64,000 bases of DNA, taken from Flavobacteriales bacterium. GTDB lineage: Bacteria; Bacteroidota; Bacteroidia; Flavobacteriales; BACL11. Below are positions 1 to 64,000 of this stretch, in pieces (within the stretch, counting starts at the first letter, position 1; every line of letters starts with the position of its first letter). Under the pieces are notes generated by a model. That model was not told the DNA's origin and searched no databases. It saw only the letters and a program-made list of their open reading frames with translations. Made by a program: the position numbers and the translations under genes. The DNA lies in contig CANNBA010000002.1 in assembly GCA_947502765.1 (NCBI GenBank), positions 15,672-79,671 of the forward strand. Direction: 5' to 3'.

Positions 1-2
1 TA

Positions 3-1121
3 CCGGCTATTTCTGTTGATGGTAAAAAGTTAGTTTACTCTAGGAGATTTATGAAAAATAATGTCTTGCAAGAGGATTTTTTTATTTCAGAAAAGGATAC
101 AAATAATTCTTGGAGTCTAGCAGTTCCTTATGGCAATAGTTTGAATACCTATGGCAATGAAGGTGCTTTCTCATTTTCAACAGATAAAAATAGGGCCGTT
201 TTTACTGCTTGCGATAGAGAGGATAGAGTAGGTAGGTGTGATTTGTATTTATTCATTGATGGTAAAACGTATAATGCAGGTAAGGTTATTAATTCAGAAT
301 ATTGGGATTCTCAAGGCTGTTTTTCTCCTGATGGAAAATATTTGTATTTTGTAAGTAGTAGGCAAGGTGGTTATGGGGGTAAAGACATTTGGCGCTCTGA
401 AATTACTCAAAATGGATTTTTAGAGCCAGAAAATTTAGGATCTTCAATTAATACAAAACATGATGAAATGTCACCCTTTTTACATCCTGATAACCTAACC
501 TTCTATTTTGGATCAAATGGTAATATTGGTATGGGAGATTACGATATCTATGTTAGTAGAAGAAAAAACACTCTAGAGAAGTGGGGAACTCCAAAAAATA
601 TTGGTTATCCAATAAATACACATAATACTGAAAACTCCCTAGTAGTAGCCAATGATGGCAAAACGGCTTATTACACCTCTAATAAAAGTGGTTTTGGATT
701 AGAAGATATTTTTGTTTTTGACTTGCCTGAAAGCATTCAAGCCAATGAGATATCTGAATTAGAGCTAGATATAATTACTCAGAAAATAGGAGAGGAGGTA
801 GTTTTAAAAAATGTAACTTTTGCTTCTAATTCCTCCGAGATTGATGCCTCATCATATGAGGAGTTGGATAAATTGATTGCGTACCTTGCAAAAAACCCAA
901 ATTTACAGATTGAAATACAAGGACATACAGATGATGTTGGTAGCGATTTTGATAATCTCATTCTTTCCGAAAAAAGAGCAAAAGCAGTGTATGATTACAT
1001 AATAATTAAACTTGAAAACAAGCTTTCTTATACAGGCTATGGTGAGTCAAAACCACTTGCACCAAATGAATCAGAGAATGGTAGAGAGTTAAATAGAAGA
1101 ACTTCTTTTGTTATTCAATAA
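3..1121 (+). CDS. PorE-like OmpA-family protein (PD40 beta-propeller + OmpA_C), 5'-truncated by the window edge
   Basis: Frame is open from nt 3 (PAISVDGKKLVYSRR). PD40 repeats (SPDGKYLYFVSSR, HPDNLTFYFGS) and OmpA_C motifs GHTDDVG...LSEKRA...NRR. Confidence 0.85.
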   Translation, partial: PAISVDGKKLVYSRRFMKNNVLQEDFFISEKDTNNSWSLAVPYGNSLNTYGNEGAFSFSTDKNRAVFTACDREDRVGRCDLYLFIDGKTYNAGKVINSEYWDSQGCFSPDGKYLYFVSSRQGGYGGKDIWRSEITQNGFLEPENLGSSINTKHDEMSPFLHPDNLTFYFGSNGNIGMGDYDIYVSRRKNTLEKWGTPKNIGYPINTHNTENSLVVANDGKTAYYTSNKSGFGLEDIFVFDLPESIQANEISELELDIITQKIGEEVVLKNVTFASNSSEIDASSYEELDKLIAYLAKNPNLQIEIQGHTDDVGSDFDNLILSEKRAKAVYDYIIIKLENKLSYTGYGESKPLAPNESENGRELNRRTSFVIQ

Positions 1122-2601
1122 AAATATCTTGCTTACTTTTTGGCTGTTCAGCGCCTCTCCAATTAAATCCTTTTAAATAGCGGTTTTTTTCTTCCAAATC
1201 TTTGTAAGGAGTAGTCAATGAGTTTGGTTTTATCTCGTAATTAACCATATCCAATTTATTATTTTTAAAGTATAGAATCAAATCAGTACATTCGGTATAA
1301 TTAAGGCCTATTTTATCATTGGTTTTTTCATCAGTTACAATAAATATACTTTGGCCATTTCCTTCAACATCCATTCTGCTCATTTTATTATCAGTAAAAT
1401 AAGCAGTCATATTTTTTCCTTTTATCTGGCTGTAATCTAAAGAATCCTCTTGAGCAATAATCATAGGATTAGGCTTTAAAAACATACGATTTATTTTTCC
1501 TTTATGGATTAAAAATTGGATACTATCAGCTGTTATTTGAAACTCATCTGACCATAGAATAGGCCGATCAAACATCTCTACTATTGAATCGGTAAAATTA
1601 TAACTTAAAGAATCGCATTTTCCTTGCAAATCTATTTTAAAAAACTTTACTTTATTATGGGCCAATATCTTTTTTGCTCCTATTTTTTGCTGACTGATAA
1701 ATTTATCAGCATTCATAAAAAGCGTGTCCTTTTCAAACACTAATTGTAATAATGGAGTTTCAGTTATTTCAACAACTTCTTTTTTCTCAAAATACTCTCC
1801 AAAACCACCAAAAACTGTAACATTTTCTATCGTATCAATTACTTCTACATTTTTGATTGCTTTGCCATATCCTAAGTTCTTATCATAATAAAGACTATCT
1901 CCCTTTAATAGATAGCTTTCGCTAGTAATGTAAGCGTTATTTTGAAATTGTGAGATGTTTGTTTTTGTATTGTACCAGCCGTTTTCACAGTAGATGGTTT
2001 TATTTTTAGAGATAATATAAGAGGGCCCAAAAAAGTAAGTAGTTTCGCTATTGGAATTATAATGCATATCATCAGTCAAAATAGTATAATCTTTAGCAAC
2101 TACTGTTACGGAATCTTTAAAAATAAAATTATGAATCTTAGAGTGGTATTCCCCTTTTTTAGACTTTATGGTTTTTTCATTATCAACAATTGTGCCTGGG
2201 TAATTATAGGAAGCAATGTTAGTGCGTAAATTATAAAATATTTGCTCCGTTTTTAAAGTCATGTATTTGTCAGTTAACACCACATTTCCTTTTATATCTG
2301 CATTGTTTTCTAAGCCAAAATAAGTCAAGCTACTTCCAGTAAGTAAAATGCCATCTCCTTGGATTTTAATTTTTCCAAAAGCCTTTACTTTGTCTATATT
2401 GGCGTAATGATATGCGGAGTCGCAATACATAATGGCATTGTTGTGCTTAAAAGCAACATGGCCAATTAAACGCCAATAATCAGGGTGTTTGTTAGCATTA
2501 GCAAAAGTATTATCCGCATTTAAGATTTCTATTTTTTTACTTGTCTGAGCATTTAAAGTAACACTCAGAATTACTAGTAAAATATGTAGTAAAATCTTCA
2601 A
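1111..2601 (-). CDS. OstA-like (LptA/LptD_N-type beta-jellyroll) protein
   Basis: Signal peptide, TTG start, repeated beta-rich units (MYCDSAY, LTGSSLTY, LKGDSLYY, GKCDSLSY) typical of Bacteroidota OstA-like proteins. Confidence 0.8.
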   Translation of the reverse strand: MKILLHILLVILSVTLNAQTSKKIEILNADNTFANANKHPDYWRLIGHVAFKHNNAIMYCDSAYHYANIDKVKAFGKIKIQGDGILLTGSSLTYFGLENNADIKGNVVLTDKYMTLKTEQIFYNLRTNIASYNYPGTIVDNEKTIKSKKGEYHSKIHNFIFKDSVTVVAKDYTILTDDMHYNSNSETTYFFGPSYIISKNKTIYCENGWYNTKTNISQFQNNAYITSESYLLKGDSLYYDKNLGYGKAIKNVEVIDTIENVTVFGGFGEYFEKKEVVEITETPLLQLVFEKDTLFMNADKFISQQKIGAKKILAHNKVKFFKIDLQGKCDSLSYNFTDSIVEMFDRPILWSDEFQITADSIQFLIHKGKINRMFLKPNPMIIAQEDSLDYSQIKGKNMTAYFTDNKMSRMDVEGNGQSIFIVTDEKTNDKIGLNYTECTDLILYFKNNKLDMVNYEIKPNSLTTPYKDLEEKNRYLKGFNWRGAEQPKSKQDIFIE

Positions 2602-2604
2602 GCT

Positions 2605-3864
2605 TTATCTGAAAAATGTTTGTTTTCTATCAGGACCAACAGATACAATTACAATTGGAGTTTCTAAAACTTCTTCCAGCCAAGCAATATAACTATGTAA
2701 AGCTTTTGGTGCATCAGCTAAATTTTCCAATTTCATCAAATTCATTTGCCAACCCTCTAGTTCTTTGTAAATAGGAGTGAGCTGTTCATTATCTTCAAAT
2801 GGTAAATAATCAATTTTTTCTCCATTAAACTCATAATGAGTACACGCTTTTATAGTTTCACTTCCTGATAAAACATCCGCTTTCATCATCATTAATTGTG
2901 TAACCCCATTAATATTAATGGCATATTTTAATGCAGGAATATCAATCCAACCACATCTTCTTGGACGCCCAGTAGTTGATCCAAATTCATTTCCAATTTT
3001 TCTTAATCTTTCTCCAATTTCATCAAATAATTCTGATGGAAATGGTCCACTTCCAACTCTAGTGGAATATGCTTTAAAGATACCAAATACTTCTCCAATT
3101 TTATTTGGGGCAATACCCAGTCCAGTACAAGCTCCAGCAGTAATTGTGTTGGATGAAGTTACAAAAGGATAAGAACCAAAATCAACATCTAATAGTGTTC
3201 CTTGGGCTCCTTCTGCTAATATTTTTTTTCCTTCTTTAATTGCATCATGAATATAATGTTCACTTTCAATGTGTTTGTACTTTTTGAGTGTGTTTAAACT
3301 TTCGAACCATGCAGTTTCTAATTCTTCTAATTCATATTCAAAATCATAAAAATTTAAAATCTGAATATGTTTTCTTTTTAACTTTTCGTACTTTTCCTTG
3401 AAATCTGGAGTGGAAATATCACCCACTCTTAAGCCATTACGGCCTGTTTTATCCATATAAGTTGGGCCGATACCCTTTAAGGTTGAACCAATCTTTTCTT
3501 TTCCTTTGGCTTTTTCTGATGCAGCATCAATAAGTTTATGAGTAGGTAAAATTAAATGTGCTTTTTTAGAAATTAAAAGTTCTGACATTTCAACGGCTAG
3601 CTTTTTAATGCCTATTATTTCATTTTGGAAAATCACGGGATCAATTACAACACCATTACCAATAAGGTTAACAACTCCTTTATGGAAAATACCAGATGGA
3701 ATGGTATGAAGCACATGTTTAATTCCATCAAATTCTAGTGTATGTCCAGCATTAGGACCTCCTTGAAAACGAGCAATAATGTCATATTTTGATGTTAAAA
3801 CATCAACAATTTTTCCTTTTCCTTCATCCCCCCACTGAAGTCCTAATAAAACATCTGCTTTCAT
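2605..3864 (-). CDS. purA: adenylosuccinate synthetase
   Basis: GLQWGDEGKGK, GGPNAGHT, EGAQG, TTGRPRRCGW motifs. Confidence 0.98.
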   Translation of the reverse strand: MKADVLLGLQWGDEGKGKIVDVLTSKYDIIARFQGGPNAGHTLEFDGIKHVLHTIPSGIFHKGVVNLIGNGVVIDPVIFQNEIIGIKKLAVEMSELLISKKAHLILPTHKLIDAASEKAKGKEKIGSTLKGIGPTYMDKTGRNGLRVGDISTPDFKEKYEKLKRKHIQILNFYDFEYELEELETAWFESLNTLKKYKHIESEHYIHDAIKEGKKILAEGAQGTLLDVDFGSYPFVTSSNTITAGACTGLGIAPNKIGEVFGIFKAYSTRVGSGPFPSELFDEIGERLRKIGNEFGSTTGRPRRCGWIDIPALKYAININGVTQLMMMKADVLSGSETIKACTHYEFNGEKIDYLPFEDNEQLTPIYKELEGWQMNLMKLENLADAPKALHSYIAWLEEVLETPIVIVSVGPDRKQTFFR

Positions 3865-3881
3865 TTAATATTTTAAAATTC

Positions 3882-4340
3882 TTAATTAGTTATTTTAGTT
3901 TGACACTCTTTACAAAGACCATAAAGATTTAACGCATGCCTATTGATTTTAAAGCTCATACTTTCTTCAATGACATTTTTGATTCCTTGTATTCTAGGGT
4001 CACAAAACTCAATTACAAGATCACAACTAGTGCATATTAAATGATCGTGTTGACGATTAGAATATGATTTTTCGTATTGGGCTTGTGACTTTCCAAATTG
4101 ATGCTTACGAATTAGATGACAATCCAATAAAATATCAACCGTATTGTAAAGTGTTGCTCTACTTACTCGGTATTTTTTATTTTTCATCTGAATGTACATT
4201 GACTCAATATCAAAATGACCTTCAAATTCGTAAATCTCCCTTAGGATGGCATAGCGTTCAGGAGTTTTTCTGTGCTTGTTTTTAATAAGATAATCGGTGA
4301 ATATCTCATTTACAGTTTCAATTATTTGATTGTTTGCCAC
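3882..4340 (-). CDS. fur: Fur-family transcriptional repressor
   Basis: [18 protein letters not shown] and CKEC motifs; GTG start. Confidence 0.92.
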
Positions 4341-4357
4341 TTTGCGCTATTAAAACA

Positions 4358-4365
4358 CAAATTTA
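4358..4365 (-). promoter_or_regulatory. -7 promoter element (TAAATTTG) for fur-purA
   Basis: Matches the Bacteroidota TAnnTTTG consensus 17 nt upstream of the fur start. Confidence 0.6.
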
Positions 4366-4415
4366 TAAAATTTCCTTATTTAGTATCTCTAAAAATTAAA
4401 TAATGAAATTGAAAA

Positions 4416-6620
4416 TTAAAGATGTTTATAAGTTCTGGTAATGGAGGATATTGCTTTAATTTTTTTGAGTTTAGTAGTAAGCTCTTTTAAAAATGTAACA
4501 TTATGTACTTTTAAAGTAATAACCCCTTCAAATATCCCGTCATCACTACTTATATTTATCGATTTAATATTTACATGCATCTGATTGGAAATTATTTGAG
4601 TGATTTTGTTCATAAGTCCTACACTATCAATTCCTTTGATATTGATAGAGGCCACAAAATCAATATCACCTTTAGATATCCATTTTGCTTTGAGTACTCT
4701 GTAGGCATAATTAGAACGTAATTGTATGGAATTGGGACAATCTGATCTATGTACTTTTATGCCATCAACAACTGTTAAAAATCCAAAGATCAAATCGCCA
4801 GGAATAGCGTTACAGCAAACAGCCATCTTATAGTCTAACACTTCATCATTCTCATTGAAAACAATAACTTTCTCTGAGTCTTTTTCTGATTTTATTGCAG
4901 GTGATGGAGGGCCATAAATTTTATTTTTAATGGTTTGATACCAACCTCCTTTCTTTAAGCGAACAAATTCTTTAATTTCAGTATTAGAAATAGCCCCAGT
5001 ACCAAATCTAAAATACAAATCGATTGAGGCGCCAGCATCAAAGTGCTTAATAAGTTCTATTTCTGTTTCGCTAGTTAATTTCAATTTCAAATGCTTTAGC
5101 TTTCTCTCGGCAATTTCTTTTCCAACAATAGCAATGACTTTTTTATCTTCTTTTAGTGCGGATTTTATTTTTGATTTAGCCCTAGAAGTAACAACAAATC
5201 TGAGCCAGTCTTCTCTTGGTCTTTGTTTTTGTGATGTAATGACTTCTACTTGATCGCCACTTTGTAGTTCATGACTTAATGGAACCAATTTTCCATTTAC
5301 TTTTACGCCCATACATTTTAGACCAACATCTGTATGCACTTCAAATGCGAAATCAAGAGCTGTACCCCCTTTTGGAAGTGTTTTTAAATCCCCCCCAGGA
5401 GTAAAGATGTATATTTCACCAGAGTAGAGATTGAGCTTAAAATCATCTATAAAATCAATAGCATTGCTTTCAGGGTTTGTCAATAATTCTCTAATTTTCT
5501 CTATCCAAGCATCCAAAGAATTTTCTTTACTTCCTCCATGCTTATATTTCCAATGAGCCGCATATCCCTTTTCTGCAATCTCATCCATTCTTTGACTTCT
5601 GATTTGTACTTCCACCCATTTGCCATCATCTCCCATTACAGTGGTGTGTAATGATTCGTATCCGTTCGCTTTTGGTGTAGAAACCCAATCTCTTAATCTA
5701 TCAGGATTTGGCTTGTAAAAATCAGTGACAATTGAGTATATCCTCCAACAATCAGCTTTTTCATTTTTAAGAGATGAATCAACAATAATTCTAATAGCAA
5801 ATTTATCGAAAATATTGTCAAAATTTACTCCTGTTTTTACCATCTTTTCTCTAATTGAAAAGATAGATTTCGGCCTTCCTGCTAATGTGAATTCTAAATT
5901 ATTCTCTTTTAGTTTTGCTTTTATGGGCTTAGAAAATTTTGAAATGTATTTATCTCTCTCTTCTTTAGTCGCTTTTAGTTCTTGGGTAATGGCTTTGTAA
6001 ACTTCGGGTTTTGTAAACTTTAATCCTAAATCTTCTAGTTCAGTTTTTATGGCATAAAGTCCTAGCCTATGAGCAAGAGGAGCGTATAAATAAAGAGTTT
6101 CAGAGGCAATTTTTAGCTGTTTGGATTTGGTCATATTATCCAAAGTACGCATGTTGTGTAGTCTGTCAGCCAGTTTAATTAGTATTACTCTTACATCATC
6201 TGATAAGGTAAGGAGCATTTTTCTAAAATTTTCAGCTTGCATGGATACATTTTTATCAAATACATCTTGAATTTTAGTAAGTCCATCAATAATTTGAGCA
6301 ACTTTTTTTCCGAAAATTTTCTCAATATCTTTTAAGGAATAGTCGGTATCCTCAACAACATCATGCAGTAGGGCACAAATAATAGAAGTAGCCCCTAGTC
6401 CAATTTCTTTTGCGGCAATATGAGCAACAGCGAGAGGGTGGTATATATAAGGTTCACCACTTTGTCTTCTCATTTCTTTGTGTGCCTCAACTGCAATGTC
6501 AAAAGCTTTCCGAATATTTTTTTTATCTGCTTTGTCAGTTTTATCATTACAAGTTCTTAATAGTGATTTATATCTATTAAGAATCTCTTTTTTTTCCTGT
6601 TCAAAGTCTATTGGTTGCAT
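4416..6620 (-). CDS. relA: bifunctional (p)ppGpp synthetase/hydrolase (RelA/SpoT family)
   Basis: HD domain (HDVVED, KLADRLHNMRT), synthetase (NGYESLHT, EVQIRS), TGS and ACT domains. Confidence 0.95.
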   Translation of the reverse strand: MQPIDFEQEKKEILNRYKSLLRTCNDKTDKADKKNIRKAFDIAVEAHKEMRRQSGEPYIYHPLAVAHIAAKEIGLGATSIICALLHDVVEDTDYSLKDIEKIFGKKVAQIIDGLTKIQDVFDKNVSMQAENFRKMLLTLSDDVRVILIKLADRLHNMRTLDNMTKSKQLKIASETLYLYAPLAHRLGLYAIKTELEDLGLKFTKPEVYKAITQELKATKEERDKYISKFSKPIKAKLKENNLEFTLAGRPKSIFSIREKMVKTGVNFDNIFDKFAIRIIVDSSLKNEKADCWRIYSIVTDFYKPNPDRLRDWVSTPKANGYESLHTTVMGDDGKWVEVQIRSQRMDEIAEKGYAAHWKYKHGGSKENSLDAWIEKIRELLTNPESNAIDFIDDFKLNLYSGEIYIFTPGGDLKTLPKGGTALDFAFEVHTDVGLKCMGVKVNGKLVPLSHELQSGDQVEVITSQKQRPREDWLRFVVTSRAKSKIKSALKEDKKVIAIVGKEIAERKLKHLKLKLTSETEIELIKHFDAGASIDLYFRFGTGAISNTEIKEFVRLKKGGWYQTIKNKIYGPPSPAIKSEKDSEKVIVFNENDEVLDYKMAVCCNAIPGDLIFGFLTVVDGIKVHRSDCPNSIQLRSNYAYRVLKAKWISKGDIDFVASINIKGIDSVGLMNKITQIISNQMHVNIKSINISSDDGIFEGVITLKVHNVTFLKELTTKLKKIKAISSITRTYKHL

Positions 6621-6628
6621 CTTGTAAT

Positions 6629-7900
6629 TTAAGCAAAAATAGGATAAGCACTCATTAATTTATTAACCTCATTTTTCACCTCAGATAAAACTTTTTCATC
6701 TTCATAATTTACAATCACTTTGTCAATTAAATCTACAATAACTGGGATCATATTTTCTTTTACTCCTCTAGTTGTGATTGCAGGTGTTCCTAGTCTAATA
6801 CCAGAAGTAATAAAGGGAGATTGTGTATCAAAAGGAACCATATTTTTATTAGCAGTAATATCCGCTTTAACTAATGCATTTTCAGCATCTTTTCCGGTAA
6901 TATTTTTATTTCTTAGATCTATAAGCATGCAATGATTTTCAGTACCTCCTGATATAATCTTATATCCTTTTTTTATGAATTCATTGGCCATAAGTTTGGC
7001 ATTTTTTATAACTTGTTCTCCATAGGTTTTAAATTCAGGTTTAAGAGCTTCACCAAAAGCAATTGCTTTTGCTGCAATTACATGCTCAAGAGGCCCTCCT
7101 TGAGAGCCTGGAAACACTCCTGAATTTAGAATTCCAGACATCATTTTTATGTTGCCTTTTGGAGTTTTTAAACCCCATGGATTTTCAAAATCTTTACCCA
7201 TCATAATCATTCCTCCTCTTGGCCCTCTTAGGGTTTTATGAGTTGTTGTTGTTAAAATATGACAATGTGAAGCAGGGTTATTTAATAATTTAGCTGCAAT
7301 CAGCCCAGCAGGATGTGCAATATCAGCCATCAATAATGCGCCAACTTTATTAGCAATCTCTCTAAATCTGGCATAATCCCAATCTTGAGAATATGCAGAT
7401 GCCCCGCAAATAATCAATTGTGGTTTTTCTAAAGTTGCAATAGCTTCTAATTTATCATAATCCACTTTTCCTGTTGCTTCTTCCACATTATAAAAAGAGG
7501 TTTTGTATAATTTTCCAGAAAAGTTTACAGGAGAACCATGGGTTAAATGACCACCGTGAGAAAGATTAAATCCTAAGATTTTATCTCCAGGATTTAAACA
7601 AGCTAGCATTACAGCCGCATTTGCTTGTGAGCCTGAATGAGGTTGCACATTAGCATACTCAACTCCAAATAATTCTTTTGCTCTATCAATAGCTAATTGT
7701 TCCACTTCATCTACTACTTCACAACCTCCATAGTATCTATTTCTAGGAAATCCTTCAGCATATTTATTTGTTAAACACGAACCCATAGCTTGCATTACCT
7801 GATCACTTACAAAATTTTCAGAAGCAATTAATTCAATTCCATTTCGTTGTCTTTTATCTTCTTTTGCAATTAAATCAAAAATTATTTGATCTTTTTTCAT
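6629..7900 (-). CDS. glyA: serine hydroxymethyltransferase
   Basis: [25 protein letters not shown] (PLP lysine). Confidence 0.98.
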
Positions 7901-7955
7901 CTGTTAGTAGTTTAAAATTTCTATTTTCGTAATCGCAACAAATGTATATAATTTT

Positions 7956-8894
7956 ATGAATAGAATTCAGCAACTTTTTGGAATTAAATATCCAATTATT
8001 CAAGGAGGAATGATATGGTGTAGTGGCTGGGAATTAGCAGCAGCAGTAAGCAATGCAGGCGGGCTGGGTTTAATTGGTTCAGGTTCAATGTATCCTGAAG
8101 TATTAAGAGATCATATTCGAAAATGCAAGAGCGCTACTAACAAACCATTTGGAGTAAATATTCCATTAATGTATCCAAATATTCAGGACCATATCCAAAT
8201 TGTTATAGATGAAGGCGTAAAAATTGTTTTCACCTCAGCAGGAAGTCCAAAGAAGTACACTTCATTTTTGCAAGAGCATGGCATAAAAGTAGCTCATGTT
8301 ATAGCGAATAAAAAATTCGCCATTAAATGTGTAGAAGCTGGAGTAGATGCAATTGTTGCTGAAGGATTTGAGGCTGGAGGGCATAATGGAGCTGATGAAA
8401 TTACTACTATGTGTTTAATTCCTATGATTGCTGATGCTGTTAATATTCCGCTAATTGCAGCAGGTGGAATTTCGAGTGGTAAATCAATGTTTGCAGCTAT
8501 GGTATTGGGTGCTGATGGGGTCCAAATGGGCAGTCGCTTTGTAGCAAGTGAAGAATGCTCAGCTCATATTAATTTTAAGCATAAGGTAGTTGCGGCTGAT
8601 GAAGGTGAAACGGTTTTAACTTTGAAAGAACTAACAGCTGTTCGCTTAATCAAAAATGGCTTTTATGATGAAATTCAAAAAGCATATAAAAGAAATGCTA
8701 CTCATGAAGAATTAAAAGAATTATTGGGAAGAGGTAGAGCAAAAAAAGGAATGTTTGAAGGAGATTTAATTGAGGGGGAGCTAGAAATTGGGCAAGTTTC
8801 TGCCATGATAAAAGAAATTAAGCCAGTAGCTGATATTATATCTCAAATTGTAGAAGACTTTGAAAAAGCAAATAAGAAAAATTATAGTTTTTAG
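7956..8894 (+). CDS. FabK / nitronate monooxygenase-family flavin oxidoreductase
   Basis: PIIQGGM, AVSNAGGLG, EAGGH, AAGGI, GVQMGSRF motifs. Confidence 0.85.
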   Translation: MNRIQQLFGIKYPIIQGGMIWCSGWELAAAVSNAGGLGLIGSGSMYPEVLRDHIRKCKSATNKPFGVNIPLMYPNIQDHIQIVIDEGVKIVFTSAGSPKKYTSFLQEHGIKVAHVIANKKFAIKCVEAGVDAIVAEGFEAGGHNGADEITTMCLIPMIADAVNIPLIAAGGISSGKSMFAAMVLGADGVQMGSRFVASEECSAHINFKHKVVAADEGETVLTLKELTAVRLIKNGFYDEIQKAYKRNATHEELKELLGRGRAKKGMFEGDLIEGELEIGQVSAMIKEIKPVADIISQIVEDFEKANKKNYSF

Positions 8895-8966
8895 ATTTGT
8901 GTTTTATGTTCAAAGTAAAAATTTGCCTCACTAATATAAAAAGCATTCTATTAAATTAAGTTTTCA

Positions 8967-8974
8967 TATATTTG
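8967..8974 (+). promoter_or_regulatory. -7 promoter element (TATATTTG)
   Basis: TAnnTTTG 19 nt upstream of the ATG at 8994. Confidence 0.6.
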
Positions 8975-8993
8975 CAGAAAATTACAATTTCAA

Positions 8994-11900
8994 ATGAAGA
9001 AATTTCTATTTTTGTTTTTAACATTTCTAGTAACACTAACTTTGTCGGCATCTCATTTTGTTGGAGGTGAAATCACCTGGCAATGCAACACTGATCCTTT
9101 AAGTCCTAATTATGGCAAGTATACTTTTTACATGCATATTTATCAAGATTGTGATGGAATTGATTTTAACTTTGGGAATGGGGTAGAAAGTATAACTGTA
9201 CATAATAATCCTTCATTGTCTTCAATTAGTATGAATTTTTTAGATACCAATGATATTTCTTCCACTGGTATTTCAGGCTCTCAACCTTGTTATAATTGTG
9301 ACAATCAGCCTTTTGGACAATTTGGAGCTGTAAGAGAATGGATTTATATTTCTAATCCTATTACTATAAATGGAACTCCTCCTGCTGCTGGCTGGCATTT
9401 TACTTGGGGAACTTGTTGCAGAAGTGGCGCAATAATAAATATACCAAATGCATCAGGATCAGATTGGACTGTAAGATCTGTAATGTATCCTTATACAGAT
9501 CCTAGTGGAACTGTTTTGCCTAATGGGAATATGTGCCATGATAATTCTCCAATTTTTAAAGAGAGACCAAAGACAATTCTTTGTACAGGCTATCCATTTT
9601 CTTATAGTCATTTGGCTTTTGATGTTGACCTTGATTCATTAAGTTACTCTTGGGCTCAACCTTTAGGTGGTAATTTTAGCTATAATCCTGCGAACCCTAG
9701 TGCAACTGCATTAGCATTCAATCCTCCTTACACTTTCAATTCTCCAATTCCTGGAAATCCTACTTTAGACAATGAAAATGGGGAGATTTCTTTCAATTCT
9801 AATACTGCTGGTATTTTTGTAACGTGCGTAAAGGTTGCTGCATTTAAATGTGGTCAAGTAGTTGCAGAAGTGTATAGAGATGTTAATGTAGCTCTCATCA
9901 CTTGTGGAACATTGCCAAATGGCGCACAAAATTTACCTCCAATGATTACAGCCCCATTAGGACCTCAGAATTGGATTACTACCTTAAATCCATCAACAGG
10001 ATTACCTTCATATGAAACTACAGTTATGGCAGGGGAGTTAGTTAGTTTTTCGGTGGTTGCAACAGATAATGATATCAATTCAACTGGAAATCTTCAAGAG
10101 GTATTTTTAGAGATTGTGGGAGGTCAGTTGGATCCTCTTTTAGCATTGAGTAATCCTGCAACATTTACTGTAACTTCATCATCACCCGGAAATATTTCTG
10201 GTGATTTTTTATGGCCATCTAATTGTGATCACATGCAAGATTATGGATGTGGCAGACAAGGAGGAGCTTATACTTTTAATATAAAGTCATATGATGACTT
10301 TTGCCCTGCTAATGGCATTGTAATTGCTACTATTACTATTAATGTAATTCCTCCTCAGCCAGATCTTAGATGTTTAGCGGTTGATGCAAATGGTGGGGTT
10401 GATTTGTTTTTTTCTTTTCCAGAGGGAGTAGTAGACACAGCTATTAAATACGATATTTATCATTCTAAAAATATTGGAGGACCCTATGCACTAATTGATA
10501 GTATTTTTTACCCTGATACTACTTATTTTCATGCGCTTTCTAATGCAGATTTTTCACACAGTTATTATTATCTTTTAGGTACGGTAACTTGTGGAACAGG
10601 TATAGGTTCTCCAACTGACTCATTATTGTATTCAGACACTTTAACAACTATTTTAATGGAAGCTACTGCTATTAATTTTGGTATTACTGCTGATTTAGAG
10701 TGGAATCCTATTCATGTTCCATTACTTGTGTCATCATCTCTGAATTATGATTTACATTATATAAATAGTAATAACTCCGATAATATTATTGCAAATACTC
10801 CAGATTTATTTTATCAAATGGATGGCGATAATTGTGATTATGTTCCAAAGTTTTATGTAGAAATACCTGATGCAAGTGGTTGTGTATCTAAATCATCTAT
10901 AGCTATGGTTCCTCTAAAAGACACAATATCTCCTGTTACTCCAATTATTAAAGATGTATCTGTAAATAATTTAGGAAAAGCGGTGGTTAGTTGGGAGTCA
11001 TCTTCAGGTGCTGACCTATATATTATTTATTTGCAAGATGCTAATGGAGCATGGATTACCTTAGACACAGTATCTTCTGCTTTGAATTCGTATGTTTACC
11101 AGAATTCTTTTGCAGAAACCACTTTTGAAAACTTTAGTGTTAAAGCGATTGATACTTGCGGCAATTCTAGAGTAAGATCATTAACTCATAATTCTATTTT
11201 ATTAACCAATAGTTCTAATGCGTGTGATTATTCTATATCATTGGATTGGAATGATTATATTAACTGGGCTGGAGGAACTCATCATTATAATGTTTTGATT
11301 TCTGAAACGGATGCTAATGGAAATGTGATTAATACAATTTTTAGGTTGCAGACAGCAACTGAATTAGTAATTCAGAATATTTCTTCAATAGCTACTTATA
11401 ATATTGTTGTTGAAGCTTATAATAACGACTCCACTTATAAAGCGGTTTCTAATGTGTTAAATTTCAATATTGCACTAGCTAATAAACCACTATTTAATTA
11501 CATTGAATATGCTTCAGTTAATCATGATGATGGATCAGTTGATTTGAGTTGTATTGTAGACTTATCTGCAGAAATTGACAGATATGATGTTTACCGCTCT
11601 CTAAGGCAAGATGATAATTTTTCTAAAATTGGGGAAGTCAATTTTTCAGCTTCCAGCCCAATTTATTTTAATGATAAAAATGTATTGACTAACGATTATT
11701 TTTATCAGTACGAAATTTATCCAGTAGATACTTGTGGGCAAACTCTTTATCCTCCACCTTATAATTTACCAGCATATTTAAATGATACTTCATTTGCTCA
11801 AACAATTTTATTACAAGCTGAAATAAATATTGATTATTCTCAGGTTTCTTCTTTAAAAAGCGAGTACACGAATACTTTAGTATTTAATGAGTATGATAAA

Positions 11901-12431
11901 TGGCTGGGTGATGTGTCGGAATATCGTTTATACAGATCGGTTAATTCAGAACCATTTAACTTATTGCCAATATATGTTTGGGATAGAGTGAATCAACCAA
12001 ATAAAGAATTAAAATATATTGATGTTGTTACTTCATTTGGTGATGGAAACGGCCGCTTTTGTTATTATATTGAAGCAATTGAAGGTACAGCCACACCATA
12101 TGGACCTGTTTTAGAAGGTAGTTTATCAAACATTGTTTGTATTTCTCAAACCCCAATAATTTTTGTTCCCAATACTTTTACTCCTAATGGTGATGAACAT
12201 AATGAAGTGTTTAGACCTGTAACATATTTTGTTTCTGAAGAAGGATATTCATTTTCTATTTACAATAGAGCAGGGGAAAAAATATTTGAAACAGATAGCC
12301 CTCAAAAAGGTTGGGATGGTAGTTATAAGGGAGCACAAGTTCAAAATGGAAATTATGTATATCATCTGCAATTTTTGAATGATTTAGGTAATTTAACAGA
12401 GAAAACAGATGTCATAAATCTAGTAAGATAA
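8994..12431 (+). CDS. large secreted protein with T9SS type-B (gliding-motility-associated, CHU_C) C-terminal domain
   Basis: Signal peptide followed by SHFVGGEITW, FN3-like repeats, and CTD FVPNTFTPNGDEHNE...IYNRAGE...GWDG...GNYVY. Confidence 0.9.
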   Translation: MKKFLFLFLTFLVTLTLSASHFVGGEITWQCNTDPLSPNYGKYTFYMHIYQDCDGIDFNFGNGVESITVHNNPSLSSISMNFLDTNDISSTGISGSQPCYNCDNQPFGQFGAVREWIYISNPITINGTPPAAGWHFTWGTCCRSGAIINIPNASGSDWTVRSVMYPYTDPSGTVLPNGNMCHDNSPIFKERPKTILCTGYPFSYSHLAFDVDLDSLSYSWAQPLGGNFSYNPANPSATALAFNPPYTFNSPIPGNPTLDNENGEISFNSNTAGIFVTCVKVAAFKCGQVVAEVYRDVNVALITCGTLPNGAQNLPPMITAPLGPQNWITTLNPSTGLPSYETTVMAGELVSFSVVATDNDINSTGNLQEVFLEIVGGQLDPLLALSNPATFTVTSSSPGNISGDFLWPSNCDHMQDYGCGRQGGAYTFNIKSYDDFCPANGIVIATITINVIPPQPDLRCLAVDANGGVDLFFSFPEGVVDTAIKYDIYHSKNIGGPYALIDSIFYPDTTYFHALSNADFSHSYYYLLGTVTCGTGIGSPTDSLLYSDTLTTILMEATAINFGITADLEWNPIHVPLLVSSSLNYDLHYINSNNSDNIIANTPDLFYQMDGDNCDYVPKFYVEIPDASGCVSKSSIAMVPLKDTISPVTPIIKDVSVNNLGKAVVSWESSSGADLYIIYLQDANGAWITLDTVSSALNSYVYQNSFAETTFENFSVKAIDTCGNSRVRSLTHNSILLTNSSNACDYSISLDWNDYINWAGGTHHYNVLISETDANGNVINTIFRLQTATELVIQNISSIATYNIVVEAYNNDSTYKAVSNVLNFNIALANKPLFNYIEYASVNHDDGSVDLSCIVDLSAEIDRYDVYRSLRQDDNFSKIGEVNFSASSPIYFNDKNVLTNDYFYQYEIYPVDTCGQTLYPPPYNLPAYLNDTSFAQTILLQAEINIDYSQVSSLKSEYTNTLVFNEYDKWLGDVSEYRLYRSVNSEPFNLLPIYVWDRVNQPNKELKYIDVVTSFGDGNGRFCYYIEAIEGTATPYGPVLEGSLSNIVCISQTPIIFVPNTFTPNGDEHNEVFRPVTYFVSEEGYSFSIYNRAGEKIFETDSPQKGWDGSYKGAQVQNGNYVYHLQFLNDLGNLTEKTDVINLVR

Positions 12432-12449
12432 TAGATTTACTACAACTAT

Positions 12450-12483
12450 AAATAGTCCCTTCTTAGGGACTATTTTTGTTTTT
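12450..12483 (+). terminator. intrinsic terminator
   Basis: Perfect 11-bp stem AAATAGTCCCT-tctt-AGGGACTATTT followed by a T-rich tract. Confidence 0.85.
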
Positions 12484-12490
12484 AAAGTGT

Positions 12491-12498
12491 TAAATTTG
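12491..12498 (+). promoter_or_regulatory. -7 promoter element (TAAATTTG) for the guaB operon
   Basis: TAnnTTTG between the terminator and the guaB ATG. Confidence 0.65.
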
Positions 12499-12520
12499 CG
12501 CAATTTTTAATTTTCTAGTT

Positions 12521-13981
12521 ATGAGTAATAAAATATTAAAAGAAGGACTCACTTATGATGATGTTTTAGTAGTCCCTGCCTATTCGGAAGTGCTTCCCCA
12601 TATGGTAGATATTTCTACAAAATTCACTAAAAATATCACTTTAAATATTCCTGTGATTTCTGCTGCAATGGATACCGTTACAGAATCAAAAATGGCTATT
12701 GCCATTGCTCAAGAAGGAGGTATTGGAGTGCTCCATAAAAACATGAGTATAGAGCAACAAGCATTGGAGGTAAGAAAAGTCAAACGTTCAGAAAGCGGAA
12801 TGATTTTGGATCCTATTACTTTAAACATGTCGGCTACTGTTGGTGATGCTTTTAAGCTGATGCGCGAAAATAGCATTGGTGGAATTCCTATAGTTGATGG
12901 TCAAATGAATCTTTTAGGCATTGTTACCAATAGAGATTTACGATTTGAGAAAGATATGAATCTTTCAATATCATCAGTAATGACAACTGAAGAATTAGTT
13001 ACTGCTAGTTTAAGTGATTTGGATAATGCAGAAAGCATATTAAAAGATAATAAAATAGAAAAATTACCAATTGTAGATGTTAATAATAAATTAGTTGGGC
13101 TTATTACTTTTAAAGATATTATAAAAAATAGATTGCGCCCTAATGCCTGTAAAGATAAATATGGCAGGTTAAGAGTTGCTGCTGCAGTTGGTGTAACTAA
13201 TGATGTCTTAGAACGAGTGACAGCTCTGGTAAAAGTTTCCGTTGATGCCATTATTATTGATACAGCTCATGGGCATACTAAAGGGGTTATTGATCTTTTA
13301 AAGAAAGTAAAAACTTCTTTTCCTGAGTTAGATATTGTAGTTGGAAATATTGCAACTGGAGCAGCTGCACAAGCACTCATTAATGCTGGAGCTGATGCTG
13401 TAAAAGTAGGTATTGGACCTGGTTCTATTTGTACAACAAGAATTATAGCAGGTATTGGAGTTCCTCAACTTACAGCAATTATGGATGTTGCTCAGGTAAC
13501 ACAGAAAAATAATATTCCGCTTATTGCTGATGGAGGGATAAGATATTCTGGTGATATTGTCAAAGCTTTAGTAGGGGGTGCTAGTACTGTAATGTTAGGA
13601 TCAATTATTGCAGGAGTTGAAGAGGCACCAGGAGAAACAATTATATTTGAAGGAAGAAAGTTTAAATCTTACAGAGGAATGGGTTCAATTGAAGCCATGG
13701 AAAGAGGTTCAAAAGATAGGTATTTCCAAAGTGAAGAGGTTGATATTCAAAAATTAGTTCCTGAAGGAATTGTTGGAAGAGTGCCCTATAAAGGAACTCT
13801 AGCAGAAGTTATTCATCAAATGATTGGTGGATTACGAGCAGGCATGGGATATACTGGCTCTGCTTCAATAAATGATTTGAGTAAAGCAGAATTCCTAAAA
13901 ATTACAGCTGCAGGTGTTGTTGAAAGCCATCCTCATGATGTTACCATTACTAGTGAGGCGCCAAATTATAGTAGAAAATAA
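12521..13981 (+). CDS. guaB: IMP dehydrogenase
   Basis: [12 protein letters not shown] pair, [17 protein letters not shown]. Confidence 0.98.
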
Positions 13982-13996
13982 ATTAAAATTAAAAGA

Positions 13997-15919
13997 ATGA
14001 AAAAAGTAGGATTAAGTTTTGTATTAGGAGCATTTTTTTTAATGTCAAATGCTCAGGATGTATTGACAATTGCAGATAAAAACATCTCATTAGAAGAGTT
14101 TAAAGGTGTTTTTTATAAAAACAATCACAATACAGCAATCACAAAAGAATATTTGGACGATTATATGAATCTTTTTATAAACTTTAAATTAAAGGTAAGA
14201 GAAGCTGAAGAATTAGGTTTGGATACCAATTCATCTTTTATTACGGAATTAGAAGGATATAGAAAACAATTAGCAAAACCATATTTAAAAAATAATGAGT
14301 TTGATAGTTTGATGCTTACTGAATCTTATAGCAGAATGCAAAAGGATATCAATGCTAGTCATATTTTAATAACCGTAGATGAAAAAGCAACAGATAAAGA
14401 TGAAAAAGCAGCATATAATAAAGCTTTAGAAATCAGAAAATCTATTATTAACGGTAAGGTTTCCTTTTCTGAAGCTGCTAAGAATAACTCTGATGATAAA
14501 TCAGCAGCATCTAATGGAGGAAATTTAGGCTATTTTACAGCTTTTATGATGGTGTATGATTTTGAAACTGCAGTATATGCAACTGCAATTGGGGAGATAT
14601 CAATGCCAATTAAAACTAAATATGGATATCATTTAATACAAGTAAATAATAAAAGAGATGCGGTGGGGCAAGTTAAAGTAGCTCATATTATGTTTAAAAC
14701 AGGTCAAGGAGCTGATGAAAATAAAATCAATGAAGCTCAAGATAAGGTAAATAAAGCAATGGAATTACTAAAAAATGGTGAAGATTTTGCAGATGTTGCT
14801 GAACGGTTTTCTGAAGATAGATCTACAGCTGTAAAAGGAGGTAGTTTGCCAGGATTTGGGGTAGGAAAGATGGTTCCTGAGTTTGAAAGTATTGCATTTT
14901 CTTTAAATAAGATTGGAGATATTTCGGCTCCATTTTTAACTGATTTTGGTTGGCATATTGTCAAGTTAATTGAAAAAACTCCTATTGCTGAATTTTCTGA
15001 AATGGAGTCTGATTTAAAAAGAATGATTGAGAAAGATAGTAGGGGTGAATTAAGTCAGAAAGCGCTTTATGAAAAATTAAATAATTCTTATAAAGTTAGT
15101 AAGAAAGTAACGGAATATAATACCTTTAAAAAAGCAGCTGCTTTAAAGGTTTCGGAAGGGAATTTTGTTGTTTCATCTGTAAACAATGCTTCCCTCTTAA
15201 CTTTTGATGGGGCAACTTTTTCAGTGAATGATTTTGCAGAATATATTTTAAAAAATCAATCTCTAGGAAGTGATATTGATCAAATGTATATTGATTTTGT
15301 TAATGAGCAATTACTCGCTTATGAAGACAGTAAATTAGAAGAAAAATATCCTCAGTACAAAGCCTTACTTAAAGAATATAGAGAAGGAATTTTATTATTT
15401 GATTTAACTAATAAAAAAGTATGGGAAAAAGCAGTTGAAGATACTACTGGTTTGCAAGCTTTTTTTGGAGCCAATCAATCATCTTACATTTGGCCTGATA
15501 GAGTAGATGCTACAATTTATACTTGTATTAATTATGCAACAGCTGTAAAAGTTAAAAGGAATATTTATAAAAAAAATAGAGGCAAGATTACTGATGCTGA
15601 GATATTAAAAGAAATAAATACTAACGCTCCTTTAAGTTTGCAAATAAATACTAAGAAATTTGTAAAAGGAGAAAATGAATATCTAGACAATATTGTTTGG
15701 AAAGCAGGATTAGCTAAGGATATTGTATTGAAAGATAAGTCATATATTTTAATTGACATCCATCAGGTACTTCCTTCAGGAGTTAAGGAGTTAAATGAAA
15801 CTAGAGGTAAAGTTATTTCTGATTATCAAAATGCTTTAGAAAAAGAGTGGCTTGCTAATTTAAAGTCAAAATATTCCGTAAAAATAAATACGGAAGTTCT
15901 TCATTCATTAATAAAGTAA
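13997..15919 (+). CDS. periplasmic parvulin-type peptidyl-prolyl isomerase (two rotamase domains)
   Basis: Signal peptide; ASHILI...GGNLG...YGYHLI and AHIMF...SED...GGSL...FGWHIV. Confidence 0.9.
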   Translation: MKKVGLSFVLGAFFLMSNAQDVLTIADKNISLEEFKGVFYKNNHNTAITKEYLDDYMNLFINFKLKVREAEELGLDTNSSFITELEGYRKQLAKPYLKNNEFDSLMLTESYSRMQKDINASHILITVDEKATDKDEKAAYNKALEIRKSIINGKVSFSEAAKNNSDDKSAASNGGNLGYFTAFMMVYDFETAVYATAIGEISMPIKTKYGYHLIQVNNKRDAVGQVKVAHIMFKTGQGADENKINEAQDKVNKAMELLKNGEDFADVAERFSEDRSTAVKGGSLPGFGVGKMVPEFESIAFSLNKIGDISAPFLTDFGWHIVKLIEKTPIAEFSEMESDLKRMIEKDSRGELSQKALYEKLNNSYKVSKKVTEYNTFKKAAALKVSEGNFVVSSVNNASLLTFDGATFSVNDFAEYILKNQSLGSDIDQMYIDFVNEQLLAYEDSKLEEKYPQYKALLKEYREGILLFDLTNKKVWEKAVEDTTGLQAFFGANQSSYIWPDRVDATIYTCINYATAVKVKRNIYKKNRGKITDAEILKEINTNAPLSLQINTKKFVKGENEYLDNIVWKAGLAKDIVLKDKSYILIDIHQVLPSGVKELNETRGKVISDYQNALEKEWLANLKSKYSVKINTEVLHSLIK

Positions 15920-15923
15920 TATT

Positions 15924-16757
15924 TTGATTCAAAAGTTTTTTATAATATTAGCAATACCTGTATTACTTTTTGCTTGTTCTTCTAAAGAGAAAGATGGGAT
16001 TATTGCTAGTGTTAATGAGAAAGAACTATTTTTATCTGATATAATAGATAATATGCCAAATGAGATTGAAGATTCTGCATATTTTGTAGAAAAATTTACG
16101 AATGATTGGATTAGAAAAGAGCTGATGATATCTTATGCAGAGATGAATTTAAGTACGGATTTATTAGAGTATGAAAAGCAAATTAAAGATTATAGAGCAT
16201 CATTATTGATTTACGCATATCAACAGGAGCTCCTAAATCAGAATTTTGATACTGCAATTGCATTTGCTGAAATTGAAAATTATTATGATCTCTATAAAAA
16301 TGAATTTAAATTAAGTAACAATATTTTTAAAGGTCGATTTATTGTAATTGATAAATCAGCTCCTAATTTAAATTCTGTAGATAAATGGTATAAATCAGAA
16401 AAAGAAACTGCTATTAAGGATTTGGAAGATTATTGTCAGCAATTTTCTAAAGAGTATTACCTAGAATATGATAAATGGCAATACTTTTCAATTTTTAATT
16501 CTAAATTGCCAAATTTTATAGAAGAGGAAGCATCTTTTTTAAGAAGTACAAAAGGCATTTTTTTTGAAGATGAAACTTTAAGATATTATGTGTTTATCAA
16601 AGACTATCAAATAAAAGGAAGTATTAGCCCGTTAGCTTTTGAAAAAGAGAAAATTAAGGATGTACTTCTTAATAAAAAGAAAATAGATTATTTAAAGCAA
16701 TTGGAAGATGAATTGTATCAGAATGCTTTAGCCAAGAAAAAAATAAAAATTTACTAA
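15924..16757 (+). CDS. lipoprotein, PrsA/PPIase-like hypothetical
   Basis: Lipobox LFAC and IASVNEKELF N-terminus; sits between two PPIase genes. No clear catalytic motif. Confidence 0.65.
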   Translation: MIQKFFIILAIPVLLFACSSKEKDGIIASVNEKELFLSDIIDNMPNEIEDSAYFVEKFTNDWIRKELMISYAEMNLSTDLLEYEKQIKDYRASLLIYAYQQELLNQNFDTAIAFAEIENYYDLYKNEFKLSNNIFKGRFIVIDKSAPNLNSVDKWYKSEKETAIKDLEDYCQQFSKEYYLEYDKWQYFSIFNSKLPNFIEEEASFLRSTKGIFFEDETLRYYVFIKDYQIKGSISPLAFEKEKIKDVLLNKKKIDYLKQLEDELYQNALAKKKIKIY

Positions 16758-18082
16758 TGAAGAAGATTTTTAATATAATTATTTTTAGTTTTTTAGTTTT
16801 AAGTATTAGTGCACAATCAATTGATAAGGTTGAAGCAATAATTGGAGATGAGATAGTACTTACATCAGATATTGAATCACAATATTTGCAATATTTATCA
16901 CAAGAGAATATACAATCAGAAGAGGTAAAGTGTGAAATAATTGAGGATATTTTATTTCAGAAACTACTTATCAATCAAGCTAAAATGGATAGTGTAGTAG
17001 TAACTGATGAAGATATTGCTACTGAAATTGACAAAAGATTAAATTATTTCGAAAGTCAATTAGGTTCTATTGAAAAAGTAGAAGCCTATTTTGGAAAATT
17101 AAAAGCTGAGATTGAACTAGAGCTAGGTAAAGTAATTAAGAATCAGTTTTTGGCTCAAAAAGTGCAAAGCTCTATTTCCTCTGATGTAAAAGTAACTCCT
17201 GCTGAAGTTAAAGAATTTTTTAATAAGCAAGAAAAATTGGATATTCCACAAGTTCCCTCTAAAGTAGAAATCACTCAAATAATTATAAAACCAGAAATTT
17301 CGAATGAGCAAAAAGATAAATTACGAGCTAAGCTAAATGACTTTAGAGCGCGCGTGTATAAAGGAGAAGATTTTAAGATGTTGGCAACTTTGTATTCTGA
17401 TGATCCTGGTTCCGCTTCTAAAGGTGGTGAGCTTGGTTTTGTAAATAGGGGAGATTTAGTTCCTGAGTTTGAGAGAGCAGCTTTTAGATTAAAAGAAGGA
17501 GAAATATCAGAAGTAGTAGAATCTCAATTTGGTTTCCATATTATTCAACTAATTCAAAGGAGAGGAGAGCAAATCAATGTTCGTCATATTTTATTAAAAA
17601 CTAAGGTTAGCTCAACCGCACTAAATAATGCCAAACTTAAAATTGAAGAGATTGAAAAAGAAATTAAGGATGGAAAAATTACTTTTGAGCAGGCAATTAC
17701 TAAGTATAGTGATGATGAAAGCAAAAATAATGGGGGTTTATTATTAAATCCAAATACTATGTCCACAATGCATACTATAGATGATATGGCTCCTGCTTTA
17801 AAATATACTGTTGAAAATCTAAAAGTTGCTGAGATTTCTTCTTCTGCGCTTATGCAGATGCCTGATGAAACTCAGGCTTATCGAATTTTAAAACTAACTA
17901 AGAAAATAGAATCACATACGGCTAACTTAGTTGATGATTTTTCAATGATTAAGGATTTTGCTATCAACCTTAAAAAGCAAGATGAGCTAATGGTGTGGAT
18001 TCAAAAAACAATTGATAAAACCTATATTAAGATTAATGAGGATCTTTTAAACTGTGGGTTCAAAAATAAATGGGTAAAATAA
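16757..18082 (+). CDS. surA: SurA-like chaperone/PPIase
   Basis: IDKVEAIIGDEIVLTSDI N-domain; SDDPGSASKGGELG...VPEFE...FGFHII rotamase. Confidence 0.88.
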   Translation: MKKIFNIIIFSFLVLSISAQSIDKVEAIIGDEIVLTSDIESQYLQYLSQENIQSEEVKCEIIEDILFQKLLINQAKMDSVVVTDEDIATEIDKRLNYFESQLGSIEKVEAYFGKLKAEIELELGKVIKNQFLAQKVQSSISSDVKVTPAEVKEFFNKQEKLDIPQVPSKVEITQIIIKPEISNEQKDKLRAKLNDFRARVYKGEDFKMLATLYSDDPGSASKGGELGFVNRGDLVPEFERAAFRLKEGEISEVVESQFGFHIIQLIQRRGEQINVRHILLKTKVSSTALNNAKLKIEEIEKEIKDGKITFEQAITKYSDDESKNNGGLLLNPNTMSTMHTIDDMAPALKYTVENLKVAEISSSALMQMPDETQAYRILKLTKKIESHTANLVDDFSMIKDFAINLKKQDELMVWIQKTIDKTYIKINEDLLNCGFKNKWVK

Positions 18083-18083
18083 T

Positions 18084-19040
18084 ATGAGTGATGAAGTAAA
18101 AGCTATTGATGAATTTGTTGTAAAGTACAATGAATTTAAGAATGAGATAGGAAAAGTTATTGTAGGCCAAGATGCTGTTGTTCAACAAGTTCTAATTTCT
18201 ATTTTTTGTAATGGACATTGTTTGTTAGTAGGAGTTCCTGGTTTGGCTAAAACCCTCTTGGTTCAAACAATTGCAGACTCCTTAGGGCTTAATTTTAACC
18301 GTATTCAATTTACTCCAGATTTAATGCCTTCAGACATAGTTGGGGCTGAAATATTAGACGAGAAAAGAGAATTTAAATTTATTAAAGGCCCTTTATTTTC
18401 TAATATAATTTTAGCAGATGAGATTAATAGAACACCTCCTAAAACCCAATCAGCTTTACTAGAGGCTATGCAAGAGCGCTCTGTTACGAATGCTGGGAAA
18501 AAATATGAGTTAGACAAACCATTTTTTGTATTGGCTACTCAAAATCCTATTGAGCAAGAAGGTACTTACCCATTACCTGAAGCCCAACTTGACAGATTCA
18601 TGTTTAATGTAGTTTTAGATTACCCTTCATATGAGGAGGAATTACAAATTGTAAAGCAGACAACAGTTAAGCAAAATATTACTTTAAATACCATTATGTA
18701 TGCTGATGATATTTTGAGATTTCAGCAGGTAATTACTAAATTACCAGTTACTGATAATGTTTTGCAATATGCAGTAGGTTTAGTAGCAAAAACTCGGCCA
18801 AACTCTGATAAAACAGATGATGTGGTAAAAGAATATATAGAGTGGGGAGCTGGCCCAAGAGCATCACAATACATGATAATGGGAGCAAAATGTCATGCTG
18901 CTATTAATGGTAAGTATTCTCCTGATATTGAAGATGTAAAAGCGGTTGCAAAACCAATATTAATGCACAGATTAGTAAAAAATTATAAAGCAGAAGCTGA
19001 GGGAATGAGTATTGAAAAAATCATTGAGTCAATTTTATAA
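18084..19040 (+). CDS. MoxR-family AAA+ ATPase
   Basis: GVPGLAKT, RIQFTPDLMPSD, DEINR, ATQNPIEQEGTYPLPEAQLDRF. Confidence 0.95.
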   Translation: MSDEVKAIDEFVVKYNEFKNEIGKVIVGQDAVVQQVLISIFCNGHCLLVGVPGLAKTLLVQTIADSLGLNFNRIQFTPDLMPSDIVGAEILDEKREFKFIKGPLFSNIILADEINRTPPKTQSALLEAMQERSVTNAGKKYELDKPFFVLATQNPIEQEGTYPLPEAQLDRFMFNVVLDYPSYEEELQIVKQTTVKQNITLNTIMYADDILRFQQVITKLPVTDNVLQYAVGLVAKTRPNSDKTDDVVKEYIEWGAGPRASQYMIMGAKCHAAINGKYSPDIEDVKAVAKPILMHRLVKNYKAEAEGMSIEKIIESIL

Positions 19041-19600
19041 TGATATTGCCAATTGTAGCTTTTGGAGCCCCAATTTTAAGAAAGAATTGTGTAAATATTA
19101 CACATGAATACCCAGAGTTAGATGCTTTATTAGTTAATATGTGGGAAACAATGTATGAGGCTAGTGGTGTTGGCCTAGCTGCTCCTCAAATTAATAAAGC
19201 TATTAGACTATTTTTGATTGATACAACTCCATTTGTAGATGATGAGAAAGAATTACCAGTACAAGTCGTTAAGAAAGTATTTATCAACCCTAGAATCATT
19301 GAAGAAACAGGGGAGGAGTGGGAGTTTAATGAGGGCTGTTTATCGATTCCAGAAATAAGGGAAGATGTTTCTAGAAAATCGTCTATTACTATTGAGTATT
19401 TTGACGAGAATTTTGACAAGCACACTGCTATTTTTGATGGTTTAGTAGCTCGTGTTATCCAACATGAGTATGATCATATAAATGGTGTTTTATTTACTGA
19501 TAAAATATCTCCATTAAGAAAAAAAATGATAAAAGGTAAGCTTATGGATATCACTAATGGAAAAGTGAGTGCTACTTATAAGATGAGATTTTTGAAATAG
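19040..19600 (+). CDS. def: peptide deformylase
   Basis: GVGLAAPQ, EGCLS, QHEYDH. Confidence 0.97.
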   Translation: MILPIVAFGAPILRKNCVNITHEYPELDALLVNMWETMYEASGVGLAAPQINKAIRLFLIDTTPFVDDEKELPVQVVKKVFINPRIIEETGEEWEFNEGCLSIPEIREDVSRKSSITIEYFDENFDKHTAIFDGLVARVIQHEYDHINGVLFTDKISPLRKKMIKGKLMDITNGKVSATYKMRFLK

Positions 19601-19601
19601 T

Positions 19602-20213
19602 TTACTTAATCAAAACTTTAAACATTTCTTGTTCTCCAATAAAACCATTTAAGAGATCCCCTTTTTCTACTTTACCTACTCCCTCTGGAGTTCCGGTAAA
19701 AATTAAATCTCCAATTTTTAAAGAATAGAATTTTGATAAATAAGCTATTATTTTATCAAACTTAAATATCATTTCAGAACTATTTCCTAGTTGAACTTGT
19801 TTTCCATTTTTATTTAAAGAAAATGTAATATTATCAAGCTCTAAATCTGATTTTTCAATAAAAGTGCTACTAATTTGTGCAGATCCATCAAAACCTTTTG
19901 CTTTTTCCCAAGGCAGGCCCTTCGCTTTACATTCCTGCTGAATATCACGAGCCGTAAAATCAATTCCTAAACCAATTTCTGAGTAGTACTTATGAGCAAA
20001 CTTTTCTTCAATATGTTTACCAGGCTTGTTAATTTTCACAACTAATTCTACTTCATAGTGAATGTCATTAGAAAAATGGGGAATAAAAAATGGATGACCT
20101 TTGGGCTGAATGGCTGTTTCAGGTTTTAGAAAGAATAAAGGTTCAGTAGGGACAGTATTGCCTAATTCCTGGGCATGTTTTGCATAGTTTCTTCCAATAC
20201 ATAATATCTTCAT
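19602..20213 (-). CDS. fumarylacetoacetate hydrolase-family protein
   Basis: CIGRNYAKH, HYEVEL, DFTARD, GDLIFTGTPEGVG. Confidence 0.93.
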   Translation of the reverse strand: MKILCIGRNYAKHAQELGNTVPTEPLFFLKPETAIQPKGHPFFIPHFSNDIHYEVELVVKINKPGKHIEEKFAHKYYSEIGLGIDFTARDIQQECKAKGLPWEKAKGFDGSAQISSTFIEKSDLELDNITFSLNKNGKQVQLGNSSEMIFKFDKIIAYLSKFYSLKIGDLIFTGTPEGVGKVEKGDLLNGFIGEQEMFKVLIK

Positions 20214-20566
20214 AATCTGTTACCCTTTTTATCAAAATTTTTGTTCAACTCTATTTCTGTTTTCCAAATTGATAATCCTAGCAATAGAAGGAGAATTGCA
20301 GTAGATGCCAGTAATCCATCTTCAGATTGATATTTCATAAGTATTATAATGGCTTGTACTAAGGAAGTTATTAGGGACGCAACAAGTAAATATTTTGTAC
20401 TTACTTTATTTGCAAAGTCCCATACTTTTTGGTTTTGCATACTTCTATTTGTTCGATAACCATATAATGGATTTATTTTCTTTGGTGGAAATTTATAAAA
20501 AATATAAGTAAGTATAACCATTAATGGTCCGCAACTAAGATGGGCTATTAATATCTTTACATCCAT
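20210..20566 (-). CDS. SdpI-family membrane protein
   Basis: PPKKINPLYGYRT...W.FAN motif and three hydrophobic segments. Confidence 0.8.
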   Translation of the reverse strand: MDVKILIAHLSCGPLMVILTYIFYKFPPKKINPLYGYRTNRSMQNQKVWDFANKVSTKYLLVASLITSLVQAIIILMKYQSEDGLLASTAILLLLLGLSIWKTEIELNKNFDKKGNRL

Positions 20567-21351
20567 TAAGATTTAAACTTATTTTCTAATTTCATTTTTA
20601 TGGCAAAATTACGCATTACATTTTTGGTGTATAAAGGGAATTCTGCATTCTGTATCCAAGAAAAATAGCCAGGATTATCATTCCATATTTGAGCTAAAGT
20701 TACATCACGATACTTGCCAAAACTTAATATCTCTTCTCCGCTTTCATTAAATCGAATGAAACCCGCCATATCAGCAAATTTTCCTCCTCTCTCTGAAAAT
20801 TCAGCAAGAAAATGTACATCATTTTCTAATTCTTCATATTTATCTAACTGAGCTAATAGTACTTCATAAGTTGCATTGGTATCAGCCTGAGCAGAGTGGG
20901 CATTTGTTAAATCTTTATTGCAATAAAATTGGTAAGCCGCTACCAGGGTTCTTTGTTCTAATTTGTGAAATATATTTTGAACATCAACAGCTTTTCTATT
21001 TGCCATATCAAAGTCAATTTCAGCTCTTAAAAACTCTTCAGCAAGTAGTGGGATATCAAATTTGTTAGAGTTATAGCCTGCTAAATCGCAATTGTGTATT
21101 AGCTCTGAAATTTCGGGTGCTAATTCTTTAAAAGTAGGTTCATTTGCTACTTTCTCATCTGATATTCCGTGAATAGCAGTAGTTTCTAAGGGAATTGGAA
21201 TTATAGGATTTACTAGCCAAGTTTTACTTTCTTTATTGCCGTTTGGAAATACTTTTAGAATTGCTATTTCAACAATTCTATCTGTTGCAACTTGCACTCC
21301 TGTTGTTTCCAAATCAAAGAATACAATGGGTTTTTTTAGTTTTAAATTCAT
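20566..21351 (-). CDS. DEDDh 3'-5' exonuclease (DNA pol III epsilon-like)
   Basis: FFDLETTG, YNSNKFD, AHSAQAD, C-terminal FGKY. Confidence 0.92.
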   Translation of the reverse strand: MNLKLKKPIVFFDLETTGVQVATDRIVEIAILKVFPNGNKESKTWLVNPIIPIPLETTAIHGISDEKVANEPTFKELAPEISELIHNCDLAGYNSNKFDIPLLAEEFLRAEIDFDMANRKAVDVQNIFHKLEQRTLVAAYQFYCNKDLTNAHSAQADTNATYEVLLAQLDKYEELENDVHFLAEFSERGGKFADMAGFIRFNESGEEILSFGKYRDVTLAQIWNDNPGYFSWIQNAEFPLYTKNVMRNFAIKMKLENKFKS

Positions 21352-21391
21352 AATACGAAAGTAAAATTTTAGTGGAACTAAAAATTTGGCT

Positions 21392-22738
21392 TTAAACTAT
21401 AGTATTTACATCAAATTTTTCGAGATAGTCTGCAACTCTTCTTACAAATTGGCCCCCAAGTGCTCCATCAACAACTCTGTGATCGTAAGATAAAGACAAG
21501 AACATCATGTGACGAATAGCAATTACATCACCATGTTCAGTTTCTAACACAACTGGTTTCTTTTTGATTACACCACAAGCTAAAATTGCTACTTGAGGTT
21601 GGTTTATAATCGGAGTGCCCATAAGATTGCCAAAAGTACCCACATTAGTCATGGTAATTGTTCCTCCTTGTATATCATCTGGTTTTAATTGACCTGCTCT
21701 AGCTCTTGTTGCTAAATCATTTACCGATTTAGTAATCCCAATTAAATTTTTATTTTGACATTCTTTAATTACAGGAACAATTAAATTTCCGTCAGGTAAG
21801 GCAGCAGCCATACCTATATTTACATTTTTATGAATGTGAATGTTTGTTCCATCTACAGAAACATTAACCATAGGGAAATCTTTAACAGCTTTTGCCATGG
21901 CCTCAATAATAATAGGAGTAAAGGTTATATTTTGACCTTCTCTTCTTTTGAAATCATCTTTTATAGAGTCTCTCCAATTTACCACATTTGTCATATCGGC
22001 CTCTACAAATGATGTAATGTGTGCAGAAGTTTGTTTTGACATAGTCATATGAGCAGAAATCAATTTTCTCATTCTGTCCATTTCAACAATTTCGGTGTCG
22101 CCAGTATTTGGAATATTTACTCTGTTCTGTGATGTCGTAGCAATTTGAGCCGCTTTTTGTTCAGTTTGTGTAGCTATTACTTCAGGTGCTATTTCAACAG
22201 TTATTTTAGGTGCTGATCCTCTATTTTGCAAATAAACAAGCATATCTGATTTAGTAACTCTATCATCTTTACCTGTTCCAGGGATAGTATCTAATTCAGC
22301 TATAGCAATTTTCTCTTGGGAGGCCATACTTCTTACTAGTGGAGAGTAGAATCTGTCTCCAGAATTACTAATAGTAGGTTTTGTAGTAGTTTCCACTGCT
22401 TTAGTTACAGTTTCTTCAACAGCTTTTGTTGCGACTGTTACAGGCAAACAATCTATATAAGTGACTTTAGTTATTGTAGGGGTTTCATTTCCACCAGCTT
22501 CAGTTTCTATTATGGCAAACGGTTCCCCAACTTTAACAACATCATCAGCTCCAAAAAGCATTTCAACTAATTTACCTTGATGAGTTGAAGGAACTTCAGA
22601 ATCTACTTTATCAGTAGCAATTTCTATGATTGTTTCATCAAGCTCCACCATATCTCCAATTTTCTTACTCCATGAGATTATAGTTGCTTCTGAAACACTT
22701 TCTCCCATTTTGGGCATTATAAGTTCAACTCTTGCCAT
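21392..22738 (-). CDS. 2-oxo-acid dehydrogenase E2 (dihydrolipoamide acyltransferase)
   Basis: Lipoyl domain IATDKVDSEV, subunit-binding domain SPLVR...GTG, catalytic SYDHRVVDG. Confidence 0.95.
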   Translation of the reverse strand: MARVELIMPKMGESVSEATIISWSKKIGDMVELDETIIEIATDKVDSEVPSTHQGKLVEMLFGADDVVKVGEPFAIIETEAGGNETPTITKVTYIDCLPVTVATKAVEETVTKAVETTTKPTISNSGDRFYSPLVRSMASQEKIAIAELDTIPGTGKDDRVTKSDMLVYLQNRGSAPKITVEIAPEVIATQTEQKAAQIATTSQNRVNIPNTGDTEIVEMDRMRKLISAHMTMSKQTSAHITSFVEADMTNVVNWRDSIKDDFKRREGQNITFTPIIIEAMAKAVKDFPMVNVSVDGTNIHIHKNVNIGMAAALPDGNLIVPVIKECQNKNLIGITKSVNDLATRARAGQLKPDDIQGGTITMTNVGTFGNLMGTPIINQPQVAILACGVIKKKPVVLETEHGDVIAIRHMMFLSLSYDHRVVDGALGGQFVRRVADYLEKFDVNTIV

Positions 22739-22828
22739 AGTTTTAAATTTTGGGCAAAATTAAGAAAAGAAAGTAAAATAGTTTCTTTTTAATGTTTACT
22801 TTTTATCAGTAGCATGTTACTATCTAAA

Positions 22829-23434
22829 TTACTCAGAATAAGGTATTCTGCTAGATATAGCAGTACCTAGAGTAATTTCATCAGTATATTCTAGTTCGTC
22901 ACCAATAGCAATTCCTCTGGCAATTGATGATATTTTGATGTTATAGTCTTTTAATCTTCTAAAAAGATAATAATTAGTGGTATCGCCCTCCATAGTTGTG
23001 CTTAATGCAAAAATAATTTCTGTTACCGCTTGATTTGTTATTCTGCTGATGAGTTCTTCTACTCTAATTTGACTAGGTCCAATACCATCTATAGGAGAAA
23101 TTAAGCCTCCAAGTATATGGTAAACCCCTTTGTATTGCATGGTATTTTCAATTGCCATCATTACACGGATATCTTCCACCACACAAATGATTGATGCATC
23201 TCTTTTAGGATTTGCACAAACCTCACAAAAATTAGAATCAGAAATACTATAACATCTTGTACAGTAATTAATTCTGTTGATTAACTGAATGAATGCATCT
23301 CCGAATTGCTCTACGGATAATTTATCTTGTTTTAACATATGTAAAACTAATCTTAAAGCAGATTTACGCCCAATTCCTGGAAGACTAGATAATTGCTCAA
23401 CAGCATTTTCAACAAGTTTAGATGGAAAATTCAT
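22829..23434 (-). CDS. recR: recombination mediator RecR
   Basis: LPGIGRKSA HhH, C4 zinc finger, Toprim (CVVED, EGDTT). Confidence 0.97.
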   Translation of the reverse strand: MNFPSKLVENAVEQLSSLPGIGRKSALRLVLHMLKQDKLSVEQFGDAFIQLINRINYCTRCYSISDSNFCEVCANPKRDASIICVVEDIRVMMAIENTMQYKGVYHILGGLISPIDGIGPSQIRVEELISRITNQAVTEIIFALSTTMEGDTTNYYLFRRLKDYNIKISSIARGIAIGDELEYTDEITLGTAISSRIPYSE

Positions 23435-23490
23435 GCTTGCAAAGTTAGTATTAATGGCTAAAAATTTTAGCTTTGTGAAAAAAAATTTCT

Positions 23491-24912
23491 ATGTCATCTA
23501 CTTTATTATTAAGCGTAATTTCATTATATTTTATACTTCTTTTCTTTATCTCTTATTTGACAGGAAAAGATGATAGTAATGATTCTTTTTTTCTAGGAAA
23601 TAGAAATTCTCCATGGTATGTTATAGCTTATGGAATGATAGGCGCTACTCTTTCTGGGGTTACTTTTATGTCAGTACCTGGAATGGTGGGTTCAAGTGAG
23701 TTTTCATACCTACAAATGGTATTTGGTTTTTTTGTTGGTTATTTTGTTATTTCTAGAGTTTTATTACCGCTGTATTACAATTTAGGATTAACATCTATTT
23801 ACACCTACTTAAAAGATAGATTGGGTTATAGTAGTTATAAAACGGGCTCAGCATTCTTTTTGCTTTCAAGAACTATCGGATCTGCATTCAGATTATATCT
23901 CATGGCTACAGTATTGCAGTTTGCGGTTTTTGATGCATGGAATATCCCTTTCTTTATTACGGTTATAATTACCATAGCACTTATTTGGTTATATACTCAC
24001 AGAAGCGGAATGAAGACAATTATCTGGACAGATACACTCCAAACTACATTTATGCTCGCAAGTGTTATTATCATAGCCTATATATTAATTGATAGGATGG
24101 GTTTTGATTTCTCTTCAGCATATAATTTAATTAAAGACTCTGATTATTCTAAAGTCTTTTTCTTTGAAGATTGGACTGATAAAAAATACTTCTTTAAACA
24201 GTTTTTTTCAGGAGTTTTTATGGCGATTGTAATGACGGGGCTTGATCAAGATCAGATGCAAAAAAATCTTAGCTGCCGAAATTTAAAAGATGCACAAAAG
24301 AATATGACGGTATTTAGTATAATCCTCATTTTCGTTGATTTACTTTTTCTTTCTTTTGGAGCGATTCTTTTTATTTACTCAGAATCAGTTGGTTTTAATA
24401 TTCCAAGCAATACAGATTTACTTTTTCCATATATTGTTTTTAAGTCTGAATTGCCAATTTATGTTGGTTTAGTTTTTATTATTGGCATAATTGCTGCTGC
24501 TTATTCTACTGCAGATTCAGCTCTTACATCACTTACAACATCTTTTTGTATTGATATTATTGAGATTGATAAGCAAGAACCTGAAAAGCAAGTCAAGACA
24601 AGAAAAAAAGTTCATGTATTATTTTCCTTTATAATATTAGTTGTAATTTTACTATTTGATGCTCTTAATAATGAAAGTGTTATAAAATCATTATTTACGG
24701 TAGCTGGCTATACTTATGGTCCGCTTCTTGGTATGTTTTCATTTGGACTTTTTACTAAACATAAAGTTAAAGACAAGTTTGTTCCCTTTGTTGCAATTTC
24801 CTCACCCGTTATCTGCTATATTTTAAGTTTATATATTCCTTTTGGATTTGAACTACTTATTCTAAATGGATTTATTACTTTTATAGGGTTATTATTACTT
24901 AGAGTAAAGTAA
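23491..24912 (+). CDS. sodium:solute symporter-family transporter
   Basis: FFLGNRNSPW, SGVTFMSVPG, IIWTDTLQT, GLDQDQMQK; many TM segments. Confidence 0.92.
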   Translation: MSSTLLLSVISLYFILLFFISYLTGKDDSNDSFFLGNRNSPWYVIAYGMIGATLSGVTFMSVPGMVGSSEFSYLQMVFGFFVGYFVISRVLLPLYYNLGLTSIYTYLKDRLGYSSYKTGSAFFLLSRTIGSAFRLYLMATVLQFAVFDAWNIPFFITVIITIALIWLYTHRSGMKTIIWTDTLQTTFMLASVIIIAYILIDRMGFDFSSAYNLIKDSDYSKVFFFEDWTDKKYFFKQFFSGVFMAIVMTGLDQDQMQKNLSCRNLKDAQKNMTVFSIILIFVDLLFLSFGAILFIYSESVGFNIPSNTDLLFPYIVFKSELPIYVGLVFIIGIIAAAYSTADSALTSLTTSFCIDIIEIDKQEPEKQVKTRKKVHVLFSFIILVVILLFDALNNESVIKSLFTVAGYTYGPLLGMFSFGLFTKHKVKDKFVPFVAISSPVICYILSLYIPFGFELLILNGFITFIGLLLLRVK

Positions 24913-24918
24913 TTTTTA

Positions 24919-25923
24919 ATGAAGTTACAAGCAAGAATAGAAGCCTTTACTCAGCTAGGTCATTATCTTAAAAATGATATATTCCAAGAGAAAGCAGCAG
25001 AGTTACATTTAGCAGAAGTACTAAACCCTTGGTTTACCAAAGAAAACATTGAAAATGCCATAAATGCTTGGCAGGAACAATTAAAAGAAGATATGCTTAC
25101 TGCCTGGCTAAATCCTTATAAATTAAAGGAATTAGCAAGTCCAAAAAAGGTTCTTGTAATTATGGCGGGTAATATTCCTTTAGTTGGTTTTCATGATTTT
25201 CTTAGTGTTCTTCTTTCAGGTCATAAAGTAGTTGTTAAAATGTCAAGTACCGATAATGTGCTCTTAAAAGTAATGATTGAAAAACTACTAAGTATCGCTC
25301 CTGAATTTAAACAAAGCATCTCTTTTATTGATGACGTGAAAAATAAAGATTTTGATGGGGTAATTGCTACAGGAAGTGATAATTCGGCCCAGTTTTTTGA
25401 GTATTATTTTAAAGGTGCTCAAAAGATAATTCGTAAAAACAGAAGATCAGTTGCTGTCCTTGATGGCACTGAGACCGATATAGAGTTAAAAGGACTTGCT
25501 AATGATGTATTTTCCTATTTTGGTTTGGGTTGTAGAAATGTCTCCAAACTCTTTTTGCCAACTGGATATGACTTAAATAAACTATTTGAGGTATTTTATC
25601 CTTTTCATAATATTGTGGAACATAAAAAGTATGGAAATAATTACGATTATAACAAAGCAATTTTTTTAATGGGCAGTAATAAATTGATTGAAAATGGATT
25701 TTTACTTATGAAAGAGGATAAGTCATTGCTTTCTCCTGTTGCAATGTTGTATTACCAGTATTATGATGATAGGCACATTGTGGATCACTTTATTGAAGAA
25801 AATAGGCATAGTTTACAGTGTATAGTTTCAAAACAAGAGGTTCCTTTTGGTACTAGCCAAAAACCCAACCTTTGGGATTATGCGGATGGGGTAGATACCA
25901 TAGAGTTCTTAAGGTCGCTATAA
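24919..25923 (+). CDS. LuxC-like acyl-CoA reductase
   Basis: MAGNIPLVGFHD, IATGSDNS, YFGLGCRNVSK, YADGVDT. Confidence 0.85.
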   Translation: MKLQARIEAFTQLGHYLKNDIFQEKAAELHLAEVLNPWFTKENIENAINAWQEQLKEDMLTAWLNPYKLKELASPKKVLVIMAGNIPLVGFHDFLSVLLSGHKVVVKMSSTDNVLLKVMIEKLLSIAPEFKQSISFIDDVKNKDFDGVIATGSDNSAQFFEYYFKGAQKIIRKNRRSVAVLDGTETDIELKGLANDVFSYFGLGCRNVSKLFLPTGYDLNKLFEVFYPFHNIVEHKKYGNNYDYNKAIFLMGSNKLIENGFLLMKEDKSLLSPVAMLYYQYYDDRHIVDHFIEENRHSLQCIVSKQEVPFGTSQKPNLWDYADGVDTIEFLRSL

Positions 25924-27369
25924 TTCATCCACAAACTCATAAGCTCCTATATCTGGATTATTTCTAGTATTACCTTCAATGTCATTAAAATTACCCATAC
26001 TGTTCCCGGCATCAATGGCTGGAGAATTTTCCTTTAGATGAAAATCACCTTCATACCCATCTTTAAAGTTTACTGCTTGATTTAAGATTACATTCTGATA
26101 ATGCGAATTATCGGTGTTAATTGAAGGATCTAGTTTTATAAGGCAATGGTCAAAAGTATAGTTGAATAGACCTTCTTGTTCTTGAAAACTCACTTCAGTA
26201 GATAATGACCCCTCAATAATACAATTGATAAAATCAGCTGCTTTTAAGTCTCTATGATAAATAATTCCGTCACTTCCTTCATAATAGTTATTCAGTAGGA
26301 TAGAGGGGGTATTTCTATTGTTATAATTCCAGTAGTTAGCAAAAGTACAATGGGTAAAATTATAAGTTCCGCCAATATTACAAGCCACTGCATATTGCCC
26401 ACATCTACTTATTACAGTATTTTTTGCACTAATGTTAGCTCCTTGTCCTAAAATACCAATTCCCGACATGTTTTTAATAATAGTATTATTGATTGTTAGG
26501 GTAGGGTTGTTATTGAATACAGTATCGGCATGAATGCCAATATTTCCATTTTTTATAATGGCATAATTTATTTCATTATTGATACTTCCTGGCATTAGCC
26601 AAATTCTATCCCATTGACCAGGGATGTCTTTGTACCAAGAGTCTAATCGATCGCCTTGAAAAGTAACTTCATTATCAAGTATGCCATTTACTATTATTGT
26701 TCCTCCTGGGACTTCAGTAAATGGATTTCCAACTAATATACCTGAGTTTTTATGAAGATAAATGTTACAACCTTCATTTATTGTAAGTGTATTTCCTGGG
26801 TTAACTACAGCATAACCGTAAATAACGTGAGGCTTGTCGTTTTCCCAAGGGATAGAGCAGTCTAACAAGTGATAGTAGAAACGCGTAGTATCTGTTCCAT
26901 TTATAATTAACCCAAAAGTATCTGCAGTATGAAAATGAGCGTCTTGTCCATAGGCTACCAAATCAACATCTTGTTTAGTTGTTCCGGTAGTAAATACTAG
27001 CGAGTCTTTTAAGATATAAGGGGTGTTATTGCTAGAAGGGTCAATAGTAACTTCAAGAAAAATAAAAATACTATCCTTTGCAGGAATCTCAATATTACTT
27101 TGGTTATTTCCTGCTATACCATCAATATTCATACGAAAATGAGCCGCTGAATTTCCTCTTAATTCAATGTTGGTTCTTACATCAAAGTCATTGTGATTGT
27201 AAACTGTAAGAGTTTTGGTTATTGAGCCAATAGAGGCAAATACTGTATCAAAAGTAATTGTGTCGTTAGAAAAGTGTAAAATAGCGTTAGAATTATTATT
27301 GCTAAAATCTTCTTTCTTGCAAGCAAAAAGTATGGTTATAAGTAGCACAGGCAGGAAGTATTGTTTCAT
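25918..27369 (-). CDS. surface lipoprotein with Ig-like and right-handed beta-helix regions (hypothetical)
   Basis: Lipobox LFAC followed by KKED; DTITFDTVF; IKN/NCII beta-helix repeats; C-terminal SPAIDAG...PDIGAYE. Confidence 0.7.
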   Translation of the reverse strand: MKQYFLPVLLITILFACKKEDFSNNNSNAILHFSNDTITFDTVFASIGSITKTLTVYNHNDFDVRTNIELRGNSAAHFRMNIDGIAGNNQSNIEIPAKDSIFIFLEVTIDPSSNNTPYILKDSLVFTTGTTKQDVDLVAYGQDAHFHTADTFGLIINGTDTTRFYYHLLDCSIPWENDKPHVIYGYAVVNPGNTLTINEGCNIYLHKNSGILVGNPFTEVPGGTIIVNGILDNEVTFQGDRLDSWYKDIPGQWDRIWLMPGSINNEINYAIIKNGNIGIHADTVFNNNPTLTINNTIIKNMSGIGILGQGANISAKNTVISRCGQYAVACNIGGTYNFTHCTFANYWNYNNRNTPSILLNNYYEGSDGIIYHRDLKAADFINCIIEGSLSTEVSFQEQEGLFNYTFDHCLIKLDPSINTDNSHYQNVILNQAVNFKDGYEGDFHLKENSPAIDAGNSMGNFNDIEGNTRNNPDIGAYEFVDEL

Positions 27370-27821
27370 TTTCTGCTATTTGTTATTCGATCCATATCTC
27401 TTTTTTGGTCGTTTTCTTTAATACTTTCTCTTTTATCGTAAATCTTTTTTCCTCTTGCTAGGGCGATTTCTAATTTTGCTTTGCCTGATTCATTGATAAA
27501 CAATCTAATAGGAATAACAGCATTTCCTTTTTCTTTTACTTTTCCCAACATCTTATGAAGTTCCTGTTTATTTAGCAGTAGTTTTCTGTCTCTTTTGGGT
27601 TCATGATTGGCATAGCCTCCATTTGGATACTCAGCAATATGTAAGTTCTTTACATATAGCTCTTCATCCATAAAAACGCAATAGGCATCCGAAATATTGG
27701 CTTGATTGTTCCGAATTGACTTAATTTCTGTTCCTACTAGAGAAATTCCTGCAACAAATGTAGCTATGAATTGGTATTCAAAGCTTGCTTTTCGATTCTT
27801 TATGTTGATGTTGGATGACAT
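27366..27821 (-). CDS. smpB: SsrA-binding protein (start moved to 27821)
   Basis: NRKASFEY, GTEIKSIR, RKLLL, GKKIYDKRE. The TACATTTG promoter at 27826-27833 lies inside the longer ORF call, which supports the MSSNINIK start. Confidence 0.96.
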   Translation of the reverse strand: MSSNINIKNRKASFEYQFIATFVAGISLVGTEIKSIRNNQANISDAYCVFMDEELYVKNLHIAEYPNGGYANHEPKRDRKLLLNKQELHKMLGKVKEKGNAVIPIRLFINESGKAKLEIALARGKKIYDKRESIKENDQKRDMDRITNSRK

Positions 27822-27877
27822 TTGGCAAATGTAATAATTAAACAATTGCTAAATTGATCGATTGTTTAGTATTATCT

Positions 27878-28744
27878 CTAACCTAAAGCAACATCTAAAC
27901 ACATCATTACAATAAATCCGGCTATTAATCCCATTGTAGCAAGATCAGTATTGCCTCCTCTTTGGCTTTCAGGTATAACTTCTTCTACTACAATAAAAAT
28001 CATAGCGCCTGCTGCAAAGGCAAGTGCATAGGGCAGGATAGGTAATACTTGCATTACAATAGCTGCGCCAATTACTGCAAATATAGGCTCTACAATTGCT
28101 GAGAGTTGACCCCATTTCCATGATTTCCATTTACTTACACCCATTCTTCTTAAAGGCATTGAAACTGCAAATCCTTCAGGAAAATTTTGTATTCCAATTC
28201 CTATTGCTAGTGCTATTGCACCACCTATGGTAAATACTGAATGACCATCCATTCCTAATAGTTCGGGATTTGCAAGAGCTCCAAATGCAACTCCAACAGC
28301 TAAGCCTTCAGGTATATTATGTAAAGCAATTGCTAATACTAATAATATCGTTTTTTTCCAGTTGGTTTCTATACCTTCAGCTTCTTCTTGTTTTGCAAAT
28401 AGGTGTAAGTGGGGAATAATTTTATCTAGTGTGTATAGAAACAAAGCGCCTAAGAAAAAACCAATTGCTGGTGGTAGCCATATTGGCATGGTGCTTAATC
28501 CCATTTCATTTTGCAATTCAACATAAGAAATTGAAGGAGAAAGTAGAGACCAGAAACTTGCAGCAATCATTACCCCTCCAGTAAATCCAAGTGCAGTATC
28601 TAGAACTTTTCGATTTGATGAGTTAAATAAAAATACTAGGGCTGCACCTAGTGCAGTTAATGCCCAAGTAAAAAGCCCTGCATAAAGTGCTTGCATTACA
28701 GGAGTTTGTATTATAAACCATTGGTATAATGGGTAATTTTCCAT
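27878..28744 (-). CDS. ZIP-family (GufA/ZupT) metal transporter
   Basis: GVMIAASFWSLL, PHLH, LHNIPEGLAVG, QNFPEG, EEVIPE. Confidence 0.93.
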   Translation of the reverse strand: MENYPLYQWFIIQTPVMQALYAGLFTWALTALGAALVFLFNSSNRKVLDTALGFTGGVMIAASFWSLLSPSISYVELQNEMGLSTMPIWLPPAIGFFLGALFLYTLDKIIPHLHLFAKQEEAEGIETNWKKTILLVLAIALHNIPEGLAVGVAFGALANPELLGMDGHSVFTIGGAIALAIGIGIQNFPEGFAVSMPLRRMGVSKWKSWKWGQLSAIVEPIFAVIGAAIVMQVLPILPYALAFAAGAMIFIVVEEVIPESQRGGNTDLATMGLIAGFIVMMCLDVALG

Positions 28745-29012
28745 TTTTTGTATTTTAATAAGCTTTTTAGCTGCTTAATTTTATTTGCGCTAAATTAATC
28801 ATTCAATATAAAGCGACAATTAAATTGACATCAATATTTAATGATCTACTCAAATTTAAAAATAATACAGTAAACTAAAAAATGGAAAGAGGTTGCTTAC
28901 GGTATTAAATTTGTGTAATGAAGTGCGATTTATCTTGGTACTAAAGTCAATATAAAAATAGTAGTATAAATACTTTTGCAAGGTTTCTCATTTTCAATTA
29001 TATTGCGTTATA

Positions 29013-29028
29013 GTTTACTTATGTAAAC
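29013..29028. promoter_or_regulatory. palindrome GTTTAC-N4-GTAAAC, candidate operator
   Basis: Perfect 6-bp arms; a second TTAC-N4-GTAA copy at 29207-29218. Confidence 0.45.
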
Positions 29029-29194
29029 AAATAATATGGCATTTCTTCATCTATTATAGCTGCTTTTATTTAAAGTTTAAAAATTATAATATAAATATAT
29101 TTAAATCAACATATTATATTATTTATATATAGTAATAGTTTAATATTATTTGAAAGAAATAATAAAAAAAAGACAAAAAAACAAAACTATTTTA

Positions 29195-29218
29195 TAAATT
29201 TGTAATTTACAAATGTAA
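29195..29218 (+). promoter_or_regulatory. -7 element TAAATTTG plus TTAC-N4-GTAA palindrome over the predicted TSS of the XRE gene
   Basis: TAAATTTG at 29195-29202; TTACAAATGTAA at 29207-29218. Confidence 0.5.
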
Positions 29219-29229
29219 TTTATTAAAAA

Positions 29230-29538
29230 ATGCATAAAAGACTTAAAAATTGGATGGAATCAGAAGGATTAAAAGCCTCAGAATTTGCTGATACTATTGG
29301 TGTTAATCGTGCTACTATTTCGCACATACTTTCTGGTCGAAATAAGCCAAGTATTGACTTTTTTGAAAAATTATTACAGGCCTATCCTAATTTAAATGCT
29401 AACTGGCTGATTACAGGAATTGGTTACATGACAGCTCAAATAGAAATACAAGAAGTGCGAATTTCAAAAAAAATTGGAAAAGTAGTAGTGTTTTATGATG
29501 ACCAATCCTTTGAGGAAGTAAGTAAAGATAATCACTAG
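29230..29538 (+). CDS. XRE-family HTH transcriptional regulator
   Basis: ASEFADTIGVNRATISHILSGRNKPS...NWLITGIG; C-terminal KVVVFYDDQSFE typical of this Bacteroidota family. Confidence 0.9.
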   Translation: MHKRLKNWMESEGLKASEFADTIGVNRATISHILSGRNKPSIDFFEKLLQAYPNLNANWLITGIGYMTAQIEIQEVRISKKIGKVVVFYDDQSFEEVSKDNH

Positions 29539-29616
29539 TAGAAAGTAATTAGACAGATAGTAAGTCCCGTATAATTATTTTTCACTAAAAAACCTAACTT
29601 TGCATAAAAATTATTC

Positions 29617-30645
29617 ATGTACAAAATAGTTCGGTTCATCTTATTTTTTTTCAATCCTGAGTTTATTCACAATATACTTTTTAAGTTAATTAAATTTACA
29701 GCAATGATTCCAGGTATCAACTGGACTTGGATACTGCTATTTAAGGTTCAAGATACTAGATTAGAAAGAGAGGTTTTTGGCTTGAAGTTTGAAAACCCAG
29801 TTGGATTAGCAGCAGGTTTTGATAAAGATGCCAAACTCTTTGATGAATTAGGTGCTTTTGGATTTGGTTTTGTGGAAATCGGAACAGTAACTCCACTTCC
29901 ACAGGAAGGAAACCCTAAGCCTAGATTATTTAGGTTAAAACAAGACAAGGCACTGATTAATCGAATGGGCTTTAATAATAGCGGGATAGAGGCGATTAGC
30001 TCTAGATTAAGAAGAAAGAAAACTAAGCTCATTATTGGAGGTAATATTGGAAAAAATAAGTTAACTCCTAATGAAGATGCGGTAAGTGATTATGAAATCT
30101 GCTTTGAAAAATTATTTCCTTATGTTGATTATTTTGCTGTGAATGTAAGTTCTCCAAATACTCCTGGTTTGCGCGATTTGCAGCAGAAAGCACCCCTCAC
30201 AGCATTGCTTAATCGTTTGCAGGAATTAAACAGTGCAAATGATAAAAGAAAGCCTATTTTATTAAAGATTGCTCCAGATTTAACAAATGCGCAATTGGAT
30301 GATATTATAACAATTGTTGCTGACACTAAAATTGATGGAGTAATAGCAACTAATACTACAATTGATAGAAATGGGCTTAAAACCGATAAAAACAAACTTA
30401 AAGCTATAGGAGATGGGGGTTTGAGCGGTAATCCTGTAAAGTCTCGATCAACAGAGGTGATAAAGTACCTTGCTGATACATCCAATAAAGCATTTCCAAT
30501 TATTGGAGTTGGTGGTATTCACTCCACTGAGGATGCTTTAGAAAAACTGGATGCGGGAGCTACTTTAGTTCAGTTATATACTGGCTTTATTTATGAAGGC
30601 CCCGCATTGATAAAAAGAATCAATAAAGCCATTCTGCAAAGATGA
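29617..30645 (+). CDS. pyrD: quinone-dependent dihydroorotate dehydrogenase
   Basis: [36 protein letters not shown]; TAACTTTG promoter at 29595-29602. Confidence 0.97.
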
Positions 30646-31484
30646 AAATAATAGAATGCCCTAGAGATGCCATGCAAGGAATTAGCGAATTTGTTCCTAC
30701 TTCTAAAAAAATTGCATACATCAATCAACTGCTAAAAGTAGGTTTTGACACCATAGATTTTGGAAGTTTTGTTTCTCCTAAAGCTATTCCTCAATTAAAA
30801 GATAGTGCTGCAGTTTTAAAAGGTTTAGATTTAAGTGGCACATCTAGTAAATTGTTAGCAATTATTGCAAATACAAGGGGAGCTACTGATGCTTGTAATT
30901 TTCAGGAAATAAATTATTTAGGTTTTCCACTTTCAGTTTCTGAGGAGTTTCAAAAAAGAAACACCAATAAAACTATTGATCAGGCGCTTAAGACTGTTGA
31001 AGAAATTCAGAACTTATCAGTAAAGAATAAAAAACAATTAGTAGTGTATTTATCCATGGCTTTTGGCAATCCTTATGGCGAAAATTACCATACTGATATA
31101 GTAGCAAAATTAACAGAACAACTAGCTAATATGGAAGTAGGAACAGTTGCCCTATCAGATACTATTGGGGTTTCTAATCCTGAAAATATTGCGCCTCTTT
31201 TTAGTACTTTAATAAGGCAATATCCTACTATTGAATTTGGGGCCCATTTTCATACTACCGAAGATAAATGGAGAGAAAAAGTAGAGGCGGCCTACCAAAA
31301 TGGATGTAGAAGATTTGATGCCGCTCTAAAAGGATATGGTGGCTGCCCAATGGCTAAAGATGAATTGGTAGGGAATATGCCCACTGAAAAACTAATTACT
31401 TATTTTAAAGAAGATCTAGGGCTTAATTTAGATGAACTGGATAAAAGTTTGGAGATTTCAGACGCTATTTTCAATAATAGTTAA
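30642..31484 (+). CDS. hydroxymethylglutaryl-CoA lyase
   Basis: [33 protein letters not shown]; ATGA overlap with pyrD. Confidence 0.92.
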
Positions 31485-31525
31485 TCTCAAGCGTTGTTAT
31501 TGATGTTTTTAAGTTTAAAAATTTT

Positions 31526-32140
31526 ATGAGAATTTTATTTATTCTTTTCTTATCCGTTCAGTTTTTATCCGCTCAACAGCTTGTTGATAGTGGTATATTT
31601 GAGGTGTGTTATTCTGAAAAAAAACAACAACCCTTATGGTTAGAATATGAAGTAGCCTGTCATACAAAAGCTTATGATCGTAAAGGATTGGATTTTAAAC
31701 AAGACAAGTCTTTTAAAGGAGTAACTTCTGATGAAAATGATTACCACAAGAATGTATGGGATAAAGGCCATTTGGCTCCTGCTGCCGCTTTTAATTGCGA
31801 TTATGAAAGCTTAAAAGCAACCTTTTCTTATTTGAATTGTGCTTTGCAGCACGAAAAACTAAATAGGGGGCCTTGGAAAGATTTAGAGGCATATGAGAGA
31901 GAGTTATCCAAAACATATAAAGTTAATGTTAGGATTGAGTTGGAATTTGATTCTCAAAGTTTATTGTTGGAGACAGGAGCATTGGTTCCTTCTTTTTTCA
32001 GAAAAATAATAAGTTATAATAATATTCAAAGAGTATTTCGCTTCCCAAATAATACAAGCGTTTACAAAAGGAAATGGCAAAATTATGAAGTACACGCACC
32101 TTTTAAAATAATAGAAGGATGTAAAGAATATTCCTTCTAA
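31526..32140 (+). CDS. secreted DNA/RNA non-specific endonuclease (NucA/EndoG family)
   Basis: Signal peptide; WDKGHLAPAA (DRGH-type); LNRGPWKDLE. Confidence 0.9.
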   Translation: MRILFILFLSVQFLSAQQLVDSGIFEVCYSEKKQQPLWLEYEVACHTKAYDRKGLDFKQDKSFKGVTSDENDYHKNVWDKGHLAPAAAFNCDYESLKATFSYLNCALQHEKLNRGPWKDLEAYERELSKTYKVNVRIELEFDSQSLLLETGALVPSFFRKIISYNNIQRVFRFPNNTSVYKRKWQNYEVHAPFKIIEGCKEYSF

Positions 32141-32270
32141 TTATCAGATTAAATCTTAATCTTGATGAGGGCACTTTATATGATATTGTTAAATGTTTGT
32201 TAATAAATCGGACTGAATTTTAAACCCAATATTTTTTTTTAGTACACTTAATTTCTATTTTCGTATTGTA

Positions 32271-32470
32271 TTTAGTACACTAAAGGATAGTGTAAAAGGG
32301 AATGGGGTGAGATGCCTCAACTTTTCCAGAAGCTGTAAGGTTCGTATAATTTGAATACCGCAATGCCACTGTTTAAACAACGGGAAGGCCAATTCAGAGG
32401 ACCAAGTCAGAAGACCTGCTAAATGCCATTATGTTAAATATTCTCTGGAAGAAGAGTATTTAAGATTTTT
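32271..32470 (+). ncRNA. cobalamin (B12) riboswitch with expression platform
   Basis: AAAAGGGAA..GGTGAGATGCC, GCTGTAA, GCCACTG, GGGAAGG and B12 box AAGTCAGAAGACCTGC. P1 is TTTAGTA/TGCTAAA. Downstream hairpin 32434-32463 has loop TCTGGAA, complementary to TTCCAGA at 32324-32330 (kissing loop). Confidence 0.92.
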
Positions 32471-32493
32471 AAAAATTAAAAAAAATATTTATT

Positions 32494-33699
32494 ATGAAAA
32501 AAAGTGCATTTTGTATGCTCGTTTTGGCTGTACAAATAACTGCTGCCAAAGCTCAAGAGTATGTTCATCAGGTTATTGTTTTAAATGAAGGTTATTTTGA
32601 TTATAACTTAAATCAGTCTATTGTTCCACCCACTTTAGGTTCTTATAATCCAACTACACAAGCCTATACTAGCGTTGACACTTTGCATACAGCAAGGTTT
32701 GCTTCAGATTTAGTTGTTGATGCTAATTATTTTTATGTTGCAGCAGACAATATGTTGTATAAGTATGATAAAAATACCTATGATGTAATTACAACTCAAG
32801 CAGTAGATGGTATCCGTAATTTATCAGTTTGGAATGATAAAATTATTGTAACTAGAGGAGATTATGATAATACTACATTTTCACCAATATTTTTTAATTC
32901 GTATTTACAAGTATTTAATACTTCAGATTTAAGTTTACATACAGAAATAGATACTATAACAGGGCCTAAATGGGCAACACAAAATTTAGTTGTTAATAAT
33001 GACAAGCTTTATGTTGCAATAAATAATGCTTATGAATGGGGTAATTATAAAGGACTTGTTGGGATATTGGATTTAAATACTTTTGCTTATTTAAACGAAA
33101 TAGATTTAGGAATAGATGGGATTAATCCTGATAATATGATTAAAAGTGGAGACCATATTTACACTATTAATAATAAAGATTGGTCGGGATCTTCTATATC
33201 ACAACTGAGTTTATTAACCAATTCTGTTATTACTACCAATTTAGCTGCTGCTCCTACTGGCTGTGGTACATCATGTTTGCGAGATAATAAAATCAATTAT
33301 CAAATTTCAGGAGATACTATTTTAAATGAATGGGATCTCTCTTTATTACCTAGTACAGGATCACCATTACCAATTAGTCAAAGTTTTTATGATTTATCTT
33401 ACGATCCTATTAATACTCTACTGTATGCAAGTATAACTGATTATGCTACTTCAGGCTCAGTTAATATCTATGATGCCAATAACTTTTTACTTTCTTCTTT
33501 TGTATGTGGAATTTCACCAGGAACCATTGTTTTTGATATTAGAAGTGCTACAACTGGTATTTCTTCAGTAGTTTCAGATAATGTTGATCAAAGTTCTAAT
33601 CAATACTATGATATGCTTGGTAGATTAATTAGCAATGATCGATTTATTAAGAGAGGTATGTATATAAAAGATAATAAGCAGATTTTTATTGTTAAATAA
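32494..33699 (+). CDS. BtuG/DUF5074-like beta-propeller with T9SS type-A-like C-terminal sorting domain
   Basis: Cleavable signal peptide (AKA-Q, no lipobox); VLNEGYF motif; propeller blades; CTD TGISSV...YYDMLGR...RGMYIKDNKQIFIVK; directly downstream of the B12 riboswitch. Confidence 0.75.
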   Translation: MKKSAFCMLVLAVQITAAKAQEYVHQVIVLNEGYFDYNLNQSIVPPTLGSYNPTTQAYTSVDTLHTARFASDLVVDANYFYVAADNMLYKYDKNTYDVITTQAVDGIRNLSVWNDKIIVTRGDYDNTTFSPIFFNSYLQVFNTSDLSLHTEIDTITGPKWATQNLVVNNDKLYVAINNAYEWGNYKGLVGILDLNTFAYLNEIDLGIDGINPDNMIKSGDHIYTINNKDWSGSSISQLSLLTNSVITTNLAAAPTGCGTSCLRDNKINYQISGDTILNEWDLSLLPSTGSPLPISQSFYDLSYDPINTLLYASITDYATSGSVNIYDANNFLLSSFVCGISPGTIVFDIRSATTGISSVVSDNVDQSSNQYYDMLGRLISNDRFIKRGMYIKDNKQIFIVK

Positions 33700-33743
33700 A
33701 TTTTTTATTTGCAAAGAATCTACTATCTTCTATCATTAAAATT

Positions 33744-33773
33744 AAAAAGGCCGAGTATTACTTGGCTTTTTTT
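33744..33773 (+). terminator. intrinsic terminator between the two propeller genes
   Basis: GCCGAGT-att-ACTTGGC stem (one G-U pair) followed by 7 T and preceded by an A tract. Confidence 0.7.
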
Positions 33774-33795
33774 ATCTTTACCAAAAAATAAAAAC

Positions 33796-34866
33796 ATGAA
33801 ATTATTCAATTATTTACTAATAGCTACACTTCTTATTTCTTCATGTAAAGAAGATGAGGCTGATGGGCCTATTTTTGATGAAAATTATGGAGAAGGAATG
33901 TATATTGTTTCAGATATAGGCGTTAGCTTTTATAATTACAAAGATTCGTTAGCACAAGTAATAAATCAGATTTATAAAACGGTTAATAATATCACAATTA
34001 GTAATCCAAAGAAAATTAAATTCAATGGGGGTAAAGCTTATATTTTAGCTGATAATTATATTATTGTAGTTGATGCAAAAACATTTGAACATCAGGGGAT
34101 GATTAGTGGATTTGTAAATCCTGTCGATTTTGATTTTGTAAGTAATGATAGATTTTTTGTAGTAGATAAAGGGGATTCAAAAGTAAAAGTAGTTGATCTT
34201 AAGAATATGGAAATCACTTCTGATATTGAAACTGGAGACAATACTAGTCCAGTGTTTATTTTAAGCAATTCATACAAATCATTTGTTTTAAATGGAGGTG
34301 AATTATCAAGTCAAATAAAAGATTCAACAGTTGTAGTAATTGAGTTTAGAGATAATTTAGTAGCATTAGCTAATTTTGAAGGAAGTCTTCAAGTTGGAGA
34401 AAATCCTAATTCTGCAATTTTTACACAGGCTGGAAGATTAATAGTATTATGCAAGGGAATTTATGATGTAGTAAATCCAAATAATAATACAGCATCTTCT
34501 TTATCTGATATAAATCAATATAGCAATGAAGTATATAGTACGGATATTCTTTCAGGAATATATAACGCCCAAAATTTAATTAGTAATTTTGATAACAGTA
34601 GATGTTATTTTACAGCAGAAGGGGGCGTTTACAAACTCAATTCAAACACTCTAAATGTTACTTCATTAGCGAGTGTCAATGCTAGCGTGATTAATACAAA
34701 TATTGAATCTCTTGAAGTAAACGATAGTACTACGGTGTATTATGAAATGTTATATATGAATGATGTCAATTCTCCAAATTCTATCTATAAATACAATCTT
34801 GATTTATCATCTTTTGTTGATACAATTATTGTTAATGGCACTGTAAGAGATATTAAATTCTATTAA
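33796..34866 (+). CDS. BtuG/YncE-like beta-propeller surface lipoprotein (start moved to 33796)
   Basis: MKLFNYLLIATLLISS-C-KEDE lipobox with acidic export signal; blades GKAYIL, VKVVDL, DSTVVVI, VGENPNS. Confidence 0.72.
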   Translation: MKLFNYLLIATLLISSCKEDEADGPIFDENYGEGMYIVSDIGVSFYNYKDSLAQVINQIYKTVNNITISNPKKIKFNGGKAYILADNYIIVVDAKTFEHQGMISGFVNPVDFDFVSNDRFFVVDKGDSKVKVVDLKNMEITSDIETGDNTSPVFILSNSYKSFVLNGGELSSQIKDSTVVVIEFRDNLVALANFEGSLQVGENPNSAIFTQAGRLIVLCKGIYDVVNPNNNTASSLSDINQYSNEVYSTDILSGIYNAQNLISNFDNSRCYFTAEGGVYKLNSNTLNVTSLASVNASVINTNIESLEVNDSTTVYYEMLYMNDVNSPNSIYKYNLDLSSFVDTIIVNGTVRDIKFY

Positions 34867-34908
34867 TAGCTACAAGAATTTTAAAAATTATCTTTATAAG
34901 TCAAAAAT

Positions 34909-35571
34909 ATGAAAATACTATTAGTTGGAGCCAGCAGTGATATTGCTTGTCATTTATATGATAATTATTCAGATAAATATGAATTTATTAGATTGAGCAC
35001 AAATTCTTTATTTAGTTGTGTAGATAATTTTGACATTTTGAATCCATTAACATATCTTGATATAGATAGTCTTGATGGTATTGTTTATTTTCCTGGCACT
35101 ATTGTTTTAAAACCATTCAGACAATTAGAAATAAATGATTTTAAATCTGATTACGATATAAATGTTTTGGGTCTTTTAAATATTTTAAAATTTTATGAGG
35201 CTAAGTTGTCAATTGGCTCATCTATTGTTTTTATCAGTTCAGTAGCGGCAAGCACAGGAATGCCATTTCATTCTTCAATTGCTATGTGTAAATCATCTCT
35301 AGAGGCTTTAGCAAGAAGCCTTGCTGCTGAGTGGTCACCAAATATTAGAGTAAATTGCGTTGCTCCATCACTTATTAATACTAAGCTTTCTAAACGGTTT
35401 TTCAGAAATGATAAACAAAAAGAAATGATGAATGAAAGACATCCTTTAAAAACTACTGGTAGCGCTAAAGATATTTCATATGCTATAGAATTTTTATTAT
35501 CTAAAAAATCGAGTTGGGTTACTGGTCAGGTATTCAATATTGATGGTGGTATATCCTCAATAAAGTTGTAA
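34909..35571 (+). CDS. short-chain dehydrogenase/reductase (atypical)
   Basis: GASSDIA Rossmann-like start, ISSVA, IRVNCVAP, WVTGQVFNIDGG. Confidence 0.88.
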   Translation: MKILLVGASSDIACHLYDNYSDKYEFIRLSTNSLFSCVDNFDILNPLTYLDIDSLDGIVYFPGTIVLKPFRQLEINDFKSDYDINVLGLLNILKFYEAKLSIGSSIVFISSVAASTGMPFHSSIAMCKSSLEALARSLAAEWSPNIRVNCVAPSLINTKLSKRFFRNDKQKEMMNERHPLKTTGSAKDISYAIEFLLSKKSSWVTGQVFNIDGGISSIKL

Positions 35572-35585
35572 TTTTTACTTTAGAA

Positions 35586-36866
35586 ATGAAAACGAATATC
35601 TTTTGGTTTAGAAGGGATTTGCGTTTAGATGATAATATTGGACTTAATTCAGCTTTGTCATCAGGAAATCCTGTTTTAGGGATCTTTATTTTTGATGAGG
35701 ATATTATAGAAAATTTACCTAATGATGATGCGAGAATTAGCTTCATTTATCAAAAATTAGAAGAAATAAATAAAAGATTAAATAATGTTAATTCTTCATT
35801 GTTAGTTATTAAAGGTAAGCCTATAAATGTATTTAATAATTTAATAAAGGAGTATGAGATTGAAAATTTGTATTCCAATTTAGATTATGAGCCTTACGCA
35901 ATTGATCGTGATAAAAAAATTAGTGATTTGCTGAAAAAAAAGAAGAAGCACCATTTTCAATATAAAGATCAGGTAATATTTGGACCAACAGAAATATTAA
36001 AAGAAAATAGTTTACCGTATACTGTTTTTACTGCTTATAAAAATAAATGGCTTTCAAAATTTAAGCAAGCATCTATTTCTACTGAAATCTTTTTAGATTT
36101 TTCTAATTTTTTAAAAATTAAGAATCAATTTCCGTTATTATCTGAGATTGGTTTTCTAAAGTCTAAAATTAAAGTAGTAGATTTTAACTTGGAATCGACA
36201 CGTAATTATTCTAGCCAAAGAGATTATCCTTTCTTAAATGCAGGCACTTCATTAAGTGTTCATCTTCGCTTTGGAACTATTAGTATAAGGCATGTTATTA
36301 ATTCGATACCAAATAATGAGACTACTTTTTTATCAGAATTAATTTGGAGAGAATTTTTTATGCAGATTTTATTTCACTTCCCATATGTGGTAAATTCAAA
36401 TTTTAAAAAGAAATATGATAAGATACAATGGAAAAACGATAAAAAAGATTTTCAAAATTGGTGTGATGGCAAAACTGGATATCCAATTGTAGATGCTGGA
36501 ATGCAAGAATTAAAAATCACTGGCTATATGCATAACAGGGCTCGCATGATTGTTGCAGGTTTTTTATGCAAGCATTTATTGATTGATTGGCGTTGGGGCG
36601 AAAGATATTTTAGTTTGAAACTATTAGACTATGAGTTGTCTTCTAATAATGGCAATTGGCAGTGGGCAGCAGGTACTGGATGTGATTCTGCTCCATATTT
36701 TAGAATTTTCAATCCAATTACTCAGCAAAAAAGATTTGATAAAGATTTTATATATATTAAAAGATGGATTAAAGATTTTGATAAAGAAAATTATATTGAA
36801 TCTATTGTAGAGCATGATTTTGCTCGTAAAAGAGCACTTCAAGCATATAAATTAGCTTTAGAATAG
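35586..36866 (+). CDS. phrB: deoxyribodipyrimidine photolyase (class I CPD-type)
   Basis: WFRRDLRLDDN, ELIWREF, GKTGYPIVDAGM, MHNRARM, NNGNWQW, RIFNP. Confidence 0.93.
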   Translation: MKTNIFWFRRDLRLDDNIGLNSALSSGNPVLGIFIFDEDIIENLPNDDARISFIYQKLEEINKRLNNVNSSLLVIKGKPINVFNNLIKEYEIENLYSNLDYEPYAIDRDKKISDLLKKKKKHHFQYKDQVIFGPTEILKENSLPYTVFTAYKNKWLSKFKQASISTEIFLDFSNFLKIKNQFPLLSEIGFLKSKIKVVDFNLESTRNYSSQRDYPFLNAGTSLSVHLRFGTISIRHVINSIPNNETTFLSELIWREFFMQILFHFPYVVNSNFKKKYDKIQWKNDKKDFQNWCDGKTGYPIVDAGMQELKITGYMHNRARMIVAGFLCKHLLIDWRWGERYFSLKLLDYELSSNNGNWQWAAGTGCDSAPYFRIFNPITQQKRFDKDFIYIKRWIKDFDKENYIESIVEHDFARKRALQAYKLALE

Positions 36867-36901
36867 TTATTTACCAATAAACAATTTGGAGTTTACTATT
36901 G

Positions 36902-37825
36902 TTAAAGTTTTTCCAATAATTCTTTATAAAGATTAATCATAGATGTTATATCTTTTTTGTGTACTTTTTCATCTGGAGAGTGGACATGTTCTTCAGGTGC
37001 TCCAACAAAACACCAATCCCAAGGATAATGACTTTTCTGTAATTCATTTCCATCAGATCCTCCGGCATTTTCTACTTCTAATTGAAAAGGTATTGTTGAT
37101 TTCTTAGCAATAGCTATAATTTTATTTACAAATGATTTTCTTGGAATTCCACTATCTCTAAGTGAGATAGCGCAACCTTTTGCGTGTTTTACACCATCAG
37201 TTACCCAAGTGATGTCAGAAATTAATGCTTGACTTACATTGTAAGTTTCATAAATAAACTTTCCTAAATAACCTGCTGAACCGCCTCCATGCTCTTCCCA
37301 AGATGAGAAAACAATAATTCCATTTTGAAGTGTTTTTGCTACCTCTAATGCGTTCCAAACTCCTAATCGGTTATCCATATAACAAGATTGAATAAAATTC
37401 TTATCTTCTCTAAAATTAACTTTAAAAGTAAGGGAGGTTCCTCTATCAATTTCTCTTTGAAAATCAATAAACATTTTTTGATTTTCTTTTTTGCCTTTAT
37501 GGATGAGTTTTCCTTGAATTTTACCTTTTGAATCTTGTCCAACTAAAATAATTCCTTCAGTAGTTACAGGGCCTCCAATTTTTACAATTTCATTATTGTA
37601 TTTTACAGTAAATCCAATTGAATCTAGATGTGCAAAAATTGCAGTTTTTGGATTTTCCCCAAACACCATAATTAGATTATCCTGAAATCCATCTCCATAG
37701 TGTAAAATAGGTTTTACTTGCCAATCCTTTTTGTTTTTTTCAATGTAGTTTAATAAGAATTGAGTAATAGCAAACTCTTCTCCTGAAGGAGCGTGAATTT
37801 CACACAGTTGTTTTAGTAATTTCAT
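36902..37825 (-). CDS. M42/M20-family aminopeptidase
   Basis: APSGEE, AHLDSIG, MDNRLG, WEEHG, GGSDG, HSPDE. Confidence 0.87.
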   Translation of the reverse strand: MKLLKQLCEIHAPSGEEFAITQFLLNYIEKNKKDWQVKPILHYGDGFQDNLIMVFGENPKTAIFAHLDSIGFTVKYNNEIVKIGGPVTTEGIILVGQDSKGKIQGKLIHKGKKENQKMFIDFQREIDRGTSLTFKVNFREDKNFIQSCYMDNRLGVWNALEVAKTLQNGIIVFSSWEEHGGGSAGYLGKFIYETYNVSQALISDITWVTDGVKHAKGCAISLRDSGIPRKSFVNKIIAIAKKSTIPFQLEVENAGGSDGNELQKSHYPWDWCFVGAPEEHVHSPDEKVHKKDITSMINLYKELLEKL

Positions 37826-37906
37826 TATCTATTTTTGATATATTTTTATAATATTAGAGGTTATTTGAAGACGCTTTCTGTTTCTTTATAAGTTCATTAA
37901 ACATTA

Positions 37907-38767
37907 TTAGGAAAACAAGTAAATAGCACAAATTGAAAGCAAGATACCAATCCAATTATTTTGAGTCAGCTTTTCTTTAAAAATTAGTAAACCAATGACA
38001 GAGGAAGAAACCACAACCCCCATGCTAACAAGAGGGAAAACTTCAGCACTAGAAATATTAGGATCTTCTAATGCTTTTAAGAAAAAAACTAGAGAGAAAA
38101 AATTAGGAACACCAAAAATAACTCCCCAAAAAAGATTTTTTAGTTGTAATGGTTTTTTTGATGTTATTGATTGCCCTAACAGAATTAGAATTCCAGTAAT
38201 ACTAGCAAAAAAGAATAATACCATAAAAAACAAATAACTTCCTTCTTCAGGAAATTTTTGCGCAAAATCATTAAAAATAGCATCAGAAATTCCTTGACCA
38301 ATAAAAACCAGTACAATTAACCAAAGATATTTCTTATTAAAATTTAATTTTCCTCCTGTTGTAGAAGATAAATAAATACCAATAATAGCTAAGAGAAATG
38401 CAATTCCTTTTAATAGATCAAAAGTGTTGCTTTTAGGGTATAGAAGTAGTGCTGCACCAACAGGAATAATTAATGACATTTTATTGGCAACTGTAGTAAT
38501 AGAAATTCCAACTTTTTGGATTCCAAATGAATACAAGTTAAATACAATAAAAAATAGGGTACCGATAATTATTGCATGATATAGCCAAGAAACTTGTAAT
38601 ATGTAATCAAGTGAAAAATTAGTTTCTAAAAAAAGATAAGAACAAACTGCTCCAGTAAGATAGTTTGCAATTAATGCTTGTAAATTATCAACTTTATATT
38701 TCTGAAACATCTTAAATCCAATTATTAAAATATTGAATAGGAGTATGGTGTAAATTATGTTAATCAT
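37907..38767 (-). CDS. EamA/DMT-family transporter
   Basis: About 10 TM segments; ANKMSLIIPV, GVPNFFS, FKEKL. Confidence 0.87.
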   Translation of the reverse strand: MINIIYTILLFNILIIGFKMFQKYKVDNLQALIANYLTGAVCSYLFLETNFSLDYILQVSWLYHAIIIGTLFFIVFNLYSFGIQKVGISITTVANKMSLIIPVGAALLLYPKSNTFDLLKGIAFLLAIIGIYLSSTTGGKLNFNKKYLWLIVLVFIGQGISDAIFNDFAQKFPEEGSYLFFMVLFFFASITGILILLGQSITSKKPLQLKNLFWGVIFGVPNFFSLVFFLKALEDPNISSAEVFPLVSMGVVVSSSVIGLLIFKEKLTQNNWIGILLSICAIYLFS

Positions 38768-39788
38768 TATAAAGTATTTTTAGATGATCAACTCCAATTT
38801 CTGCTTCTTCTCTTGTATTTCCTATAATCTTTGGAGCTCTTACTGCATGAATTAGATTTTCTTTTGTAGTAAAAATTCTTGCTTCATCCCACATACTGAT
38901 ATCAATAAAGGATTGTAAAGTTATTGTTCCCCCTTCAATTATAACAGATTGAATATTTTGTTTATATAATTCTTCTAATATATTTTTAATCAAGTTATTA
39001 AAATTAATTTTAATGTAATTGATATTAGATTGAGTATCTGATTTTATGTGATTAAAGACAATAGTCCTAGCTTCATTATTGAATAGGTTTAACTCTTTTG
39101 AGAGTTTTAAATCCTTGTCAATCACAATTCGTATTGGATGATTTCCTTTTACTTCACGAACTGTTAGAGAAGGATTGTCTTTTTCAGCGGTAATTCTACC
39201 CACTAGAATTGCATCTTCTTCTGCTCTCCATTTATGAACTATTTTCTTAGATTCACTAGAAGTCATCCAAAAAGGTTCGCTTTGATTATGAGGTGCTATA
39301 AACCCATCTTTACTTTCGGCCCATTTTAATATAATGTAGGGCCTTTTCTTTTCCTGAAAAGTGAAGAATCTGGTATTAAGCTCTCTGCTTTCTTTTTCCA
39401 AAACTCCAAGAATAACTTCTAATCCTGCATTTTGCAATTTCTCAATTCCTTTTCCTGAAACCTTATGATAGGTATCTAAACATCCGATAATTACTTTTGG
39501 TATTTTGTATTCAATTATATGATTAGAACAGGGGGCTGTTTTGCCAAAATGAGCACAAGGTTCTAGATTTACATAAAGCGTGGATTTTTTTAGCAAACTT
39601 TTATCTTTTACGCTTGCAATTGCATTCACTTCTGCATGAGAAAATCCATATTTTTCATGATACCCTTCACCTATTATTTCATTATTGTAAACAATAACAC
39701 AGCCTACCATAGGATTGGGAGATACATTTCCTTTTCCTTTACTGGCTAATTCCAAACATTTTTGGATGAAAAACTCTTGTGTTTGCAT
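38760..39788 (-). CDS. ribD: riboflavin biosynthesis deaminase/reductase
   Basis: PNPMVG, HAE, LEPCAH...PC, IIEGG. Confidence 0.97.
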   Translation of the reverse strand: MQTQEFFIQKCLELASKGKGNVSPNPMVGCVIVYNNEIIGEGYHEKYGFSHAEVNAIASVKDKSLLKKSTLYVNLEPCAHFGKTAPCSNHIIEYKIPKVIIGCLDTYHKVSGKGIEKLQNAGLEVILGVLEKESRELNTRFFTFQEKKRPYIILKWAESKDGFIAPHNQSEPFWMTSSESKKIVHKWRAEEDAILVGRITAEKDNPSLTVREVKGNHPIRIVIDKDLKLSKELNLFNNEARTIVFNHIKSDTQSNINYIKINFNNLIKNILEELYKQNIQSVIIEGGTITLQSFIDISMWDEARIFTTKENLIHAVRAPKIIGNTREEAEIGVDHLKILYND

Positions 39789-39792
39789 GGCT

Positions 39793-39818
39793 CAAAAGTA
39801 CTAAATTGAATACATTTG
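39793..39818. promoter_or_regulatory. back-to-back -7 elements for ribD (TACTTTTG, -) and prmC (TACATTTG, +)
   Basis: Each motif ends 4 nt before its ATG in a 34-bp intergenic gap. Confidence 0.7.
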
Positions 39819-39822
39819 TAGT

Positions 39823-40656
39823 ATGGAAACACTTAGCAATATCATTCCTTACTTTAGAAAAGAATTAACTCCTATTTTTGAAGAAAGAGAAGTGATAAGC
39901 TGGGCGTATTTGAGTATTGAGCATGTTTTAGGTTATAATCGTTCTGATTGTATTATTCACCCAAATAAAAGAATTGAGGTCAAGATATCAGATAAGTTCC
40001 TACAAATTATTGAGGATTTAAAAACTAGAAAACCATTACAATACATTCTTGGTGAAACAACCTTTTATGGGCTTAAATTAAAAGTAAATGAATATACGCT
40101 TATCCCTAGACCCGAAACTGAAGAATTAGTAGCTTGGATTTTGCAAGAAGATTTTAAGTATGCAATAGATATAGGAACGGGTAGTGGTTGTATTGCTATT
40201 GCTTTGGCAAAATATTCTAATGCAAGTATTTCTGCAATTGATATTTCAGCAAATGGTTTAAAAGTAGCTCAAGAGAATGCCGTTTTAAATAATGTGAAAG
40301 TAGTATTTATCCATCAGGACATTTTGCAAACAAAAACACTTCCTAAAGTAAATTTAATTGTCAGTAATCCGCCTTATGTTTTGAATTCTGAAAAAGAAAG
40401 AATGCAGGAGAATGTTTTAGCATACGAACCTCATTCGGCGCTTTTTGTTACTGATAAAAATCCACTTATTTTTTACAAGCAAATTGCTAATTTAGCTACT
40501 AAATCACTTACTAGTGGAGGAAAATTGTTTTTTGAAATTAACGAGCAGTTTGGTAATGAATTAATTGTAATTTTGACTAAGAGTGGTTTTGTTGATATTG
40601 AGTTGAAAAAAGATATAAACGATAGAGATAGAATGATAAAAGCCATTTGGAAATAA
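39823..40656 (+). CDS. prmC: release-factor glutamine methyltransferase
   Basis: PLQYILG, LIPRPETEEL, DIGTGSGCIA, SNPPY. Confidence 0.97.
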   Translation: METLSNIIPYFRKELTPIFEEREVISWAYLSIEHVLGYNRSDCIIHPNKRIEVKISDKFLQIIEDLKTRKPLQYILGETTFYGLKLKVNEYTLIPRPETEELVAWILQEDFKYAIDIGTGSGCIAIALAKYSNASISAIDISANGLKVAQENAVLNNVKVVFIHQDILQTKTLPKVNLIVSNPPYVLNSEKERMQENVLAYEPHSALFVTDKNPLIFYKQIANLATKSLTSGGKLFFEINEQFGNELIVILTKSGFVDIELKKDINDRDRMIKAIWK

Positions 40657-40683
40657 TTATTTTTGAAAACATAAAATTATGAT

Positions 40684-43164
<2,481 letters not shown>

Positions 43165-43165
<1 letters not shown>

Positions 43166-43716
43166 TGCAATTTATAGAAAATTTAAAACAAAAAGTTGGA
43201 AAGTGGGTTTTTCAAAGAGACCTTAAAACAAATATGCGAACTAAGGAGGCTTGCAATCTTAAAGATGCAAAATCTATCGGTATTTTATATGATGCCACAT
43301 CAGAAGAGCAGATTAAAGTAATTAAACCTTTTGTTTCCTATTTTTTTGATTTAAAGAAAGACGTAAAGGCATTGGGCTTTGTAAATTCAAAGCAATTATC
43401 TTATTGCCATGTCCCTAAGTTGCAGTATGATTTCTTTTATAAAAAGGATTTGAATTGGTACTATAAACCACAAAATTACATTATTGATAATTTTATTAAA
43501 AAGGAGTATGATATTCTCATCAATTTATGTGATAGCAGTGTTATTCCTATAAAATATTTAGTAGCTAGTTCAATTGCACATTTTAAGATAGGAATTTATG
43601 AAGACAATTATGAAATTTATGATTTGATGTTATCTTTAAAAGATGATAAAAGCATGGAAAAATTGATGCATGAAATAAAACATTATATTAATTTAATTAA
43701 TAAGAAAGATGGATAA
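43165..43716 (+). CDS. conserved hypothetical protein (DUF6913-like)
   Basis: KDLNWYYKP, YDILINL, AHFKIG; usual position upstream of dapA in Bacteroidota. Confidence 0.65.
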
Positions 43717-44578
43717 GGTTAAAGGTACAGGCGTTGCTTTAGTTACCCCTTTTAATAACGATAAATCGGTAGATTATAAAGGATTAGAAAATTTGTTAAA
43801 TCATGTGATTAATGGTGGGGTTGATTATTTGGTTTTAATGGGCACTACTGGTGAAAGTACTACTTTATCAAAATCTGAAAGAATTGAAGTGGTTGATTTT
43901 TGCAAGAAAATAAATAATGGAAGATTACCTATTGTCTTAGGAATTGGAGGCAATAACACTATGCAAGTAGTTGCTGATATTAAAGCTGCAAATTTAGAGA
44001 ATGTTGATGCGATTCTTTCGGTTTCCCCTGCATATAATAAACCTTCACAAGAGGGTATTTATCAGCATTATAAAATGATTTCAGAATCTAGTCCACTACC
44101 AATCATTGTATATAATGTTCCTGGAAGAACTTCAAGTAATATATCTGCTGCAACTACAGTGCGATTGGCTAGTGATTTTAAAAATATAGTTGGAGTAAAA
44201 GAGGCTTCTGGAGATATGGATCAAATTATGAAAATATTAAAAAATAAACCTGCTGATTTTGTGGTGCTCTCTGGAGATGATGGATTAACATTGCCTATGA
44301 TATACATGGGTGCTGAGGGGGTAATATCAGTAATTGGTCAGTCGCATCCTAAAGATTTTTCTGATATGGTTTCCTTTGGTTTATCAGGACATAAGAAACT
44401 TGCAAATCAAATTCACTATAAATTGTATGATTTTTATGGGCCTCTTTATGCAGAGGGAAATCCTGTAGGGGTAAAAGCATGCTTGGAAATGCTAGGAATT
44501 TGTAAAGCAGTTGTTCGCCTTCCGCTTGTTGAGGCAAGTAATACAATAAAAAATGAACTGACAAAATTATTACATTAA
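43709..44578 (+). CDS. dapA: 4-hydroxy-tetrahydrodipicolinate synthase
   Basis: ALVTPF, GTTGES, YNVPGRT, GVKEASG. Confidence 0.97.
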   Translation: MDKVKGTGVALVTPFNNDKSVDYKGLENLLNHVINGGVDYLVLMGTTGESTTLSKSERIEVVDFCKKINNGRLPIVLGIGGNNTMQVVADIKAANLENVDAILSVSPAYNKPSQEGIYQHYKMISESSPLPIIVYNVPGRTSSNISAATTVRLASDFKNIVGVKEASGDMDQIMKILKNKPADFVVLSGDDGLTLPMIYMGAEGVISVIGQSHPKDFSDMVSFGLSGHKKLANQIHYKLYDFYGPLYAEGNPVGVKACLEMLGICKAVVRLPLVEASNTIKNELTKLLH

Positions 44579-45111
44579 TGAAAAACTTAATTTTAGGCAT
44601 AATGGGTTTATTTTCTTTTTCTAATAGTTATACCCAAGAATCCATTTATGATATAACCATCAATGATATTCAGGGAAATCCTGTTGATTTAAATAAGTTT
44701 AAAGGAAAGCATATTCTTTTTGTAAATGTGGCTTCAGAGTGTGGTTTTACCTCACAATATGAAGAGATGGAGCAGTTGCATCAAAAGTACAAAGACAAAT
44801 TAGTTGTTATTGGTCTGCCTTGCAATCAGTTTGGAGGTCAGGAGCCTGGATCAGCAAAAGAGATTCAGCAATTTTGTGCTAAAAACTATGGTGTTAGTTT
44901 TTTACTTACTGAAAAAATTAAAGTCAAATCAGAGGGTCAACATAAGCTTTACCGATGGTTAACAACTGAAAAATTAAACGGAAAATCTAGTTCTTCAGTA
45001 AAATGGAATTTTCAAAAATATATTGTAAGCCCAAAAGGAGAGCTAGTTGACTACTTTTACTCTACTACAAATCCAATGAGTCCAAAAATCACTTCCATAT
45101 TAAAACAATAA
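44578..45111 (+). CDS. Cys-type glutathione peroxidase with N-terminal signal-like segment
   Basis: NVASECGFT (TGT, Cys), PCNQFGGQEPG, KWNFQKY. Confidence 0.93.
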   Translation: MKNLILGIMGLFSFSNSYTQESIYDITINDIQGNPVDLNKFKGKHILFVNVASECGFTSQYEEMEQLHQKYKDKLVVIGLPCNQFGGQEPGSAKEIQQFCAKNYGVSFLLTEKIKVKSEGQHKLYRWLTTEKLNGKSSSSVKWNFQKYIVSPKGELVDYFYSTTNPMSPKITSILKQ

Positions 45112-45172
45112 ATTTAAATTAGTATAGTTTACTAGATACAAAAATAATTTAGGAATATCCAAGTATACCCTT

Positions 45173-45180
45173 TATCTTTG
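45173..45180 (+). promoter_or_regulatory. -7 promoter element (TATCTTTG) for the bamD-rpoZ-coaBC-porD-recN operon
   Basis: Consensus match; overlaps the spurious TTG start of the ORF call. Confidence 0.65.
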
Positions 45181-45195
45181 CAGGCCATTAAAATT

Positions 45196-46008
45196 ATGAT
45201 AAGAATTTTTTTAAAAATATTAGCAGCAACTTTTCTTATAAGTTCATGTGGAAAATATCAGAAAGTACTTAAAAGTGAGGATTACAATTATAAGTATGAA
45301 CAAGCTGTTATATATTATGAAAATGAAGATTACAATAGAGCTATGCCTTTGTTTAATGAGCTCTCTACGGTTATGAAAGGAACCTCTAAAATACAAGAAG
45401 TCAGCTTCTATTATGCGTATTGTAATTATTCCACAGGAGATAATTTGATGGCAGCATATCTTTTTAGAAATTATACAATAAACTTTCCTAATAGTAAGCA
45501 CACTGAGGAATGTGCTTATATGGGGGCGTATTGTTATTATAATGAGGCTCCTGCTTATTCTTTAGATGCTACAAATACCCATAGAGCCATTAAAGAGCTT
45601 CAATCATTTATTGATAGATATCCAACAAGTAATAGAGTAGAAAAATGCAATGAATTAATTGATGAATTAAGAGCTAAACTATCTTTAAAAGCTTTTGAAA
45701 ATGCTAAGCAGTATTACACCACTTCAAATTATAAATCAGCAATTATTGCTTTGGATAATGTACTGATTGATTTTCCTTCATTCAATAATAGAGAAGAAGT
45801 GCATTTCTTGATTGTAAAAGCTACTTATTTACTTGCTATTAATAGTATTAGCACTAAAGTAGAAGAAAGACTTCAAGCAACTTTGGAAGCATATACGCAT
45901 TTTAAAGATAATTACCCAGAGAGCACTTATTTAAAAGAATTAGAGACAACTTATAACAAAACACAAACAACTTTAACTGAACTAAAACAAAATAAAGATG
46001 AAATTTAA
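45196..46008 (+). CDS. bamD: outer-membrane assembly lipoprotein BamD (start moved to 45196)
   Basis: Lipobox FLISSC, YQKVLKS, TPRs, SLDATNT..AI..LQ.FI..YP.S; upstream of rpoZ. Confidence 0.9.
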   Translation: MIRIFLKILAATFLISSCGKYQKVLKSEDYNYKYEQAVIYYENEDYNRAMPLFNELSTVMKGTSKIQEVSFYYAYCNYSTGDNLMAAYLFRNYTINFPNSKHTEECAYMGAYCYYNEAPAYSLDATNTHRAIKELQSFIDRYPTSNRVEKCNELIDELRAKLSLKAFENAKQYYTTSNYKSAIIALDNVLIDFPSFNNREEVHFLIVKATYLLAINSISTKVEERLQATLEAYTHFKDNYPESTYLKELETTYNKTQTTLTELKQNKDEI

Positions 46009-46336
46009 AAACACAGGAGCTGCTAAAACTACAATAACTAGAGATGTAAACGATTTTATGGATAAAACTGACAATATTTTTAAGGCGGTATCTATAATGG
46101 CGAAAAGGTCTTCACAAGTAAATGAGAAAATGAAAGATGAGTTGATGGAAAAATTAAAAGAATTTGAACTTTCACAAGATCAACTTGATGAAGTTTTTGA
46201 AAATAAAGAACAGATTGCAGTTTCAAAGTTTTACGAAAGTTTACCAAAACCGTGGGCTATTGCAATGCAAGAGTTTTTAAATGATGAGCTTTATATTAGA
46301 GATCAAAACACATCAGAAGATAAGAATGAACTCTAA
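45998..46336 (+). CDS. rpoZ: RNA polymerase omega subunit
   Basis: TTITRD, AKRSSQ, EVFENKEQIAVSKFYESLPKP (Bacteroidota omega); bamD-rpoZ-coaBC synteny. Confidence 0.9.
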   Translation: MKFKNTGAAKTTITRDVNDFMDKTDNIFKAVSIMAKRSSQVNEKMKDELMEKLKEFELSQDQLDEVFENKEQIAVSKFYESLPKPWAIAMQEFLNDELYIRDQNTSEDKNEL

Positions 46337-47533
46337 ATGCTTAAAGGAAAAAAAGTATTATTAGGTGTAACAGCAAGTATTGCAGCTTATAAAACAGCAG
46401 AACTTGTTCGGTTATTCAAAAAAGCAGGAGCTTCAGTTAAAGTAATTCAAACTGAGGCTTCTTTGCATTTTGTGACTCCTTTAACACTTGCTACTTTATC
46501 TGAAAACCCAGTTCTGTCAAAAATGGTTGATGCTGATAGTGGAGAGTGGAACAACCATGTTGATTTGGGTTTATGGGCTGATTTTATGGTTGTGGCTCCT
46601 CTTACTGCAAATACTATGGCTAAAATGACAACAGGAGAGTGTGATAATTTGCTTTTAGCAACTTATTTATCAGCTAAATATCCTGTTTATTTTGCTCCTG
46701 CTATGGATTTGGATATGTATAAGCATCCCTCTACCTTATATAATATTGAAAAATTGCAGTCTTTTGGTAATATTTTGATTCCATCAGGATTTGGAGAGCT
46801 GGCTAGCGGTTTAGTTGGTGAGGGCAGAATGGCTGAACCTTCAGAAATTATCGAACACATAATTGCAGATTTATCAAAGGACTTGCCCTTATCAAATAAA
46901 GAAGTATTAATTACAGCTGGGCCTACTTATGAAGCAATTGATCCTGTTCGTTTTATAGGCAATCGCTCATCTGGTAAAATGGGTATTGAATTGGCTTTAG
47001 AATGTGCTAAAAATGGAGCAAAAGTTAATCTTGTTTTAGGCCCTTCGCATATTGCCGTAAAACACTCTAATATTAGTGTTAGTAAGGTGGAATCCGCTAG
47101 TGAAATGCTTAAAATAGTAAATAGTTATTTTAAAAGTTCAGATATCGCAATATTTGCTGCTGCTGTTGCTGATTACACGCCTAGTATTGTTGCAAAAAAT
47201 AAGATAAAAAAATCAGATGAAAAACTTACAATATCACTTTTAAAAAATACTGATATTTTATCAGAAATGGCATTGAAGAAAACGGCTTTACAATTTGTAG
47301 TTGGTTTTGCTTTAGAAACCGAGAATGAATTAGAAAATGCAAAAGAGAAACTTAAAAGTAAAAATCTTGATATGATTGTGCTTAACTCCTTAAATAATAA
47401 AGGAGCTGGTTTTGAGCACAACACAAATAAAATCACTATTATTGATAAGCAAAATAATATTTTTGATTTTGAGTTAAAAGATAAGTCAGAAGTCGCAAAA
47501 GATATTATTGCAAAAATTATTGAACTAAGCTAA
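46337..47533 (+). CDS. coaBC: phosphopantothenoylcysteine decarboxylase/ligase
   Basis: SIAAYK, APAMD, GRMAEP, TAGPT.E.IDPVRFIGNRSSGKMG, GFALET. Confidence 0.97.
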   Translation: MLKGKKVLLGVTASIAAYKTAELVRLFKKAGASVKVIQTEASLHFVTPLTLATLSENPVLSKMVDADSGEWNNHVDLGLWADFMVVAPLTANTMAKMTTGECDNLLLATYLSAKYPVYFAPAMDLDMYKHPSTLYNIEKLQSFGNILIPSGFGELASGLVGEGRMAEPSEIIEHIIADLSKDLPLSNKEVLITAGPTYEAIDPVRFIGNRSSGKMGIELALECAKNGAKVNLVLGPSHIAVKHSNISVSKVESASEMLKIVNSYFKSSDIAIFAAAVADYTPSIVAKNKIKKSDEKLTISLLKNTDILSEMALKKTALQFVVGFALETENELENAKEKLKSKNLDMIVLNSLNNKGAGFEHNTNKITIIDKQNNIFDFELKDKSEVAKDIIAKIIELS

Positions 47534-48447
47534 TGAAAAAAACACTTCTCTTATTGTTAGTTTTAGCATTTTCATTTATGGTTAATGCTCAAGAGCTCCT
47601 ATGTAATGTAAACGTTAATGCCTCACAAGTTCAAACTAGTGATAGGAAAGTTTTTCAAACAATGCAAACAGAAATCTATGAATTTATAAATAATAGACTA
47701 TGGACATCTACTAAAATAGAGAATGAAGAGCGCATTGAATGCACCATAATGATTAATATTACCAAGCAGATTTCCAATGATGAATATGAAGGTTCTATTC
47801 AGATTCAGAGTACTAGGCCTATTTTTGGCACTTCCTATAAATCTACGCTTTTTAATTATTTAGATAATAATTTCAAGTTTAAATATTTAGAGTATCAATC
47901 TTTAGAATTTTCTGATGCCACTCATATGTCTAACTTAACATCAGTATTAGCATTTTACATAAACATCATTTTAGGCTTGGACTTTGCTACTTTCTCAGAA
48001 GAAGGGGGAAACGAGTATTTTAATATCGCTCAAAGGATCGTAACTAATGCTCAAAATGCACCAGATCCAGGTTGGAAAGCATTTGAGAGTGATAAAAATC
48101 GTTATTGGTTAGCTCATGATTTATTGGACTCAAGATATTCAGATTTTCATACGGTCATGTATCGTTATCATAGAGAGGGATTAGACAAATTAGGTGAAGA
48201 ACCTGAAGATGCTAGATTTGAAATTACAGAAGCCCTAGAGAGCTTAAAGAGTATTTATAGGCAAAATTCCTCTGCTTTTGTTTTAAAACTATTCTTTGAT
48301 GCAAAGACAGATGAGATAGTTAATATTTACTCTGGAGCTTTTGCTAATGAACAAGCTAGAATTATTAAAACTTTAGTTGAAATTGACCCTTTACATTCTA
48401 CCAAGTACGAATCGATTTCTCAGCAAGAATCAGAATCAGAGAGATGA
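47533..48447 (+). CDS. porD: DUF4835 family / T9SS-associated PorD
   Basis: AQELLCNV, EERIEC, QSTRPIFGTSY, YRYHREGLD, FFDAKTDE; between coaBC and recN. Confidence 0.78.
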   Translation: MKKTLLLLLVLAFSFMVNAQELLCNVNVNASQVQTSDRKVFQTMQTEIYEFINNRLWTSTKIENEERIECTIMINITKQISNDEYEGSIQIQSTRPIFGTSYKSTLFNYLDNNFKFKYLEYQSLEFSDATHMSNLTSVLAFYINIILGLDFATFSEEGGNEYFNIAQRIVTNAQNAPDPGWKAFESDKNRYWLAHDLLDSRYSDFHTVMYRYHREGLDKLGEEPEDARFEITEALESLKSIYRQNSSAFVLKLFFDAKTDEIVNIYSGAFANEQARIIKTLVEIDPLHSTKYESISQQESESER

Positions 48448-50081
48448 TAAAAAACCTTAAAATTAAAAATTATACTTTATTAAAAGATGTGAGTATAGAT
48501 TTTAAAAAAGGTTTTACTGTTGTTTCTGGTGAAACAGGGGCAGGAAAATCTATTATGCTTGATGCGCTTGCTTTGCTATTAGGAAAAAGAGTGGAACGAT
48601 TTTCAGTAGATAAGACTTCTTCTAAAGCGATAATTGAAGCTAGCTTTAGTATTGAAAAATCAAAACTTGCCTTTTTTGAGAGAAATAATCTTGATTTTCA
48701 AGAGCTAACAGTGGTTAGGAGAGAGCTGACCTCTGATGGAAAAAGCCGTGCTTTTATAAATGATACCCCTGTTTTACTTAATGTACTTACAGAATTTGGA
48801 AATCAAATCATTGAAATTCATGCCCAACATCAATCGATCTTGCTAAAAGATGAGATTGCTCAGTTTGCTTTGATTGATGAGTTGGCTAAATCAGAAAAAG
48901 TGCTTTTGGCTTACCAAAAAGAATTACAAACTTACAATCAACTTCATACACAGTTGACTCTAATTAAAAAATCAGGTAGTTTATCAGATTCTGAATTGGA
49001 TTTTCTGCAATATCAATTGGAAGAATTAGAAAGCTGTAATTTAAAAGTAGGAGAGAAGGAAAATATTGAAGAGCAGATTTCACTTTTGGAAAATGTTGAA
49101 GGGATTGCAAGTGCAATTTCTGAGAGTGAGGAATATCTAAATAATGAGCAGGGGATCTTGTCTCAACTCACAAATATAAAAAAAAAACTATTAGAATTCG
49201 ATACTTTTGCGGAGCTATATGCACGAGTTGAAAGTGTGATTATTGAATTAAATGATGTGAGTTCCGATCTTTCTTCTTTAAATAATAAACTAAAATCAAA
49301 CCCAGAGCAGTTGCTTAGTTTTAATAACAGGTTAGATGTTATTAATAAGCTATTACAAAAACACAGAAAAAATGCTGTAGAAGATTTACTTATTTATCAG
49401 CAAGAAATTAAAGAAAAAATCAAACTTTCAGGATCATTTGAAGTAGCGCTTGAAAAAAAGAAAAATCAGATAGAAAATCAATTTTTGATTTTGAAAAAAT
49501 CCGCATCCATTTTAAATGATACACGCAATAAGATTTTACCTGGTCTCAAAAAAGATATAGAAAATCATTTAAAGAATTTAGGAATGCCTTACGCACAGTT
49601 TATGGCCGTGTTTAGTGAAAGTGATAGTTATCATAAATTTGGCAATACTTCAATTTCTTTTCTTTTTTCAGCAAATAAGGGCAGTTCTTTATTAGAAATA
49701 TCAAAAGTTGCTTCTGGGGGTGAATTATCAAGACTTATGTTAGCTATAAAATATATTTCTGCAAAATCATCAGAAGTAGATGCTTTGGTTTTTGATGAAA
49801 TTGACATAGGAGTAAGTGGAGAAATAGCTGCATTGATGGGTAATATGATGCAAGAAATAAGCAAATCTACTCAGCTTATAGCAATTTCTCATTTGCCTCA
49901 GATTGCATCAAAGGCGGACGAACATCTTAAGGTAGTAAAATCAGTTGTTGGTAATGAAACTATATCAGATGTAATAAGTTTAAATAAAGAGCAAAGGGTA
50001 GAGGAAATTGCAAAATTATTAAGTGGCAAAGAAGTTACTTCAGCAGCTTTTGAAAATGCAAGAGTATTATTAAATCAATAA
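48444..50081 (+). CDS. recN: DNA repair protein RecN
   Basis: GETGAGKS, KSRAFIND, ASGGELSR, FDEID, SHLPQIA. Confidence 0.96.
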   Translation: MIKNLKIKNYTLLKDVSIDFKKGFTVVSGETGAGKSIMLDALALLLGKRVERFSVDKTSSKAIIEASFSIEKSKLAFFERNNLDFQELTVVRRELTSDGKSRAFINDTPVLLNVLTEFGNQIIEIHAQHQSILLKDEIAQFALIDELAKSEKVLLAYQKELQTYNQLHTQLTLIKKSGSLSDSELDFLQYQLEELESCNLKVGEKENIEEQISLLENVEGIASAISESEEYLNNEQGILSQLTNIKKKLLEFDTFAELYARVESVIIELNDVSSDLSSLNNKLKSNPEQLLSFNNRLDVINKLLQKHRKNAVEDLLIYQQEIKEKIKLSGSFEVALEKKKNQIENQFLILKKSASILNDTRNKILPGLKKDIENHLKNLGMPYAQFMAVFSESDSYHKFGNTSISFLFSANKGSSLLEISKVASGGELSRLMLAIKYISAKSSEVDALVFDEIDIGVSGEIAALMGNMMQEISKSTQLIAISHLPQIASKADEHLKVVKSVVGNETISDVISLNKEQRVEEIAKLLSGKEVTSAAFENARVLLNQ

Positions 50082-50110
50082 TTTTATATTTGTAAAATAA
50101 ATTACAGAAA

Positions 50111-50950
50111 ATGGCAAATAATATTTTAAACGGTAAGAGAGGCATCATATTTGGAGCATTAGACAGTAAATCTATAGCTTGGAAGGTTGCTGAACATGCT
50201 CATAATGAAGGGGCGAAATTTGTTTTAACAAATGCACCAATTGCTTTGCGTATGGGAACAATTCATGAACTAGCTGAAAAAACAGGTTCAAAAGTTATAC
50301 CAGCTGATGCCACTTCAATGGAGGATTTAAAAGCCCTTTATGAAGGTGCAATGGAAGAACTTGGTGGTAAGATTGATTTTGTACTCCATTCTATTGGTAT
50401 GTCAGTAAATGTTAGAAAAGGCAAGCCTTATTACGAGCAAAATTATGATTGGACTATGAAGGGTTATGATGTATCGGCAATGTCATTTCATAAGACCATG
50501 CAGGCTGCCTGGGAATTAGATGCTTTAAATGAGTGGGGCTCAGTAATAGGACTTTCCTATATTGCAGCTCAAAGAGTGTTTCATACTTATAATGATATGG
50601 CAGATAATAAGGCTGTTTTGGAGTCGATTGCTAGAAGTTTTGGGTATCATTATGGATTAAGAAGAAAGGTTAGGGTAAATACTATTTCTCAATCTCCAAC
50701 AGATACTACTGCTGGTAGTGGAGTGGCTGGATTTGATGGTTTTTATAGGTTTGCTAATGATTTATCTCCTTTAGGAAATGCATCAGCTGATGAGTGTGCT
50801 GATTATTGTATTTCATTGTTCTCTGATTATACAAGAAAAGTAACTATGCAAAACTTATTCCATGATGGAGGGTTTTCATTTACCGGTATGAGCGAAACAG
50901 CAATGAACATGTATCTTAAAGTAATGGAAGATGAAAAAAAAGGTTTATAA
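50111..50950 (+). CDS. fabI: enoyl-ACP reductase
   Basis: GALDSKSIAW, HSIGMS, YNDMADNK, VTMQNLFHDGG; TATATTTG promoter at 50085-50092. Confidence 0.93.
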   Translation: MANNILNGKRGIIFGALDSKSIAWKVAEHAHNEGAKFVLTNAPIALRMGTIHELAEKTGSKVIPADATSMEDLKALYEGAMEELGGKIDFVLHSIGMSVNVRKGKPYYEQNYDWTMKGYDVSAMSFHKTMQAAWELDALNEWGSVIGLSYIAAQRVFHTYNDMADNKAVLESIARSFGYHYGLRRKVRVNTISQSPTDTTAGSGVAGFDGFYRFANDLSPLGNASADECADYCISLFSDYTRKVTMQNLFHDGGFSFTGMSETAMNMYLKVMEDEKKGL

Positions 50951-50962
50951 AATTAACAGAAG

Positions 50963-50998
50963 TAGAAGGGGGAAAATTACCCTTCTAATTTCTTTTTT
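50963..50998 (+). terminator. putative terminator after fabI, overlapping the clpC 3' end
   Basis: TAGAAGGG/CCCTTCTA 8-bp stem followed by ATTTCTTTTTT. Confidence 0.55.
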
Positions 50999-53514
50999 CC
51001 CTTAGCTTTAGGTTTTGATATTTTCATTTCCAAAGTAGTCTTTTCTTTACTCAAACTCACTTGAATCATATCTCCTTCTTTTATTTGGGCGTTAATAATT
51101 TCTTCAGATAAAGGGTCTTCAAAGTATTTTTGAATAGCTCGCTTTAGTGGTCTTGCTCCAAATTTTGCATCAAATCCTTTTTCGGCAATAAAATCTTTAG
51201 CTGCTTCAGATATTTTCACGGTATATCCTAAAGTTTCAATCCGTTTTAGTAAATTATTCATCTCAATATCAATAATTTGATTGATATCTTCTTTATTTAA
51301 ACTGTTGAAAATAATAACATCATCAATTCTATTTAGAAACTCAGGCGAAAAAGCTCTTTTTAGAGCCTTCTCTATTACTCCATTGTTATTATCGACACTA
51401 TTTGTTTGTTTAGCTAAAGTGTTGAATCCTATTCCTTGGCCAAAATCCTTTAATTCTCTTGCGCCAATATTAGAAGTCATAATAATTATGGTGTTTTTAA
51501 AACTTATTTTTCTACCTAAACTATCAGTCATTTGACCATCATCTAGCGCTTGTAATAATAGATTGAAAACATCAGGATGTGCTTTTTCAATTTCATCAAG
51601 TAATATTACAGAATAAGGCTTTCTTCTTACCTGTTCAGTAAGTTGTCCTCCTTCTTCATAGCCAACATATCCAGGGGGAGCTCCAACCAATCTGCTTACT
51701 GCAAATTTTTCCATATATTCACTCATATCAATTCTAATAAGAGCTTCTTGAGAGTCAAATATCTCCTCAGATAATGCTTTTGTAAGTTGGGTTTTGCCCA
51801 CTCCAGTAGGGCCTAAAAAGATAAATGAGCCAATGGGCTTGCTTGGGTCTTTAAGTCCAACACGGTTTCTTCTAATGGCTCTTACAACCTTTTCTACGGC
51901 TTCATTTTGTCCAATAATTTTTCTTTTAATATTATCGCTCATTAAGGAAAGCTTTTTCCTTTCTTGGGAAGCTACTCTATTTACAGGAATTCCTGTCATT
52001 ATTGAAACAACATCTGCCACATCTTCCTCCGAAACTGTTTTTTTGTTTTGTTTTAACTCTTTTTCCCAAATATCTTGTGCATGGGCTAATTGAGCTTGGA
52101 GTTTCTTTTCAGCATCTCTTAGTTCAGCAGCAGCTTCAAATTTTTGTTTTTTTATTGCTTCTTTCTTTTCATCAGTTATAACGGATAGTTTCATTTCTAA
52201 TTTTGTAACGTGCTCTGGGGTCTCAATATTTGTTATGTGAACACGAGATCCCGCTTCATCTAATGCATCAATTGCTTTGTCTGGCAAAAATCTATCATTC
52301 ATGTATCTATCACTAAGAATAACACATGCTTTTATAGCATCATCAGTATACATTACATTATGATGTTCTTCATATTTGATTTTGATATTGTTGAGTATTT
52401 CAATAGTTTCGTTAATAGTTGTAGGATCAACTATAACTTTTTGGAATCTTCTTTCTAGAGCTCCATCTTTCTCAATATGCTGTCTGTATTCATCTAGTGT
52501 AGTTGCTCCAATACATTGGAGTTCCCCTTTTGCAAGGGCTGGCTTAAACATGTTTGAGGCATCTAATGAGCCAGAAGCTCCTCCGGCACCCACTAGAGTA
52601 TGTATTTCATCAATAAATAAAATGATGTCAGGGTTTTTTTCTAATTCACCAATTACACCTTTCATTCTTTCTTCAAACTGTCCTCTATATTTTGTTCCTG
52701 CAACTAATGCTGCAAGATCAAGCATTACCACTCTTTTGTTAAAGAGTACTCTAGAAACTTTCTTTTGTACTATCCTTAAAGCTAATCCTTCTGCAATAGC
52801 TGATTTACCAACTCCGGGCTCTCCAACTAAAATAGGATTATTCTTCTTTCTTCTACTAAGAATTTGTGATACTCTTTCAATTTCTTTTTGTCTTCCAACA
52901 ATAGGGTCTAATTTGCCTTCCATAGCGTACTTGCTAAGATCTCTTCCAAAATTATCTAAAACTGGGGTTGTACTTTTTGATGTTGTCTTTGATTTTTCAG
53001 GTGTGGTAGAACCAAAAATATCATCATCATTCTCACTTTCATCCATATCGTCATCTAAACTTGCTGAAAAGTCATTTTCAGACTGTCTTTCGTATTCATT
53101 AAGAATAATTTCATAATTAATATGAATATGTTCAAAGGCATTGGTAACAATATTATTAGGGTCTAAGAGTATAGCCAATAAAACATGAATTGTTTTAATT
53201 TCCGTGTCATTTAAATTCTTTTGTTCCATCATGGATTTTTTAAGAATTCTTTCTGTTTGTTTTTTAAATTCAATACTGTCTTTGTCGATATCTTTTCGGC
53301 TATCTCTTTTTGTAATTTTGTTTTCAATGATTACTCTTAAATCTTTAGGGTCAATGCCAAGTTTTTTTAGCACTCTAATTGCCGTGCCCTCACCCTCTCT
53401 TAATATTCCTAAAAACAAATGTTCAATACCAATACTCTCATCTCCCAATCTAAGAACTTCTTCCCTTACATAGGTAAACACATCTTTCATTCTGTTTGAA
53501 AATTCTGTTTTCAT
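50977..53514 (-). CDS. clpC: ATP-dependent Clp protease ATPase subunit
   Basis: Clp_N repeats, GEPGVGKS, UVR-like middle domain, GPTGVGKT, GARPL. Confidence 0.95.
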   Translation of the reverse strand: MKTEFSNRMKDVFTYVREEVLRLGDESIGIEHLFLGILREGEGTAIRVLKKLGIDPKDLRVIIENKITKRDSRKDIDKDSIEFKKQTERILKKSMMEQKNLNDTEIKTIHVLLAILLDPNNIVTNAFEHIHINYEIILNEYERQSENDFSASLDDDMDESENDDDIFGSTTPEKSKTTSKSTTPVLDNFGRDLSKYAMEGKLDPIVGRQKEIERVSQILSRRKKNNPILVGEPGVGKSAIAEGLALRIVQKKVSRVLFNKRVVMLDLAALVAGTKYRGQFEERMKGVIGELEKNPDIILFIDEIHTLVGAGGASGSLDASNMFKPALAKGELQCIGATTLDEYRQHIEKDGALERRFQKVIVDPTTINETIEILNNIKIKYEEHHNVMYTDDAIKACVILSDRYMNDRFLPDKAIDALDEAGSRVHITNIETPEHVTKLEMKLSVITDEKKEAIKKQKFEAAAELRDAEKKLQAQLAHAQDIWEKELKQNKKTVSEEDVADVVSIMTGIPVNRVASQERKKLSLMSDNIKRKIIGQNEAVEKVVRAIRRNRVGLKDPSKPIGSFIFLGPTGVGKTQLTKALSEEIFDSQEALIRIDMSEYMEKFAVSRLVGAPPGYVGYEEGGQLTEQVRRKPYSVILLDEIEKAHPDVFNLLLQALDDGQMTDSLGRKISFKNTIIIMTSNIGARELKDFGQGIGFNTLAKQTNSVDNNNGVIEKALKRAFSPEFLNRIDDVIIFNSLNKEDINQIIDIEMNNLLKRIETLGYTVKISEAAKDFIAEKGFDAKFGARPLKRAIQKYFEDPLSEEIINAQIKEGDMIQVSLSKEKTTLEMKISKPKAKGKKKLEG

Positions 53515-53706
53515 AATTTAATAGTTTAACATGATTAAAAATTTTTCGCAAGATACCGACTAAAATTGCAGTATTTCCAAATAAAAGATCTCCTTTTTTT
53601 AAACAAAAATTGTTTATAACTCACTACTTAAAAACAAAGCAATTTACTGTCTTAAAATACGAAAAATTCTTTTATTTGTTACTTAACTTTAAAAAAGATA
53701 AAAAAC

Positions 53707-56301
53707 ATGACATTAGGAGAAAGAATTGTCCCTATCAATATTGAAGAGGAGATGAAATCAAAGTACATTGATTATTCAATGTCTGTAATTGTCTCAAGAG
53801 CATTGCCAGATGTAAGAGATGGGTTAAAGCCAGTTCACAGAAGAGTTTTGTTTGGAATGCATGAATTAGGAGTAAGGTCAAATACAGCATATAAAAAATC
53901 TGCTAGGATTGTAGGGGAGGTGCTTGGTAAATTTCATCCTCATGGTGATACCTCAGTATATGATGCTATGGTTCGTATGGCTCAGGAGTGGAGTTTGAGA
54001 TATATGCTTGTTGATGGGCAGGGCAACTTTGGTTCTGTAGATGGTGATAATCCAGCTGCAATGCGTTATACTGAGGCTAGAATGCGTAAAACAGCAGAAG
54101 ACATGCTGCTTGATATTGATAAAGAAACCATTGATTGGAACTTAAATTTTGACGATTCATTAAAAGAACCATCTGTTTTACCAGCAAGACTACCTGCATT
54201 ACTTTTAAATGGAACCACTGGTATTGCTGTTGGTATGGCTACTAATATGCCCCCGCATAACCTTTCGGAGATTGTAGATGGTATTTTGGCCTATATTGAT
54301 AAAAGAGGTCAAATTGAGATTAGTGATTTAATGGATCACGTAAAAGCTCCTGATTTTCCAACTGGGGGAATTATATACGGTTATGATGGTGTAAAATCCG
54401 CTTTTGAAACAGGTAGAGGAAGGATTGTAATAAGAGGAAAAGTAAGATTTGAAGAAACTGCTACGAAAGACCAGATTATTGTAGAAGAAATTCCTTACAT
54501 GATTAACAAATCTACAATGATTACTCAAACTGCAGAATTAATCAATTCTAAAAAAATTGATGGCATAGCTGATATTAGAGATGAATCTGACAGAAATGGA
54601 ATGCGGATTGTTTATGATTTAAAACGTGATGCAATTCCTAATATTGTGCTGAATAAATTGTTTAAGTATACATCTTTACAGTCTTCATTTTCAGTAAATA
54701 ACATTGCTCTTGTAAAGGGACGTCCTGAGCTTTTAAATTTGAAACAATTAATCGGTTGTTTTGTGGAGCACAGACATGAAGTTCTAGTAAGAAAAACCAA
54801 ATATGAATTAGCGGCTGCAGAAGCCAGGGCTCATATTTTAGAAGGCTTACTTATTGCATTAAACAATTTAGATGCTGTAATTCAATTAATTCGTTCTTCT
54901 CGTACTCCTGAAGATGCAAGAAATGGCTTAATAACTAATTTTAGTCTTTCTGAGGCTCAATCAAGAGCTATTCTTGATTTAAGACTACAAAAACTTACTG
55001 GTCTTGAAATTGATAAAATAAAAGAAGAGCATGCTGAAATAATGGAAAAAATTAAGCATTTTAACTTAATTTTATCTGATGAAGATTTAAGGTATACTAT
55101 GCTTTCTGATGACTTAAAAGAAGTAAAAGAGAAGTATGGAGATGAAAGAAGATCAATTATTGAATATTCATCATCAGAAGTGAGTATTGAAGATATGATT
55201 CCTAATGAAGAGGTATTAATTACAATTTCTCATTTAGGTTATGTAAAAAGAACTTCTTTAAGTGAGTATAGATCACAAAATAGAGGAGGTGTTGGAAGTA
55301 AAGGTGCTGCCACTAGAGATGAGGATTTTGTAGAAGAAATGATAATGGCTAATAACCATGATTACATGCTGTTTTTTACTGAGCAAGGTAAGTGTTTCTG
55401 GTTAAAAGTATATGAAATTCCTGAAGGCAGCAAAACATCAAAAGGAAGAGCTATTCAGAATTTAATAAATCTGCCAAAGGATGATAAAGTTATGGCTTAC
55501 ATCAATACTAAGGACTTGAAAGATGATGAATATATCAATTCTCATTATATAGTAATGTGTACTAAGCAAGGGGTGATTAAAAAGACTTCTTTAGAGCAGT
55601 ATTCTCGTCCAAGAACGAATGGAATTAATGCCATTACTATAAGAGAAGGAGATCAATTATTAGAAGCAAAAATGACGACTGGTAAATCTCAAATTATGAT
55701 GGCTGTGAAATCAGGAAAATCCATACGATTTGAAGAAGAAAAAGTAAGGGCTATGGGTAGAACAGCTGCAGGAGTTAGAGGCGTAAGATTGGCTGGTAAA
55801 AATGATGAAGTGGTAGGGATGATTTGTATTGACGATATGCAATCATCAGTATTAGTGGTATCAGAACATGGATATGGAAAACGCTCAGATGTAGAGGATT
55901 ATCGAATTACTAATAGGGGAGGAAAAGGGGTTAAAACAATTAATATTACTGAAAAAACAGGAAATTTAATTGCCCTTAAAAATGTAACAGACCTTGATGA
56001 CTTGATGGTTATTAATAAATCAGGAATTACTATTCGAATTGGCGTAGACACTTTAAGAGTTATGGGTAGAGCAACTCAAGGGGTTAAAATCATTCGATTA
56101 AGAGAGGATGATACTATAGCTTCAGTTGCAAAAGTTTCTAAATTTGAAGAAGATGAAGTATTACTAGATGATGAAGGAAATGTAATCGAAATTTCTCAAG
56201 CGCCAGAAGATGAAATCTCATCAGAAGACACCACTGATTCTAATGAAAATAATGATGAACAAAATAATACTCAAATAACAGACGAAAATGAAGAAGATTA
56301 A
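53707..56301 (+). CDS. gyrA: DNA gyrase subunit A
   Basis: RDGLKPVHRR, HPHGD, AAMRYTE, GyrA box QNRGGVG, acidic tail. Confidence 0.98.
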   Translation: MTLGERIVPINIEEEMKSKYIDYSMSVIVSRALPDVRDGLKPVHRRVLFGMHELGVRSNTAYKKSARIVGEVLGKFHPHGDTSVYDAMVRMAQEWSLRYMLVDGQGNFGSVDGDNPAAMRYTEARMRKTAEDMLLDIDKETIDWNLNFDDSLKEPSVLPARLPALLLNGTTGIAVGMATNMPPHNLSEIVDGILAYIDKRGQIEISDLMDHVKAPDFPTGGIIYGYDGVKSAFETGRGRIVIRGKVRFEETATKDQIIVEEIPYMINKSTMITQTAELINSKKIDGIADIRDESDRNGMRIVYDLKRDAIPNIVLNKLFKYTSLQSSFSVNNIALVKGRPELLNLKQLIGCFVEHRHEVLVRKTKYELAAAEARAHILEGLLIALNNLDAVIQLIRSSRTPEDARNGLITNFSLSEAQSRAILDLRLQKLTGLEIDKIKEEHAEIMEKIKHFNLILSDEDLRYTMLSDDLKEVKEKYGDERRSIIEYSSSEVSIEDMIPNEEVLITISHLGYVKRTSLSEYRSQNRGGVGSKGAATRDEDFVEEMIMANNHDYMLFFTEQGKCFWLKVYEIPEGSKTSKGRAIQNLINLPKDDKVMAYINTKDLKDDEYINSHYIVMCTKQGVIKKTSLEQYSRPRTNGINAITIREGDQLLEAKMTTGKSQIMMAVKSGKSIRFEEEKVRAMGRTAAGVRGVRLAGKNDEVVGMICIDDMQSSVLVVSEHGYGKRSDVEDYRITNRGGKGVKTINITEKTGNLIALKNVTDLDDLMVINKSGITIRIGVDTLRVMGRATQGVKIIRLREDDTIASVAKVSKFEEDEVLLDDEGNVIEISQAPEDEISSEDTTDSNENNDEQNNTQITDENEED

Positions 56302-59134
56302 TTTTTTTACAGGATTTTTCCTGTTTTCAACAATTTTAGTAGCTCAGGATATCACTCAAACTACTTTGGTTAAATCGGCAAGTACTAATCCCTTAGATAT
56401 TCCTTATGAGAAATGGGAGCTTCCTAATGGATTAAAAGTATTAATCCATGAAGATCATTCAGATCCAATTGTTCATGTTCATGTAACTTATCATGTTGGT
56501 TCAAATCGAGAAACTGCTGGGAAATCTGGTTTTGCCCATTTTTTTGAACATATGATGTTTCAAGGGTCAGAGCATGTAGAAGATGAAAGAGCCCCTAGAA
56601 TTATAGCTGAAGCAGGGGGAGAGTTGAATGGAAATACGACTTATGATAGAACGGTTTATTACCAAACAGTTCCTAGCAATCATTTAGAAACAATGCTCTG
56701 GCTAGAGGCTGATAGAATGGGATTTTTACTTAATGCTGTAACACAAGAGAAATTTGAAAATCAAAGAGATGCTGTAACCAATGAGAAATATCAGAATCAA
56801 ATCAATCAACCTTACGGTATGAGTTATGAAATCTTAGGCCAAACATTATATCCGCCTTCACATCCTTATAATTGGCCAGTTATTGGTTATGTAGATGATT
56901 TAGATAGAGCGACTTTAGATGATCTTAGAAATTTCTTTTTAAGATGGTATGGTCCAAATAATGCTATTCTAACGATTTCTGGTGATGTAACTTCAAGTCA
57001 AGTAATGCCACTTGTTGAAAAATACTTTGGATCTATTAATCGTGGGCCTGAAGTAAAAAGGCAAAAAGCTAATGTTCCAAGGCTTTCTTCTGATGTATAT
57101 ACTGGATATACAGATAATGTGTATTTACCTCTGACTGATATCGTTTTTCCTACTGTACCTAACTATCATATAGATGAAGCACCTCTTGATATTCTTGCTG
57201 CTTTAATGGGGGAGGGAAAAAAATCTATTTTTTATAATAATTTTGTTAAATCTGAAAAAGCCATACAAGCAGAAGTTAGCCACCCATGTAGAGAACTTGC
57301 AGGTGAATTTCATTTTACCGTAGTTTCTTTCCCAGATTTTCAAGAAGATATAGGAATTTATTTCAATAATATAGAAGCAGATATTAGAAATACAATTGCA
57401 GAGTGGGAGGAAAAAGGTTTTAGTGATGAGGATTTAACTATGGTCAAAACAGAAATGGAAGCACAGAGTATTGATATGAAGAGTTCTATTGCATCAAAGG
57501 CTAGCACCATATCATCATGGGAATGGCTAGGAAAAGGTATGCATAACATATCATCTGAATTAGAAAGATACAATAGTGTTACTAGAGAAGATGTAATGCG
57601 AGTATTTAATAAATATATAAAAAATAAAAAAGCAGTTATTAATACAGTTCGTCCTAAAAGTCCATTTGTTGAGAAATTGGATTCAATGGTTTCGATTAAT
57701 CCGAATATTAGCTTAATATTAGCAGAGGACCCGCAATACGTAGGCTTAGAGTATAATAGACCTGAAGATTCTTTTAACAGAAGTATTCAACCTAAACCAG
57801 CACCCGCTAAAGCATCAGTAGTTCCAAATTATTATAAAGAAATTTTTGATAATGGACTTAAGCTAATAGGTACTCAGTCATCTGAACTTCCTAAAATTTA
57901 TATGCGTTTAAGAATTGAGGGAGGAGGCTTGTTGGTTGATGAAAAACTTAGTGGATTAGCAGCCCTTACTGCAGATATGATGAATGAAAGTACTACTAAA
58001 TATACATCTGAAGAAGTTAGTGTGGAACTGCAAAAATTAGGAAGTTCTATTTCATTTTCTGCTGATGAAGAAGGGACTACTATGTATATTGAGTCATTAA
58101 CCAAGAATTTGGATGCTACATTAGCGATAGCTGAAGAAAAATTACTTAGACCTGCATTTAATAATGATGATTTTAAAAGAGTAAAGAAGCAAACCTTAGA
58201 AGGAATTGAGGCAATGAAAAAGAATGCCCAATATTTAGCATTCGCTTATTTTAGTAATCAATTGTCTGGAGAAACTCCATTTGGCAGAGTAACCACAGAT
58301 AAATCAATTAAAAAGATTGGACTTTCTGATATTCAAGCCTACTATAATAATTATTCCCCTTCAGTTAGCTCATTAGTAGTAGTAGGAGATATTGACAAAA
58401 ATACATTGCTTGCTAAGATTGATTTTCTTAAAAATTGGAGTTCTAAAAAAGTAGAAATTCCATCAAATTTTGATTTTCCGCAGAGTAATGAAACTCAAAT
58501 ATATTTATTAGATAAGGAAGGAGCTTCTCAATCATTTATTATTATGGGTCATTTAGCAGATAAATATGATGTAGATGGAGATTATTTTAAATCACAAATA
58601 ATGAATTATCCTCTAGGCGGTGGTATGAGTGGCAGATTATTTTTGAATCTTAGAGAAGATAAAGGATGGACTTATGGGGCTAATTCTATGTTTCAAGCAT
58701 CAGATAAGAATGGAGCTTTTGCAATTTTTTCTAGTGTAAAAACAGAAGTAACAGATAGTGCTTTAGTAGAGATATTCAAAGAGTTAAATGCATATAGAAC
58801 AGCTGGAATTACAGAGAAAGAATTAAAATTCACAAAAGATGCTTTTCTTGGAGGTGAAGCATTAAAATATGAGACAGTAGGTCAAAAATTAGGATTCTTA
58901 AATAAAATTTTAACCTATGATTTAGATAAAAGTTATATTGAAAAACAAGCGGATATTTTAAATTCAATCAGCAAAGCAGATATTGATGCTATTGCAAAAG
59001 CTAAAATCAAGCCTGATAAAATGGCTATTGTAATCGTTGGAAATAAATATTTAATAAAGGAAAAAATAAAAAATTTAGGATCTAAAACTGATGGAATGAA
59101 ATATAATTTTAAAATAACAGAAATTAAATATTAA
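56288..59134 (+). CDS. M16 (pitrilysin/insulinase) zinc protease, secreted
   Basis: Signal peptide; HFFEH inverted zincin motif; RLFLNLREDKGWTY in the C-terminal half. Confidence 0.93.
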   Translation: MKKINFFTGFFLFSTILVAQDITQTTLVKSASTNPLDIPYEKWELPNGLKVLIHEDHSDPIVHVHVTYHVGSNRETAGKSGFAHFFEHMMFQGSEHVEDERAPRIIAEAGGELNGNTTYDRTVYYQTVPSNHLETMLWLEADRMGFLLNAVTQEKFENQRDAVTNEKYQNQINQPYGMSYEILGQTLYPPSHPYNWPVIGYVDDLDRATLDDLRNFFLRWYGPNNAILTISGDVTSSQVMPLVEKYFGSINRGPEVKRQKANVPRLSSDVYTGYTDNVYLPLTDIVFPTVPNYHIDEAPLDILAALMGEGKKSIFYNNFVKSEKAIQAEVSHPCRELAGEFHFTVVSFPDFQEDIGIYFNNIEADIRNTIAEWEEKGFSDEDLTMVKTEMEAQSIDMKSSIASKASTISSWEWLGKGMHNISSELERYNSVTREDVMRVFNKYIKNKKAVINTVRPKSPFVEKLDSMVSINPNISLILAEDPQYVGLEYNRPEDSFNRSIQPKPAPAKASVVPNYYKEIFDNGLKLIGTQSSELPKIYMRLRIEGGGLLVDEKLSGLAALTADMMNESTTKYTSEEVSVELQKLGSSISFSADEEGTTMYIESLTKNLDATLAIAEEKLLRPAFNNDDFKRVKKQTLEGIEAMKKNAQYLAFAYFSNQLSGETPFGRVTTDKSIKKIGLSDIQAYYNNYSPSVSSLVVVGDIDKNTLLAKIDFLKNWSSKKVEIPSNFDFPQSNETQIYLLDKEGASQSFIIMGHLADKYDVDGDYFKSQIMNYPLGGGMSGRLFLNLREDKGWTYGANSMFQASDKNGAFAIFSSVKTEVTDSALVEIFKELNAYRTAGITEKELKFTKDAFLGGEALKYETVGQKLGFLNKILTYDLDKSYIEKQADILNSISKADIDAIAKAKIKPDKMAIVIVGNKYLIKEKIKNLGSKTDGMKYNFKITEIKY

Positions 59135-59139
59135 CAAAA

Positions 59140-60345
59140 ATGAAAAAAGCAATTTTTACAGCATTATTAGTTGCAATTACTAGCATAGCTCTTGCTCAAT
59201 CACACAATATAACCTCTGCAGCAATACTATTACAACAATATAATTCTGAGAAAGATATATCTATTCAGGCACTTAAAATTAAAGAAGCTAAAGATTTTAT
59301 TGATCAAGCATTTGTTAATGAAAGTACATCAAATGATCCTAAAATGTGGAATTATAGAGCCCCAATTTACTTGCAAATTGCATTAAAAGAACCTTCTTTG
59401 GATGAAGATGCTATTTTAAAAGCAACTGAGGCTCATATTAAATCTTTACAGAAAGACGAAAAAGGAAGAGTTATAGTCCGAAAATGGACTACAGAAGAAG
59501 ATATATTAGCAGGATTAATACAATGTGGGTATAAACTATTTAATGTAGCCATTGATAAATACAATGCTAAAGATTATACAGGAGCATTAAAATATTACAA
59601 TGCTATTTTTGATATTATACCATTAGATGCTGAAGACCAACTTAAAAGAGGAAATATAACAAAAGAAACTATTTTGTATAATTCCTTTTTTGCTTCAAGT
59701 AAGATGAAAGATAATGCAACGTCAAAAAAATTATTACAGCAATTAATTGATATTAATTTTAATGAGCCAGCTATTTATATTCATATGAGCAATGTGTATT
59801 TAGAGGATAAAAATACAGATAAGGCATTAGAATATTTAAAATTAGGCAGAGATATGTTTGAAGGGGATCAAAGTTTAATAAATACAGAAATTAATTTATA
59901 TATTCAACTTGGAAGAACATCAGAATTGATTGCAAAATTAGGAGAAGCCATTGCTTTAGATAGCGAAAACGACTTATTGTATTTTAATAGAGGAACAATT
60001 TATGATCAAGAAGGAGATTTTGTGAATGCCGAAAAAGATTATAAAGCTTCATTAGCAATTAATCCTGATGCATTTGGAACTAATTATAATTTAGGTGCAC
60101 TGTATTTTAATGCTGGAGTTGCAATAAACAACAAGGCAAACGATACTTCTAATAATAAGCAATTCGAAAAACTAAAGAAAGAGTCAGAATCTTCTTTTGC
60201 AAAAGCATTACCATTTTTAGAAGCTGCTTATGAATTAAATGGAGAGGATAAGAATACTTTATTATCACTTAAGCAATTGTATTACTTGAATGGTGATTAT
60301 AAGAAGTCAGAAGAAATGAAGAAACAGATTGAAGAATTAAAATAA
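59140..60345 (+). CDS. tetratricopeptide-repeat protein (exported)
   Basis: Signal peptide; TPRs (LYFNRG..Y, YNLGALYFN, ALPFLEAA). Confidence 0.88.
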   Translation: MKKAIFTALLVAITSIALAQSHNITSAAILLQQYNSEKDISIQALKIKEAKDFIDQAFVNESTSNDPKMWNYRAPIYLQIALKEPSLDEDAILKATEAHIKSLQKDEKGRVIVRKWTTEEDILAGLIQCGYKLFNVAIDKYNAKDYTGALKYYNAIFDIIPLDAEDQLKRGNITKETILYNSFFASSKMKDNATSKKLLQQLIDINFNEPAIYIHMSNVYLEDKNTDKALEYLKLGRDMFEGDQSLINTEINLYIQLGRTSELIAKLGEAIALDSENDLLYFNRGTIYDQEGDFVNAEKDYKASLAINPDAFGTNYNLGALYFNAGVAINNKANDTSNNKQFEKLKKESESSFAKALPFLEAAYELNGEDKNTLLSLKQLYYLNGDYKKSEEMKKQIEELK

Positions 60346-60358
60346 ATTAAAAGATAAG

Positions 60359-60384
60359 TGGGGGCGATTGCACCCCTTTATTTT
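60359..60384 (+). terminator. putative intrinsic terminator
   Basis: GGGGGC-gatt-GCaCCCC hairpin followed by TTTATTTT. Confidence 0.6.
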
Positions 60385-60393
60385 AATAATGTT

Positions 60394-60421
60394 ATTTAAC
60401 ATAATATTAATTATAAGACAA
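60394..60421 (-). other. dif: dif site (XerC/XerD chromosome dimer resolution)
   Basis: Minus strand reads TTGTCTTATAA-TTAATA-TTATGTTAAAT. XerD arm is identical to the E. coli one, with a 6-bp spacer and an XerC arm ending in ATAA; intergenic between convergent genes. Confidence 0.88.
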
Positions 60422-60479
60422 AAGTAGTTATTTCTCCATATCTAGTGAATAAGGATTTAAAGGTTAAATAACTGTGTTA

Positions 60480-61826
60480 TTATTTGCGTCTTAAGTTTAC
60501 CCCTTTATCTCCTCTTGACTTTGGCTTACTGTATTTTTTTCTTCTTTCCTTTCGCCATCTGTCTCTATCATTTACTTTAAGGTTCTTTGCAAGTTTTTCA
60601 TGGAAACCGGAATTCTCTCTTTCTTCTGTTTTAGCATTCCTGTTGATGTTCTTTCCTTTTTCTCTTTGCTCTTGTGTGGTAAGCTGCTGTGTAATAACTA
60701 CGTCCTGAGGAATAGCTAATTCTGGAATTTGCATTCCCATTAAGATTTCAATATTATTTTTATAATATGCTTCTTTTTCTGTATAAAATAAGATAGATTT
60801 TCCTTCTTCTTTGGCTCTTCCAGTTCTACCAATTCTGTGCATGTAATTCTCAGGGAAAGTTGGAGTGTCAAAATTAATTACATGAGAGATTTTCTCTAGA
60901 TCCAAACCTCTAGCAATAATATCAGTAGCTATTAATATTCTTACTTTTGCTTCATCATATTGATTTATTGATCTGAAGCGGTAGTTTTGTGATTTATTAG
61001 AGTGAATTACAGCCAATTCTGATAAATAAAACTTTGAAATGGCTTCATACAAGCTATCGGCAATTCTTTTGCTTGAAACAAAGATTAGTACCTTTCTCAT
61101 TTCTTCTTTATCTCTAAGCAAATGGGCTAAAAGATTCGCTTTTGTGTAATAATTAGCTACTGCATATTTAGTTTGGGAGATATTATCCAATGGCGTACCG
61201 CTTAATGCAACTTGGACTTTTTCTGGATTACTAAAATAGCTATCAATTAATTCAGAAACATCTTCTGTCATGGTAGCTGAAAACATGATATTTTGATTCT
61301 TTGCAGGAAGTAACTCAAAGATATTTGTCAATTGAAAACGGAATCCTAAATCTAGCATTACATCAACTTCATCAATAACTACTTTTTTTATTCCTTTTAG
61401 CTCCAAAGCACGGCAAAGTGCTAAATCGTAAAGCCTTCCTGGAGTTGCAACTACTATATCAGCACCATCTTCTAGCCATACTTTTTGGGTATTCATGTTC
61501 GTTCCCCCATAAACTCCAACTATTCGACAAGTAATATATTTGGTTAACTGCTCTAGGGTCTCTACCACTTGAACAACCAGTTCTCTAGTTGGAACAAGGA
61601 TTAAGATTCTTGGATTGTTTTGATTGGAATAGCTTAACTCTTGTAATAAAGGCAAGCAGTAAGCTATGGTTTTACCAGTTCCTGTTTGAGCAATTCCTAC
61701 TAGATCTTTACCTGAAAGTATTTTGGAAAATGTTTGCTCTTGTATTGGGGTTTGATTTTCAAATCCTAAATCTTCAATTGCACTTTGTAATTGCTTAGTT
61801 ATATTTATTTGACTAAAAGCACCCAT
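60480..61826 (-). CDS. DEAD/DEAH-box RNA helicase
   Basis: Q motif TPIQ, AQTGTGKT, PTREL, DEVD, SAT, ARGLD, HRIGRTGR; basic tail. Confidence 0.95.
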   Translation of the reverse strand: MGAFSQINITKQLQSAIEDLGFENQTPIQEQTFSKILSGKDLVGIAQTGTGKTIAYCLPLLQELSYSNQNNPRILILVPTRELVVQVVETLEQLTKYITCRIVGVYGGTNMNTQKVWLEDGADIVVATPGRLYDLALCRALELKGIKKVVIDEVDVMLDLGFRFQLTNIFELLPAKNQNIMFSATMTEDVSELIDSYFSNPEKVQVALSGTPLDNISQTKYAVANYYTKANLLAHLLRDKEEMRKVLIFVSSKRIADSLYEAISKFYLSELAVIHSNKSQNYRFRSINQYDEAKVRILIATDIIARGLDLEKISHVINFDTPTFPENYMHRIGRTGRAKEEGKSILFYTEKEAYYKNNIEILMGMQIPELAIPQDVVITQQLTTQEQREKGKNINRNAKTEERENSGFHEKLAKNLKVNDRDRWRKERRKKYSKPKSRGDKGVNLRRK

Positions 61827-61847
61827 TTTTTATGATTTATTACAAAA

Positions 61848-63722
61848 TTACTGTTTTTCATCTAGCTCAAGCCATCTGAGTTCCTTTTCATCAATTAGGA
61901 TGATTATTTTTCCAATTCTTTCACTAGCAGCTAGCATTTTATCCAGTTCAATATTTGGATTTTGAATAATAATCTCTAATTCTTTTTTCTCTTTTTCTAG
62001 TTGGGCTAAGTCTTTTGCTAGATTGTCATATTCAAACTTTTCGTTAAAAGTTAGTTTTTTACTTGTAGCTTTTGCTTTTGAGTTTTCTTTTTCTAAATGT
62101 TGTATTTTCTTAAACTCCTTGTCTTCTTCAATTTGCTTTTCTCTATATTGACTATAAGTACAGTAATGATCCTCAATTATTCCATCTCCCTTAAAAACAA
62201 ATAAATGTTCTGTTAATTTATCAATAAAAAATCTATCATGAGATACCAATACCAAGCACCCTTTATATTGTAAAAGGAATTCTTCTAATTTTGTAAGTGT
62301 CAGTAAATCAAGGTCGTTAGTTGGCTCATCTAAAATTAAAAAATTAGGATTTTTCATGAGTACTGTAAGTAAATGCAATCTTCTTTTTTCTCCTCCACTT
62401 AGGCGTTTTACTTCAGTAAATTGCATCTCTGGAGTAAACATAAAATGTTCCAACAGCTGAGAGGCACTTACTTTCTTTTTATCGGACATTACAATAAATT
62501 CTGCAATATCCTTAAGAACAGTAATTACTCTTCTGCTTTCATCAACTCCAAAACTAGCTTGAGTAAAGTAGCCAAAATTAATGGTCTCCCCTATGTTAAT
62601 TTTTCCACTATCAGCATCTTCTTTGCCAGTTATAATATTCAAAAACGTTGATTTACCTACTCCATTTTTTCCTAGTATCCCTATCCTCTCCCCTTTTTTA
62701 AATATATAATTGAATCCATCTAGAATGGTTAAATCACCATAGCTTTTTTTAATGTTCTTAAGTTCTAGAATCTTTCCTCCTATCCTATCCATTTTCACAT
62801 CAATATTAAGCTCTTGCTTTAGTCTTTTTGATGTTGCCTTTTTCTTAATTTCTTCAAAATTATCTACTCTAGCTTTAGATTTTGTAGTTCTAGCTTTGGG
62901 CTGTCTCCTAATCCATTCCAACTCTTTTTTCATGAGTTTTTGAGCTTTTGACACTTCTACATCAAAATTACTTTCTCTTTCTGCTCTTTTCTCTAGAAAA
63001 TACTCGTAATTACCATGGTGATGGTACAGATTTCCTCCTTCCAATTCAATAATGTTATTACACACTCTCTCCAAGAAGTACCTATCGTGAGTAACCATTA
63101 AAAGAGTGATTTTTTGCTGTTGCAAATATTTTTCCAACCATTCAATCATTCCAATATCTAAGTGATTGGTTGGTTCATCTAAAAGTAGGATATCAGCATT
63201 TTCTAAAAGCAGTAATGCAAGAGCTAATCTTTTTTTTTGCCCACCTGATAGTTTTCCTACTTTTTGCTCAAAATCGGAGATATTAAACTTAGAGAGTATT
63301 TGTTTGCTTCTTCTCTCATAATCCCAAGCATTTTCTAGCTCCATTTTTGCACTTACTAGCTCCAGATCTTTTTGTGTTTGAGTGGAGTTATTTTTACTGT
63401 GTGCTTGAACTGCATTTTCATATTCCCTTACTAATAAACTGATTTTGTTATGAGTACTATCTATAAGCTCAGTTATGGTCATATTATCATCAAATAGAGC
63501 ATCTTGTTGTAAGTAAGAAACCCTACATTCACTTCTAAAAACAACCTCTCCATCATCAAGAGAATCTATTCCTGCAATAATCTTTAATAGTGTGGATTTT
63601 CCAGCTCCATTAGAAGCAATTAAGCCAACTTTATCGCCTTGCGATAGACCAAAGCTAAGCCCCTCAAAGAGGATTCTTTCCCCAAAATTCTTGGCTAAAT
63701 TTTCAACTGCTAATAAGTTCAT
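61848..63722 (-). CDS. ABC-F family ATPase (Uup-like)
   Basis: Two ABC domains (NGAGKST/LSGGQ/DEPTNHLD; NGVGKST/LSGGE/DEPTNDLD), no TM segments, coiled-coil CTD ending RWLEL. Confidence 0.93.
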   Translation of the reverse strand: MNLLAVENLAKNFGERILFEGLSFGLSQGDKVGLIASNGAGKSTLLKIIAGIDSLDDGEVVFRSECRVSYLQQDALFDDNMTITELIDSTHNKISLLVREYENAVQAHSKNNSTQTQKDLELVSAKMELENAWDYERRSKQILSKFNISDFEQKVGKLSGGQKKRLALALLLLENADILLLDEPTNHLDIGMIEWLEKYLQQQKITLLMVTHDRYFLERVCNNIIELEGGNLYHHHGNYEYFLEKRAERESNFDVEVSKAQKLMKKELEWIRRQPKARTTKSKARVDNFEEIKKKATSKRLKQELNIDVKMDRIGGKILELKNIKKSYGDLTILDGFNYIFKKGERIGILGKNGVGKSTFLNIITGKEDADSGKINIGETINFGYFTQASFGVDESRRVITVLKDIAEFIVMSDKKKVSASQLLEHFMFTPEMQFTEVKRLSGGEKRRLHLLTVLMKNPNFLILDEPTNDLDLLTLTKLEEFLLQYKGCLVLVSHDRFFIDKLTEHLFVFKGDGIIEDHYCTYSQYREKQIEEDKEFKKIQHLEKENSKAKATSKKLTFNEKFEYDNLAKDLAQLEKEKKELEIIIQNPNIELDKMLAASERIGKIIILIDEKELRWLELDEKQ

Positions 63723-63733
63723 ACAAATTCAAA

Positions 63734-64000
63734 CTAGCGATAACTAATCTTACGCATTCTTAATGATTTTGGAGTGACTTCTAAATACTCATCAGCTTGA
63801 ATGTACTCCATACTCTCTTCTAGAGAAAAATCAACCTTTGGAGTTACAATAATTGCGGCATCTGATCCCGTCTTACGCATATTGGTTAATTGTTTTCCTT
63901 TTATCACATTAATGTCTAAATCATTATCTCGGCTATTTTCCCCAATTACTTGTCCTTTGTAAATTTCAATACCTGGTGAAATAAAAAATCTTCCTCTCTC
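63734..64000 (-). CDS. typA: translational GTPase TypA/BipA, C-terminal 88 aa (5' part outside the window)
   Basis: Manual translation ERGRFFISPG...YKGQVIGENSRDNDL.INV.KGKQLTNMR...EYLEVTPKSLRMRK; absent from the ORF track. Confidence 0.95.
   Translation of the reverse strand, partial: ERGRFFISPGIEIYKGQVIGENSRDNDLDINVIKGKQLTNMRKTGSDAAIIVTPKVDFSLEESMEYIQADEYLEVTPKSLRMRKISYR

Follow-up and report, generated by a model that had tools for sequence, protein, structure and literature searches.

In the accepted picture of vitamin B12 acquisition in Bacteroidota, as presented in PMC10404256, each B12 locus is centred on BtuB. The closest described relatives of the proteins considered here are BtuG1, BtuG2 and BtuG3 of Bacteroides thetaiotaomicron (PDB 3DSM, 8BAI, 8BMY, 8OKV, 8P97; PF16819); in BtuG2 the loop Asn54–Thr64 is described as clamping the vitamin (PMC10404256). 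Further accessory extracellular B12 binders of the same species are BtuH (PMC8941943), BtuJ1 (bioRxiv 10.1101/2025.07.01.662609) and BtuK1 (PDB 9S6C), and a 'multiprotein extracellular relay' has been described as well (PMC13616437).

The locus analysed here lies in a 64,000-nucleotide stretch of a Flavobacteriales genome, referred to below as the window, and encodes two propeller proteins, P1 and P2. B12 changes hands between marine organisms and its supply often limits them; the Flavobacteriales rank among the main consumers of algal carbon. The seven-bladed propeller, the NEG clamp loop, the control by a cobalamin riboswitch and the Bacteroidota host are all common to this locus and to Bacteroides BtuG, and P2 is alike also in its lipid anchor and surface-export motif. 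P1, in contrast, has no lipobox, and carries instead a signal peptide and a reduced tail of the T9SS (type IX secretion system) type; it has a glycine in place of Trp272, the PF16819 model reaches neither P1 nor P2, and BtuB is found neither beside the locus nor elsewhere in the genome. With BtuH, BtuJ1 and BtuK1 the locus shares the notion that more than one corrinoid binder, at the surface or outside the cell, relays B12 to a transporter, but those proteins, as far as the sources describe them, are lipoproteins or vesicle-linked and serve BtuB, whereas here the route appears to be of T9SS type and BtuB was not found. BtuK1 is among the Foldseek matches of both P1 and P2.

An analogy can also be drawn to the haemophores HasA and HmuY, secreted or surface tetrapyrrole binders that serve an outer-membrane receptor, although the folds are unrelated and no cognate receptor was found for P1. 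A likeness of BtuH to HmuY was considered and dropped, HmuY not being mentioned in PMC8941943.

We propose, with somewhat better than even confidence, that the P1 locus captures corrinoids as a module repressed by B12, and does so without a canonical BtuB.

Organisation of the locus

The features of the locus, all on the plus strand, are as follows.

32256–32437, plus: cobalamin riboswitch aptamer RF00174 (cmscan and whole-genome search)
32431–32475, plus: possible expression platform, an A/U-rich hairpin and then a U run (a weak call; the start codon at 32494 lies downstream)
32494–32553, plus: predicted signal peptide of P1, residues 1–20, with an AKA/QE site and no lipobox (translation, helix 2–15 in the model, read by eye)
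32554–33549, plus: BtuG-fold β-propeller of P1, residues 21–352 (AlphaFold2 model, Foldseek, family profile)
33550–33600, plus: variable linker of P1, residues 353–369 (pLDDT below 50 at 355–365, low conservation)
33601–33699, plus: short C-terminal tail of P1, residues 370–401, and stop codon (conservation in 115 sequences, hhalign to full C-terminal domains)
33744–33772, plus: terminator-like hairpin between the P1 and P2 genes, 13 pairs and a T run (consensus scan and sequence)
33796–34866, plus: P2, predicted BtuG-fold surface lipoprotein of 356 residues (phmmer, family profile, model, Foldseek, lipobox)

The original prediction that a complete cobalamin riboswitch lies directly upstream of the propeller gene is borne out. 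RF00174 is matched over model positions 1–189 of 189, that is, over the full aptamer (96.6 bits, E 7.7e-23, cmscan; gathering threshold 31.5), and this riboswitch was the only one found in a search of the whole 1.63-Mb genome. Its 3′ end lies 56 nt from the start codon of P1 (32494–33699, plus strand, 401 residues). The RNA fold of 32405–32500, which covers the possible expression platform, has an energy of −11.6 kcal/mol and a z-score of −0.68, no better than shuffled sequence. Among relatives the riboswitch lies 5′ of the P1 orthologue at 17 of the 20 loci that were scanned first; with five further genomes and the window added, it precedes the orthologue in 18 of 26, and in the other 8 the orthologue has no adjoining riboswitch.

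The terminator-like hairpin at 33744–33772 separates P2 from the riboswitch and may uncouple the second gene, so that riboswitch control of P2 is uncertain. In relatives the gap between the two genes is only 30–60 nt. The program-listed reading frame of P2 (33709–34866) opens at a TTG and runs through this hairpin; the start codon is likely to be the ATG at 33796, giving a protein of 356 residues.

Two BtuG-like propellers

The AlphaFold2 model of P1 has a mean pLDDT of 91.4, and residues 21–352 form a β-propeller with values mostly of 93–99 and dips to 86. This is preceded by a hydrophobic helix (residues 2–15) and, read by eye, an AKA/QE cleavage site, and the NEG motif is present as N31-E32-G33, in agreement with the earlier description of a propeller with a cleavable signal peptide and this motif. 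In a Foldseek search of the PDB, BtuG structures take the first 16 places for P1 (E between 2.6e-16 and 2.4e-13), most of them with bound cobalamin, and the target TM-scores against BtuG1, BtuG2 and BtuG3 chains solved on their own are 0.74–0.80. The family profile of P1 matches BtuG2 collinearly, with no sign of circular permutation, across the whole propeller (E 2.8e-14). P1 is thus a relative of BtuG, on the basis of its fold and of homology at profile level. The likeness to BtuG claimed originally for both proteins stands in these respects, but is not matched by the Pfam model: even with the limit at E≤10, PF16819 (BtuG/DUF5074) matched neither P1 nor P2, and it matches 1 of 80 P1-family members and, in precomputed results, two close homologues of P2.

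None of the 115 clade members departs from the motif N31-E32-G33, or from F35 and D36, while Y34 is found in 114 and Y37 in 90. Conservation in the pocket is concentrated in N31-E32-G33-x-F35, N177-N178, W182-G183-N184, N226-N227, G256-C257-G258, Y299 and T315-D316. The Asn54–Thr64 loop of BtuG2 aligns to N31-E32-G33-Y-F-D-Y of P1, the loop carrying a 6-residue insertion, and at four of the five named pocket residues of BtuG2 the alignment keeps an aromatic residue in P1 (W194 to Y180, Y239 to W230, Y316 to Y299, Y335 to Y317). The fifth, Trp272, is replaced by Gly within the invariant GCG motif. Given this replacement and the loop insertion, the pocket of P1 therefore differs from that of BtuG. 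The same motif contains the lone, invariant cysteine C257, whose aligned position in BtuG lines the cavity for the upper ligand; speculatively, thiolate–cobalt chemistry of the kind seen in BtuM might play a part here. We infer from fold and alignment that P1 binds corrinoids.

P2 carries the lipobox LLISSC, ending at C17, followed by K18-E19-D20-E21. In 38 sequences C17 never varies, and the conservation of K18 reaches at least 90%. The signal for export of lipoproteins to the surface is given as K-(D/E)2 (PMC5080379), and this is what the P2 sequence has just after its +1 cysteine, which upholds the earlier reading of a second propeller with a lipobox and a KEDE export signal. Against BtuG chains in the PDB, phmmer gives E ~4e-7 and the family profile 7.7e-12. 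The structural model has a pLDDT of 88.8, and its top Foldseek matches are again BtuG structures (E 5.0e-17), with target TM-scores mostly of 0.78–0.81 and of 0.71 for the BtuG1/2 entries 8ptd and 8ptf.

P1 and P2 had been called paralogues. This is acceptable at the level of a superfamily (hhalign Prob 70.8%), but the direct comparison is not significant (BLASTP E 0.02), and phmmer searches of the genome at E≤10 with either protein matched only the query itself. Four other families contain P1 orthologues without P2.

The C-terminal tail of P1

The C-terminal domain (CTD) recognised by the T9SS is described as a seven-stranded sandwich whose shape is read by the translocon and PorV (PMC10994853). 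The P1 tail does not form such a folded sandwich of ~70–80 residues: this tail type is 32–48 residues long, compared with ~75 for a type-A CTD (PF18962/TIGR04183), and in the P1 model it consists of short strands with a pLDDT of 55–78. It lacks the PNP motif and segment, the first (N-terminal) strands and one inner strand. It retains YDxxGR, GxYI..KK..I.K and, like the type-A CTD, lysines near the C-terminus; we take YDxxGR and GxYI to be the D-type and E-type motifs of T9SS CTDs. In 115 sequences the conserved positions include D373 (0.98), G376 (1.00), G388 (0.93) and Y390 (0.91), compared with a mean top-residue frequency of 0.33 in the linker.

The original assignment of a T9SS-type tail can be kept in part. 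With hhalign the P1-type short tail aligns to full CTDs at Prob 90.8% (E 1.2e-6) in one case and 87.4% (E 3.7e-6) in another, and PF18962 is present in 59 of 80 diverse members of the P1 family, which supports the family as probable T9SS cargo. P1 itself, however, gave no match to PF18962 even at E≤10. In NCBIfam nothing matched it at E≤0.1, and relaxing the limit to E≤1 added only spore_CmpA at chance level (E 0.11), not TIGR04183; nor is P1 among the 43 PF18962 matches (37 above the cut-off) of a genome scan at E≤0.01. The tail is a conserved, shortened derivative of a type-A CTD rather than a canonical one. Three other signal-peptide proteins of the genome carry the same tail type (E 6e-12, 1e-11 and 1.5e-5), which makes it likely that the P1 tail still serves in sorting. 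The genome has the T9SS machinery, as judged by SprA (2699 bits) and by the 37 ordinary CTD proteins, and P1 would on this reading be exported by it. A literature search found no published description of T9SS-tailed BtuG-like genes.

At least four proteins of the genome have putative short sorting tails of one type and 21 have another. CTD-protein genes follow 4 of the 15 genes for TonB-dependent receptors.

B12 dependence, distribution and proposed uptake

The genome depends on B12. Its B12-dependent enzymes include MetH and two mutases, methylmalonyl-CoA mutase and one that is IcmF-like, and MetE was not found in it, nor were the late synthesis genes for CobS and CobD/CbiB. The usual importers were also sought. 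Neither a BtuB orthologue nor a FecCD-type (BtuC-type) permease was found in the genome (23 contigs), and the 15 Plug-domain matches, which mark TonB-dependent receptors, all lie away from the contig that carries the window. The locus itself is therefore free of TonB-dependent receptor and ABC genes, as had been stated, but the distant BtuB that was to receive the vitamin was not found, which leaves the proposed hand-off without a candidate receiver. A P1 locus in a B12-needing genome that lacks the usual importer points to an undescribed uptake route.

The wider distribution is in keeping with this. Of 301 Flavobacteriales genomes, 31 carry the P1 clade and 108 carry BtuB, but the overlap is 0, a count that overstates the number of independent events since the genomes are related. 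P1 and BtuB are thus mutually exclusive in the genomes searched. The threshold for a BtuB orthologue in the 31 P1-clade genomes was E≤1e-40; in three of them (G116, G042 and G055) there was no match at E≤1e-5 either. G116 is 100% complete in 3 contigs. Genomes of both types occur within the same genera (g4, g6, g21, g32 and g40). One BtuB-type locus of a relative, L068, has the order riboswitch, BtuB, BtuG and P2 at the same pyrD–HMGL...M42 peptidase site as the window, and so has the pair known from the BtuB–BtuG complexes (PMC10404256) where the window has P1. The BtuG of L068 is canonical (PF16819 at 4.2e-18), but bears a T9SS CTD (PF18962) and no lipid anchor.

On the basis of these observations, P1 is most likely a B12-repressed, exported corrinoid binder that operates without a canonical BtuB. 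When cobalamin is scarce, the riboswitch would permit synthesis of P1, which would otherwise be repressed by B12; the protein would pass the inner membrane via Sec, and its reduced type-A tail would route it through type IX secretion to the medium or the cell surface, where corrinoids would be captured by its BtuG-type propeller pocket. P2 would act as an accessory BtuG-like surface binder, limited to this bacterial family and retained at the locus beside either P1 or the BtuB–BtuG module. The bound vitamin would then be handed to a putative outer-membrane transporter that is not a BtuB orthologue. A soluble propeller alone is no substitute for a membrane transporter, and a part of the pathway is therefore missing from the account. 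More tentatively, and with less than even likelihood, several streamlined marine lineages of Flavobacteriales may have exchanged BtuB–BtuG, at the same site, for just one exported BtuG-like protein under riboswitch control, with a miniature unannotated tail and a lone cysteine.

The location of P1 and the identity of its receiver can be read in other ways. P1 might be a periplasmic B12 binder of high affinity, its tail no longer a T9SS signal, and might stand in for BtuF in feeding an inner-membrane transporter. The tail's failure to match PF18962 or TIGR04183, the loss of its N-terminal strands and PNP motif, and the absence of a BtuF/BtuC-type system from the genome would fit, as would the finding that in family f15 the gene of a DUF6580 membrane protein runs into the beginning of the P1 orthologue (DUF6580 was not found in this genome by a search that was weak, control genomes being equally unmatched). 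This is nevertheless unlikely: the tail is conserved and modular, occurring on four unrelated signal-peptide proteins of the genome, and is homologous to CTDs; P1 alternates with the outer-membrane pair BtuB–BtuG and not with a periplasmic component; FecCD is also absent from the BtuB-bearing congeners (0 of 5 genomes); and a periplasmic P1 leaves passage across the outer membrane unexplained. The model as first put forward, in which P1 and P2 feed a true BtuB that is highly diverged or falls in an assembly gap, could draw on the 23 contigs of the assembly and on two receptors. One, at C13:9948–12011, scores 123.7 bits on TIGR01779, near the 142.2 bits that the genuine L068 BtuB reaches; the other, at C22:2223–4421, has BtuB as its best NCBIfam match (74.6 bits, the cut-off being 836). 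We consider this model quite improbable, as no BtuB orthologue is found at E≤1e-40 in any of the 31 P1-clade genomes, G116 included, while the C13 receptor has an HmuY neighbour and is common to P1-type and BtuB-type congeners, and the C22 receptor, found in 4 of 6 P1-type genomes of family f1, is also present, intact, in 2 of 13 BtuB-type ones.

A different objection is that the ligand of P1 is not a corrinoid at all, and that the link to the riboswitch reflects a physiological need dependent on B12. The altered pocket (W272 to G, the loop insertion and the invariant Cys) could be cited for this, together with the 8 of 26 loci that lack the riboswitch and with the neighbours of the P1 gene in family f8, which are housekeeping or iron-type. 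We hold it to be very improbable: the nearest structures are BtuGs, most of them B12-bound, the clamp loop and four of five named pocket residues are kept, the sole B12 switch of an auxotroph genome sits on the P1 gene, and P1 swaps with BtuB–BtuG at the same chromosomal site.

If a corrinoid-capture module without BtuB is indeed what the P1 locus encodes, genome maps of B12 uptake that are based on BtuB overlook P1-type lineages, a new outer-membrane route for B12 is still to be found, and current models lack a class of short sorting tails. If the swap has also occurred, abundant marine B12 auxotrophs acquire the vitamin independently of BtuB, by way of a new receptor or a new hand-over of the cofactor.

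Individual receptors were also considered as the B12 receiver, or as a partner that co-varies with P1, and set aside. The C13 receptor adjoins HmuY and FMN-binding proteins, and its position beside an HmuY protein indicates haem uptake. C3:57174–59354 has a CTD protein and a heavy-metal-associated protein beside it. In two f8 genomes a few genes separate P1 from the C19 receptor, but this receptor is surrounded there by an M13 peptidase, a SIS protein and an Mpo1-like protein. C22:2223–4421 seemed to be linked to P1 in one genus, but the wider test spoke against this; in addition to the intact copies, BtuB-type f1 genomes have a single fragment and a further copy that contains stop codons. Finally, and with no bearing on expression or habitat claimed, 17 records catalogued as RNA include some of the stretch, with a highest share of 0.60.

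The riboswitch locus

The sole Rfam match within the window is a complete cobalamin riboswitch, as originally predicted (RF00174; cmscan, 96.6 bits, E 7.7e-23, model positions 1–189 of 189), and it is the only RF00174 element in the whole genome (G000; 1.63 Mb, 23 contigs, completeness rating 100%). The locus is arranged as follows.

32256-32437, + strand: cobalamin riboswitch
32494-33699, + strand: P1, the riboswitch-adjacent BtuG-fold protein, 401 aa, starting 56 nt 3' of the riboswitch
33709-34866, + strand: P2, a BtuG-fold lipoprotein, next after P1; reading frame listed from a TTG, likely ATG start at 33796 (356 aa)
33744-33772: terminator-like hairpin, 13 pairs and a T run, inside the TTG extension of P2

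The ATG start is likely because the TTG extension crosses the hairpin. Some P2 searches, including phmmer against the PDB, were queried from 33793, which adds one residue and has no effect. Upstream, the locus is flanked by pyrD and by genes for an HMGL-like lyase and a secreted non-specific endonuclease; on the downstream side come genes for an SDR (short-chain dehydrogenase), a photolyase and an M42 peptidase. The locus had been described as having no TonB-dependent receptor, and indeed all 15 Plug-domain matches of the genome fall on contigs other than the window's.

The DNA/RNA non-specific endonuclease (31526-32140, directly 5' of the riboswitch; PF01223, E 4.5e-28) has an N-terminal signal peptide and is therefore probably secreted. 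Its gene matches L068:4926-5526, in a relative's locus, as three separate fragments, and so looks disrupted there.

P1 and P2 as BtuG-type propellers

The P1 sequence has no match in Pfam or NCBIfam at E<=0.1, or among PDB sequences at E<=10. An AlphaFold2 model built from an 80-sequence alignment (mean pLDDT 91.4) has a propeller at residues 21–352, a disordered linker at 355–365 and a weakly modelled tail. In agreement with the BtuG-like propeller first proposed, the first 16 PDB matches found by Foldseek are all BtuG (BtuG1, BtuG2, BtuG3/BT2095, 3DSM; E 2.6e-16 to 2.4e-13), most with bound cobalamin. The target TM is 0.74–0.80 against BtuG chains solved alone, and 0.43 against 8blw_B, a BtuB1-BtuG1 chain. 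Since the 80-sequence family profile matches BtuG2 chains (E 2.8e-14) across the whole propeller with the blades in the same order, P1 is a collinear, distant homologue of BtuG.

According to PMC10404256, the BtuG2 loop Asn54-Thr64 forms one jaw of the B12 clamp, Trp194, Trp272 and Tyr316 surround the upper ligand, and contacts are made by Tyr239 and Tyr335. The pocket comparison, by profile alignment, covered the BtuG2 residues named there. BtuG2 N54-E55-G56-N-F-Q-Y aligns with P1 N31-E32-G33-Y-F-D-Y, the clamp loop differing by a 6-residue insertion in the alignment. W194 aligns with Y180 (P1 W182 lies two residues further), Y239 with W230, Y316 with Y299 and Y335 with Y317. W272 differs, falling on G258 of a G256-C257-G258 motif. 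The NEG motif (N31, E32, G33) noticed earlier is invariant in all 115 aligned members of the P1 clade (close orthologues of about 400 aa), as are F35, D36, N177, N178, G183, N184, N226, N227, G256, C257, G258, S260, Y299, T315 and D316. Of 80 diverse family members, 55 retain C257. In 44 of these 80 sequences it stands alone, the other two positions examined (261 and 338) holding no cysteine, and it therefore has no disulfide partner there. The pocket is under strong selection and BtuG-like, with one clear difference, and we infer that it binds corrinoid.

A phmmer search of the PDB with P2 found nine distinct BtuG-type sequences (14 entries, E 4e-7 to 2e-4), and the P2-family profile matches BtuG PDB sequences at E 7.7e-12. 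The top Foldseek matches of its model (pLDDT 88.8) are BtuGs, with target TM mostly 0.78–0.81. The predicted lipobox and KEDE export signal hold up: C17 is invariant, K18 is at least 90% conserved, and C-K-E-D-E agrees with the K-(D/E)2 surface-export signal given in PMC5080379. The Asn residues of the BtuG NEG clamp are absent from P2, which makes its ligand less certain. P1 and P2, previously called paralogues, are related, but only distantly (hhalign Prob 70.8%, E 3.8e-5).

The C-terminal tail of P1

The P1 family is T9SS cargo, as 59 of 80 members carry PF18962, the type-A C-terminal sorting domain (CTD). Neither P1 (at E<=10) nor its roughly 400-aa clade is matched by PF18962, P1 is absent from the genome scan (43 matches at E<=0.01, 37 over cut-off), and TIGR04183 is likewise missing, as P1 has no NCBIfam match at E<=0.1. 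In the alignment, the PNP segment, the initial strands and a single inner strand are missing from the clade's tail, which keeps the motifs YDxxGR and GxYI...KK..I.K. Conservation over the 115 sequences is 0.85 at Y372, 0.98 at D373, 1.00 at G376, 0.93 at G388, 0.91 at Y390 and 0.77 at K395 and K396; the preceding linker varies freely. By hhalign, the short tails match the full CTDs of the family (Prob 90.8%, E 1.2e-6) and the genome's own CTDs (Prob 87.4%, E 3.7e-6), with the gap at the exact site of the missing inner strand. The T9SS-type tail of the original prediction thus stands as a homologue of CTDs, but not as a domain that PF18962 or TIGR04183 recognises.

A search with an HMM of the final 34 residues of P1 shows that this tail recurs on three further proteins of the genome, each with an N-terminal signal peptide by eye:

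C3:13998-15920, E 6e-12
C3:16206-17999, E 1e-11
C9:66651-67493, E 1.5e-5

This conserved, modular C-terminal element, shared by unrelated exported proteins, resembles a sorting signal. Against a sorting role, the tail is too short for the 7-stranded CTD fold; PMC10994853 reports that the translocon and PorV bind the folded 7-stranded CTD, mainly by shape. SprA is present in the genome (2699 bits). On balance, T9SS-dependent export of P1 is somewhat favoured.

Another unannotated tail, about 40 aa long (KxLxKIxDxLGRE...LFYIYDDGTVEKKxxIE), is found at the end of 21 ORFs in the genome (HMM E<=1e-12), for example C1:79270-80628, C6:61039-62181, C19:13384-16170 and C22:5555-7264. The passenger domains of its 12 seed ORFs are unrelated, and 11 of the 12 have a signal peptide by eye. 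None is listed by the PF18962 scan, and 0 of 4 scanned had an NCBIfam sorting-domain match. It resembles ordinary CTDs weakly (hhalign Prob 17%) and the P1-type tail at Prob 48%. Such endings also occur in relatives of families f8 and f2.

P1 and BtuB across the order

Genome G000 has genes for a complete MetH of 1211 aa and for two mutases, a methylmalonyl-CoA mutase of 1001 aa and a fused, IcmF-like one of 1130 aa; MetE, CobS, CobD/CbiB and a FecCD (BtuC-type) permease were not found in it. A distant BtuB had been expected, but the genuine BtuB of L068 (best PDB matches B. thetaiotaomicron BtuB3, BtuB2 and BtuB1) used as a query against G000, finds plug-level similarity only (E 1.2e-5 by phmmer; 114 aa at 26% identity by tblastn). 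Judged from gene content, the genome needs B12 yet lacks the known uptake route.

Of 301 sampled genomes of the order, 31 carry P1-clade orthologues (E<1e-100), all sized 0.8–2.0 Mb, 108 carry BtuB (E<=1e-40) and 162 neither. The two never occur together (0/301), where independence predicts about 11, related genomes not being independent. Both types are found within five genera (P1 vs BtuB: g6, 2 vs 5; g4, 1 vs 5; g32, 3 vs 3; g40, 5 vs 1; g21, 1 vs 1); FecCD was found in 0 of 5 congeners of both types. L068, from the window's own family f1, has the same site (pyrD 81%, HMGL 80%, through to the M42 peptidase 79% identity), which there holds, in this order, a riboswitch, BtuB, a BtuG of the canonical kind (BT2095, E 2.6e-49; PF16819, 4.2e-18) with a full CTD (PF18962, 2.9e-11), and a P2 orthologue (51% identity). 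P2 is directly downstream of BtuB in three further f1 genomes, and a weaker match to the P1-family profile (E ~3e-19 to 3e-33) lies directly beside BtuB in 6 genomes. Because both types occur within five genera and share a chromosomal site, P1 seems to have replaced BtuB-BtuG(CTD) repeatedly, while f1 retained P2.

A riboswitch is directly 5' of P1 in 17 of 20 loci scanned, including 12/12 in f9 and 5/6 of f1 relatives; it is absent beside P1 in G128, in two f2 genomes and in all five loci scanned from f8 and f15. P2 follows P1 in 7/7 f1 genomes and 0/23 other loci. Searched by profile, 9/9 P1-type genomes of f9, f8, f2 and f15 contain no P2 at all, and P1 therefore works without P2 there. None of the papers returned by literature searches on BtuG and T9SS, or on T9SS and BtuB-linked cobalamin uptake, describes such a T9SS-tailed BtuG-like protein in its title or abstract. 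Novel here are the reduced tail, a lipoprotein partner specific to the family, the BtuB-less B12-auxotroph genome and the exclusion pattern.

In relatives of family f15, the P1 orthologue overlaps at its start with a gene for a DUF6580 membrane protein (L063:8687-9181, L064:8504-8992; PF20221, E 1.7e-37 and 5e-36), which could be its inner-membrane partner there; DUF6580 was found neither in G000 nor in control genomes. In f8 (L065:8004-10130, - strand, G025; also G147) the orthologue forms part of a fusion protein of 708 aa, with no riboswitch. Downstream come two kinds of lipoprotein, DUF4856 and imelysin, together with a TonB-dependent receptor; such a gene set is typical of iron uptake. 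A P1-like gene with 3 TGA and 5 TAA (G125:C2:187730-188765) is an apparent pseudogene.

Receptor sets were compared in two congeneric pairs, and none of the four TonB-dependent receptors tested as the receiver of P1 tracks it. In G000, four of the 15 receptor genes have a PF18962 CTD protein next to them downstream on the same strand, in the place of the SusD-like or BtuG-like lipoprotein of Bacteroides:

C5:44865-47153
C9:90520-93327
C3:112030-114852
C3:57174-59354

T9SS cargo-receptor pairing is therefore common in this genome, which makes it plausible that an unlinked candidate receptor serves P1. A haem-type uptake cluster (C13:8163-13156, L070) comprises a porin-like protein, an FMN-binding protein, a TonB-dependent receptor (687 aa) with the genome's highest TIGR01779 score (123.7 bits), and two lipoproteins, one small and one of the HmuY family. 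In a relative (G036:C2:431738-433931), receptor C22:2223 has an orthologue that contains stop codons (1 TAG, 3 TAA) and is an apparent pseudogene.
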